Shown: in pieces, positions 1 to 64,000 of the stretch
Layout: every line of letters begins with the position of its first letter
Position numbering within the stretch: position 1 is the first letter of the stretch
From: Vitrella brassicaformis CCMP3155
Lineage: Eukaryota; Protista; Chromerida
Assembly: GCA_001179505.1 (NCBI GenBank)
Contig: CDMY01000221.1
Coordinates: 1 to 64,000 of the forward strand
Reading direction: 5' to 3'
Length of the DNA stretch: 64,000 bases
Translations under genes and position numbers: made by a program
The notes under the pieces: model-generated
Told to the model about the DNA's origin: nothing
Databases searched by the model: none
What the model saw: only the letters and a program-made list of their open reading frames with translations

Positions 1-346
1 GTCTGGATGGATTCGCTCTCGCTTGTCTATCGCCCTCGCGCGTGCGACTAGCTTCTGTCTGCGTGGGGGAGGGAGGGGAGGGTTTGCGGGACTGGGGTGT
101 GCTGATGGGGCGGGGATTGATCCCTCCTCCCCTTGAGCCTGTTTGAGTCTGCGTGCTGATGGGACTGTATTTGTATGAGTATCACGGACACACAGACGAG
201 TGTTACGGTTAATGACAGTTTCCCCCCCCATGTATCACATGTATGCGATTGGATGCGTGGGCGCTGGGCGCGTCTAATCTACCTCAGGGCCCCTCTGCCG
301 CACGCCAGCAAGTGAGGCAATGGCACGCAGCAATGACGTGTTGACA

Positions 347-418
347 GACACACACACAGACACACACAGACACACACAGACACACACACACACACACGCA
401 GAGAGAGAGAGAGAGAGT
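347..418. repeat. Compound (CA)n/(CACACACAGA)n/(GA)n microsatellite
   Basis: Read directly from the sequence. Confidence 0.9.
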
Positions 419-571
419 CAGACAGTCATGGGATGAATATCGACAGCAAAACGACAGCCAGCTCCCTCATACTACTTATCCAAAGCGCACCCACCCACCA
501 CACCCATCCCACCCACAAGCCATCAGTTATCTATCTTATCGTGCCTCTTCCTCCCGTCTGCCCCATCCAAT

Positions 572-3500
572 CTAATCCTTCTTGTTGGCCTTCTTGGGTT
601 TGGCCTTGGCCTTGCTGCGCCCCTTCCGTGTGCTGCCCTTGAGCTCTAGCTTCAGCACCAGTGTGTTCATGAACGAATCATCTACCCCGTCCCCATCCAC
701 CTCATGGTCACTCTCCAAAACCGTATAGGTGGCCCCCACCCGAGCCACACACTCGACACAAAACGCAGCGAGGGCGGGCTCAGGGTGCTCTGGCCCGTAC
801 CAACCGTAGTTGTGCGCACCCATTCCCTCTTCGTCCGAGTCGACATCCCCAACGAGGTCGTCTGTCGACATGTCGACCGTCAGCGACACTCGTGTGGGGC
901 GAATCGACAGGATGAGAGAGAGCAGATTGCGCACGTGGTCTCTCTTGAGCCGTGCACACCCCCCATCGACAGTGAGGCTATTGACTTGAGGGTACGATAG
1001 ACCAGCCTCGCACTCGTGTGCGGCGTCGGCTAGCATGTCTGCTGTCATGTCGTCTATCTTGACCTCTAGCTTGTCGAGGGGGTGGTGCAGACCAGAGAAG
1101 TACGATATGCACCGGCTCAGGTCGCTCAGAGCCGAGACGAAAAAGCTCGCCTCTCTCACACGCTTCAAACTACCCATCAGCCCCTCCAGCTTGCGGGCAG
1201 CTGCACCCGACGGCAGGCCCTCGTGTCGGTTGCTATTGCTACGCAACACTTGAGCGTGAAAATGCTCAATCGATGGCAGACAACGGCTGTTGCCTTCCTC
1301 GTGGGCCTCGGTCGTGTCGAGGAGGAACTCGGGGATGCTGTTGACCATCTTGCTCGCAGGTGGTGGCCGGTAGGCGTCCTCCGCCCCGACGGCGAGGTGG
1401 GTGGCTTCCGGGAACGACAGCAGCGCTCCCCACGTCCCGTGGAGAGGCGAGCCGCCACACGACAACGCTACCTGACAGTGGATGAAATGGACACACAGAG
1501 ACACGCACAGACACATGTTCCATCCTGCCAGCCACCAGTTGCTCCAGCAGTCAGCCGCGCAGCGCAGCTCAGTGTTTACTGACTGACCTTCTTGCACGTG
1601 CTGGTGACCTTTTCCACCGTCTCAGCCGTGACGCCGTGGGGTGCAGGCGGGGCCTCCGGCACCTCTGTGCTGCAGTCGATGACAGTGTCCATGATCCACC
1701 CTTTGCCTTCGTCGCTGAATGCCTCCCTGTTGTCCGCGCGCGGCAACCACTCGATGCTGCACGCCACGCCGGGCGCCCACGTGAGCAGGTCGGGCAGGGT
1801 GAAATGGTTGGGGCCGCTGCGGTCCGTCAGCTGTCGGCTGAAGTCGGCGCCGAGGGTGAAGCGGTGGTTGAAGGTCAGGGTCTTGGGCACACCTGACGTG
1901 TCATGCATCGCAGACAGAACGGGAAGGAGCACCAGATGTGATTGGGAAGCATAGCTGGGCGGCGGCCGGCCATTTGTGTCTTCTCCCTCTCCCACACCCA
2001 CCCAGCTCACCCACCTTTCATGTTATCTTTGTTCCAGTTGGTGTCGAGGGCGGCCTTGAGCAGCCCGAGGGAGTCGTACACGGGCGTCTTGAGCACACTG
2101 ACAGACAAACAGACAGAGGGGGAAGTGGGCGTGGCGTCTGTGGATGTATACAATAGACACATACCTTAGGTCGGTACTGGTCTCGTCCTCGGACTCGTTG
2201 TAGCTGAGTCGGATGTCCTTTGCGCTCAGGATGGTCAGCCCCTCGATGCTTGTGAGCTTGGGGCACTTGGCTACCGCAGCGGTGAATGCTCGCCAGTCAG
2301 CCCCGTCCACCGTGTCGATGTTCCAGGCCTTGACGCTCGTCAGCTGCGGCGATGTGGACACGATGTGTGTGAGGGACGGGAGCAGGGAGCAGGCCCTGGA
2401 GTTGTGGCGTCGGAAGCAGACTCGGCCCTTGTCAGCCTCGGCGTACACGTGGCCGACACTCAGCTTCTCCAGCGCAGAAAACACCCAACCGCTACTCCTG
2501 CAGCTCAGCCAGCCACACCCACACAGGCACACAGACATGGCGGATGTGGGTGGCCTGTGTGGCGTGGTCTCTCACTTACATGAACTTATCGATCCACTCG
2601 TCGTTCGTGACCCGCAGCTCCTCGACGCTGTCGAAAACCACCACACTACTCGATGCCGCCGGGCCCTTGACCTTGTCCCGTCGACCGTATTGCCCTGTGG
2701 GGGGATTGTCGATGTGGATGTGCTTGAGTGTCCACTTGGACGCCTCGAGCAAGTCGACTGTGAAGGGGATGAGGCCTCGGGTGGCGTCGATGTTGACCGT
2801 CTGCAGCCTACCCTGCAGCACAAACGAACGATACACACGACCTTAATGGTACAGTTATGTCAGTGCGCTCTTCATCCGGCCCTCCCCTCTCTCACCATTC
2901 GCTTCTTGAGCTGCGGTGTGTATTTGCCCTTGTCTTTGTCTTTGCTCGGCTTGCTCTTCGGGGACGGGGGACGGGAAGGGTCTTCATCCGACTGCATGAG
3001 CAACCAACGCCATGCACGATGCAGCCATCCATGACGCACTCTCCCTCCCTCCCTCCCTCCATCCCTTTGTCTGTCCGTCTGTCCCTCCTCACCTCCTCAT
3101 CGGTGTCGCGTGCCGCTGGTTGCTTGATGCTCTTCCAAACGCTATGCTCGCCCTTGGTAATGGTGAGGTCGCGGTACATCCCCGTAGTCGTGTCGGTGGC
3201 CTTGGTGTGCATGTCCTTGCATATCGCTGAGATGGGCAGCCGCTCGATGGTGGTGAAGAGTGGGCTCAGCTGCGATAGGTGGACGGCCTCCAAGTCACAC
3301 AAACCAGCCACCTGACACAAACCGCACACACGCAGGGGATATTCACCCGTGTGCGACATGGTGTGCATCTCTTGGTGTGGCGGTGCACCGTACCCACCTT
3401 GCGGCCGGCGGTATCATCATTGCCCTCTTGCATGCTGCCACCGTCACCAGGCGAGCGAACGTCCTCTGAGCAAACAACACAACACCAGGCAAGGATGCAT

Positions 3501-3613
3501 GTGTTTTGCAGGGGCGTGGTCTGGTCCCCACCTGCCCAGCCCAGCCCACCCGCTTCGTTGTCATGCGATGCGGTGTGGCCTTGTTTCTTGCGCTTCTCCG
3601 CAGGCGCCGACAT
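572..3613 (-). CDS. Multi-exon hypothetical protein, probably a lineage-expanded LRR-like family; basic C-terminal tail
   Basis: Coding-like ORF blocks separated by repeat-rich introns: ATG 3613 (MSAPAEKRKKQG), ~3110-3310, 2576-2815, ~2167-2480, ~1585-1915, and a long terminal exon to stop 572 ending STRKGRSKAKAKPKKANKKD. LxxLxL-type segments (LEKLSV, LTSIEGLTI, LDKLEVKI). No family recognised with certainty. Confidence 0.7.
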
Positions 3614-3771
3614 CTGCGCACTTCCGCTACCAAAAGATCCTACGAATTCACCCAGCAGCAACGATTTGCCCTGAGAATGAGTCATCACAGGTGCAGGGCT
3701 CGAGATCAGACGCTCTGGTGGCTTTCCGTTACTTCAACGTCAAAGCCCAAGGTGCAGGGTTTGGAACCCTG

Positions 3772-3786
3772 CGTGAAACCGCTCTC
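3772..3786 (+). promoter_or_regulatory. Candidate promoter motif (CG)TGAAACCGCT(CTC), copy 1
   Basis: About 160 bp upstream of ATG 3613; the same 15-mer occurs in reverse orientation at 48931-48945. Confidence 0.45.
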
Positions 3787-6332
3787 CTGCGATACACACC
3801 GGTGTGCCATTCAGTTCCATGCAGTCAGCGCACATCTGGTGTCGAGGCTCCACCACCAGATACTCACTCTGGTGGTGTGGTTCTACCAGATGGTGCTCCA
3901 GAGTGACCATGTCGTTAGCTCAGAGGATCTGAAATTGGTTCACCCACATTGATCGTCATGACGGCGGTTGACGTCCCATGCAGCACACACACGCACATCC
4001 AATCCACGCACACGCCGTGCCGTAAGTCCCCACAAGTCTTCCTTCTGTCAGATAGATGTCGGAACCAGAGAGAGACAAATAGCATCATTCACCACCCATG
4101 TCAGTCATCGCACCGCAGCAGTCCCTTGTCGGTCGTCTCATATCTCATCACGCTCAAATGACAGACAGACTCACATGACTGACACCCATCCATCGGCCAC
4201 GATTGCGCGCACACACCGATTCCATCCACCGACACAGCCCGGCAGCCAGCCACTTGGGGAGCCAGCAGAGAGCAGAGAGACAAGAGAGAGGTATGAAAAG
4301 TAAGAACCGATCCATCCATCCATCCATCCGTCAATCGGTCGGTCGGTCGGTCGGTCTGTCGGTCTGTCGGTTGGTATGCCTCTCTGCTTCGCAGACCGAT
4401 AGATACCCGTCTGTGGTCAGGCCAGCCAGCCTGTGTGTGCCGGTCAAGCACGTACGTACGAATTGCAGCTTCGCTGAGGCGCAGCGAAATGCGTCCATCC
4501 AGTCAGTCAGTCATCTAGTCGTCACATACACGCACATTTACAGCCAGCCGGCCAGCCATACAAACAGGCGGACAGGCAGGCAGTTAGACATCTCATGTGG
4601 ATCATCCCGGCACACGCACCTCTGCTGCCTTACTTACTTACTCGGTGGGTGTCGGTGGAGCGGGTGAGTGAGGCAAAACATGGTCGGTGGGAAAAAAGGA
4701 GGACAGGACAGCACACTATAGGCATGGTAGGCCTTCCTCCAGTCATTAGTTATGCATTCTGCCCGGGGGGTAGAGGGGGAGGGGAGGGAAAGAGCACAAG
4801 AAATGCAGTCAGTCAGTCAGTCAGTCGAGAAGCAGTAGTAGTAGTGTCGGCGAGCTCTATGCTTCATCGTCATCTGTACAGTTTCGCACACCACACCTGT
4901 CTGTGCTGTGGACAGACAGACCATCTGTCTGTCCTTGCTGTCCGTCTGGAGTTCTGTCTGTCTGCGTGGGCGGCTCGGCTCTGCAATGCATACGAAAAAC
5001 ACACACCACACGTCTCTTTCTCGTGCCTGTCTGTCTGTTTGGAAGCTATACATTGAAACATACACGCACCCCCGCGCATTGAGGGACGGACGGACGACAC
5101 ACACTGGCTGGCTGGCATATCAGACAGGCAATCAGCCAGCCTCTCCTGTCCTCTTTTGCTACAATCACATACCACCATCCCTCCTCGCTGGCTCGCTGGA
5201 TGGATGGATAATCTCTAAACGCGTCCCTCCTCGCTCCTCTCGCTGCCGCTCTCTCGTTCTCTCTCTCTGAGTTAAATCCACCCATCTTGTTGTTTTAAAG
5301 CCCATGACTGTCCGTCTGTCTGTCTGTCGATGACCGACCGGCTCATTCAAACCAACCATCGCGTGAGTGACGTCGCAAAAGAAATAAACCAGGCAAGGAC
5401 GGCATGCCACCACCCTCCCTCGCTCCAGCGATTGAACCGGTCAAGGGAGGATTCTGCCACGCCATTTACGCAGGGCCGCCCTCTCACAAGAGACAGACAG
5501 GTTCAACAGAAGCCAAGCGACCATGCGGCCAAAAGTGGGATCAAGGGAGGCTCGTTGAGCCAATGGGCGGCCAACACCCAATCATGATGGTTTGGCGATG
5601 AAGGGATATGGTGATCTGGGGGGGAATGGTTGTCCATCGACGAGATAGATAGTGGTACGGTAGGTACGAGAGGAGTGAGTGAGTGAGTGAGTAGGGCCTA
5701 CTTGCTTTCCTCCTTGGTTGGTTGGCTGCTCTGATTATCTGCCGGTTGGTTCTTCGTGTGCTGGTCGGAAAAACACACATACAGCTGCACTGCATGATGC
5801 CATCCATGCATCCATCCATCCAATCAGCTGACGTGTGCAGGCAGGCAGGCAGGCAGATAGGCAGAGAGATAGATGAGGAAGTATGTGCGCATCCAGCACC
5901 AAGAGCGATCCATCCTCAACCACACGAGGCAGGCCAGCCAGGTCGGGTGAAAGAAGAGAAAATCGGAAGGGACTTACATAAGACAGTCATTTTGAGTCCG
6001 CCCGTCCGTACTCTCATGCACTCACTGAGACAGACATTCACCCATGCGGGTCGGGTATGGTATGACACGAGCGACACGCCGGCAGGCAACGCACGTCCGT
6101 CATCACGTCAGGTGTTCGCACCTCCCTGACGCACGCACGCACGAACGAACAAACGACCCATTCCCTCAACCATAAGCACTAGGTAGGACACCATCAATCG
6201 CCGACCAACCGACCACAACGCATCCATCAAGACTCAAAACCAGCGTAGCGTCTTTCGCTCCCTCCCTCCCTCCGACCCTCCGTCCGCCCCTCTGTCTGTC
6301 TGCCAGTCTGTTCAATCTGTCTGTCTGTCTGT

Positions 6333-8612
6333 CTATCTGCGTGTCCATGGTGTGATCATCTTCCTGATGAAAAATTTGGAGAGTAGTCTGGCGAGGTCGA
6401 TGCTGAAGGCGGCACGGTCGGAGCTCTGCGGCGGGACCACCTGGAAGGGCTCCACGGACGACAGCTGGCAACGCGCCACCAGAGTTATCTGCACACACAC
6501 ACACACACGCACGTGTGGATGGTTAGATGGCATTCATGATGGGTGGGTGGTTTGGCGGCGTGCCCTGCCGCACCCACCTTGTTCTTGGCGAGGACGAGCG
6601 TGTCGATTTCGACGTTGTCGCCCATGTCGAGCGTCCAGCTCTCCAGCCGGACGTTGACCGCCACCTCCCACGGCGTCCCGACACCCAGAGTCACCACAGT
6701 GTCCCTACACACCGATCAACACAGACAGCCACGTGTGTGCGTGTGCGCCTGACTGCCTTGGGCAGGTTAGGTATGCAGCCTACCTACCTGAGGTAGACGA
6801 CGTGTCCGTTGCTGGTGACGCCGACGCCGGTTCTGATTCTGAAGGGGGTCATAGTGTTGAGGACGGTGTGCGCGATGCCCGTAATGCAGAGCCGCCCGTC
6901 CTTGACCGTCACGTGCTCGATCGTCACCAACATCTGAATGAATGAACGCACAGTGTGTAGAAACAGAACAGGGACGAGAGGACGGCTGTGGTGTGGTGTG
7001 CTGCGTGTGCAATGGAATGGCAGTATGGTATGTGTGTGTGTGTGTGTGTTGTGTGTGCTACGGTACATACCAGTTTGGGGATGTTTCTGCCGTCCCAGGT
7101 GCCCTCCATCTTTGAGAGCAGCTTGTTGGCAAGCTGGCGCAGCAGCCGATTGATAACTGACACACACACACGACGTATAACAGACACACGACCTATGCCC
7201 ACTGGTCTGTCTGCTCTCGTATGCTATGCGTGCGTGCTGCACTCAACGCTCGGATGCACACCACACATGGCTTTAATCTTACAGGGTGAGTCCTCCAGGT
7301 CTTCGCTCGTGAGAGTGTACGTCCCAAAGGTCTGTCACGCGATACAGACAATAATCCCATGTCGATGTCCGTCTGCTGTGTGTGCGTCCCTCCCTTTGCA
7401 TCCCTTCTCCCTCTCTCACCTCGAAAGGCCCCCTCAAGAATGTCTGTCGCCGCAAAAGCAATGAACCCCACCGAATCGCCAATCTGATCCAGACACACCA
7501 GACAGACAGGCAGGCAGGCACGCATGAGGGGGGAGGGGAGTGGGTAGTCTGCTTGAGCTCTCACTCTCTGATCTCGACTTCTGCGCCTCCCGAGATACTG
7601 AGGGCCTGAAAGGCCAGCTTGCGGAACCTTATACGAACCAAGGGAAAGATGCCCCTGACAATGAATGTCACACAACACACACACGCACCGAGAGAAGAAG
7701 TGTGGCCACACCCCGCCCTGTGTAGTGCAGTGCACTCGTCCGTGTTTGGCTTGCTCACCTGAGGAGGTTCCGTCTTCTGAGCAGGTCGATCTGTATGGTC
7801 AGCCCCTTAGCAGACCGACAGCACCGCTGCATTATATTCACAGCTATCCACTGAACCAACCGTGACCCAACACTCCCAGAACCAGCAGCAGAAACAGGAG
7901 AGGCCGCAGCCGCAGCCGCAGCGGCATCCACCACCCCATAATCGGCCGATGAAGACCGCGCCACAGCATTGGTCACACCGACTGCCGCCTGTGCGTCAGC
8001 CGGGACCGCGCGAATGATCCTGCTGCGGCGGCTGCCCGGCAGCCTCAGCAGCCGCCTCACGGCGCTCCACGCACGCCATCGAGCCGCTGCTGCCGGCTGC
8101 ATGTTGGCGCCACTGACTGCGTCAGCTGTGGTGGCCTTGGCAGTGTGTGTGAGGGGTGAGGGGCTGGAGTAGGGGGCGCCCGTGGCGAAGGTGAGACGCT
8201 GACTCTGGGGGGGCGAGGAGGGCGAAGGGACGGCAGCAGGGGTGTGGGTGTGGGAGGGGTCGGGGCGCTGGGGTGGGTTGCTCGCCGGGGATGAGGGCAC
8301 CACAAAGGGCACAAAGGCCGACTGCACAGACCGGCGGTCGCGGGTGGGGAACCGCCGAGAGGCAGCAGTAGGCGGCCGGTGGTGGCGCGCGAGACGTGCG
8401 AGAGCCGCTCCAGTCGCACTGGCCCTCGGCTGTGCCATCTTGAGGGCCATTGCCACGTAGGACGAGTCGCATAGCCAGAGAGCCCACAGAGTGGTGGCCA
8501 GAGCGGTCACCAGATGACAGACGGAGGTGGCGACGCCTCCGATCGCCACCAGCAGATGGTGGCCACGCCCTCCTCCGCAGGGGAGGGGGAGCAGGACGGC
8601 AGCGAGAGCCAT
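6333..8612 (-). CDS. DUF2993/LmeA-like domain protein with hydrophobic, possibly organelle-targeting N-terminal extension
   Basis: Spliced exons give ...RLVQWIAVNIMQRCCRSAKGLTIQIDLL / GIFPLVRIRFRKLAFQALSISGGAEVEI / FGTYTLTSEDLEDSP / INRLLRQLANKLL / LVTIEHVTVKDGRLCITG...PFRIRTGVGVTSNGHVVYLR / LDMGDNVEIDTLVLAKNK / ...FSIDLARLLSKF, stop 6333. The pattern resembles algal DUF2993-type proteins. ATG 8612. Confidence 0.65.
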
Positions 8613-8809
8613 GCGCCTCAGGCAACGACTGCACACAGGATGAGGGCGAGATGGACAGAAGATAGAAGTGGATCTAGCTCAGGGCGTCGGCTGCTGCAGG
8701 GGGGATGATCGCCTGGTCATGTCCAGCCTTCAGTTGCTTTCCGACCGCCAGTGCGAGCTAGGGTATACTCTGAAACCTTTTACCGCTCTCTGGAGGCCCT
8801 CTTTATGGC

Positions 8810-8819
8810 TGAAACCGCT
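8810..8819 (+). promoter_or_regulatory. Candidate promoter motif TGAAACCGCT, copy 2
   Basis: In the 300-bp divergent spacer, ~95 bp before ATG 8914; a split variant TGAAACC..ACCGCTCTC lies at 8771-8790. Confidence 0.4.
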
Positions 8820-8913
8820 GCTCTTTGATGACGAGATCCTTGCTCGGGCTCGCTGATCACGAGATCTTGCTTGTCTGTCCTCCATAGATAAAGGACGCTT
8901 GATCTGTCTCACC

Positions 8914-10970
8914 ATGTCAGAAGCAACCGACTTGCTGTTCTACCTCAACTTCAAAGACACCCGAGCCTTCCTCTTGCTGCTGGAGAACGAGCTCGAGCAC
9001 TTCATTCTGAATGAGCAGGCACGTAACGGCGCCAAGGGCGGTGATTCGGCAACCACACCAGCACTCCGCTTCCCTGCCCTCAAGCGGCGATATGGCGAGC
9101 TGCTGAAGCTGATGGCCGACAGGTTTCAGCTGACCGTCGAAACGCATGGCTACGGCGACGAGCGCAACTACGTGGTAATCTACAACAGTGCCAAGTCCAG
9201 CATCCCCTCACTCTCGCTGGCGGACTTCATCCCGCATACACGTGATCTCACCGAGCGGATTGGTATGACCACCTCGAGGCCGCCAAACACAGCTGCTGCA
9301 GAGGGTGCTGAGGGGCCAGATGAGGGACGAAACGAGGCGCAGAGTGATGTTGGAGGCGACGAGGAGGCAGCCAGCAGGAATGTGAAGGAGATAGAGGTGC
9401 CTGCCAGGGACGGGCTGGTGAGGAAGGGTCGAGGTTTCCACAGCTCCCGTGACGACACTCCTCAAGAGATGGGCCTGGAGGAGCTGCCTCTGAGAAACGA
9501 CTACGAACCTTATGCGTTCAAGCCCGATGAGCCCCTTCCTCCCTACAGACGGTGAGTGCTCACGTGAGCACAGACACATCATGGGATGGGGATGGTTCGT
9601 CGTGAATGAATGTTGGATGTGTGTGTGGATGCAGGACGTATGCTGAGTTGTCATCCGCTCGCCCATCCTCTGGCTCGTCGGCGCGGTCCGCCGCCACCAC
9701 CAGGCAGTGGGACGTGAGCGAGCACTCCACACTGGGCAGCGCACTTGTGTCCTTCAAGTAAACCACCAACCAACACAGGCAGGCCCACCATGCTGCATAC
9801 AAAGATTGACTGATTGACCGACTGGCTGGGCTGCTGTGTGTGTGTGTATGTTGATCGATCCCGATCAGGGTCGACAGTGTGGTCGGCAGCTGCTTCCGAG
9901 TGGCCCTCATTCCCCACCTGGCTACCTTCAAGAAGCTGATCAGCAGCGGCCCATCCCTCGCCGGCCCCACGAGCACGGCAGCTGACGAAACTGATCCACT
10001 CGTCTTCACCTTTCGCTGCGGCACATCTGAGACCGAGAGCCTCCTATGTTGGGAAGTTACATGGCGGCGCCTGCTGGGCGACAACGAGCCTCAAGAGGAG
10101 CTGCGGACTATCCATGCGAAAGAACCACCCTCTCGGGCCTTGTTGTGGATTGCTCACTTCAGCACTCAACGACAGCAGACAGAGAAGCAGAGGCACGTCA
10201 TGCTCGGCTCTGGGGGCTTCCCTGAGGGTGTCATCTTGTCAATGGCTCTCCCAGACGAGAAACGGAATGCCTTCACTCATTACGCGATGGGCGCGGGTGA
10301 CGGTGTGGGTGCTGGGGAGGTCGTGGTGAGGGATGTGCGCCGCCATGGCGGTCTGGTGGGTGACCTGCCCCTCGCATCGCGCCATCACATCGTGGAGCTG
10401 CAGTGGTCTCCGTCGGCCCTTCCGTCGTCGCCATCGGACAAACCTATCGCTGCCGTGGACTTCATGCTGACAGATGTGGGTGGTGGTTCTGGACTAACAA
10501 CACGGAGTTCATGGCCATCAGTGACAGCCGGAGCCCCCTCGTCTCTCCCGGAGGCCCTCATCGGTCGGCTACAGCCTCACGTCAGGTGGACGGTTTGCAC
10601 TGTGGAGGAAAACACTGCCCTCCTCGTGTGTGTCGATACGGAGGCGGCCAAAAACGTGCTGGCTACATTCCGCGAGACGGCTGATGGCTCCGCTGAAGCG
10701 CCGATGTGTTACTGCCGCGCCACATCGACGTGCCTCGTCTCTGGCAGTGATGGAGGAAAGGACCAGCCGCACACGAGTGGCGTGTGGACGGTGGCCACCA
10801 CTGGCACCGCTCGGCTTATGGAGGTGCTGCGGGGGATGCGTGAGGAGACGGTGAGATGTATCGGCCTGCATGACGTCATCGCGACAGAGACAAGGCGGGC
10901 GACGATACGTGTTGCGTCGAGAAACGCTCATCGCCTGACCATTGCCTCGCTGGGAGGGCGGGGGAAGTGA
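8914..10970 (+). CDS. R3H-domain + RRM-like protein (R3HCC1-like); join(8914..9551,9869..10970)
   Basis: N-terminal DTRAFLLLLENELEHFI...LRFPALKRRYGELLKLMADRFQL is R3H-like. C-terminal HIVELQW...VRW...ENTALLVCVDTEAAKNVL and VASRNAHRLTIASLG resemble the R3HCC1 RRM-like and terminal motifs. One GT-AG intron restores the frame exactly. Confidence 0.7.
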
Positions 10971-11277
10971 GTGAGAAGAGGGCGGCAAATATGTGTGTGT
11001 GTCCTGTCGGCGGTGTACCTTTAGGCAGCTGCTGCATTGACTCTGCCGGTCTGTGCGGTGCATGAGTGCGTTGCGTGGTCGCGGGATGGTCCTGTTGTAT
11101 CACCATGAAACACCATGGACTGTCGGTAAATCATGTTGAGGGAAAGGCCGAAAGAGCAATACATGTCTTACATACGTACGTATGTATGATCCAGCGGACA
11201 CATCATCTAATGAACGCGGAAATGACACACTTGGCCTCCCTCCATCACACACATACACACACACATATCACACGCAC

Positions 11278-14200
11278 TCATCCCCTTCGCGGCAGGGCAT
11301 CTTCAGACTCCCCCTCCGTCTCACTCTCCGTGTCTCCCTCTGTTTCTGTCTCTGTCTCTGTCTCTGTTTCAATCTCGGTCTCTGTCCCTGTTTCACTCTC
11401 TGTCTCTGTCCCTGTTTCACTCTCTGTCTCGCTCTCGGTCTCACTCTCTGTCGCACTCTCCTCCTCCGAAGCCTTTGCGGTCACAATGGGTATGGGGGGA
11501 GCCTCATCCGTGTCGATCTCGATCGTCTCGGTGTCCCCTGTGGCTGTGGCCGCCCCTCCTTCCTTTGTTTCGGCCGTCTCTGTCTTCTCAACTCTCACTT
11601 GGGGGGTCTTGCTGTCTTTTCTTGCCAAATCATACACCTCACGTGTCTCGTTCTCGGCGCCTACTGGCACTGCCGCTGGCAGGGGTGGGTGGTTGATAAA
11701 GGCCTCCTCGTCTGCTGTCAGCCGCTCCTGCTGTGGTGACTCTCTTATTGCTGCTGCTGCTGCTGCTGCTGGTGGCGGTTCCCGTGGCTCTACAAGCTCG
11801 TCGGCGCCATCTGGGAGATGGTCGTACGCTGAGGCGTTGGCTAAGCCGAGTGAGAAGGGGGAGTGGGGGTGGGTGAGCCAAACGGGGTGACACAGCAGGA
11901 AGCTGACAGATTCTTCATGGTCATTGTGAGTCAGGTAGGCCGACTGGGGGCGCTGAATCACCAAGAGATACAGAGATACAGAGAGAGAGGGGGGGGAGGG
12001 GGGGAAGGGGGGAGAGGAAATATGGGTGTGCGGCGGACGAAGCACGTACGTACGTCTTGGAGCAGGTGAACGCCATTCCTGAAGTTGGGTTGGATGAAGG
12101 CCTCGTGACAGTAGCACACGCCGCTAGACAAACTGCACAAAAGCCATACACATACTACCATGCACCCATCCGCTCAAAAGATGGATGTGAGCAACCCACC
12201 ATTTGTCGGTGAGGCAGTCTCTGTCCTTTTGGCATCCCATGCCGCCGATGCGCTTCACCACTTGAATGCCGTCATACAGCTGCACGCAGCCATCCAGGTA
12301 GGTACAAGCAGATTATCTGTCTGTGTATCCTTCCTGACTTTGCGTGTCTCCTGCTGTGTTTACCTTCAAGAATTCGATCAGCTTAGCGTGGACACGGCCG
12401 GCATTCCGCATGATGCTCCTCTCACCCAGACGCTGAGAGAGACAGAGGGAGACGTGTGGACATTGACGGCCTGACTGCACTGCAGCTCATACTTTGGCTT
12501 TCTCTTCGTTGCCGTCGATGGCCTCCTCGCTGAGCCGGCGAGCCACCATGTGCAGAGGCGTGAAGCCGTGCTGTGGATGTGGGAGACACAAACACCCACC
12601 GACACATGAATGAATGGATAGTCTCTAGATAGATTCAGCACAGCACGTCACAGCACACACTTTGTTGAGTATGTCCATCTTGGGGTGGTATTTGTCGGCG
12701 AGGTGGTAGATGGCGTCGTAGTCTAAGAAGACCGACATCATCAGGGGACTGTGCCCCCGCTGGCCGGCAGACACGCACAAAGAAACAAACCCCCACCGAT
12801 GAAGCGATACGTGTGATGTATGCCCTTTGCCCCACCTCGTCTGTGGCCGACAGCACTTGTCTCCTTTGGAAGTCGCTATCGGCGGCCGCCAGCAGCACCT
12901 CCAAGGCATTCGCACTCACCACAGGCGTCTGTGTGGTGGACCAACAAGGACACCACAGGACAGGAGAGACACGCCATTCCCTCCTCTCTCGCGCATCAAC
13001 AGACAGACCAGCACAAACACACCACACTGTGCCCCCTTGCGCACCAGGCCGTGTGTCTGGTCAGATCTGAGGGGATGGCCGACCGAGTTGGCATCAGGGC
13101 ATAGAAATAGGCCGTGGCGCCCGTCTGTGGCGGGGCAATCAACACGCAGACACACACGGCGAGTGCACAGTGTGTCTGTGTATCCGTGTGTGTGACCACT
13201 TGCCGACCGTGTCTCGTTTATTGGCGAGGTCGAGTCCAAGTGTGGTGCAGTCGAGCCGCAAGAGCGTCTTGAGTGCCGTGAGCTTCTTGGCAAAGGCAGC
13301 CATCATCACCACGGTCATGCCAACCTGTATATATATTTGTGTGAGTACACACATGATCGCCAGCTGTCTGGCCGTGCGTGTTTCTGTCTCTGCTGTATGT
13401 ATGGCGCTCTGACCCTCTCCCAGACGCATGCAGCTGCGTCAGGGCTGCCCCTGATGATGCCCTCAATGGCCACACCGTCGTCAGCCGCTATCGCCTCCAG
13501 CAAATCGTAACCTGCACAAATCGCATGGAAACAAAAGGCACATTCTCTCTCTGATGGTGTCCGCAGAGGAGAGAGAGAGATAGAGAGAGAGTAATCTGTG
13601 GGTACAGTACACTTCTTCTGGTTTGGCATGTTGCAGAGTATCGGTGAGATGACCCCCTCGCCCATGATGCCGTGCGGCCCCGCATGGTGCACCATGCTCC
13701 AGTCAGACCACTCCAGGTCACACAAACACTCACCCGCAGAACTGACCGACCGACAGAGACATCGACCGACACACCACACACAAGACATCGATGTTCACCT
13801 CTCTGTCTCCTTCCTTCGCCCATCTCATCTCAGCGCACCAGACGGTGAGGCACTGGGAGTGGTTGAATGGGTGGCACTGCATGCCGCCGATCTTCTTGGC
13901 ATGGGGGTCGACGCGCAGCCTGTAATCCTCCAATGTCTCCTGCAAATAACACCTACGCACACACACAAAAGGGAAGGAGCCAAAGAGACCAAGAGTGAGT
14001 AAGAAGGATTAATCCCCGCAGCGGCCCACGATGTGGATTGGCTGACCGACCGGTTAAGGTAGAATTCGACTGCGTCTCGTCTCTCCATGTCGAGGGCGAG
14101 TGCGAGGTTCCGTCTGATTTGTCTCCTGAGGTTGTAGGGGCTGACCAGCTCCTTGAGCATCTGCAGCGACGACCTGTAGCACTCGAAATCGGACAGCTGA

Positions 14201-17200
14201 CCCTCGCCGATCTTCGCTGCACACACACACACACACACACACACATGCGCAGATAGAAATGCATTAGCCTTGTGGACATAGATCATCGATACCGTAGTCG
14301 AAAGGCGAAGTGTCTCCCGTCGCTGCAGTGGCATTATTCACGTGCTGAAGGAATGCGAAGGGCAACCACTCCGCGCCTTTCTCGAGCAGCCCCGCCACAC
14401 CCAGCCGGGCGGTCTGCTGCAGATCGTGCCGTATCTTGCTGCTGAAGGTGGCATGCACTTGCTGCTTCCTGGCGTCGTCGGCGCGACCTTCCTCCGTGTC
14501 CGGGTCGGATCTGTATGGCTCGTCGGGCGGCACTTGCAGTTTGGGTCCCATCTCGTATTCGTATGTGCGGTGCTGGAGCATCTTCCGTTGCAGCCCGTAC
14601 AGCAGGGCATACAAGTAGGGCGAGCTACCCTGACAGACAGTGATGTATGCATGTGCAGACAGACAGACAGGCGTGTGTGCATGTGCATGTGTGTGTCTCT
14701 CTCTCGTCTGTCGGTGGGTCAGCTTACGCTGCCGGCGAAGGGCGGGGAGTTCTCACATGGCCAGGCGCCTGTAGAAAGATGGAGATGACGTGTGTGGGTG
14801 TGGTGTTTGTCGGTGACCCACTCGTGCACACGCTAAGCTCACCCGGCACAGCCACACAGTATTTTCTGAAAGCATCCGACAGCTCAGCCGCGCCCAACTG
14901 AATAGATAGACACATCGCACACACACACACACACCAATCTCTATCACGTCTCGGTCAGTCCCGTGCCTGGCTCACTGGGTGCGTTGCCGGCCATGATAGG
15001 GGCGACTCGTTCATCACGGGCTGCAGCACACACACAATACCCATTCATTGCCCACCATGCGCACCGCACACACAGTCGTTCATCGACAGACAGATCAAGC
15101 TCACCTCTGGCGTCCAGTAGTGGTCAGTGGCGGCGAGTTTGTGAGGGAGCGGCTTGAGCAGGTCATAGCGCTGCACGTCGGTGCGGGCGTAGCTGAGGAT
15201 GGCGTCCAGCTGCCTCAGATCGCCCATCTGCACCACCACCTGAAGCACATTCCGACCGTCCTGCACCGCACCATACATACAGCCACACACACACAAGACA
15301 CACACACGCGGAGAAATTAGGCCATTGCAGTTGTGTCTGTGTGTATACTCTCGACTCACTCACCGAGTCAACGGCATGTCTGAGTGTGCTGAGTCTGCTG
15401 GCGTCGTCCTCCAGTCCTTCGAGGAGTGATGGGACCATCGAGGGGTCGCGCCGGATGGCACCCAGGTAGGCGGCCATGTGCAGGGGCGTGTCGCCCTGAA
15501 ACAACGGAAACACGCTCCCGGGGTGCTCACTGGCACCGAGTACGGTCACAGTGAGACAGACAGACAGGTCAGCACAGCAGATGGATGAGTCAGTGTGGCT
15601 GGCTGGCTGCTTATGTGTGGCTGACCGCATGACTTGTGGAGGGATGTACTCGATCTGGAACACCTGGATGCCACCGAACAAACAAACGATGCCGAAGTGT
15701 GCCCTTGGAGCTGGGCACATGCTCGCACCTTGGAGTGGGCCCTGGCCATTGTGTGGTGCGGCCACTTGTGCACCAGGTAGAATTGAACGCTCCGGCCGGC
15801 GCCACTCAGAATGGCCCAGTGCAGCGGCGTCGCGCCGTGCTGACAGCAGCAGCGAGACACGTGCAAACATGGGACCGCGGTGCGGTGTGTGTTCTTTGTC
15901 TCTTACGTACCGCCACATCGGCACAGTCGGTGATCTCAGCGAAATTTTCAGCGTCTGCGAGGATGGCCTTGACGGCAGCCAGGTTCTTCTTCATTATGGC
16001 CTCGTATAGCTGGATGCCTTCGTCGCACACAGATGCCGAGACACAGAGAGGGAGAGACAGACAGAGAGAGAGAGAGAGAGAGACGATGAACAACACACAC
16101 AGGGACCGATGCCTGCTTACAGGGGTGGCACAGGACAGACGTGTGCCGTCTGGTGGTGGGAGTGTCACAGACGAAGCACTGGCAGTGGCCCCTCTCATAG
16201 CGATCAAAGGCACTGTGGATGCTGACCAAAACGCGCACACACGTGGGCTGGCGACGCGCCACAGGACTGCACTGCCTACCAGTCTCCTGAAGCACATGCG
16301 TTCTTTGCGTCCTGCGAGCCTGGTTTGCAGGGCATACCCATGGGCAAAGGAAACACTGGGAAGACAGGCACCACACACACCACACGAAGAGCATCCCTGC
16401 CCTGCTGTTCTGTCCCTTAAGGCAATAAATGAAGTACCTACCTCTTATCCCATGGCTCTTGTCATCTTCCGTCTCCATCTCAGCTGCGTCTCCCTCTCCC
16501 TCTCGGCCGCCTCCTTCAGCTGCCCCGCCTGTCTGCACGAAGGCCCCCGGTCGCCTCAATGCCGCATCGCCGTAGCGGGCTTTATACCCGGAGCCCCCGC
16601 CCTCCACCCCTCTGCCGGAACCAGTCAGCACATCCCTCAGGTGCCTCGCCATGTCAGCGACATTATAGCTGTGGGTGAGCGGGCGGGCGAATAGTACGGT
16701 GTCTGGCGTCTGGCCGGTATTGTCTGCCAGGCCCGAGACACGGGCATGCTGGAGTGCCTCGGCGAGCGGGGGGCTGTAAGGTGGGGGTGGAGGGGTCCGG
16801 TGTGTGTGGCACTTGGCCTCGAAGGCGTGGAAGGCTTTTTCAAAGGGAGACTCCGAGAACATCATGGCTGCAAGACAGCCGAGTGCATGGTGGTGTCTTC
16901 ATGTGTGTATCTGTCTGTGTTGTACCATTGTCGCCGTCTCTGATGGCGGCGTTGGCCTCCAGCTCGGTGAGGAGCGCGGCCATTTCGACCTGCAGCTCGA
17001 TGATCTCCGTCTTGAGCTCAACAAAGCACCGCGGACGGGCCAGACCACGCAGCTCTCGCTGAGCAGTGACCGCCATAAGACATCCGGCAACACACACATC
17101 ACACGTCCTTGCCTCTGTCTGTCTTTTCATCGTATCACGTGGCCCACCTCGAGCAGACGAATGAGCGTATCGAGGGGCGTCAAGCCATGCTGCACACCAC

Positions 17201-17779
17201 AAACACACATGACATGCAGATGAATGACCTCGGGTTTCTGTCCATCATGTTTTTTCACCGAGTCGGGCTGATAGAGCACCACCTCCCCCTTGACGCTCGT
17301 GATGAAGCGGCCCAGCTGGACGGCCGTGATCTGCGCCAAAGAATGGACAAAGGGGACAGAAAGAACACATCAACTCAGACATGTGCATGTGTGTGCGTGT
17401 GTGTGTGTGTTTGGTCACTCTGCAGCCGAGGGGAATGATAACGGGCTCTTCAACACTCGGCCGCCGTGCTGTCGGAGGCGGCAGCCCGTTGTCGCAATGA
17501 AGCGGATTGCGCATCAGCTGCGAACAGCGAAGACAGGCCGGACAAAGAGAAACACAAGCGTGCGTGCGTGTGTGTGTGTGTGTGTGTGTGTGGCTCTATC
17601 ATTGCGTGCATGCCTTATCTCTGGCCCCGAGTATGTCAATACCGCCCCCAAGTATAAGAATCTGTGCCAAGTCGAAGGCCCCAAGCGACACTGCCCAGTG
17701 CAATGGCGTCTTGCCCGCCTGTAATGACAAGAGACAAAAGAACCGACGGTGTCCATCCATCTGTCTATGTGCAGATGTA

Positions 17780-17811
<32 letters not shown>

Positions 17812-18557
17812 CGGTGTCCTGCTCGTGGATGGCTTGTCTGAGGAGGTCTGTGTCTCGGTAGGCGTCCACCACGCGCCGCCAGCAGGAAGGATAGTAGGCG
17901 GCCACGTGCAGCGGCGTGGCGCCCGTCTGTGGTATCAGATCAAGGCATGGATACGTCTGGCCGCTCCTCATATTCAATGCTTACCCATCTTTGCGTCTTT
18001 GCACTTGAGGTGTTTGGCGTCGTGGACGAACTCGCGAGTACATCCGCCGGGCAGCAAATCGAGGAACATACGAGAGCCTACATACACACAGAGCCAAAAG
18101 GGCAGACACAGCAATCCCTTTCTCCAGCCATCGGGCCGCGTGATGATGCAATGCGGCCTGTGCACACACATGGAATACTGCCGTCATCGATTTTCTCGAG
18201 GATGGCCGGCTGCTCAGGTCCCTCCCCCTCGACGTAATTTGCGAATGTGAGCGCCCCGCTCATGGCCCGCACTGCTGACGCCTGCCGCTGCGCCTCCGCC
18301 ACGCGTGCAAGCATCATGGCGGCCGCCCGCTTCCTCATGACGTACCGGGACAGTTTCTGCCTCTTGGCGAGACCCTGACGCCTCCCCTTTGCAACGAGAG
18401 AGATGACGCCATTCAGGTGCTCGCCGGGCTGGCGGAGGGATAGAGTGCGGTTGGTGCCGTGGTGGTGACGCATGGACACGCAGCAGCAAAGAGGGATAAT
18501 GGCGAAGAGCAGAAGGTAAAGGGCAGGCCTCAGGAAGGGTCGCATCGTCATAGCCAT
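11278..18557 (-). CDS. Large multi-exon putatively secreted ankyrin-repeat + Cys-rich module protein (paralog A), acidic E/T/S tail
   Basis: Signal-peptide-like start (MRPFLRPALYLLLFAIIPLCCCVS). Ankyrin motifs GATPLHVAAY, TPLHWAVSLG, GATPLHWAILSG, GDTPLHMAAYLG, GRNVLQVVV, GHSPLMMSV, GFTPLHMVA. Cys modules KKIGGMQCHPF and KRIGGMGCQKDRDC. Last exon ends in (ETES/ETGT)n, stop 11278. Confidence 0.8.
11330..11465 (-). repeat. Coding hexamer/24-mer tandem repeat encoding ETES/ETGT/ETET
   Basis: Plus strand shows (TCTCTG)n-type units with GTCCCTGTTTCACTCTCTGTCTC repeated; it lies in frame in the terminal exon. Confidence 0.85.
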
Positions 18558-18944
18558 GCAAAATGGAAGATAGTTGCAATGAAAGGGTCAGTGCACGACG
18601 TCTTCGTCGCCGATCCGAGCAGTAGAGCTGCGGAGAAATATCAGATGCCGTGAGACTGCGAGCTTTGCATGCATCTGGGGGCGGCCCCCATGCACGTCTG
18701 ACGACTATCCATCGGTGTCGTCGTTGGCCAGGCGCCTGATCATCAGCCGTTTCTGGAGGACAGGGGTTCCGACGAGCGCTGGGGGGGCAATCGGTAGACC
18801 AGATCATGCCATCTTGATGTCGACTCTTTCGTTCCCCGTCAACGTTACATCTCCTGTCTCGGGACCTGTCTCAAGGGATCCCGGCCGGCTGGAGGCAACC
18901 TTAACCGTCAGCTTATCAGCTCACTGGGCTGTTCATCGGCCATC

Positions 18945-21900
18945 ATGCGTCGGTTGGTGCGTTTGGCTATTCCCTCGTGTGCTGGCCGCTTCGCCCTGAG
19001 TGCCTTTCTGATCGTGTTCCTCCCCATAAAGCCGATGCCGCCCCTGCCCTTCAGAAGACCCCATTGGCGGCTCTCCTGCTTGTTTGTTGCCCTCTTCCTC
19101 ATTATCCCCTTGTCGCACTCAAGACAGTCCAGGGAACACAGCCAGAGTACAGCTGCAGATGACCAAACCAAGCCAGACCGGCGGAGTATTCTCGGCCGCA
19201 TCATTGCCTTCTTCTGGCCTGCTTCTGCTCAAAAGGAAGCCGCTGCAACGAAGGTTGACAAGCAGACGGTCCGTCATTCCGTGGATCAGCCGGCAGGCAG
19301 TGCGGCAGCTGATGAGGCCGGTGATGCTTCTGTGATGTACGAGTCCCCTAGAATGGCCGCTGCACTCCTCGACGACATCCGACGGGGGCAAATGAATACT
19401 TCATCTCACGGCAGCGTGGGAGTGGCGGAGGGGAGTGTGTTGAGGGAGGACGGCCCGCCCCAGCTGTCCGTCATGCAAGTGCTGGAGGGCGGACACGTCA
19501 CATGTAAGTGAGGTCATGCACACAATAAATAGCTCTTGTATGTATCGTCTTGTTGCCCTTTGGTGTCAGGTCAGCGTATGTTTGTCGAGATCCTGCCTGG
19601 CGGGTGCTGGGGGGACTTTGCACACGACATTCAACACCTACTCTGCAAAGACGACACGGTGGGCTGGTCACAAGCTGACATATATGACAGAGCAGTGTGT
19701 GTGTACGTCTGCATTTGATGCTTCTTGTGGCTGCCTTCTAGACCGGCGCGACTCCGCTGCATGTGGCTGCGTACCACCCGTCATGTTGGCGGCGCCTCTT
19801 CTATGCCTACCGCAACAGCAATCTGCTCGGCGACGCCCTGCTTGAAAAAGAAAAGGTGGGCGGGCAGGGAAGGGAAGGCCATTCATATCATATCGATCCA
19901 ATCGAGGCTGCTGTTCGTGTGGCATTTTGTCACATTACCAAGAATGGGATGACGCCCCTGCATTGGGCTGTGTCTGTCGGGGCGGTGGAGTTGAGTGCCC
20001 TGCTGGTCCGTGAGGGAACCGCTGCTCTGGGATCCAGTGCAGCGGGGGACATCCGGACGGCCAAAGACAAGGTAAACAAGCTCTCATATCGTCGGCCGCC
20101 TGCTTGACGGTTGTGTGGCGTGTGTGTGTGTGTGTGTCCTAGTATGGTCGCACCCCCCTTCACTGTCACAACGGTATCTTCCCCTCCCGCACGCAACAGC
20201 GACCAACCGTCAAACGGCCAGTCATTGCCCCAGACGGATGCGCAGTATGCACAAGAACATGTATCCTACATTTGTGCACTTATTTATTTGGTACTGCACA
20301 CAGCTGAGTGTCCGAGTGTTTGTCGACCTTGTTGCCACGCTCCGTGCCGTCAAGCTGATCAAACAGCCAGATAATGTCAGCAACCGACACATACACACGG
20401 ACGGGGCTACGATTGTGTGTGCTGCATGCATCAGGCGGGGCTTACTTCAACAGACACAATGATGCGTCTCATCCAGGTACAGACAAAGGAAAGATCAATT
20501 AACCATCCTTGGGCCATGCATATCTCTCCCTTCTATCTCTGCATGTCAGCGAGAGGTCCGCGTCAGCCGCGCTATCCAGTCGTACGCTGATTTGCTGGCC
20601 ACCATAGCCACCATGAAGGTAGGCAGGCGCCCTTTTCTCGACTGACCGGTGAGTGGCTGGGCTGCCTCACACGCCTACTTGCTTTCATGCAGCACGAGTG
20701 GCGTTTGATGGGCCGCGCCCTATTCCGTGCCGCCCGGTGGCGCGAAAACCCGTATTCTATCCTCATGACACACGACCCGCTGACCGACGCTGACACCGAG
20801 TACATGAAAGTCTGCAAAGGCCCGCCTCCAGTGCGCCTGCCGCCGCCCAGAGACACAAGCGCGGCGACACCGCCACGCCGTGGAGCGCAAGTGGAGGTGA
20901 ATACCACAGCCGGCCGCCAACAGGGGCCAGATGGGCGGGAGGGGAAAGGCGGCGCCGCAGGTGAGGACGAGACAGAGGACCACAACACGACTGTGTCTGA
21001 GTACGGCAACTCGAGTGAGGAGAGTGAAGTCGAGGAGGAGAGAGATGAAGGCGATTACTTGAAGGAAGAGAGTAAAAGTGAGGAAGAACCACCACAACCG
21101 AAGGGGGATGTGGCCGAGTCGGAGAGCGAGAGTGAGACGCCCTCTGATGAGGAATCAGGCGAAGAGAGCAGTCAGCATGAAAATATTCGCCACTGGCCCG
21201 ACGCTGACTCACCAGACAGCGGTGAGTCGGAGACGGAGACCTCTGGATCAGAAGAAGAGTACAGCTTCTCACAGCTGGGTGCTTCGGCTATCGTCAATGG
21301 CAGCCCCAAGGTCGTTTCTGAGGCAAACACACACCGCTGTCAGCGCCTCATTTTCTGTGTGTGTCTCTCTCGTTCAGACAAACACGACCAGAGGCGACGC
21401 TGTCAACTCGACGCACATCGACTACGTGTCGGGAGGCTTCGGCAAGGAGGACCTGGAGGCAGACGCCACACTCAAGCAAACGTCATCGGGCCAAGACACG
21501 GGAATGCCCATCGATGACACCGGTACATAGGACACACGACCCAGACCTTGTGATTGATGATGTGCCTTTTGTAGATGTGCTGACTCCCCGTGGCGGCGGC
21601 TGCTCACTCGAGCACGCCAGTGGACCCCTCCCATGTGCTGGAAAATGGTAAGCAGCATTCACGTGTGCTTCCTTGGTGTATGGCTTGTCGGTCTATGAGC
21701 CGTGTATGCAAATACAGTGTGCTGGACGCCTTTGAGGCGGACAACGGTCACTGCGAGTGCATTCAGCAGGGAGAGCAGCCTGTCTGGAGGGAGACCACCA
21801 GCCTGCTCTGCCATCCATGTAAACAATGGACATATCCCCTCTCTCTGCTTTCTTGGCCAGACGCGTGTGTGTCTGTTGCTCGTGGCTGCAGGTGTGCAGC

Positions 21901-24900
21901 TCTACGAGTCCATCACCACCAACAACAGAGCAAATGTCGAGGCCCTTTTGAAGAACAGCAGCATCTTCGCCAATGCGCACGACTGTGCTGACCCACTGGT
22001 CAGCCGCACATACAAAACGCGACGGAGACATTCACGACCAGCATCCATGGATCATCGGTCGACGTTTTGCAGCGCGGCGAATCTCCACTTCGTTGGGCTG
22101 TGGTCACGGGGGCGTCATCGGATATCATGCGTGCGCTGGCAGCAAAGTGGCCATCGCACCTCAAGATGCAGCTCAGAACACACACACCGAGACATGACGC
22201 CTCAGCATCAGCGGGAAGGTCAGGGAAGCTGGATAGGTGCAGGCAGCGACGACATCAGCACATGGCGCTTGATGTATGCCTGTAGCTGGACCAGAGGGCG
22301 TCTGCACTCGCACTTCTACGGAGACACGCCCCTTCACATCGTAAGTGCCGAGACGACGCCAGATGGCTCACCTTTCGGCCTTCATCTTCTCATTCATTCA
22401 TTCATTCATTCATTTTGTTCACAGGCCGTGTACATGAGGAAGGCTCTGTAAGCTCACGACCATAGTGGATGCGTGTGGGAGTCTGCCTTGCTCCCTTCAT
22501 CTTGTCTGCACTCGTGCAGTGGGGGCGAGGCGTCGGTCGTGGCAATGCTGCAGGGACTGCGGGAAGACGACCAGCGCGGCGCGACACTCAGATACGCAGC
22601 TGACCAGGTACACACATGGGCAGCACTCACACGCACAGCAGCTTTCTTCCTCCCTCCTTTCCTGTATGTGTCTCCATGTGTGGATGGTCGAATCGCTCAG
22701 GAGGGCCGCAACCCTCTGCAGCTGGCCGTGCATCTGGGGGACGGAGCGCAATTCAGCGAAATGATGGCCATCGCGGCGACGCCCTTGGCCCGCTATGATC
22801 TGCTCGAGCCTCTTGTTGCATCCTATGACATGAGCCTCGGCAGCTGGAAACCGCCTGTAAGCCATGACGCCCCACATAATGGCAAACACGACGGAAAGGG
22901 CGCTATCTGTGTGCTCCTTTTGGTGCTGGACAGCCTCTATGGGTGAGTCTCCCTTGGCGTGGCCTTCCAGCCATATGGTGAACCATTCAGGACACACACA
23001 TGACTGCCCTCAACACCTACATACACGCATGATACGCATGCACCGATAGATGACGTCCAAGGGTCTAGCCGACAGCTTCCACGCCCACTGTCTGGCCCTT
23101 CCGGGCGTCTACCCGTGTGAAGGCAAACCAGCCCACACCGCCAAGGCAAGCAGGGTCTCTCTGTCTGTCGACCGACGGGCCCCGATGTCCACTCCTGCGA
23201 CTCTGTGTGTACGTGTGTGTGTGTGTGTGTGTGTGCAGGAGACGTCCCCTTTTCTGTACGGCCTGCTGCATATCCTGCAGCGGGAACTGCTGCTGGACAG
23301 CAAAAAGGTGCCGTCCACCCGCCCTGCCGACGGGACTAGCAAGACGAAGCCCATCAAGCGATCCCCGGGGAAGGCCGAGCCATGGAAGCTCACGCCATTG
23401 CCGGCCAATCAGACAAGAGCTGCCGCCAACGAGACTAACAACACCACCAGACACGTCGACGGCAACGAAACGGAGACAGATTTTGAAAAGTCTGATGTGT
23501 CTGAGGACGCCAACACAACCGCCACTGAAAAGAACACTGAGATGTCCGAGGGACAGCGGGGGGTCAATACTACAGAGGAGGAGACAGAAGGCTCTGAAGG
23601 AGAGTCTGAAGCGTACGAGGATTCCAACACTACGATAGCTGAGGGAAACTCTACCGAGGAGACGCCAGCCAGAAGACACACTGCACAGGAGGAGGACGCC
23701 AACAGCAGCGGGAGCGCATCCGAGAGCAACGTAACAGAGAGTCAGAGCACGGAGAGCAACGCGAGCTATGTGCAAACAACCAGCATACGCAATGGCACCA
23801 AGGCGTCAAAGAGCACACGCACCTCCCGTCCATCGCCGCTGCCCGCGTCCTCCTTCGTCGAAACGGTGTGGACATCGACACCAGGGCAAGGACACAGCAA
23901 CGACAGCAGCTACAGCGAGCATGATTACAGTGTGACGGAGGACAGTGGCGACAATGACAACTACATGGACATCCAGGGGTGGTCGGACAGCGACAGGAAC
24001 TTGACCGACACAGGTGATCGCTCTCAGATTAAGACCGAGCCAAATACGGACTACTTGGACGTTGAAGGCTGGTCGGACACCGAGAGCGAGAGCGACAGAG
24101 AAGGGGAGCAGGGAGGGGAGGGGGGGAAAGGGACGACAGAGCCTGGTGCCTCTGCATGCAGCGAAGCGGCAGTCCGTCGGCTGAAAGAAATGGGCGATCC
24201 CTTTGTGTTGCGGCGGAGGATCACTCAAACACACAAGGCGGCCGCAGACCTGCTAGAAAAAGACAAAGATGCCTTCATTGAGCTCAGGTCAGTGTGTCTG
24301 GCGCATCGTGTGCTTGCATGCCGTGTCGCATCAATGCAGGCGGCGGCTACAGCAAGAGCTGGAGACTTACCGTAGCTCGGTCGACGGCTCTGCCAAGCGG
24401 ATCGGGGGGATGCTGTGCACGCCATTCCAGCACCAAGAATGCCTCACCGCTTGGTGCGAGACTGCAATACAAAGGACTACAAAGGCCATCTTTTGCTATG
24501 TGTCTTCTTTCTCCATTTGCAGCTCTGCCGGAGAGTGTTTGTGCGACCGCGAGTACCTGGACTGGACGCTGCTGGGTGGCAGCGTGTTCCGACCGCTCCG
24601 GGGCGAGGCCGAGATATCCCCTGTGCTGTGCGGCCACAGCCGATCGGCTATCTGTAAGAACGAGGCGAGACGGGTCAGGGAGGGCAAGATGGTCGGTGTG
24701 TCTCAGGCTCTGTGTTCCTGAACGCGACCATACATGATGATGTCGATGCGATGGGAAAGACATTGAAAGATGTACCGCAGGCAATCGAGTGCGTCTACGG
24801 CAAGGTAAGAAGAGAGACACGATGAACGTCACGTTCATTCAGCCGCGACCACTCTCGTGTTTGTGTTTACGTGGGTGTGTATTGTAGCTGGGCATGACGA

Positions 24901-27900
24901 CCCTGATGGTTGCGTCGTACGTCAAGAAGCTTAAGGCCATCCGATTTCTGCTCGAGCAGGACTGCAACCAATACCACCACGACCTCATCCACGTACAAGA
25001 CAATGTAAGGAAGCAAAAACGGATCGATCACCTGCCACGCCACACCAGTGCATGCTTCTCGCTTTGTCTCCCTTCTGCTGCAGTCTGGTCACACAGCAGT
25101 GTGGTATGCTCTGATGCCGTCGAAGCGCCAGTGGATCGAGGCGGAGAAAGTGGGCATTGTGAGCCCCATCACATCGCCACAGGCGATCGAACAACTGCTG
25201 CTCGGCGTTCAAACCGACTACGAGCGCCGACAGCTGCTTGATGCACCCGACAATGTACACACACACGTGCACACGCGCACACATTCATGCACATGTTTGT
25301 TTGTTGGTTTGTTTGTTTGTTTGTTTGCCTGTCATTTCTCCATCAGCGTTGCAACACTCCGATGGTGATGCTTGTGTTTCTTCACTTCAACGACATCAAA
25401 ATGCTTCTCAACAAATAGCACCCCAATCTGCAGATCACGGGCATCGTAAGCGGCCAACAGATGAATGAGCTCCCAACGTGAGTTCATGGCATTTGTGTGT
25501 GTGTCTCGGGTTGCTTTCATCGCAGCACGGCTACAGTCCCCTGCACATGATTGGTCGGCGCATCAGCGAGGACATGGCACACGGCGGGAGACACAAGCTC
25601 GCCGTAAGACAGCCAGCGATTGTGAGAGACCAGAGGAATAGCGGAACCACTTCTGCGCTTGGGTGTGCAGGACATGTCACGGACGACTATTATTCGGCTT
25701 GCTCTGGGCGTCCACGAGAAGCTACGGGAGGTCATCGACGTGAGGATTGGATGGATGCATCCAGAATCAAACACGTCCCTGCTACATTCTCCATCCCTGT
25801 CTGCTTTCATGTTTGGTTGGTGTAAAATCTGTCCATGCATGCAGGTCTTTTCCGATATGCAGCGCTTCAAGCTGATCGGCGGCATGCAGTGCCAATATGA
25901 CACTGACTGCGTGACGAACAAATGGTGAGAGAGAGCACTTGATACTCAAAATCCCGACCCGCACTAAATTTCTCCCTCCATGTGTGTGCATCAGCGTGCC
26001 CAGCAAGGGAGCCTGCGAGTGTTTCGGGACTGACCCGAGCAGCGCATTTCGCGAAGGCATCCACCTCTATAGCAAGGTAGGCGATCCGGCCCAAGAACGC
26101 AATGCTCAATCGTGTCTCTCTCTCTCTCTGTGCGTGTGTGTGTGTCAGTACATGGATCCTTCCATCACGAGTTCGCGCGACAATGAGGAGGAGCTCAACT
26201 TCTTCCTCTGTCACCCATACTGGCTAGAGCTGACCCGCGAGCAGCGAGAGTACAACTTCACCGCACATCCACGTGTCGCCGACGAGGAATACTCGTATGA
26301 AGAGGAAGGGGAGGAGACACCACCGCCCGAGGAGTATTCGACATCAGAGGAGGAGCAGCTAGAGGAGCAGCCCGTCGTCCGGAGGAGGGTCATCATTGCC
26401 AAGAGGAGGGTGGGGTCGGGCAGAGCTCCGGGCAGGCGGCCTACTCCTGCAGAGCCGACCCTTGCAGAAAAAGTGACGGAGAGGAAGGTCCCCGGCAAGA
26501 AGACTCCATCAATTGGTGAGGAAGGACCAACGGAGACTACCACTGAGACGACCACTGAAGAAGAGGAGGAAAAGGAGACATATCCCCCGGTCAGCGACAT
26601 ATCCGGGGGCGAGGCATCATCGTTGTCAGAGGAGGAGTGGCCGTCAGAAGCCGAATGGTCGGAGGAAGAGCGGCCGCCAGGACGAAACGAGACGGACGCC
26701 ATGATGAGGCAAGAACTCCCTGACAAGAGACGCGGCGAGAGAGAGAGGGGCGGCAAGAGAGAGACAGCCCCAACCGCAGCTCTCGGCACTCCAAAAAGGC
26801 GAGTGAAATTTGAGGAGGAACAACCAGAGACAATAGAGGAAGAAGGAGAAAGCGGCACAGAGACGGAAGAAGAAGTGGGGCACTTGGCGAATATCACATC
26901 GCCCGTTTCTGCAGAAGAAGAGCCATCACGCGAGGAGGAGGAGGAGGAGGAGGTTGTGGATAGTGAAGACGAAGAAGTGCCGCTTGATACTGTCGATGGA
27001 GCTAGCAAAATGAGGGCGCCTGCAGCCCTAGCACCCAAGGCACCGGCGCCATACGCGAGACCGAAGGCTGAGGAATCTGTGACGTCGTCCGAGACAGAGA
27101 CAGAGACAGGGGATGAGTATGAGCGTCTGGGCCATTGGGCTGATAGCGAATCGCCGTATAGCGAGGAGGAACTGGAAGAGACGGCAGAGGAGGAAAGGCC
27201 AGGGCGTCCGCCCATCAGTGCCCAAGTCGGCGTCTTCCGCAAACCCGCCATCGTGGGCGGCTATGGCTTCAAGGCGCCGAGCCGACTGCGAGAAGAGGAA
27301 GAACTACACCCGGTGCGTGGACGGCGCAAGAAACAAGAGGCCGGTCACATCCCGCCCGTCTCAAGGGTTTTACCCCCACCAGCACCAGAGTTGGGTGAAA
27401 AGCCACGAGAGCCACAAGCAAGAAGAGAAAGGAGGAAGACAGAAGCATATGAGTCCGAGATGGAGACGGAAACGGAGAAAACACCGGCCACTGAAGAAGA
27501 GACAAAAGTCCCTCGACCGCAGCGGCAGAGGAGGCCTCAAGCGAGGGAACCTGAACGGGAGACGACGGTGACGGAAACGGAGACTGAGGGCAACTGGACG
27601 TCGATCGAGGGGGAGGAAGTGAACGCGGAAAGAGTCGTGAGCCCTCCACAGAGACAAGTCGCGAAAGAGAGGGCGCGTCGACGTCACGGCCCTCCGAAGC
27701 CTCCCACAGTGCCAATAAAAGCACGGCCACCAGAAGCCATCAGTGAGGAAGAAAGCCTCATCGAGCCATCAAAGACTGAAGGAAGCCTCACTGAGCCATT
27801 CGAGACGGAGCTACCGAGAAAGCGCCAGCGCGGCCGCGCCTCTCCTGTGTCGCGAGTCCAGCCACAGAAAAGAAGGGCACCGTATGAGACAGTGACCGAG

Positions 27901-29357
27901 GAATCTGAGTATGAGCGCATAGGTCACCTCGCGAACATCACCTCGCCACCTTCTGAAGAGACGGAAGAGACGGAAGAGACAGAGTTAGAGGAGGATGTGT
28001 TGGACACCGATGAGGACGACGAGCTGCCGCCCGAGCCATCGTCCAGACGCCCCATCCCACAAGTAAGGGTACCCCCCATCCCACAAGTAAGGGTACCCCC
28101 CGCACCATCACCAGCACCGGCACCGAAAGCAGCAGAGCCCCGCACCCCGCCAAGACCGAGTTTTAGAGAGCCCATGGCACCTCACGGGCCTCAGACAAAG
28201 GAAGAAGAGTATGAGCGGATGGCTCATTGGGCCGACATCGCCTCTCCATACACCGAGGAGGAGGAGTCCGAGACAGAGGTTGAAACGAAGCCCCAAGAGA
28301 AACCAAGGCCTGCCGAACGGCGGGTCGAGGAGGTCCCTGTACCTAAAGAAGAAGAGAAGCCGCTTGTCCCAGGTGAGGAAGCTAACAAAGTAAGGGAGCA
28401 CGTGTGTCACTGTGTCGCGTGCGCAAGGTGAGTGGGAGGAGAGAGGATATGCGGCGACCTCCAGCTCGCCAACCCTGCCCACAGGTAAAGGCACCCACGC
28501 ACCAAAGCACTCACCGATTCTGTGCATGTGTGACGTGTCTCACTCCCTCCCGGCCTGCTTCTTTCCGTGTGCAATCAATCAATGGATACAGAGAAGGAGA
28601 AGCCAGAGAGCCTCGAGGATATAATGGACAGCGGTACGACCAGCCCAAGCCATAGCTCCAGTCATCTATTTCCTAGTGCTTGAACGCCAGTTTTTTTGCC
28701 TTTCTTTGTTCAGAGCTGGAAAAAGTGTCTCCCCACCGACACTGGCGGCCACGGCCTCGCGTCGAAGCCCCAGAAGAGCCTCAAAAGGAGCCTGGCATCG
28801 AGAGGCCGCCGGCCAGAACCGATGCCTACCGGTCATCTGAGACATTCGACCAGTCAGAAGACAGTGACAGCACGGACGCATTCGAAGGTCATCGAGACAT
28901 GCCGCTCCATACATGAGACAGGTATCCATTCATGGTGTGTGCAGGGGGATATGTGGGGCAGCCAAGAGGAGGCGGGCATATCACCGAGATCCATTTTGAG
29001 ATACAGGTACACTTCCCTAAGCCAACGAACAATCGTAATAACGCGTGCATGCGTATGCAGCATCATCCGAACGGCACCGCGACCATGACGCACACCGAGC
29101 CGGTGACACGTCCTCTAGACAACACGACATCGACGTTGGTGATGATGCAGCACAACGACACTCGGAGAACTAATGACACGCAGAGCGCACAGCGAGACAG
29201 CAGCCCAGCTGTAGAAGCCCAAGCTGCAAACGATACGAGAAACAGCACGGCTGCTGCAACTGCTGGTGCTGCGGCTGGTTTGGTGGGCGGGGATCTTGCT
29301 AAAGAGGTGTCTCATCACCAGAACAATGGCAGCCAAGCTGCGCCACCACCAAGATGA
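18945..29357 (+). CDS. Large multi-exon putatively secreted ankyrin-repeat + Cys-rich module protein (paralog B), long acidic C-terminal region
   Basis: Start 18945 or 19035 (MPPLPFRRPHWRLSCLFVALFLIIPLSHS, signal-like). Same ordered blocks as paralog A: TPLHVAAYHPSCWRR, GMTPLHWAVSVG, GESPLRWAVVTG, GRNPLQLAVHLG, KRIGGMLCTPF, GMTTLMVASY, GHTAVWYALMP, GYSPLHMIG, KLIGGMQCQYDTDC. Acidic exon ~26150-28390. The 3' end is uncertain (28916 or 29357). Confidence 0.8.
28051..28100 (+). repeat. 24-bp coding tandem duplication (PIPQVRVP x2)
   Basis: CCCATCCCACAAGTAAGGGTACCC occurs twice in tandem. Confidence 0.85.
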
Positions 29358-30320
29358 CCATGCAGCGAGTGGGGCATTGAATCATTTGTCGGTAGCAGCA
29401 ACGGAGCTAAGAAGTGATTGGAGTGTCTGCGTTGATCTGATGGGACATTCCAGTTCTACCATTTGCGACCTCTCTGTACTTGTGAGTGTAGCCGTGCTCT
29501 TGTACAATAGAGAGACAAGAGAGTGAGCTAGTCCGAGTGGAGTAGGTGAGCGTTTGGGACCTCTTCGATTCGCACCAATTGATTGTCCAATATAGCTATA
29601 GCACACATGTGCACATACACTTTCAGAGAGATGTGCAGACACCCGCTTCGTGTGGCGGTCTCTTCCCTCGGTACCTCATAGGTACAGATTAAGACCGGAA
29701 TCGAGCGACGAAATCACTGACTGACAGACTCACGCCGGAGCCCGTTTGCCTGCCTGTCTGTCTGTCTGTCTGTCCAGCTGTCTCCTGCCTTTGGCTTGGC
29801 CGCGACGTACGGCCATGGCTATAGACGGACAGACAGATGCAATTGATTGACCTTTGCCAACTAAGAGCATCATTCCGTGCTGTCGATCGACTTGGAAGGT
29901 CGAACAACTTGGAAAAGAGAGGAGGCAGTCGGTGCGATGATGACGTCTATGGCTCTCGAGAGGGGCGGGGGGAGGCTCTCGAGAGTAGCAATCCTCACTC
30001 TGTTGGTGAGGAGGGCCGTAGGTGGCCACCTGCTCATCTGACGATGGTTCTTGACTCGCTTTTTCACTGCAAATGCTACTGTGGGCTCAAAGGCAAGCCA
30101 TTCATGCTGCTCTGCAGCTAGTCTTATCTTCCACGAGCTGAACAATTTTCCGGGAAGGGTGGACCGACATCACCAGACACTTAGTGACTCATCATTGCCG
30201 TGAATCAGCGGGAGAGGTGCTGTGAACACGAAACCAAAAACACGATGTGTTGTCGGGGGCGATCCGCATCACTTTCTGCACTTGGGCTCTAACTCGAAAA
30301 GCTTTAAGAACGAACGCCCG

Positions 30321-33308
30321 ATGATGGAGGGTGACGGGCTATCGACGGCAGCGGTGGACACGGAGGTCGCGACAGAGTACGAAGAGTTCGACTCGCACAG
30401 CAAGTGGGGATCGGAGGCCATCCGCGCTGAACATCAAGTGAGCAAGTGGGTGGAGGGAGAGAGGAACAACGCATACATCTGCACGGACACACACACACAC
30501 ACTCACACACACGCAGACACGTACGCTGTACGTGCTTGACACACCCAAGATGCAGACACAGACAGGCAGGCAGCAGCACCGGCGCGCATGTGGTTTGTGT
30601 GGTGCCCGTAGGTGTGTGTTAGTGACCCCGAGACGCGACAGCATGGTCTGACCAAGCACACGACATATCTGGTCAGCGGCACGACCCTCCAGGGCAGCAG
30701 CTTCTCCACACGAAAGAGGTACAACGACTTCGAATGGCTCAAACAAGCCCTCGTCTACGCTTACCCTGGTACGCACGTACAGACAGGAGTTACATTACTA
30801 GGCGGGAAGGCGAGCAACACACGGTCATGCATGCGCGGATGTGTCTGTCTGCCTGTCTGTGTCTGTCTGCAGGCGTGTTCGTGCCCCCGATCCCTCGGAA
30901 GCAGAAAATGGTACGAACACGTCAGATCCACCATGTACGTGCGTGTCTGCCTGCCTGCCTGCCTGCCTGCGTGTGGATGTGTTTGTCGGTTTGCTGTTCG
31001 TGTGCCAAAAAGGGTCGTTTCGAGGAGCATTTTGTCGAGAACCGGCGGCGAGCTCTGGAGGAGTTCCTGCAGCGGATCTTCAACAGGCCATACCTCGCCA
31101 ACTCATGTATGCAATGAACATGAACACACGCGTACAGGCCATGTTATGTGTGTGTCTGCATGCAGCGACGTTCAAGGCGTGGCTGCAGCGGGGCGAGAGT
31201 GGCATGGAGGGCCTCAAGAGAGTGAGCCAGCCAAGCCCTTCGCCAATGTCAGTTCATTGATGCGTCGATGGATGGATGGTGTGTGTCCCCGCAGGAGTAC
31301 ATCCGCAAGCCCCTGAGCGAGCTGTTCCACGAGTACAGAAACGGATTCCAGCCGTACCTCAGGGTGCGAGTCAAAATCCTGATGACACACAAAAACACAA
31401 ACAGAACACTTCACGCCCATCGCCCATCGACGTGTGTGTATCCGGGTGTGTGTGTGCAGTCGATGCAGGCGCCCGGCGACAAGGACCGGCTGTCGGCCTT
31501 CAAACAATACCTCACCAAACACGCCAACTCCCTCAAGGTAGGACTCGGGCACACACACACACAATCGCAGATACACACGTGTGTATGAGATCCATTGGCT
31601 TACTGGCCGGTCGGTCGGTCGGTCGGTCGTTCAGGCCATCTACAGGGTCGCGTGCCGTGTGGTCAAGGCGCACACAGACGCCCATGTTGCCATTAGTCAG
31701 TACTTACCCACAGTCGCACACACACTTAACCAGGCCTATGAAACGATTTCTCTCCCTCCATGCTCTCTCTATCTCTGTGTGTGCATGTGTATACACAGGT
31801 GAGCTTCACACCAAGATGGCCGATCTGCGTAACGGAGAGGTCGTTTTCGTCAATGATGGTAATTGAGATAGCTGGATCCGTCCGTTCGTGTGCAACAGCA
31901 GCTGCCATCGACCTTTCTCCCTCGCGTGTGTCCCTCCAGCGTATGGCGGCAGTCAGCAGTCGGTGCGGGTGGACCTCTCAGAGGTCTTCTACGCCGAAAA
32001 ACAATCACTCGCCGTAAGCAAACCCAACACACCACACCACACCACACCACACAGCCCTCCCAACCCCCACATCTCCCTCTCCCTCTCTCTGTTCTCTCCG
32101 TAGGAGTCGCCATCTCAGTCTTACGACCTGCTGCAGTCGGTGGTCGGGCGGGAGCTGCGTGACGTGGAGTCGATGCTCGAGGGCATCCAGTCGCTCGACA
32201 AGCTGACCCACATGCAGATGCAGACGCGCGGCAAGCTCGAGAAGGAGGAGAATATCCAGCACAACATCGCCCGCCACCAGCAGGGGGACTTTCTCTCGGT
32301 GCTGAGGGGCAAGGACAAGGAAGCACAGCTCCATGACGTGGCCATCAGCATCAGTCGACTCAGGCAGGAGCTTCAGCTGTGTAAGCTGACCAGACACATA
32401 ACTATAGGGACGGATGGATGGATGGATGGATGTGCGTGTGTGTGTGTGTCACATATGTACAGTGGAGGAGTGGATTGGGTTGGCCAAGGTCGTGCTGACG
32501 TGCAAAGAGATGCCCAGCTTCACCAGCGACAAGGTAGGCACGCCAGACACCCCGCCAGCCCACCAGCCGGCCAGCGAAACACACACGCGAGTGGCAGACG
32601 GTGCCTGTGCATCAATCATCGCATCATCCCCCTGTCATCGCATCATCCCCCTGTCTGCATGTGGTTGGCTCCGTCCCTTCATGCTTGCATGGCATGTAGG
32701 TGGACAAGTACCGCGATGTGGTCGAGGAGTTTGCCAAGAGACAGGCGGCTACCTCACTCCAGGTGTGCCTGCCTGCCTGTTCATTCGCTGACTTGCACGT
32801 TTGTGTGTGTCTGTGTGTCCCTGCCTGTCTGTCTGTCTGTCTGCCTGTGTGTCAGCGCGCTGAGCTGTGGTCTCAGTTCCTCCGCCGCATCGGCCGCGAA
32901 CAGGCGCCATACGGCATGCCACCCACAAACGGACTCGGTAGGTCCCCTGTGCTCCACCTCACCACAGCCCACAGCTGTCAGGATGTCTCTGTCTCTGTCT
33001 GTCTGTCTGTCTGGTGGTATGGCTTCCTTCCTTCCCTGGTTCATTCAGGCACGCTGCGCGCAACAGGTGCGTCGATGTCGGTCCCGCCCGCCCCCGTGCC
33101 GCCCTCGGCCAGCCCTTCATCATCCACCACACTCAGCAGTGCTCCCCACACACAGCACACCGGCACGCCACAGACACACGATGGCAGGGACGGTGGCGGG
33201 GCTGCTTCTGGTGGTGATGGTGGTGTGGTGGTGGTGGGTGGGGCCAGTGGTGGCGCGGCCAACGGGTGTCGGGGATTTCCCCTCCTACATAGCGAGGAGG
33301 ACGACTGA
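30321..33308 (+). CDS. Sorting nexin (PX + BAR-like helical domain; SNX1/Vps5-like)
   Basis: PX hallmarks VSDPETRQHGLTKHTTYLV...RKRYNDFEWLKQALVYAYPG-VFVPPIPRKQ...FEEHFVENRRRALEEFLQRI, followed by coiled-coil exons (RELRDVESMLEGIQSLDKL...ISRLRQEL, EEFAKRQ...ELWSQFL). Stop 33308. Confidence 0.88.
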
Positions 33309-34629
33309 TGGATGGACGGACGGGGGAGAGGAGGGAGGGAGGGAGGGAGGGAGGAGAGGGATGGGTGTGTGTGGGTGGAGGTGTGTGTACGTTTTCTTCT
33401 CTTTGTATCTCTGTATGCGTACATTTGTCTGTCTGATGAGTGCCTGTGCGTCTGTCTGTCTGTCTGTCTGTGTGTCCGGCGTGCATGTCTGTTATTTGTG
33501 TGCGTATCGATGGTTGGTGGTGTGAGGACGGCTCGGCTGGCTTGGTAGTGAGGGAGGGAGGGAGGGGAGGGGAGGGGGACCCGATGCGATGCAATGTACA
33601 GACAGACAGACAGGCCGGCCGGCAGGCAGGCAGGCAGATACATGTGTATGTGTGCGTGTGCATTGTCTGCGTGGCATCCATGATCGTACACACATACAGC
33701 CACCACTCGACGGCTGTGGTCGGCGAACAGACGCGGATGTGCGAACGAGCCTTCGTCTGTCCGTCTGTCTTGTGCGTTGCGTTGCCTGGCTGAAGTTTCA
33801 TGCCATCACGAGAACGGGCTGCCCCGCCCCGCCCCACACACAGCAAAAGGCATGCGCCCGTAGGAAGGAAAGGCGCACGTATGCCAATGGGCATGTTAAT
33901 TGCCGAAGATCGATGCCTCGATGCATCAATGCATCAATGCAATGCGTGTATACTTGCTTGCATGACATGAGCGGACGGACGAGTATGCACTTTTTTCGGC
34001 TACATATGTGGCCTCATGTCATGTCATGTGCCTTGGGTCCTCTCTCGCCTATGCGCCGTGATTACAATCATTGCATCTCGCGATCTATGCTGGCTTCATT
34101 CACACAGTCGGTTTTGGCCCTTTTGCTCTGGTCCTCTCTGCACAATCAGCCAATTCCTGGCTACTCCTTCCCCAGTCAGCTGTCTGGTGCTCATGGCGTG
34201 CTCATGGTGGTGGTGTGACGTACACGTGTGTGAGCGTGTGGAGGACAATTATTGATGTGCATGTGCGGTCCTATCTTTGCTGATGAGAACGACGGACGGA
34301 CGGACGGACGGATGAATGAGTGCATACTTACATCTCTTGATCTTTATCTGTTACGTTGAAAACACGCCGGTCTTTGCCTCCACCCAGGCAGGCAGCTACC
34401 GTTGGGCTCGTTCGTTTCTCGTCAAGAAACAAACTCTATAGACACACACACACACACACACCCACACACACACACCCGTACTACGACACGCAATCAATCG
34501 CGTCCATGCACCAGCGACCGACCCACCCACCCACCCATCAAAACGGAAACAAACGCGCCGCCATGCAGCCCGACAAAAGCATCCATCCATATATCGGTGC
34601 GTCCCGTCACTCAGTCTGTGTGTGTCGTG

Positions 34630-35160
34630 TCACTTGTTGCTCTGCACGAGCTCTCTGAGTTTCTCGGGCTGCGCGCCGGTGAGTGTGTCCTTCTCCTGAC
34701 CGTTCTTGGTGAGCTTGAAGGTGGGCACGCTGTGAATGTCGAACTCCTCGGACAGCAGGTTGTTCTCGTCGATGTCAACATACAGAAACTGCACGTCCGA
34801 ATGCTCCTCGCTCATCTTCTCAACTACTGCCACCCGGGGCATGGCACCCAGCCCAGCCAACCACAGCACAACCACAGCAGAACAGAAGCATGCTTGTCGT
34901 ACGTGTGTGGGTGTGTGTGTGTGTGTGTGTGTGTGTGCTTGTGCTGTTACTTGACTATCTGCCTCACCGGGTTTCATCTGTTTGCAAGGCCCGCACCATG
35001 CGGCCGAGAACTGCGTGACGGTGAGCTTCTCCTGGTTGGCGTCCATCAGCTCCTTGTAGTGCTTTTGGGTCTCGACTCGCGTCACCACATGGCGCCGAAA
35101 GACCCGACTCACAGACAGCCTGAGCCCCGCGAACGAAGATGACGCTCGCCGACTCAACAT
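34630..35160 (-). CDS. TRX: Thioredoxin with R/S-rich N-terminal presequence (probably mitochondrial); complement(join(34630..34826,34968..35160))
   Basis: FSAAWCGPCKQMKP active site, FLYVDIDE and IHSVPTF motifs. MLSRRASSSFAGLRLSVSRVFRRH leader has no acidic residues. One GT-AG intron. Confidence 0.92.
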   Translation of the reverse strand: MLSRRASSSFAGLRLSVSRVFRRHVVTRVETQKHYKELMDANQEKLTVTQFSAAWCGPCKQMKPGEADSQVTAQAHTHTHTHTPTHVRQACFCSAVVVLWLAGLGAMPRVAVVEKMSEEHSDVQFLYVDIDENNLLSEEFDIHSVPTFKLTKNGQEKDTLTGAQPEKLRELVQSNK

Positions 35161-35600
35161 GACTCGCTGCCTGACCACACTGAGCAGCGGAAAGCAGCAG
35201 ACAATGCTCCACACCCTCTCTTTGCCTCTTTGGCTCGCAAATCGCACGCTTGGATCGCATGAGGGGAGGAATCTGTCGTCGTCGTTCCCTCTGTCGTATC
35301 TGTCGACTTTCGTATCTGTCGACTTTCCCTCTGTTCGTCGTCGTTCTGGTGGTATCTGCCTGCTGCTTCCTCACGCACATCTCCAGCCTGAGGTGATCAA
35401 TGGATGCAACGCAGATCTGATCTGACACACGCGCACGCGCACACGCCCGTCCGTCCATGCATGTTGGGATTTGCATGATTGTTTGTCTGTCTTGTCTGTC
35501 TGGCAGTTTCAGGCGGGCGTCTGATTCGTCTGTTGGCGGCTTCACATCGGGATCTCCATCGTCACTGGCGTCGGCACCACTTGTCAAGCCACTCGGGTCG

Positions 35601-37115
35601 ATGGCTGCAGTGGCCAAGGCGCGGGGCTGATTGGGGCTTTCGTGTCTGACGCAGCCACAATGCCCTCTGCGCTGGATATGTAAGTCGTAAGGCCACAGAC
35701 CCCAAGTGCACCGCGCCGACCATCATTGCGATGGATCGCTCTCAATGCGTTCTTGCGTGGGTGCCAATGCATCGAGTGCAGATGACCAGAGTGATGTGGC
35801 CAAGAAGGTTGAGAGCAAAGGCGGTGAGGCGGCCTTCTACTCGTCGCCTTCATGCCCCTTCTACAAATATCCCAAGGGAAGCTTGTCGTGCTACGGCGAC
35901 GAGGCAACACCCCTCCTGCACAGCATCGCCCGGCAAGGAAAGGATTTTCATCTCGACACATTCGCCGAGGATTTTTTCACTTGGGCGAAGGGTTACCATG
36001 GGCGGCTCAATCACATGAGCAAGGTCAGCCAGCCAATCGGCCAGCTGTCCAGCTGGGTGCACGTGTGTGTGTGTGTGTGTGTGCAGGAGTTCGTCAGCAA
36101 TCGCGATGCGGGCAAGAGTTGGGACAAGTGTGCGTCGGGCAGCAAGGATGCTCACAACCTCATCAAGGTGCGAAAGAACGAACGGCACGGGGCCGCCCGC
36201 ACACACACACGTGTGTGTCCCTGGTGTCTGTCAGATACCCATCATAGCCGCTCGGTGGGCCGGCACCCCCGACTATATGACCAAGGTGGAGCAGATCACA
36301 CAGCTGCACCAGGTCAGACAGACAGACCACAACTCCCATGCTGTCGAGCACAACACGGCCGCAAAGCACGGCCGCATCTGCCCTGTTGTCTGTGTCTGGT
36401 TCATCAGTACGAGCCGATAGCGACGGTAGTCGCGCGTGTGTGTGCGCGCATCTATGAGAAGGTTTTGTTAGGGGCGACGCCAAAGGGTGCGTTCGAGGCG
36501 GTGCTCAGTGACGGTGTGAACGGGAGGAAGGGAGGCATCAGATAAAGCACAAACAGACGGCCTGGCCGGACCGTGTGCGCTGCAATGTATGTGGGTTTCT
36601 GCTAGGCTCCTCGCCGCCGGATGAGAGGGCGGTTCTCGAGAAGGCCAAGTCCAAGCAGGGCGAGCCGTACCCCAAGGCCGTCAAGGAACTCGGACTCTCA
36701 TGCGCACTTCCGGGTGAGTGTAGTAAGTCCATGCAAGGAGCAGTACATCGATCAATCGATCGGTTGTTCTCATGTGTGCCTGCAGGGTCTGGCGAGGCCG
36801 CGCTGCTGTCTCTGCTGGTCTTCGACGGCTACCACGCCGCTGTCGAGGTGTGTATGTGCATTTAAGAGACAATGCCAGGCAGGCACGTCACACGTATGGG
36901 TGTCCCTCGCTGGCGGTGTTTCACCGATCTATCAGGGCAACATCCTGGCGGCAGGCGACAACTGCTCGCGGAGCCTTCTGCTCGCTGGCGTCTTTGCCGC
37001 TGCGTCTGGGGCAGATTTTGTTCCATCCTCGTGGCAGCACAAGACGACGGCCCTGCCTGAGCTGACCAAGAGCATCGACGCGGTCGTCGATCTCAACCCG
37101 GCACTCTCGGAATAG
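35601..37115 (+). CDS. ADP-ribosylglycohydrolase family, crystallin J1/selenoprotein J-like (Cys form); exon 1 has two compensating frameshifts, so it may be a pseudogene or an assembly error
   Basis: LIGAFVSDAATM-PLRWIYD, FYSSPSCPFYKYPKGSLSCYGDE, KCASGSKDAHNLIKIPIIAARWAG, GLSCALPGS and GNILAAGDNCSRSLLLAG match the family pattern. About 8 exons, stop 37115. Confidence 0.82.
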
Positions 37116-37844
37116 CTGCGGTGTGCACCGACGATCATCCCCTATATGAATTTTCAAACCGGGGTTCTTTCCCTGTGGAATTCACGCAGCGTATGCGAGA
37201 GCTGTTTTGGTTAAGCAAAACTAGACAGCAGAGACACGCTTCTGTGCCATTCGCATGGCGTTCGGCAGCCGAACAAAGGAGGGAGAAAAGAACACAATCC
37301 CTTCCGGTTTCACGCATTTCCTAAACATTCGTCTTTACTGTTTTACGGACACGCCTGCCCGAAGGGCAGGCACTCCACTTGTCGATGTAATCTGCCTGAA
37401 AGCCCGACGAATCATCGATTGTCTTGCCGTTTAGCGTAGTCTTTAGTTAGTGTATGTGTGTGACAGCACAGATTAACAGTGTGTGGAGCACATGAATGAC
37501 AGCCTGGCGTATCTCTGAGACATCCCAAGTGCATGAAGGACTGCATTCATTGCATGAATAACACCATGATGAAACATGACATCTTATCACATGCAAGACA
37601 TTAATTCCACCTGCGATGCCACACGCGTTCGGTTGTGAGTAAGCCAAGGTGCGGTATGTGCCGCAAGAGTGTCAGGAGGTGTGTGTCGCCGCCCCTTGCT
37701 TATGAAGAGACAGACAGACAGACAGCCGCTGTTCGCTGGCATCATTGACCAGGCTCTTCCTCCCTCGCTGGCTGTGTGCCCGCATCTAAAAGCAGCAGGT
37801 GCACAGGCAATCCACAGCACAGTAGAGAGAGTTTTGACACACAT

Positions 37845-38035
37845 ATTTGTATACATGTAACCATATGTATGTATGCATATGTATGTGTGTATACATACGT
37901 ATGTATATGTGTACGTACGTATATGTGTTTGGTATTTTTATTTATTTGTTTGAGTTGTCAATGCGTGACTCTCATGTTTATATTATTTGTTGTGTCTTTA
38001 TTTGTTTGAGTAATGTCAATGCGTGACTTTTTTTA
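37845..38035. repeat. AT-rich (TA/TG) low-complexity tract containing a short imperfect direct repeat
   Basis: TATGTATG/TACG runs; TTTATTTGTTTGAGT...TGTCAATGCGTGACT at ~37941 and ~37998. Confidence 0.75.
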
Positions 38036-38555
38036 CAGGGGTAGATGGATGCGTCAGTGAGTGTGAGACATGGACCGAATGAGACATATGTGAATGAATC
38101 AATATCACCCGAGACACGGGGAATTTGTCCATCCACGCAGGAACCAAACAATCATCGTCATCTTTGATCGATGTGTCGGTGCTTGTCCGTTCGTCGGTGA
38201 CCTATGAGAGCGTACATACGCTGCCGTCATAGAAATATCCATGGTCACTCATTCCATACGCAAGGAGAGGGCTGAGTCTCAGCTAGAAAGTGAGACACCA
38301 GAGAGAGCCGCGCCAATGCGTGGGCATAAAGCCGACGAAACGAGTTGGGCTGAGAGGAGGCGCGTCTCATTCTCATCAGGCCACCCGAGAGCGTTGCAGG
38401 AACGTTGCGAATTGGGGAAAAGATGCAGGCGGCATCAGTCCCAGCGCGACGACATGGCGGGCCAGCCAAGATCCTCAAGGCTGCCGACCAAGCGCCCTTC
38501 TGCGCATCACTTCATTACAACAGCAGACCAGACCACGGCTCAGAGGCGCTCCCTC

Positions 38556-38855
38556 NNNNNNNNNNNNNNNNNNNNNNNNNNNNNNNNNNNNNNNNNNNNN
38601 NNNNNNNNNNNNNNNNNNNNNNNNNNNNNNNNNNNNNNNNNNNNNNNNNNNNNNNNNNNNNNNNNNNNNNNNNNNNNNNNNNNNNNNNNNNNNNNNNNNN
38701 NNNNNNNNNNNNNNNNNNNNNNNNNNNNNNNNNNNNNNNNNNNNNNNNNNNNNNNNNNNNNNNNNNNNNNNNNNNNNNNNNNNNNNNNNNNNNNNNNNNN
38801 NNNNNNNNNNNNNNNNNNNNNNNNNNNNNNNNNNNNNNNNNNNNNNNNNNNNNNN
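38556..38855. other. Assembly gap (300 N)
   Basis: N run; all three gaps are the same length, so the size is a placeholder. Confidence 0.97.
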
Positions 38856-38856
38856 G

Positions 38857-39812
38857 ATCCGTCACGGCACGGCCAGCTCCACCCGTGAGGTAAGCCGCCT
38901 TGGCCGAGTCGAAGTCTTTGAGCATCTGAAACTTGAGCGTGGGCTGAATCTGCATCGGTAGCAACGAAATGACCGCGTCCGCCTTCTGCTCCTCAGAGAT
39001 GGGGACTTCGGTCGTCGCCACGTCGATGATTTTGCCCAGCTCGGTGAGCCGGTGACGCAACGACTGGTCAGGCTTGAGCGAACTGACCGTCTCAGGGGAC
39101 ATGACAATCCTGGCCGCTTCGCGAGCGAAGCCCGACGTGATGCCATACGTCGACTTGAGCTCGGCAGTCACATTCTGCAGCGCGTCGCGCCAGTAGACGT
39201 CGTTGGCATTGCCCTGAGCGGCAGCAGTGACGGGTTGTTCTTGTAGTATCTCTCGAGAATGCCCTTGGGCTCGCCCTCGAGACACAGATTCAACGCATTG
39301 AGTTTGTCTCTGGCGTTCAGGCCAAGGGCCTGCTGGTCGAGATTCTCCATGGTGCGAGCGAATCGCGTGAGAAAGTGTTCGGCCGGGTGGCCTTCCTTCT
39401 CGCCATTGTATTTGCCAACATGCTGCTGGACAATCCGCTGCTGGTTGACGAGGTTCGTATAATTCGCCGCCATGTCGGCGTCAACGACCTCAGCTACTTC
39501 TGCGTAGATGTTACCAGCGGCAACGAGGGGGTGATCGACTGGTGGAGGAACAGGGTCTTCTCCTTCCTGCGCAGCGTGTGCGACGGGTGCGACAGGTGGT
39601 AGAGGGGCCGCTGCTTGGCCAGGACCGTCAGCTGCGGCAGCAGCACCACCGACAACCGGTGCGTTTGGTTGAGGAGCTGGAGCAGCAAAATTCGCAGGAG
39701 CAACTGCAGCCTGTCCCGTGTTGATGTCATGCCAACGATTGAACCCAGCAGACCACTGGACTTGCTGGCCAAACTGGTTGACGAAGACACCAGGCGGAGG
39801 TGCCTGTTGCAT
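38857..39812 (-). pseudogene. gag: Retrotransposon gag-like ORF with a frameshift near 39245, truncated by a gap
   Basis: YNGEKEGHPAEHFLTRF...DKLNALNLCLEGEPKGILERY continues in another frame as YWRDALQNVTAELKSTYG...LTELGKII, a retrotransposon capsid-like pattern. Confidence 0.72.
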
Positions 39813-40622
39813 ACACTGCCTTCAAAAAGGCCTCAATCTTTCAGAGATTCGCCGAAATTTGCCCGCTCAATGAGACAGGACAATCAGTGATTCTTCTCCA
39901 CCTGTCATAAAGACAGAGAAGGGAGAACCAATTTCGATTCGTTTTCAAGCCAGACTTCATGGACCATCACATCGCATGGAACTCTCTGGAGCCCTCCCGA
40001 AAGGGGAGCCAAATATGTCACAAATCGACATCACCACCATGAGCACCAGACGTGTGCCATCCGCCAGGGGTAGATGGATGCGTCGGTGAGTGTGAGATAT
40101 GGACCGAATAAGACATATGTGAATGAATCAATATCACCCGAGACACGGGGAATTTTGTCCATCCACGCAGCAACCAAACAATCATCGTCATCTTTGATCG
40201 ATGTGTCGGTGCTTGTCCGTTCGTCGGTGAAGTATGAGAGCGTACATACGCTGCCGTCATAGAAATATCCATGGTCACTCATTCCATACGCAAGGAGAGG
40301 GCTGAGTCTCAGCTAGAAAGTGAGACACCAGAGAGAGCCGCGCCAATGCGTGGGCATAAAGCCGACGAAACGAGTTGGGCTGAGAGGAGGCGCGTCTCAT
40401 TCTCATCAGGCCACCCGAGAGCGTTGCAGGAACGTTGCGAATTGGGGAAAAGATGCAGGCGGCATCAGTCCCAGCGCGAACGACATGACGGGCCAGCCAA
40501 GGTCTTCCAAGGCTGCCGGCCATGCGTCTCTCCGCGCATCACTTCATTACAACAGCAGACCAGACCACGGCTCAGAGGCGCTCCCTCCACTAGAGCAGTC
40601 CTCGCCACTCATCTCTTGGTCG

Positions 40623-40922
40623 NNNNNNNNNNNNNNNNNNNNNNNNNNNNNNNNNNNNNNNNNNNNNNNNNNNNNNNNNNNNNNNNNNNNNNNNNNNNNN
40701 NNNNNNNNNNNNNNNNNNNNNNNNNNNNNNNNNNNNNNNNNNNNNNNNNNNNNNNNNNNNNNNNNNNNNNNNNNNNNNNNNNNNNNNNNNNNNNNNNNNN
40801 NNNNNNNNNNNNNNNNNNNNNNNNNNNNNNNNNNNNNNNNNNNNNNNNNNNNNNNNNNNNNNNNNNNNNNNNNNNNNNNNNNNNNNNNNNNNNNNNNNNN
40901 NNNNNNNNNNNNNNNNNNNNNN
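40623..40922. other. Assembly gap (300 N)
   Basis: N run. Confidence 0.97.
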
Positions 40923-41589
40923 AATGCATTGATATATTCAGGTCAATCACGCATCGGTCCGTCATGATAACGCAGAGACACGGCAGAAAAATTTGGTGGT
41001 GGGGGGGCGTCACCACACCACAGAAAGAAAGAAAGAGAAACACACACACAAAGAAAAAACACACACACACACGCGCGATCCTCTTCAATGACGTTTGGTG
41101 TACTCTTCCTCGTCACGAGGGTCCACGATACGCTGTCTCGATGTTACCTCCTGTTAGACCTTTTTGCTCTTCTCGGCGTCCCTTTCTGATCTCTAAGGAG
41201 CTGAGGCACTTCGGATCTCCCGCAAGTGAGACAGTGGTGTGCCCCACATGAGCAGATGAGCTTCTATTATTGAGACAAACATTTTCAAGTTACGCGGTAG
41301 TGCAGCGGCTGATGAGGGCCCGGTGGTAAAGTGATTGATGTATGAGGCGGCGCCGATTCATTGGGACGAACCGACTCCGTCAATCGTCAATGTGGCCCGC
41401 ACTATTCAAACTCAGAGCCTCTCCGTCAGTCCGACGACCCCAGACGCATCATCAAGCAGTAGATCTCTGTCCGGCCTTCTTTCCCTCACTCCATATCAGC
41501 CACTTTCGGGTGTTTGAACCAGTTCCCTGTTGCAAGAGAATGGACCAAACATATTGCCTGTTGGACCATGGATTGTTTCCCTCACTCAC

Positions 41590-43940
41590 CTGCCGCCTCA
41601 CGGAACGTGCACACCTTGGGCCTGTCACCTTTCGCCATCTCAATGGTGTCCTTTGCTTCGCCGCACTGGTTTCCAAAAGCCTTTGGGTGCTTGGTACTCA
41701 GCTGCACGCAATCCTTCCGGTCAGGCAGGTTCGGATAGTCCTCTCTGGGAGCGTCACATTCGGATGTGGGGTTCTCCTTTGTCGGTGTCCTCTCGCAAAT
41801 GACTCGGCCAGCCGTGACAAGCTGGTTGAACAGCTTGGGGGTGCAGCAGATGGGCTTGGGGGTGAATGATCTCGTCTCCAGTTGCGTTATGACAGATTCA
41901 TGGAGAGCTGCATTAGACAGGCCACAGCACAGTACATGCTTTGTTCTTCACATATTACGACGTCAGCGCCTACCAAGATTGGTGTCTCTTCGCCAGGCAC
42001 ACCGCACTGCAGGCCTCCAGCTGTCCTCCACCTTATTGTAAAGGCCTGAACCGGCACGATGGATGTCGTACGTATGTGCATTCGTCGGCTCGTGTTTGCT
42101 TTTCGCCGACCTGAGATGTGTTTCAGCACCGTGTACATATCCCATCTGTCAAAGTGATGCACGTCGGCGTAGTCGGTCTTGGATCGCAGCCGCAGTCCAC
42201 CCACGTGCACGGCTGAGTTCAAAAGCCATTCGAATGAGACCTCATCGAATCTGGTGAGGCAAAACACATGTGCAAAAACATTGGTGCGGGCTGATTGATC
42301 TCTCTTCTCTGAGTGCGCACTCATGGTCGCAATTGAACCAAACGTTATGAACATCTGAGACATCGCATAAGCACCCAGAGACACAAAACAGAAAACGGAA
42401 TATTCCTAACACTCACGCATCCTCGTCCTTCTCACATCCAGCGAAGTCGTTTGAGACCTCTTTCCCAGGGAAACCTATGCAAGCCGGGAAGGAGATAGGG
42501 ATGATTTCTCTTTGGCCTTTTACCAGGCAGGGACTCATTCAGTGCCAAGGCGTGGTAGATGCTTTTGATGTTGGACGAATAGTTTCTCGGCAAATTGACA
42601 TATCGACCCATCCAGTCCGCCTTCATGCCTTTGGGCGTGTGCTCCGCCAAGATTGCCTCAAAGAGGCCAACGAATTGGACTTGCACCTGGGTCTCGTAAG
42701 GTTTTACCGGTTGCAACACATATGATGGCGTGGAAAAGTCCATTCCTTACCGGTTCGTAGCAATCCCGTTCCTTGTCTTTGTGAAAGCCCCGTTTGAGGA
42801 CCTTTTCGACGTTCTCCCAGTCCTTGGGGCTCGACAATGAGCAGCCAGCCTTGTAGCCTTCAGAATATGGCAGCCCCAGTCGAGCCAGAGCTCCAGCCAG
42901 AATCAAGGCCTGAGCCGCCCCCCTCTGCGATGCGGACGAGAATAGATGGGTGATATCAGAGTTCCGCCCTGTCTGCGTGTCTCTGTGCGCTCACTGATCC
43001 ACTTACCGACCAGCCGAAGATGAAGATTCGGTCCTTCTTTGCCAAGAAGCGATAGACAGTGCTCAGCCACTTGATTTGAAGAGTTATTCATCCCACATCA
43101 AACGATGCGAGAAAGAGAGAGAGAGAGAGAGATCATGGATGGACCGAGGGCACTTGGAAGCATTTTTGCACCTTGTATCCACGGATGACGCCTTCAGAGA
43201 CTTCATGCCCTGTCATCGCACTGAGCGGCGCGACGTTCGTGGGACCAATGCCCACCTTAGTGCTGGTGCCGATCCCTGCAGCCGGACCGATACGTACCAT
43301 TGGAGCCTGTCTACTGAAGAGCGAGACAAGCACCGTGAAAGTAGATCTTCCGATGACTCCATGGCTGAGCGATGGCGGCTGCAATACCTTCCCTGTCGGC
43401 TAGAACGCCCAGCTCATTCCACCACTTGGACAGTCGAGGCAGGTGAGCATCGGACCTAAGCAGTCCACCAGCCCACACCCACACCCACACTCAAACACGC
43501 AGAGGCAGGCCATCGAGGTCTTTTTGTGCCTACTGTCTCAACTCGCCAATGCCTTCGGTCCGTCGGAAAATGTCGGCCAAGTAGGACAGCCACAGCTTAT
43601 TACCATCCGGCGCCACGATGCGAGAGCTGCATTCAGCGCCACACACAGTGCAATGCCATGCACCACAGACAAGGCAGCACATATTTTGCGTGTCTGTGTC
43701 ACCCCGTTCCGTCGAAGAAGACCGACAGCTGCCTTTCGGGCGACTGGCTTGCAGAGCTTGCCGACTCAGACGTGTCATGGGTGTCGTTGAGCACTGCAGA
43801 CGTCACGAACAGCGGCAGAAGGCAAGCGAGAAACGCTCCCACAGAATAACACGGCAACAGCGTTCTGAAGTTCCGGTGGTTCGCACGGGAGGGGATGGGC
43901 CCCCAGTCTTGGTATGTAAATTCATACCACACAATCAATC
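41590..43940 (-). CDS. Probable multi-exon hypothetical protein; structure unresolved
   Basis: Splice-flanked open blocks: ILAGALARLGLPYSEGYKAGCSL...CYEP, VQFVGLFEAILAEHTPKGMKADWMGRYVNLP, YDIHRAGSGLYNKVEDSWRPAVRCAWRRDTNL spliced in frame to ALHESVITQLETRSF...KVCTFREAA (41908-41591). No family recognised. Confidence 0.4.
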
Positions 43941-44269
43941 AGAAAAAGCGTGTGTCCGGTCCACACGGATATCCATATACACACACACACACACGAACGT
44001 ATGAAGGAATCAAGCAAGCAATTGCAAGCACCACGGGGCGGGGCGTCTCTGTCTCTTCAGACATATATACAATCGAGGCCGCACGCAAGTCCGAAGAGCC
44101 GATGTGAGAGAAGCTCCAGGTGAGCTTAGCCTAGAACAAGGGGAAAGGGGGGAAGGCATCGTCCCATCTCTCGGCATCCCGCTGCGCCTGACGCACCCCT
44201 GCACACATACACACACGACACTCCATCCACGACACACACCGCCCGGTCGCTCAGCTAGCTAGCTTACTC

Positions 44270-45700
44270 TCAGACGCCTGCCAATAGTTGAACAGCAGGA
44301 TGGCCGCACGAATCAGCCACACCTTCCACCTGCAGACAGACAGACAGACAGACAGGGCAAGCAAGGGCATCGATTCCTCCTTCTATGCATTCACAACGCG
44401 CACGAGCACCTACCTCTTTCGGCGTTGCTGGTTCTCGGCTTCGTTTTGCAGCGACAGACTCTTCCTCAGCGCCGCCCCCTGCACACACAACCAACCAGNN
44501 NNNNNNNNNNNNNNNNNNNNNNNNNNNNNNNNNNNNNNNNNNNNNNNNNNNNNNNNNNNNNNNNNNNNNNNNNNNNNNNNNNNNNNNNNNNNNNNNNNNN
44601 NNNNNNNNNNNNNNNNNNNNNNNNNNNNNNNNNNNNNNNNNNNNNNNNNNNNNNNNNNNNNNNNNNNNNNNNNNNNNNNNNNNNNNNNNNNNNNNNNNNN
44701 NNNNNNNNNNNNNNNNNNNNNNNNNNNNNNNNNNNNNNNNNNNNNNNNNNNNNNNNNNNNNNNNNNNNNNNNNNNNNNNNNNNNNNNNNNNNNNNNNNCA
44801 CCCCGACAGAGAACGGTGTACGGTATGTCATGTTGTGTGTGCCTGGGGTCCGTACGGTACGCACCTCTTCCCTTCGTTCATCGATGAGCCTCTCGATGTC
44901 CCTCTGGAGCATCTCTTGCTCTTCCTTCAACACATCACACCAATACTGAATGAACAACACACACACACGCGCCTTCGCTAACGCGTCAACACAGGACAGC
45001 ACAGGACAGCACAGCACAGCACAGCCAGCCTCTCTGTGAGTCGCTGGCTCAGTCACTCACTGACCGGCTGCAGTCGTCTTGGTGTGGCGGTTAGGATGCG
45101 TCGTCTGAGGTCCCGCGTGGCCTCCTGCATTCTCTTGCGAGCCTCGCCCTCGAACTCGGGTGACGCGCCCAACACGACGGCAAAGGCCTCTTGGAACTCG
45201 TCGCTGCTCCGCTCGCGCAACGCCTCAGCATACAGCCGGAAGTAGTGCTCGAGCTCCGACGACAGCCGCGCCAAAATGGCATCCTCATCCAGCCGCATGT
45301 GGTGCCTCTGTCTGCCTCTTTGGCTGTGACGCAGCTGCGATTGCGATGACAGTAGTGCGGCTGCTCGCGAGCGGACTTTGTCGATGAGGTCTTGGAGCGT
45401 CGAGCACAGCTGCACTGCCAGCTGCTCGGGCGTGACGGCCTGGGCGAACTCCACTATTGCCCGCCGGGTGTCGTCCATGGCCTCGATGATATCCCTGTCG
45501 TCAAATACCCCACCAAGGACCGCCGTGTGGTCTGATTCAGCAGGAGGCGAATGCAGATCCGCACATAGTAATGCAGGTGAAGCAGAGGGTGGGAGATGAC
45601 GTAAGCCGACACTGCAAGCGGGGCTGTTGATGGGTGCTCGTGGCCGCGCCAGGGAACAATGCAGGCCGGGGAGCTTCGCAGCTTCAGCGAGTGTGTCCAT
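44270..45700 (-). CDS. Hypothetical helical/coiled-coil protein spanning a gap
   Basis: Exons ~45531-45065 (DHTAVLGGVFDDRDIIEAMDDTRRAIVEF...EARKRMQEATRDLRRRIL) and 44945-44865 (YWCDVLKEEQEMLQRDIERLIDERREE) have canonical splice sites. Putative ATG 45700. Confidence 0.55.
44499..44798. other. Assembly gap (300 N)
   Basis: N run. Confidence 0.97.
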
Positions 45701-45761
45701 CCGAAGGGTCAACACGACGAATGAGACCTGCAGCAGTCTCGGTCCCAGATCAAGGCAAGAG

Positions 45762-45855
45762 CGGTTCACAAGCCTCATAGCTTGTGGAAAGGGCGTTTTT
45801 CCCCACGACGGTTCACAAGCCTCATAGCTTGTGGAAAGGGCGTTTTTCCCCACGA
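45762..45855. repeat. Perfect 47-bp tandem duplication with internal hairpins
   Basis: CGGTTCACAAGCCTCATAGCTTGTGGAAAGGGCGTTTTTCCCCACGA at 45762-45808 and 45809-45855. Confidence 0.95.
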
Positions 45856-45898
45856 GCGTGACGATCGGCTGAAACGCGAGCTCGCAACCACACACCCC

Positions 45899-45910
45899 TG
45901 AAACCGCTCT
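45899..45910 (+). promoter_or_regulatory. Candidate promoter motif TGAAACCGCTCT, copy 3
   Basis: In the divergent spacer, ~90 bp before the FKBP ATG. Confidence 0.45.
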
Positions 45911-45999
45911 GCGAATCCGAAGATCTTTGCCACAAGAAAAGCGGCATCTAAACAGCTGGAACACGAAACAGTAGGAAGCTGTACGTCTTCGTTGGACAC

Positions 46000-47080
46000 A
46001 TGATGCTCATCGTGATTCAGCTTGCCGTGGTCAGCCTGGGCCTCGTTGTCTGTGCAGCAGCCTTCCACCCAGTCACCCGGTCATCTGCCCTCAGCTTTCC
46101 ACGCGCAGCCTTCTCTCACAGACAGCCTTATGTTTCATCAACGGCATCACCACTACCACCACTGCCGGGCGAGACCGTGCTGCTGAGCACCGTGGCTGAG
46201 GCGCCAGCACCGGCACCGCCAGCAGCAGAGGCAGAGGAGGCCGATGCTGCATTGGCTGCCGGTGTGGCTCGCGAGGAGGATGTGTCTCGTGACGGCGGCG
46301 TCGTGAAGCGAGTGGTTCGTGAGGGCTACGGGAAGCTGGCGCAGGGCGGGGGCTTCGTCAAGCTGCGCTACACGGGGAAGCTGGCGGAGACCGGTCGGGT
46401 GTTTGCCAGAGGGGATGACTTTCGGTGCATGGTGGCTGACGGCTCGATGATCAAGGGTTGGGATCTGGCTCTGCGGACGATGAAGGAGGGCGAGGTGGCC
46501 GAGGTGGTGATAGCGCCCAAGTATGCCTACGGGGTCAAGGGGGTGCCGCCGGTCATCCCGCCCAACGCGCCGCTGCTGTTCGAGATCGAGCTGACCGAGT
46601 ACGAGGGGACGCCTTATGACCTCAAGTTGGGGCTCAACATCGACAAGATCGAGACCGACACAGAGAAAAAGAGGAAGGACAAGGAGAAGGCAGAGGCTGC
46701 ACTCACCGATATGGAAAAGTTCAAAAACTGGCTCAACAGCCTGCAGTTCTTCGGGTCAGTCAGTGCGGGACAGAGGGAGTCAGGCGGCCGCACACCACTC
46801 TGTATATCCGTTGATTTGCTGATTGCATTGGTTGGTTGGCTGCATGTGTGTGTCCACCAGAGTCGTGACGGCGGGGTACCGTCGTGGCGTTCCCTGGTAC
46901 GTGAACCCTTTGGTCCTGTACCCCACGTGGTTCTTCATTGTGGGAGTGCTCTTCTACGTCACATTCAGCCTGGGGGGCCTCAACATCGGCGGGCCGCAGC
47001 AGGAGCAGTCCCCCGACAGCTTCAGCATCATCAAGACCATCATCGACGGATTCAAAGGAGGACCCCAACCTGACACATGA
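46000..47080 (+). CDS. FKBP: FKBP-type peptidyl-prolyl isomerase, probably plastid-targeted, with C-terminal TM; join(46000..46754,46861..47080)
   Basis: GGVVKRVVREGYG...YTGKL...MIKGWDLALRTMKEGEVAEVVIAPKYAYGVKGVPPVIPPNAPLLFEIEL. Signal peptide ends AAA-F, followed by an S/R-rich transit-like segment. C-terminal PWYVNPLVLYPTWFFIVGVLFYVTFSLGG helix. Confidence 0.9.
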
Positions 47081-47557
47081 CACACACACACACACACAGT
47101 GCAGTGGGGGCGGGGTGGGGTGACAGTGGCAGCGCTCGATGTTTGTTCGCTGGCTTGGAGCTGGTGTGTGCGCGGGAGCGCACTGGTTTTTGTGTGTTTC
47201 GCTCGTGTGGTGTGTGAATGAGGGCCGTGCGTGTGTGCAGAGATCTTTGACAACCAGACGAGAGAGAGGCATGAGTTTTTGTCCAGGGGGCAGTCAGAGA
47301 GGGTGTTGGTGTCGTGACTATCGTGACTGACATCGCAAATACAACTGTCACGCTAAGCTAATGCATCCGTATGTCCGTTCATTGAGGCATTCCCTGCACT
47401 GAGGGGCCTGCACCGCACCTGACCTGCACCGTTCCCATTTCATCCACCATGGACCCTATCCTATAGCTCATAATACAGCAGAAGATATGCACATCAGGCA
47501 AGTCAGGGCGGCAGAGCAGAACAAACATGCCGGCAATCTCTTGCATGCATCAGTCGG

Positions 47558-48767
47558 TCATTCCCTTTGATCAAACGCCGCAGCGAGCCTTGCCCCGCTC
47601 CCCGACTGCAGCCGATATCCATTCAGCCGAAGAAGAGCCGCCAGTGCGTCTTGCCTCGATGAGAACCACACCCGCACAAACGCCTCGCGACTCCCAGTTC
47701 TGAAAGGCTGCACTAGCGTCGCTCTCAGCCCGTCAGCCAGCCGCTGAAACTCTGGATCTGTCCCAAACGCATTATCCGACTCGGCTGCACTGGTTGGCTG
47801 CTCGATCTGGACTCTGAGCGTGTGTGTGGTGGGCTCTTGTGCTGGTGCGGGTGCCGACGTGCTGCTGCTGCTGCTAGGATGGGTGGGCTGTCTGCTGTCG
47901 TCTTGTTGCAGTGAATCCAGCAAGGCCTGGAGAACTCGGCTTTTGGCCAGCCAGTGGGGAACGAGGGCCTCCACCTCCTCCATTGACGCCTCGGCGCGAC
48001 AGATGGCGCATCGAAATGCCTTCCTCTCGAGCTGTGAAGGATCGAGCAGGCCGGCCTCCACGGCAGCCAGATGCTCGAGATACTCTGAGGTCTCCTTCTC
48101 CCACGCACGCCTGCCGGCCTCAGTGCCAAACCACCAGGACACAAGGCACTCTCTGTGGTGGAGGTGCAGACAGGAGCCGATGCGGACAATCGCTGAAAGG
48201 AGGTCCTCCTCCTGGGCGTCGTCTTGGTGCTGTTGTTGTTGGTCGTCGTCACGCAGGGGCGTCATGCAGATCGGACAGTCGCCTTTAAGCGCAGTGGCCT
48301 GCATTGCAGTCACCCTCTCGTTGAGAGCTGCCACCAGGCCGAACAAAGAGGCGTCATCGTCGCCTGAGAGGAAGGCCTCACAGATCCCCATCAACTCGTC
48401 CTCCTGGACCTCGTCAATGCCGCGTGAGTTGATTAGCTTGACGGACAGTACGTGGCTGGACGGGCTCCACCGGCACTCAAGCACCACTCGAACCAGTTGC
48501 TATGACAAGCAAACGAGGAGAGAGAAGCCATGGATCGATCAGCAAGCCAGTGTGTGTCCGCCATAATTCCTGAGGGTGCAGCAGGCAGCTGCATATGTGC
48601 GTGCGTACCTTCTTGTGATCCCCGGCCGTGTAGGGGTAGACGTCCACTTTGAAGTGCCGCACGGGCGGCCCGTCGACAGCCGCGTAGACGTCTTCGTAAG
48701 TGCTCTCAATGAACTCTCGCTGCGTGTCATACACGTCCTGCTCCACCACTATCGACACCTCCTTCAT
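47558..48767 (-). CDS. RWD + RING E3 ligase (RNF25-like) with C-terminal RRM-like segment; complement(join(47558..48499,48609..48767))
   Basis: RWD-like N-terminus (FKVDVYPYTAGD...VRVVL...VKLINSRGIDE...SLFGLVAALNE). RING-H2-like CPIC...SCLHLHHRECL...CAIC. Tail FVRVWFSSRQDALAALLRLNGY. Confidence 0.8.
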
Positions 48768-48930
48768 TTCACACCGAACGGTGGGGCGTGTCGGAGAGCC
48801 ACGCAATGACTCGTCGAGGATTTTTGAGCGATGAGTCTTCTTGGCAGATCTGTGCCCAGCAATGACCTTCCAGAACAAAGGAAAAGGGAGGCCAAACGCT
48901 GCGGTTTGTTCTGCGCGCTTAGCTCGCAGA

Positions 48931-48945
48931 GAGAGCGGTTTCACG
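48931..48945 (-). promoter_or_regulatory. Candidate promoter motif CGTGAAACCGCTCTC, copy 4
   Basis: In the 284-bp spacer between the RWD-RING and receptor genes. Confidence 0.45.
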
Positions 48946-49051
48946 GAATGTTGAGGGGTGCTTCAATCGTGTGTTCTTTCCTTGCGCCGTTCAGCTCGTC
49001 TCTGCGAGGCTGGTTGGGCATCATGCTTGTGTTCATTGATGAGTCATAAAG

Positions 49052-52000
49052 ATGGTGCGTCAAGGAGCACGTGCTGTGCTGCTGGTGGGTTGTGTGGCGC
49101 TGCTCCTGTCCTGCGCAGGGACCAAGAGACCGGCCAAGCTCCGCCACAACTCGGGACGAGGTGCGCACACTCAGATCTGTCAATGGATGTATCACACAAA
49201 CTCTGCGGATGGATGGATGTGACTCTCTCTCTCTGTTTGCTTGCGTTGATTGATTGACTGGCTGCACTAACTGCAGGGGCCGTCTCGTCCACTCACGGCC
49301 GGTCGCTGCAGGAGGAACAAGCGCATGATGCACCCGGTAAGTCTGTCATTCATGACAGACAGAGACTCATACACACACTTCCCTCGCTGTTTCTGTCGAC
49401 GTGCGTGTGTGGTGTGGTGCAGACCCCGTTTCTCCCTCGCTGTCGTCCCTCTCCCTCCCCCCATCCCCCGCCAACACGTCGACGCTCGCATTTCTCCTCA
49501 ACTTCACCCAGCCCGTCGCTATCACGGCCGACGCTATAATGCTCGACGGCTCCATCTGCCGCCCCGATGCGGTCTGCAGCGTCGACAGTGTCAGGCCGAC
49601 AGAGGGCAGCGATGTGGGGGACTTCGCGACGGTGTGGGAGGTGGAGGTCAGTGTGGGGGATGGAGAGGGGGTTTTGGAGGTTGACTTGGGGGCTGACATG
49701 GTGCTCGGCGAGGGAGGCAATGCGCTCAACAAGACAGCGTCGGAGCAGACGCTGCCAGTGGAGATTGAGATAGGTAAACAAACGTATTGGGTGACCACAA
49801 TGTGTGTGTGTGTGTGTGTGTGTGTGAATTTTTGGTGTGTGACCTTTGTTTGTCCTATCTGGATGCAGACACCGTCGCTCCATCATTGGTGTCGATGAGC
49901 AGCCCTCCCGGCCCCATCCCGTCTGCCACCTTCCCCATCACCCTGCACTTCAGCGAGCCCGTGGCCCTCAACGCCTCTGCATTCATCACGCTCACCGGCC
50001 CCTTGTGCGACACACGGTGCAGGTATGCGCGCGCCCAGCGTGTAAAGACAGACACGCATCGCATGTGTGTGTCGGTGTGTGTGCACAGTGTGTTGGGTAG
50101 CTCTGGTCTGCCTGCGGCTGATGAGGACGACCCCGAGTTTGAGGGATTTGCCCGCGAGTGGGAGGTGACCATCGAGGCCGACGAGGGCGACGGCAACCTG
50201 ACGGTGGCCGTGGCGGCTGGCGATGCAGCAGTGGTGGATAGGGCGGGCAACGCTATCAGGGATGGACGCATCGACAATGGCACGCTCACTGTCGCCATTG
50301 GTGAGTCTGCTCAGCAGGGTAGAAAAAAATCACACAACATGTTGTGTGATGTGTTGTGGTGGTGTGTGCAGACACCGTGGTGCCCACATTGGTGTCTGCG
50401 GACGCCCCTCAGGGCCCGCTGAGCACGCCCTCCTTCACCGTCAACTTGACCTTCTCCGAACCGGTGGCCAACATACAGCCAGAGGTGACCACAGACCGAC
50501 CCACAAACACACGACCAACCAACAGGCGCTCATTCTCCCCTCTCTGTGCTGTGTACCGTCAGCTGACAGGCGACCTCTGCAACGCCACGGCCGGCCTAAT
50601 GTGCAACATCACCTCCATAGATGCCTTCAGCCCCGACGGCGAGGGCTATGCGTCACGATGGTCATTTGTTGTGTCGACGGCTGGAGGTGAGGGCCGCGTG
50701 GTCGTCAGCCTGGTCAGCGACGCTTCCACCGACAGGGCCGGCCTGGCCCCCGCAGACGACGAAGACCCGACTGTCGTCACACGGATAATCGGTCAGTCAG
50801 TAAGGGGAGAAGGAAAGGGCAATGGTTGATTGCATTGCACCGACATGCTGCTGCTGATCTGGTCTGGTCTGGTCTGATGTGGTGCGGTGCAGATACGGTG
50901 GCTCCCTCTCTGCTAAACATGAGCACTTCTTCCCCTCTGGTCGCATCGACGTCCTTCGACGTGTCGCTGACATTCTCTGAGCCCGTCGCTGTCGACATAG
51001 ACCGAGTTGTGACACTGCGAGGGCCGCTGTGTGAGGAAACAGAGTGCCGCATTGCCGAGGTCGAGCCGGCCGGCGACGCCGATGACGACGATCTGTCTGA
51101 CCAGTGGGTTGTGACGGTGGAGGCCGGCGACGAAGACGGCCGCATGGAGGGCTCTGTCGTCATCGATGTCAACGAGAATGCGCTTAGGGACAGGGCTGGC
51201 AATGCTCTCAACGCCACTGCTTCGCCCGTCAACACAACAGGCTTCGAGCAATCCATCGGTAGGTACCCTCCCTCCAAACATGCACACACAGACAGAGACA
51301 CCTTCTGGTGTCTGTCTGCAGATTCGGTGCCCCCCCGGCTGATGGCCCTCCGCGGGCAGCGCGCCAATGCCACCAGCCAGACGATCGCCGTCAACGCGAC
51401 GTTCTCCGAACCAGTGTCGTTCGACTCCACGCGGATCGAGCTGTCCGGGTCGGCGTGCGACCCCACCAACTGCACCATCGGCGCTGTGCGCCCATTGGAG
51501 GCGGAGGGGGAGGAGGCTGAGGGCGATCTGTCGTCCGTGTGGCAGGTGGATATTGTGGCGGGTGAGGAGGAGGGGACGGTCTTCGCCCAGTTCCTGCCGA
51601 GCGTGTCGTCGGACGCCGCGGGCAACGAGCTCACCACCGACGGCGAGGAAGCACTGCTCGCCACCTTCTCTGTCGGTAAAAAAGGAAGAAACCACGCGCC
51701 TGTGGATGGATGTCCCATTTCCAATTTCCCATTTCCCATTTCTACTCGGTTCTGTCAGATGGCGTCAGGCCGCGGCTGTCCTTCCTGTCATTGCCCTTCC
51801 GTGTGCTCAACCTGACCAGCCTCACCGTCACGGCCGTATTCTCTGAACCTGTCGCCCTCAACGCCTCAGGCATACAGCTCTCCGGGTCGGCATGCGCACA
51901 AGACAACGACACGTGCCGCGTGGGGCCCGTTCGGCCCGCCGACGACACAATCCAGGCGTTCGCGTCGCGATGGGCGATCGAGGTAGTGGTGGGCGAGACG

Positions 52001-55000
52001 GAGGGGAGGCTGCGGATCGCCGTGCTGACCAGTGCTGGGGCGGACAACGCCGGGAATGAGCTGGAGGTTCAGACATTTGGCGGCGTGGATGGGGACATTG
52101 CCATGGCCATCTCCAGGACCATCGGTGCGTGGTCAATGCAGACAGACAGACAGACAGACAGACAGGTCGATAGGTCGATAGGTCGACGCTTTCTCAGACA
52201 TTATGTCTGTCTGTCCGTCTGAATATGGCTCGCGCAGACACTCGTCCGCCACGGCTGGTCTCCCTGACGGCGCCCGAAGGCCCGAGCCTGGACTCGGCCA
52301 CGATGCGCATTATAGTCACCTTCAGCGAGCCAGTATCCCTGCCGCTCGACTACTCTGCCAACGACACTGTGTCGGCAGCACTGCCGCCCCTGGCTGTGGT
52401 GGCGAGCGGGAGTGCCTGTGGGGAGGGTGGGGTCGGGTGCTATGTGTCGGCGGTGGATGCGGCGGATGAGGGCGGGGAGCGGCAGGAGTGGCTGCTCAAC
52501 GTGACGGCCGTCACGGAGGGCAATGTGACGGTGCGGCTGGTGCCGACGCAGATACGCGACAGGGCCGAGAACGGGCTGCGGGTCAACGACACGGAGGGAG
52601 GGGGAGACGACATGATGGTCTTCTCCAGACAGATCGGTGAGACTTGATACGAGCGACAGGAGAAAGATTTATCCATCCACCGACCATGGAAATGCTACGC
52701 TTCGATTTGATGCAGATCTGACGGGTCCGTCGATCACCCTCAGCAGCACAGTACCGGCCGTCACTTACGCCCCCAACTTCACCGTCACAGCCGAACTCAC
52801 CGAGCCATGCGACACCCTCACAGCCGACTCCCTCACTCTGAGAAACGCCCGGCTACTCAGCTTCGACGTCGACGAGTCGGGTGTGAGCATTGAGATGCTG
52901 GTGGAGCCCATCGCTGGAGGGGCTGTGAGAGTGGGCTTCCCTGCCGGCGCGTGTCAGGACAGTGCCGGAAATGACAACTTCCCGAGCACGGTGGTTTCCA
53001 CCACATATGGTCGGCGGGTGGGACGTAATGAATGTCATCCGTCATCCGTGCATGCCACTGTCACTGTGTGTGTGCTTCGTTCGGTCCGTGCAGACGATTC
53101 GATGCCGCAAGTGGAGGTCGCTCTCGCTATCGACACCGACGCCCTACCCACCGACGCGTCAGATCGGCCGCTGACCCGCAACGCCACTCTCCCACTCAGT
53201 CTGACCTTCTCTAGACCGCTCTATGCCACGGAGGCGCCGCTGCTCAACGTCAGCAATGCCAGAGTGGTGGAGGGCTTTGAGTTTGAGGACGGGTCGACCG
53301 ATGTGGATGGCGTGCTGCAAGCCGACGGCCAGGGGAATGTGAGCATCGGTGTGGCTGCGGGGGTGCTCCAGGACGAGTACGGCCGCCCCAATGACGGGTC
53401 CAACACTGTCGTGCTGATCTATGGTATGTATGTCTTAAACACCCTGACTGATGCGCTGATCTGAGTGCCCCCTGTCTGTCTGTGTCCTCCCTCCGTCCCT
53501 TGTGTGTGTGCAGACTCTGTCCGTCCGGTGCCGTCCCTTTCCACCACAAGCACGTCGCCGTCCACCACCCCAACGCCCTTCGTGGTGACCATCAGCCTGA
53601 CCGAGCCCATGGCGGACTTGAACGAGACCGACGTCATCATCACCAACGGCACCCTCCAATCGTTCACACCCAACACAGAGAGGGGCGAGAACGTCTCCTT
53701 TTCGGCAGCAGTGGTCCCCAACGTGACTGACGGCGAGTGGGGCGCGGTGGAGGTCAGGGTGCGGGAGGGCGCTGGGAATGACGTGGCAGGGAACCCCTCA
53801 CAGGCCAGCGGCAGTCTCGTTATGCAATATGGTGGGCGACACACGCACAGCAGAGCACAGCACAGCACAGCGCAACACACCGCAACACAACAGAAGGGAA
53901 TCGTGTGTGTATGTGTTTGTTGTACGTACCCGTGTAGTGCCGAAGGTGAGGTTCACGACTGCCTGGCTCACCCCGACGGCGTCAGTGCGGCCCGTCACCA
54001 CCCCCAATGTGTTCCATCGGCTGGCGATAGCCGCCAGGCCCTTCTCCATGACCGTCAACGGGACCTCCCTGACATCGAGCGTCCCACAGCTCCGCACCAC
54101 CAACCAGCACCGCACATACGCCGCCCTCTTCCGACGCAGCGGAGACATCTCTTGCGCCGACGGTCTTGCAAACGCATCCCGCCTCCTCTCTCCCCCCGTC
54201 CAGTGCGTCCCATCTGACGACATCATCCCCTCCACTGTCACATGTGGGCCCTTTGAAATGGACTCGGCGGCTTCCTATGAGCTCTGTGTGTGCGATGCCG
54301 TCGAGGACTCGGCATATCGGTGCAACGGCAGCGACTGGTCGGCCTTCAGCCACGGAGCGCGTAGCCTCCAAAGCGGCGAGGCCGGCACCCTCAGCGTGCC
54401 CCGAGGCAGCGTCGAGCTGGAGGTGGGCGACTCGGGCGTCCCCAATGCCAAACTGACCATCACCGCACCGGCGTCGAAGTCTCCCAGCCTCTTGTTCGTC
54501 GGCACGTCGGTGTTCCTCACTTCAAGCCCCAGATGCGACGACATGGGCGGCAACGGCACGGTGGCGCGGCGGGCCAGCGCCCTCTGCTCGCGGATCCGGC
54601 GGCACTCTGACGACCTCCTGCACGACGTGTCTTGCAGCTACGAGCTGGACGAGTACCCGCCCCCGGGGAAGTACACCATCTGCTGGGGCAACCCCCACAC
54701 ACAGCACTTCATCACCCTCGGGCCAATCGACACTTTCAAGATCCTCCCCAGTGCTGCCTCGTTTGCCTGCCGTCAGGCGCTGCAGCGGGCTGACGTCGTC
54801 AGCGTGTGCAGTGCACGGGTGCCTTCCCGTCTGCTGCCGGAGCCATCGGCTCTCGTCCTGTGCTATTCCCAGTGCAACCTCCCCGCCGGGTCGAGGTCTC
54901 AGCGCATCGGCTGCCCCCTGCCTGAGTCGACGTCAGGTGCGCGGCCGCCCCTGCTGTCGGACCCAATGGCGTGCATCAATGTGGAGCCGCCGCGGGTCGT

Positions 55001-58000
55001 CGGCTCGTCACTGTGGAGCGATCTGGGTGGAATACACATTGACTTCGACGTGGCTGTGGGGCCACTTGCAGCAAGCGCCGTCCCAACAGGCAGCCAAACC
55101 AACGGCAGCAGCCCTGCGGTCGATTGTGGTGCACTCCTCCCTCCTGAGCTGCTGAGTGAGCTGGGTAGCGATCCCAGATGTTACTGGGCTGCCGGAACGC
55201 GTCTTGAGGTCGCCTTAGGGTGGAATGCGACGTTCGGTGCTGGTGGTGGTGGTGAGAGAAATGCGACCATCTTGCCAGGCCGTGTTCAGAGGCTCGATGC
55301 GGCCAGGGACGTGCCGACGGTCGAGTGGGTGCAGAACGACGAGCAGAGGCTTACAGCCCGGGTGGAGCTGCCTGCTGCCCGGCCGCACGTGTGGCTCTCT
55401 GCCCCAGCGGTCATCCCCGCGTGTACGGGTGTGGATGTCTTCGGTGAAGCCTCGCTTGTCGGCCCTGGGAGGCGGTTTGCCCGAGTGGAGTGGTCATGCC
55501 ACGTCAGGACTGGCGGCAGTGAGGGCGATGGTAGCTACCACGGCACACACGAGTGTCCCGAAGAGCTGAAAGAGGTCTTCCACAACGCATCGGCTGCCCA
55601 GCGAATGATCCTCAGTGTTCCCCCTGCCATGACCGACCCTGCCCTTTTGCGAAAGGGCTTTTCCTCCACTGCAGGGGATGGTGCTGATGGCGATGGCGTG
55701 GCTCTGGAGGTCTCGCTGGTCGTCGAGAACTTCCTGGGATGGCAGACAAACGCCACGGCTGTCATCAACGTGTCATCAACGGATGATCCTGTGGCCGTCG
55801 TGCGCCCCATGACGCCTCAGAGCATCGTCAGTGCTGCTGGGGACAAGGTATCCTTTGAGGTGGCGGCGTTCGCTGCGACCAAGGGCAACTGCTCGGAGGC
55901 CTCCACCGGGCGGTGCCTCACCGACATTCTTGCTGCCCGGCTGCCCGTCGACGTCGAGTGGGTGTTTGCCGATGGATCCCAGATGGGCGGCATGACGCGC
56001 CGACCGAGGGTCTCCTTCTCGCCGCAGGAGTCAGTCAACATCTCGGCTCGCATCACAGTCAGGAGCGACCCGACAGCTGTGGCGGAGGTGCCCTTCACGG
56101 TGACCATCAACCACACGCAACCGCATCTTGTCATCGAGGGCCCGGCGCGTGTGGCGGTTTCCTGCCCGTTCACACTCACTGCTGTATCATTCCCAGAGGA
56201 CCGCCGGCAGTCGCCTGCCTACGCGTGGAGCTGCAGATACAACAACACAGCAGGGGAGAGCTGCTTCGCTGACCCAGAGAGAAATCCGCTCGGCAATGCG
56301 ACTGCAGCGTCTGTGGCCATTGATGCGGTGTTGTTGAGACGGGAGGGCCTGTATGTCTTTGGGGTGCGGAGGGGTGGGGGAGAGGAGGGTGAGGGTGATG
56401 GTGATGGTGGTGCAGGGGGGTTTGTGGAGCATCGTGTGGCTGTAGTTCGGTCACGGTATGCGATGGGCGTGGCGAGGATGGGGGACATGCAGAGACTGCA
56501 GATGAGTGTCCAAGGGCGAATCAACATGAGGGCCGAACTCGACGTGACCGAACAATGCCAGCTCCCGGTAACCCCACCACGCCACACACACACACACACA
56601 GAGAAACAGAGAGAGAGAGAGAGATACTCGTGGGGCATATCCTAGATGCATCCATCCCTTCCCTCAGGCTGACGTGCTATGGTCCTGGGAGGTATCCCGG
56701 CTCCCCGCCCCATCCCTCACCTCCCTCCCCCCTCGCAGACTCCCACACACACTCGTGACCTCCTTCCCACCCTCATGGGCCTCCACCGCACCCGCTCCCA
56801 CCATGAAGGTCTACGGCCGGCTGGCATCCAACACGCTGGCGGCTCCGGCGTGGTACAGCTACGCGCTGGTGGTGTCGGGAGCCGACGGGGTGGCGCTGTG
56901 GCATCACGAGTCGGCGCCCTTCGTGGTGCACGCTGCGCCTGTGCACGGGGAGGTCCGGGTGCACCCTCACCAAGGGGAGGAACTGTGCGCGGCGTTCCGG
57001 ATGCAGCAGGGAGGTAGGCATGCCATGGCATGCATATGCATGTGTGTGTATGTCATGTCATGTCACTATCCATCCATCCATCCGGTTGTGGTGTGTGTGT
57101 GTGTCTCTATGTGTGTGCAGGTTGGGGCACGAGCGCAGGGCCTCTTGAGTACTCGTACGCGCGGCGGCTGGTGGTGGATGGTGAGGTGGACGTCAAGTCA
57201 GAGGTCCCGTTGAGCAGCTGGTCGCCAGAGGCTGCCTTGGTGGTGCCGCTCACAGTGCCCCCAGGCATGCCCAACGCCACCTTTGTCATCGTGGGGCGGG
57301 CCAGGGACCGATTTGGCGGCATTTCGTAACCTCACACCACTCACCTGGATGGCTGGATGCATGAGGCACGTGATTCATTGGTGTGAGTGTGTCTGTGTGT
57401 GTGTGTGAGTCAGTGAGGCGGCTGTGTTGCCCCGTGTGGTGGTCACCCGTCGTGTGCTGAGCCAGGAGGACGTCTCGTCCGCCCTCGACCTCGCCAGCGC
57501 CGAATCTACACCGCCATCAGGTGAATGAACCAGCCCCCCGCCCGCCATCCAGATCGATCGACCACGTGTGCTGTGCTTGATTCATCCATGCAGTCGCCCT
57601 AGGACTGCTCATCAGCGCCGCCGGCTCGCTGCAGGACACCGAGGAGGCGGAGGCGGCCAACAAGACAGCCGACGCTGAGAAGGAGGTCGGTCCCAGGGTG
57701 CCGTCTGAGGCCGACCGTGCTGTGAGTGTGAAGCTGCTGTCGAGCCTTGGGAGTGTGGTTCAGCGGCAGACGGAGGGCGAGGAGCTCACCGACGGGTCAG
57801 TGGCGCTGCAGAGCGACGCCATTGGCAACGCAGTCGTGGCCGTCGACAGGAGGGGCACTCTCGACAAACCCAACTCCAAGAACGTACGTACGTCAGACAG
57901 CCACCCCACCCCACCGACAGACAACGGGAATGTCTGTGTGCAGGTACTGAACACGATGGACACCTCTCTCAGCGGCGCCAAGCGTGTCGGCGGTATGGAG

Positions 58001-61000
58001 CAGAGGGCGGCCGGCAACCTGGTGGACGCCAGTGTGCGCATCCTCCAGCGGCAGGCCCCCAGCAGACAGCCGGTGTCGCCGTCGAGCAATAGCACCGCGA
58101 CCAAGGCCGTGGAGGCGGCCCGGCGACTGCAGCAGGAGGTGGAAGACCAGCGAGCCATGGCCAAACAGCTCGTCGGGGCCGCAGGGAACGTCGGTATGTT
58201 ATGTGAGGGAAGGGAAGCACGCCGAACGTGTATGTTATGTGGGTGGTGTTGTGTATGTTATGCGTGTGTGCAGCTGAGCTTATGGGTAAGCGTCTCAAGA
58301 AGGGCAACAAGGTCGTCGTCGAAAAGCAGGGCCTCTCCGTTGCTGTCCTCGCAGACGTAAGTGACGAACGAACAAAACCCTTGCCACGACTAACTCAACA
58401 CAACGCAATGCACACACAGCAACAATCTCTCAATCTCTCTCTCCTTCATGTCATGTGTGTCATGTGTGTGGTAGGACCCGAGTCGCCTGCTAGCGCGTGG
58501 CGGCACCACCCTGCCCACTCGCAGTGGCAAGGTGTCGCTACCGTCGCTGGCCTCCCTGGACACCCCCGCAGCCCGGCGGGCGGCAGAGGAGGGACCCAAC
58601 GGCTGTCGTGCCTCGGCTAAGGTGGCCGCCAAGACAGTGGCGTGGCCTGCCAATCCATTTGGATTGGGGGAAGCAGCCGGGCAGTGGGGCGACACGGCCG
58701 TCGGGGCTGATATGCTCTCCATTTCTCTGAGCCAATGCGACGTACGCGACCAATGAGCGCCACGCATGTGTGTGTGTGTGTGTTGTGATGCTGTCTTTCT
58801 TTCTATGTAGGAGGACCTGCGCGTGCACAACCTCTCAGAGCCCATCAGGATAGTGCTGCCCATCCCCCGCCCCCAGCCGTCCGACGCCGCCCTCGCCTTC
58901 GCAATCGACCTCAAACGTAACCTCACCATACAGACGTGGCGGCAGAACCTGACCCTGACCGAGGAGGACCTCCCCCTGCCCCTCCCCAACATCACCACCA
59001 TGTCCGTCGACCAGAAGCTCGCATGGGCCAGCGACCTCTCGGCCATCAACCGGTCCATCGCCGACCCCACGGCCATCAGGGCACTGAGGTCCCTCAGCCT
59101 GTCCGTGGACCCTCGTGTGTGTGCCTTCTGGGACGAGGAGGGTGGGAGGTGGTCGAGTGAGGGGTGCGTTACGAGAGGCGACCTGAGCAACGCCACACAT
59201 CTGGTGTGCGACTGCACACACCTGACGGACTTCTCGGCGCTGCTGGAAGTGGTGAGCTGGGTGGGGGGGCTGGGGGTGGAGAAGGATCTGCCAGCCATCC
59301 CGGTGTTGTGTTGTGTTGTGTTGGGTTGTTTGCTGCACGTTGCTTGCTAATTGCAGACGTGGGATGTGTTCAAAAATTTCGGCCAGGCTTTTGTGGTGTT
59401 GGCAGAGCGGGGGATCGAGGCCCTGATGGAGCTCAACCCCAACAACCTCGGCGTCTGGACGGTCTTCGCCATCACACTCATTCTCCTCGCTCTCATCATC
59501 TTGTGAGCAGCTCATATGCTATGCCCCCACGCGCAGCACCAACACGCACTCACTCACACACAGTTGCTGCGGGCGTGGCGTCTTGTGTGTGCAGTGCGTG
59601 GCGGTGGGACAGGAAGCACCCCCTGACGGACGAGCTGCTCAAGCGGCTGCTGCTGAGCGACGCCGCCATCCGGACCAAGTACCTCGACTACTTGGAGGCC
59701 AAAGAAAGACCCAACTGCTGTGTGCGAATATACAGGTGTCTAATGCATTTACCAACTTCCACTACACGAGCACCGCTTATTTTTTGTTCTCTGCATGCTG
59801 CTTACCTGTGTGTGTGCCTGTGTGTGTGTGTGTGTGTGTGTGTAGGTCTCTGCGTGCCCGGATGCGTGGTGACAAGGAGGTGCAGCTGCCGGCCTTCTAC
59901 CGCGACTGGGCCATGGCACGCGACCTCAGAAGAGAAGTCGAGGAGCTGGCCAGGACAGGAGACCCCAAAGCCCGACAGGTCAGTCAGCAAGCAGCAAACC
60001 ACACACACGCTCACACACTCACACACACAGACACAGACACGCCAGCACGCGCAGTCAGTCACTGATTGGGTGCACCTGTCTTCCCTCTCTCTTCCCCTCT
60101 CTCTCCCTCTCTCTGTGCAGCTGCGGAACTTGATGCGTCGCCACGAGACATATCAGGTGGCCCGTCGGGTGCACGAGCTCCCGACGCTATCCGAGATCCT
60201 CGCGGCCAAGATGCTTCCGCGCATTCAGCAGAGGAAGGCCACTAAGGGCCAGGCGGCGAGACACAGCTGGCCTGTGCTAAACAAAAGGGGAATCGGCACC
60301 ATGCCCATGCAGCCACAGGGGACCGTCGACAGCCTCTCCCCGTCTGCGACCATGGCCCCGACCGAGCCTCCCTCATCGAAGCTTGACAAGAAGAAGCTCT
60401 GGACGATGCGGTCGCTGGGCGGCGCACTGCAGCAGCAAAATTCACTGCGACTCGTCGAGAGCGGCCAACTGGAGGAGGTAACCCACCCCACCCACACACA
60501 CAATACCCAAACATAGAACGCCGCGCCATGCAATGCCATCGATGGTGTACTGTGTTGTGTTGTGTTGTGTTGTGTGTCAAGGCGGTGAGGTATCTGCACC
60601 GGCTGGCCGTCAAGAAGCAGATCGTCGCCGCAACCACTATCGGTGGGTCGGTACCCACAAGAAGGAAGGAACTCAGTCACATCGATCATGGCTGACTGCC
60701 TGCGTGTCGTCTGTATGTGTATGTGTGTGTGTGTGTGTATGTGTGTAGGTAAGCACTGGCGAGGCATTGCTGTCCGCCGTTCGCTGGGTGAGCTGGGTCG
60801 CGACGGCAAGCCCTCTCTGAGCGAGCCCGAGAGCGAGCATGATGGTGCCGACGCCGACATTGACGGCGTGCAGATCCCCCTCTCCCCCTCCTTCGCCGAG
60901 GCCGTCGCGCGGGACCTCTCGACCCTCATGGGAGGCTCCCCCTCCTCCCGATCCCTCCCACCCTCACTCTTTTCGCAATACATGGACGACGAACAGGGCG

Positions 61001-62843
61001 AAGCCGAAGACGCTGATGGCTGGGTAGATCTCAGACCTGACGTCGGCAGCAAGGCGGTCAGCATGACCAAGACGCGATCTGAGCCGACCGTCCGTTTGTC
61101 GGCGGCCAGGCGGGGCGTGCTGGGCAAGAGTGGGTCGTCAGGTCTGCAGCAGCCGGCCGCCGGGGACGACGAGGCCGACGTGGACGACGGCAGTGGGCTG
61201 TTTGGCAAGGAGTTCGCCGGTGTGGAGGGCACGGCTGTGAGGGTGAGGGTGGTGCAGCTCGATGACTATGATCTCGATCATCCAACTGACGACGACGACG
61301 AGGGCGGGGTGGACACCTCCCTTCTCATGCGCAGCGGCACCTTCGGGGGCCCTCGCGTCAACGCCATGAGGCCACTCGCACACCATCGCGTCACCCGGGA
61401 CCCCTCGTGTGTCGTCTGGGAGTCCGCACATATGCCTGCACGCATCGACGTCACCGGCAGGAAACTCTCAGTATGCGAGCAGCACACACACACACACACA
61501 CAAGACCATACCCCTCCCGAACAACACAACACAAACACGCACACACATTTGCTGTCTCTCTATCGCTTTTACTTTCTCGCCAGCTGTCGGTCCGCGAGCC
61601 AGAGCTTGGTCCGTCGCTGCAGAGCACCTGGTTTGACAAGCTGTTCGCCGTGGGGTGGGTGTCCCAGGGGTTGCAGATGGAGCGACAAGGAGGGCGAGAT
61701 GCAGAGGGGGTTGGCGGTGGTGGCCAGCTGGGCCGGTACGTCATCCCCATGGGGGCGGTGGAGGCATGCGACAAAGGGCAGGACGGAGAGGAAGAGCAGG
61801 TGGACGAGTTTGGTGGTGGTGATGGGGATCATGATGATGCGACTGCTGTGGTGAGCGGGCAGAATGACAATTGCAGCGAGGGCACTTGGTGCGATGGATG
61901 AATGTCTGATTGTGTGTCTATCTATTGCTTCCCCCTCTCTCCCTCTCTCTCTCACGTCAGGTGCACGTATCGCTGGACTTCTTGTCTCGTCAGTTTGTGT
62001 TGCGCTGTGAGTTCGACCATCCCGACGACGCCACAGCATTCACCACGAGCGTCGACCGCGCCCTCCACCCCCACCAACACAACCATTGCCTCCCCCACCA
62101 GCCCCTCACCGACTCGCCCAACGGCGGCGACAGGACCTCACGCACACACACCACGGCAGCCTCGCTCGCCCTCGACAAGGACGAGGGCGATGGCTATGGC
62201 GACGAGGCCAGCAGACACAGGGAGGCGCGCGCGGACGACAAAGACACAGAGGTGGCGAAGGAGAAGGACAAAGAGAAGGAGGTGGAGCTGCTTCCCATGG
62301 TGGCCGACGAAACGGAGGTGCGCCACGCCGTCAAGAGGCTCGAAATCGCCGACTGGTCGCCTTTCAGGATCGCACGGTGAGAGAAGAAGGAGGCAGCAAG
62401 GCCCGTGTGACGACGACTTCCTTGCTGTGTGTGCTTGATTCAATTCATGCGTTGTGATGCGATGCATGCGATCTGCCAGGGCCGTGTTGAGCCGTGAGCA
62501 CCCGGTCCCCAACGCCTTCGGGGTCGACGTGAGCCTCAGCCGCGTGCAGCGCACCCTGTTATTCGCCGCGGACGTCATGGGCGGCTTCATGTTCGACGCT
62601 CTGTTCTTCACGGCGGCCCCTTCGCCCCTGGGAGTCAAGAGGGGGCAGATCAGTGGGGTGGGGGAGAAGTGGGGGGCCGGTGAGGAGGAGGGCGAGTTCG
62701 ACATTGTGCTGCTGGACTTCAACTTTGGCGACGAGAGCTCGCGGCTCAGGCTGACCTGGAAGGTGGTCGTGGCCACCGTCATGAGCCTCATACTTATGTG
62801 GTCAGTATGCAGCCCCTGAATGAGTCCATTGGTTGTCAATCAC

Positions 62844-62882
<39 letters not shown>

Positions 62883-64000
62883 TGTCCGTGTCGGTGTGTG
62901 TGTGTGTCTGTAGGCCGATAGAGCGCTTCTTCGACTGGCTGTTTGTGAAGGAGGTGCCGTTAGTCAAGCCCTCCAAGTACGGCGTCGCGAGCAAGGGCAA
63001 GGGCAAGGGCAAGAGCCGCAGCACCAAGCTCGACGCGGAGGAGGCCGAAGTTGAGGAGACCATCCTGTGGGGCATCGACCAGCAGCAGAAGACCCGTGGC
63101 TACAAGTTCTACCTCACCGAGGACGAGAAGGCCGCGTGGGTCCGCCGCACAAGGCGCAAGGAGTGGGTGGGTGTGTCGGTGGTGTCGCTCTTCATTGTGA
63201 TAGCGCTGTTCTACCAGCTCATGTTTGCGGCCCTGCTGGGTGAGAATCTGCAGAACGTGTACGACTTTGTGGCGTCCAACGGGCTGGCTGTCCTGGAGGA
63301 GCTCATCCTCTGGCCCCTGCTCGTCTCCCTCGTCACCATACTCATCGTCACGTACGCAACGAAGCACCTTCACTCCGCGGGCCTTCGCCGCACTCTCTTT
63401 CTGTGTCCGCACTCTCTTTCTGTGTGTGTGTTTGTGTGGCTGTGTGTGTGCAGCATTGCTCGCCACACGAGAGCATTTGACTGCTGCCTGCGTCTGTGCC
63501 CCCGGATGACCGACTTCAGCAGAGCGATCGCCAGCGATGAGGTGGGTGGGTGGGGGGACATACACATGTATTGGGGCACACACACACCGACACACAGCAC
63601 AGGTAGATGAATGGCGCCAAGATCGATCTCTCTCTCTCTCTCCCTGTGTGTGTGTGTGTGTGTGTGTGTTGTGATGTGTGCATGCAGGCCGAGTTGTTTT
63701 ACCTGCAGGAGGCCGACGCCGAGCGGATCGTCAAGAACCCCGGCGAGCTGCGCAGCTACACCACCATGAAGGACAAACACAGCAGCAACACCAAGGCCAA
63801 GACCAAGACCAAGACCGCCAAACACAGCAGCACCAGCAGCACCACCAGCACCAGCAAAAGCAGCGGGAAGGGTGAAGGCATCGGCAGGCGGATCCACAGC
63901 AGGCAGACGACAGTCGGGTCCATCCACTCATCGACCACACACTCGCACACCCACACACATACACATACACTGACGCTGTCTGGGGGCTCCTCGGCCGATG
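49052..64000 (+). CDS. Giant polycystin-1/REJ-like receptor: signal peptide, 10 bacterial-type Ig repeats, Cys-rich region, REJ, GAIN/GPS, multiple TMs; 3' end beyond the window
   Basis: ATG 49052 MVRQGARAVLLVGCVALLLSCAG. Repeats D-x-V-x-P...F(S/T)EP...D-x-AGN. REJ-like VVENFLGWQT and PHLVIEGPA...YAWSC. GPS CAFWDEEGGRWSSEGC...CDCTHLTDF (~59119-59232). TM1 LGVWTVFAITLILLALII. PKD1-like REHP...LSRVQRTLL...MFDALFF, and further TMs at ~62760-63360. The frame is still open at 64000. Confidence 0.88.
49423..53831 (+). repeat. Array of ten Ig-like (Big-type) coding repeats, each delimited by phase-1 introns
   Basis: Single-exon units 49423-49773, 50893-51258, 51322-51675, 51759-52124, 52238-52636, 52716-53009, 53094-53423, 53514-53831. 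Two units each have one extra internal intron (49869-50300, 50372-50791). Confidence 0.85.

What the first reader, a model, noticed from the sequence alone, without database searches (positions are those of the whole stretch)
49052..64000. Giant polycystin-1/adhesion-receptor-like protein with bacterial-adhesin-type Ig repeats in a unicellular alga
Seen: signal peptide and an RSLQE pro-type site, ten ~100-130 aa repeats (e.g. DSVRPVPSLST...PFVVTISLTEPMADLNETDVIITNGTLQSF...FSAAVVP...VEVRVREGAGNDVAGNPSQAS), a Cys-rich region, REJ-like segments, a textbook GPS, and polycystin-like TM motifs. Established: the D-x-x-x-P...FSEPV...D-x-AGN pattern is characteristic of bacterial surface-protein Ig-like (Big) repeats; REJ-GAIN-TM defines PKD1/PKDREJ, whose animal ectodomains use PKD, LRR and C-lectin modules. 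Inference: a chimeric mechanosensory or adhesion receptor built from a bacterial-type repeat, possibly for substrate, coral-host or gamete recognition. Seven repeats add Cys pairs (G-x-x-C...C), suggesting eukaryotic disulfide adaptation.
Basis: partly seen in the sequence, partly recalled or inferred. Interest (0 to 1): 0.75.

Follow-up and report, generated by a model that had tools for sequence, protein, structure and literature searches.

The report
Channel-less polycystin-like receptor with bacterial-type Ig rod
This is one real, already annotated 35-exon gene of the alga Vitrella brassicaformis for a 3,889-residue surface receptor that carries ten bacterial-type (Big_12) Ig repeats on a self-cleaving GPS module and five membrane helices. 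It is an unusual but not unique member of a multigene family in this genome, and it lacks the PLAT domain and ion-channel half of true polycystin-1.

Summary
Window 49052-64000 (+) is most of one gene, with its stop at C221:64084-64086. The public model P0001 has 3,889 aa in 35 exons.

**What the protein contains**
- A signal peptide.
- Ten Ig repeats, each a phase-1 exon cassette. Seven carry a Cys pair.
- A region with 24 cysteines.
- A sub-threshold REJ match (20.2 bits against a cut-off of 25).
- A textbook GPS (Pfam E 2e-13, with an intact HL|T cleavage site).
- Five TM helices, with a roughly 680-aa loop between TM1 and TM2.

**The repeats are bacterial-type.** They are true Big_12 (PF19078). 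Apart from the query's own protein, the only hits in the length range searched were giant Big_12 proteins that look bacterial from their co-domains and contig sizes.

**It is not a polycystin-1 or an adhesion GPCR.** I found no PLAT, PKD_channel or 7tm_2 match. Likeness of the membrane part to PKD1 could not be shown by sequence, profile or fold.

**It belongs to a family.** The TM2-5 module recurs at 15 or more Vitrella loci, one of them in a gene with Pfam-positive REJ and GPS. Four or more paralogs also combine Big_12 with this chassis.

**Prior reports.** The scan has already reported five or more "channel-less polycystin-1-like" receptors on other DNA of this genome. What is particular here is the Big_12 array.

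The parts
49052..49165 (+). Exon 1: start codon and signal peptide (aa 1-38)
   Evidence: Mapping of P0001; hydrophobic N-terminus, Kyte-Doolittle 1.96
49282..49335 (+). Exon 2 (aa 39-56). It holds RSLQE (aa 45-49), which fits both an RxLxE and an S-hydrophobic-x-E type processing motif. Processing is unproven.
   Evidence: the motif reading is from general knowledge and was not tested
49422..49772 (+). Ig repeat R1 (Cys-pair type), phase-1 cassette exon
49868..50299 (+). Ig repeat R2 (Cys-pair type). It has a 66-nt in-frame internal intron at 50021-50086.
50371..50790 (+). Ig repeat R3 (Cys-pair type). It has a 78-nt in-frame internal intron at 50485-50562.
50892..51257 (+). Ig repeat R4 (Cys-pair type). 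It was folded as a beta-sandwich (pLDDT 75, pTM 0.70).
   Evidence: (Big_12 partial match, E 7e-4)
51321..51674 (+). Ig repeat R5 (Cys-pair type)
51758..52123 (+). Ig repeat R6 (Cys-pair type)
52237..52635 (+). Ig repeat R7 (Cys-pair type, longest)
   Evidence: (weak Big_5 match)
52715..53008 (+). Ig repeat R8, canonical Big_12
   Evidence: Pfam PF19078, 28.0 bits, E 2.6e-6
53093..53422 (+). Ig repeat R9 (divergent)
53513..53830 (+). Ig repeat R10, the best Big_12 match
   Evidence: Pfam PF19078, 37.9 bits, E 2.2e-9. ESM Atlas score 0.97 to bacterial Big_12 clusters.
53937..56567 (+). Giant exon (aa 1219-2095): a linker, the Cys-rich region (aa ~1291-1758), and the first part of the REJ-like region
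   Evidence: No Pfam or PDB hit for the exon alone. Apart from the protein itself (P0001), only one weak relative (P0002) among 1.84 billion representatives.
56034..57326 (+). REJ-like region (aa 1918-2279), spread over three exons
   Evidence: Pfam REJ 20.2 bits, E 2.5e-4, below the cut-off of 25. Co-linear matches to the REJ-positive ORFs of C27 (E 7.3e-5) and C204.
57415..59251 (+). Presumed GAIN region (aa 2280-2758, six exons), ending in the GPS
   Evidence: Only the last ~65 residues match GAIN domains of adhesion GPCRs. The rest is inferred from its position.
59117..59242 (+). GPS motif. The predicted autoproteolysis site HL|T lies at 59219-59227 (aa 2748-2750).
   Evidence: Pfam PF01825, E 2e-13 and 3e-12; alignment to ADGRG6
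59357..59736 (+). Stalk (TDFSALLEV...) and TM1 (aa 2789-2807) in two exons
   Evidence: The paralog at C453 has GPS and TM1 in one ORF (E 2.8e-10).
59847..62377 (+). Most of the ~680-aa charged cytoplasmic loop between TM1 and TM2 (the loop begins in the preceding part). It occupies the place where PKD1 has PLAT. Six exons.
   Evidence: No Pfam domain, no PLAT match on the contig, composition
62481..62801 (+). Exon with the family motif (L-x-R-D/E-H-P-V ... Q-R ... A-L-F-F), TM2 and TM3
62915..63352 (+). Exon with the basic loop, TM4 and TM5
   Evidence: C27 E 6.7e-8; C317 E 3.6e-5
63455..64000 (+). Cytoplasmic tail exons, including the family motif P-x-x-x-D-F-S. The last exon runs to 64083 on the contig, with the stop codon at 64084-64086, beyond the window.

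Best explanation
The gene encodes a giant, heavily glycosylated cell-surface receptor. It belongs to a Vitrella multigene family built on a constant base and a variable outer part.

**The constant base.** A REJ-like region, a GPS-bearing (presumed GAIN) autoproteolytic module, TM1, a long cytoplasmic loop, and four more helices (five TM in all). This base resembles the front half of polycystin-1, but without PLAT and without the channel half.

**The variable outer part.** In this member it is a rod of ten Big_12 Ig domains of bacterial type. Seven of them arose by tandem duplication of one Cys-loop-bearing, phase-1 exon cassette.

**Likely mechanism (inferred).**
1. The signal peptide takes the ectodomain into the ER.
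2. The GPS module cuts between L2749 and T2750. This gives an N-terminal adhesive fragment held non-covalently on a 5-TM C-terminal fragment.
3. Binding or pulling on the Ig rod displaces that fragment and exposes the stalk (TDFSALLEV...) as a tethered ligand for the membrane part.
4. The membrane part signals through its ~680-aa loop and ~160-aa tail, possibly to PKD2-type channels that are encoded separately.

**Shown here:** the domain content, the intact cleavage motif, the topology indicators, family membership, and the absence of any PLAT, channel or 7TM match.

**Inferred:** cleavage, tethered-agonist signalling, the ligand, and any channel partner.
For: - One gene: 35 phase-compatible exons identical to the public protein P0001.
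- GPS: E 2e-13 with an intact C..W..W..C..C.C.HLT.F pattern. The PDB hits are adhesion GPCRs and related GAIN/GPS-bearing receptors only.
- Topology: a signal peptide, five hydrophobic helices, and basic residues on the predicted inner side of each helix. There are 54 N-glycosylation sequons before the GPS and none after it.
- Big_12: over the Pfam cut-off. Excluding the self-hit P0001, the Ig array hits only giant Big_12 proteins (E 9e-119 to 3e-17). They read as bacterial from their co-domains (a T9SS sorting tail, dockerin) and from Mb-sized contigs. ESM Atlas scores 0.97 to bacterial Big_12 clusters. The R4 model is a beta-sandwich whose best, though weak, match is the bacterial S-layer protein SbsC.
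- Repeat history: R1-R7 form one clade, 96/91. All ten repeat exons use a cag| acceptor and a G|gt donor.
- Family: the TM2-5 module matches C317 (E 9.5e-10) and C27 (E 6.7e-8 and 6.3e-5). The C27 gene also has Pfam REJ and GPS upstream on the same strand. With the C317 module as query, about 15 further loci match.
- Big_12 on the same chassis: C453, C266, C440 and C439.
- Possible partners: PKD_channel sequences exist at 10 or more other loci, none on a contig that has a GPS hit.
Against:
- The REJ match is below Pfam's cut-off.
- Only the GPS end of the presumed GAIN domain has sequence support.
- Similarity of the 5-TM part to PKD1 TM1-5 could not be shown. phmmer of the TM exons and a 6-sequence family profile found no PKD1 chain in the PDB. 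The AF2 model of a paralog's module was too poor to use (pLDDT 49.8).
- TM2 is only weakly hydrophobic and contains two Asp.
- The TM1-TM2 loop of the public model may contain mis-called exons.
- The repeat tree does not resolve whether the Vitrella Big_12 repeats have one origin, or who the donor was.
Confidence: 0.6

Rival explanations
1. It is a structural adhesin or wall-anchoring protein rather than a signalling receptor. On this reading the Ig rod and Cys-rich modules tie the plasma membrane to the thick cell or sporangium wall, or to a substrate. GPS cleavage would serve only for shedding, and the 5-TM part would be an anchor.
For: - Bacterial Big_12 giants look like surface adhesins. 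They carry a T9SS sorting tail, dockerin and cadherin co-domains.
- The best structural match is an S-layer protein.
- No recognisable signalling domain was found in the loop or tail.
- The ectodomain is heavily glycosylated and Cys-rich.
Against: - A five-helix module with conserved juxtamembrane motifs is kept across 15 or more paralogs. That is more than an anchor needs.
- An intact GPS catalytic triad and a stalk are kept.
Confidence: 0.2
2. It is a true but degenerate polycystin-1 orthologue. On this reading the PLAT and channel exons exist but were missed by the gene model, or lie beyond the annotated stop.
For: - The module order (REJ-like, GPS, TM1, long loop, four TM) is that of the PKD1 N-terminal half.
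- The tail of the public model includes low-complexity (TH)n text that looks like intronic CA repeat.
Against: - The six-frame, exon-by-exon scan of the whole genome gave no PLAT or PKD_channel match anywhere on contig C221.
- Reading the frames by eye, the open frames downstream of 64.1 kb show no TM-rich exons, and what looks like another gene appears to start near 65.9 kb.
- No contig has both a GPS hit and a PKD_channel hit.
- The paralogs C317 and C27 show the same module ending after TM5 with the P..LDFS motif.
Confidence: 0.05
3. The Big_12-type repeats are not a bacterial acquisition. On this reading they are an old eukaryotic Ig-like domain that merely scores best with a Pfam model trained on bacteria.
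For: - The repeat tree is an unresolved polytomy of Vitrella and bacterial repeats. Well-supported branches do not force more than one origin, and no donor can be named.
- The word search saw only proteins of 2,139-6,806 aa, so shorter eukaryotic relatives were invisible.
- The exons are fully 'eukaryotised', with spliceosomal introns and host GC content.
Against: - All hits other than the protein itself carry bacterial co-domains or lie on Mb-sized contigs.
- All the ESM-Atlas clusters listed carry Big_12, and those with recorded taxa are 100% Bacteria.
- No paper in the library links Big_12 to eukaryotes.
Confidence: 0.15

Closest known systems
Polycystin-1 family (PKD1, PKD1L1-3, PKDREJ, sea-urchin REJ proteins)
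   Same: - A giant modular ectodomain.
- A REJ-like stretch just before a GPS-bearing (presumed GAIN) module.
- An intact HL|T site.
- TM1, then a large cytoplasmic insert, then four more helices. This is the same order and predicted topology as PKD1 TM1-5.
   Different: - No PLAT domain. A ~680-aa domain-less loop sits in its place.
- No six-helix channel-like half and no PKD_channel match. There are 5 TM instead of 11.
- REJ is below the Pfam threshold.
- The ectodomain uses bacterial Big_12 repeats instead of PKD, LRR, C-lectin or WSC modules.
- No sequence, profile or fold match to PKD1 was obtained for the membrane part.
Adhesion GPCRs (class B2)
   Same: - The GPS sequence is closest to those of ADGRG6, E5, D1 and L3.
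- An adhesive repeat ectodomain with a predicted tethered stalk.
   Different: No 7tm_2 match in the six-frame genome scan, though that search also found nothing in its control genomes and so does not show absence. Only five helices, and TM1 is separated from the rest by ~680 residues.
Bacterial Big_12 (PF19078) giant surface proteins
   Same: The repeat has the D-x-x-x-P ... (F/L)(S/T)EP(V/M) ... D-x-AGN pattern. It matches the family model over threshold, and the array aligns with 14-27 repeats in each bacterial giant.
   Different: - Here the repeats are split into spliceosomal phase-1 exons.
- Seven of them carry an inserted Cys-Cys loop.
- They are fused to eukaryotic GPS and TM modules.
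Other 'channel-less polycystin-1-like' receptors of Vitrella, reported by this scan on other contigs
   Same: The same GPS / TM1 / long loop / TM2-5 base with conserved motifs. I verified this myself for C317, C27, C439, C440 and C453.
   Different: The outer modules differ. The earlier notes describe WSC, RCC1-propeller, lectin and EGF types. This member and four or more paralogs use Big_12.

Membership tests
Polycystin-1 / PKD1-like / PKDREJ | REJ domain (PF02010) upstream of the GPS | tested here: inconclusive
   20.2 bits, E 2.5e-4, against a cut-off of 25. It covers aa 1918-2279 and profile positions 55-404. There are co-linear weak matches to REJ-positive paralogs: C27 (E 7.3e-5) and C204. 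No exon-level REJ hit on C221.
Polycystin-1 / PKD1-like / PKDREJ | GAIN domain ending in a GPS with an HL|(S/T) site next to TM1 | tested here: met
   PF01825, E 2e-13. HLT at aa 2748-2750, 39 residues before TM1. Only the GPS end of the presumed GAIN domain has sequence support.
Polycystin-1 / PKD1-like / PKDREJ | PLAT domain in the first cytoplasmic loop | tested here: not met
   No PLAT match in P0001 even at E 10, and none on contig C221.
Polycystin-1 / PKD1-like / PKDREJ | Eleven TM helices, with a C-terminal six-helix PKD_channel-like half | tested here: not met
   Five helices. No PF08016 match on C221. Read by eye, the frames downstream of the annotated stop show no TM-rich exons, and what looks like another gene appears to start near 65.9 kb.
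Polycystin-1 / PKD1-like / PKDREJ | Homology of TM1-5 to PKD1 TM1-5 | tested here: inconclusive
   phmmer of the TM exons and a family profile (A2) against PDB sequences gave no PKD1 chain. The AF2 model of the C317 module had pLDDT 49.8, and Foldseek found nothing meaningful.
Adhesion GPCR (class B2) | Seven-helix 7tm_2 domain directly after the GAIN domain | tested here: not met
   The protein-level scan gave no 7tm_2 hit in P0001, and only five helices are present. The six-frame genome scan for PF00002 also found nothing, but it found nothing in its control genomes either, so it does not show absence.
Big_12 bacterial Ig-like domain (PF19078) | Match to the family model over the gathering score | tested here: met
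   R10 37.9 bits, R8 28.0 bits, whole protein 40.8 bits, against a cut-off of 27. R1-R7 and R9 match only through the within-gene repeat alignment and HMM.
Vitrella GPS/5-TM ('channel-less polycystin-like') receptor family | Shared TM2-TM5 module with the motifs L-x-R-D/E-H-P-V, Q-R, A-L-F-F and P-x-x-L-D-F-S | tested here: met
   P0001 aa 3441-3760 against C317 (E 9.5e-10 and 3.6e-5) and against C27 (E 6.7e-8 and 6.3e-5). Further loci match the C317 module. P0002 from another assembly carries the same C-terminal motif.

The most novel reading that the evidence does not exclude
Vitrella keeps the two halves of polycystin-1 as separate genes. Many 5-TM REJ/GPS receptors and many PKD2-type channels are present, and no contig has a hit for both. 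The family could therefore represent the state before the fusion that produced the 11-TM PKD1. In this member the sensing rod would be a Big_12 module taken from bacteria and spread by phase-1 exon shuffling. That would be a metazoan-style way of building receptors, found in an alga.
Probability: 0.2. Interest if true: 0.7.

Novelty: new variant of a known kind. Interest (0 to 1): 0.45.

Why it matters
GAIN/GPS receptors are mostly studied in animals, although Arac et al. 2012 (PMC3321182) already found GAIN domains in Tetrahymena and Dictyostelium. This gene matters for three reasons:
- A chromerid alga, a free-living relative of apicomplexan parasites, has a whole family of such receptors that stop after five helices.
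- The outer module of these receptors can be swapped for a bacterial-type Ig domain arranged as shuffle-ready exons.
- The family gives a testable system for two questions: what the N-terminal five helices of polycystin-1 do without a channel half, and how domains of bacterial type are built into eukaryotic surface receptors.

It is not a one-off. The gene is already annotated, and sister genes have been flagged by this scan.

Tried and rejected
**Searches that found nothing useful**
- Word search of the 840-aa giant exon: no hit, because the length filter excludes the 3,889-aa self protein.
- Word search of the TM2-5 region: only the protein itself.
- PDB sequence searches of the giant exon and of R10: nothing.
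- ESM Atlas with the TM4-5 exon: only unnamed eukaryotic clusters, with low recognition.
- Literature searches for this architecture in chromerids, dinoflagellates or Perkinsus, and for Big_12 in eukaryotes, found nothing relevant.

**Approaches that failed technically**
- tblastx of the locus against two paralog loci was swamped by TG/CA intronic low complexity.
- MAFFT alignments of exon fragments to the C317 module were partly wrong (A1, A4, A5), and the alignment of P0001 to the module (A3) was scattered. A3, A4 and A5 were discarded. A1 was still used, as the least bad, for the fold job.
- The AF2 fold of the TM2-5 module was low-confidence, so its Foldseek list is meaningless.
More paralogs and the source of P0002 therefore could not be examined.

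**Readings rejected**
- Bacterial contamination: the gene has spliceosomal introns and sits on a 162-kb eukaryotic scaffold.
- Adhesion GPCR: there is no 7TM domain.

**Handling of the spliced model**
I gave the tools no exon model that I had joined myself. Searches were exon by exon by reference, or used the public database protein P0001.


Full report
**Source.** The window is scaffold C221:1-64000 of an assembly with 72,700,666 bases in 1,064 pieces. These are exactly the figures published for Vitrella brassicaformis CCMP3155 (PMC4501334). An earlier scan note names the same organism.

**Gene model.** Three-frame reading of 48-64 kb showed a long chain of open segments on the + strand. The exhaustive HMMER search with the largest exon returned the genome's own annotated protein, P0001 (3,889 aa, 100% identity). 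It found only one other protein among 1.84 billion representatives. Exact mapping places P0001 in 35 exons from 49052 to 64083. I gave the tools no exon model that I had joined myself. All searches used single exons by reference or the database protein P0001.

**Ig repeats.**
- Ten repeats of 98-133 aa occupy aa 57-1218.
- Each begins right after a cag acceptor and ends at a G|gt donor, so each is a symmetric phase-1 cassette. This agrees with the separate scan note s1-209583.
- R2 and R3 each carry a short in-frame internal intron.
- Pfam Big_12 (PF19078) is over its cut-off for R8 and R10, and partial for R3 and R4.
- An HMM built from the ten repeats finds 14-27 domains in each of six giant Big_12 proteins.
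- Those six were the only database proteins of 2,139-6,806 aa, other than P0001 itself, that matched the array (E 9e-119 to 3e-17). They read as bacterial from their co-domains (a T9SS sorting tail, dockerin, BatD, cadherin) and from Mb-sized contigs.
- The protein-language-model atlas puts R10 at 0.97 next to Big_12 clusters. Those with recorded taxa are 100% Bacteria.
- An AF2 model of R4 is a beta-sandwich (pLDDT 75, pTM 0.70). Its best match, which is weak (E 0.026), is the bacterial S-layer protein SbsC.
- R1-R7 each carry a Cys pair in one loop and form one clade with 96/91 support. R8-R10 sit in an unresolved polytomy with repeats from Vitrella paralogs and from bacteria.

In short, the bacterial type of the domain is well supported. 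Within-gene expansion by exon duplication is supported. The donor and the number of acquisitions are not resolved.

**Middle region.** The 877-aa exon (aa 1219-2095) has no Pfam or PDB match by itself and contains most of the 24 Cys found between aa 1291 and 1758. On the whole protein, Pfam REJ aligns aa 1918-2279 to profile positions 55-404, but at 20.2 bits, below the cut-off of 25. The same stretch aligns co-linearly with the ORFs of two other Vitrella genes that do pass the REJ threshold (C27, E 7.3e-5, and C204). 'REJ-like' is therefore plausible but not established.

**GPS.** PF01825 matches at E 2e-13. The PDB sequences that match this part are all adhesion GPCRs or related GAIN/GPS-bearing receptors (ADGRG6 E 6.6e-7, then E5, D1, L3). 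The four Cys, two Trp and the HLT triad are all present, so self-cleavage between L2749 and T2750 is predicted. Only this end of the presumed GAIN domain has direct sequence support.

**Membrane part.**
- Hydropathy gives TM1 (aa 2789-2807), a weaker TM2 (aa ~3497-3520), TM3 (aa 3566-3588), TM4 (aa 3671-3689) and TM5 (aa 3712-3730).
- About 680 charged residues lie between TM1 and TM2.
- Basic clusters sit on the predicted inner side of every helix.
- There are 54 N-glycosylation sequons before the GPS and none after it.
- Genome-wide six-frame scans found no PLAT or PKD_channel match on this contig, and no 7tm_2 match. The 7tm_2 scan also found nothing in its control genomes, so by itself it does not show absence.
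- P0001 has no such hit even at E 10.
- Read by eye, the frames downstream of the annotated stop show no TM-rich exons, and what looks like another gene appears to start near 65.9 kb.

The protein therefore fails the defining tests for both polycystin-1 (PLAT, channel half, 11 TM) and adhesion GPCRs (7TM).

**Is the 5-TM part like PKD1?** The order of parts and the predicted topology match PKD1 TM1-5. From memory, the motif before TM2 resembles the PKD1 'H-x-W ... R-x-Q-R' stretch, but that is only a lead. The tests all came back empty or unusable:
- phmmer of both TM exons against PDB sequences;
- a six-sequence family profile against the PDB;
- an AF2 model of a single-exon paralog module (pLDDT 49.8), followed by Foldseek.

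**Family context.**
- The TM2-5 module of P0001 matches a single 477-aa ORF at C317, 2.5 kb downstream of a GPS (E 9.5e-10 and 3.6e-5).
- It also matches two exons at C27, downstream of Pfam-positive REJ and GPS (E 6.3e-5 and 6.7e-8).
- With the C317 module as query, about 15 more loci match.
- Big_12 repeats lie upstream of this chassis, on the same strand, at C453, C266, C440 and C439.
- P0002, a 3,527-aa protein from an unrelated public read assembly, shares aa 1560-1759 (E 7e-13 pairwise) and the C-terminal P..LDFS motif, but has no HL(S/T).
- Earlier notes of this scan describe five or more other 'channel-less polycystin-1-like' receptors in this genome with different outer modules. I confirmed the shared base independently, but not their wider claims about dinoflagellates and Perkinsus.

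**Partner channels.** PKD_channel sequences occur at 10 or more loci, none on a contig that has a GPS hit. In this genome the receptor-like and channel-like halves therefore appear to be separate genes. These counts are lower bounds.

**Literature.** GAIN domains in Tetrahymena and Dictyostelium are known (PMC3321182). The Vitrella genome paper does not mention GPS, REJ, polycystin or Big-type domains. No paper in the library links Big_12 to eukaryotes.

**Verdict.** The sequence features are real and the gene is one unit. It works most plausibly as a self-cleaving adhesion-type receptor, but it is not a member of the PKD1 or adhesion-GPCR families as those are defined. The novelty lies in the bacterial-type Ig rod arranged as exon cassettes on a lineage-specific 5-TM base. 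That novelty is tempered because the gene is already annotated and has many sister genes.

Noticed in passing
window 49282-49335 (aa 45-49, RSLQE): The motif lies 22 residues after the signal peptide. It fits both the RxLxE (PEXEL/TEXEL-like) pattern and the S-hydrophobic-x-E pro-peptide pattern known from apicomplexans. It could be chance, roughly a few per cent for a window of this size.
   Followed up: no
window 50021-50086 and 50485-50562: The internal introns of repeats R2 and R3 are in frame (66 and 78 nt) and free of stop codons. Intron retention would therefore give longer but still readable isoforms.
   Followed up: partly
window 62838-62912, and most introns of the gene: TG/CA-rich intronic low-complexity elements. 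This 70-nt stretch matches more than 50 other contigs at 85-100% identity. Similar runs are what give the 'VCVCVC' and 'THTHTH' text in the translations, including the tail of the public protein model.
   Followed up: partly
window 38556-38855, 40623-40922, 44499-44798: Three runs of exactly 300 N (scaffold gaps or withheld stretches) upstream of the gene.
   Followed up: no
G000:C439:47000-51000 (-) and 59000-67500 (+): Two family members lie on opposite strands, with their 5' ends towards each other, about 8 kb apart. One has a GPS and the TM module. The other has Big_12 repeats and the TM module.
   Followed up: partly
Whole genome: No contig has both a GPS hit and a PKD_channel hit. In this alga the receptor-like and channel-like polycystin halves seem to be separate genes.
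   Followed up: partly
P0002 (public read assembly, 3,527 aa): A relative from other data shares the aa 1560-1759 module and the C-terminal P..LDFS motif. It carries DUF4215, a discoidin-like domain, NHL and WW instead of Big_12, and it lacks an HL(S/T) site.
   Followed up: partly
L003 66465-66911 (contig coordinates, + strand): About 2 kb downstream there are open frames that look like a separate small gene (the text 'MGKDVIVFCDVDCPPLMAKD...' and so on). I did not identify it.
   Followed up: no
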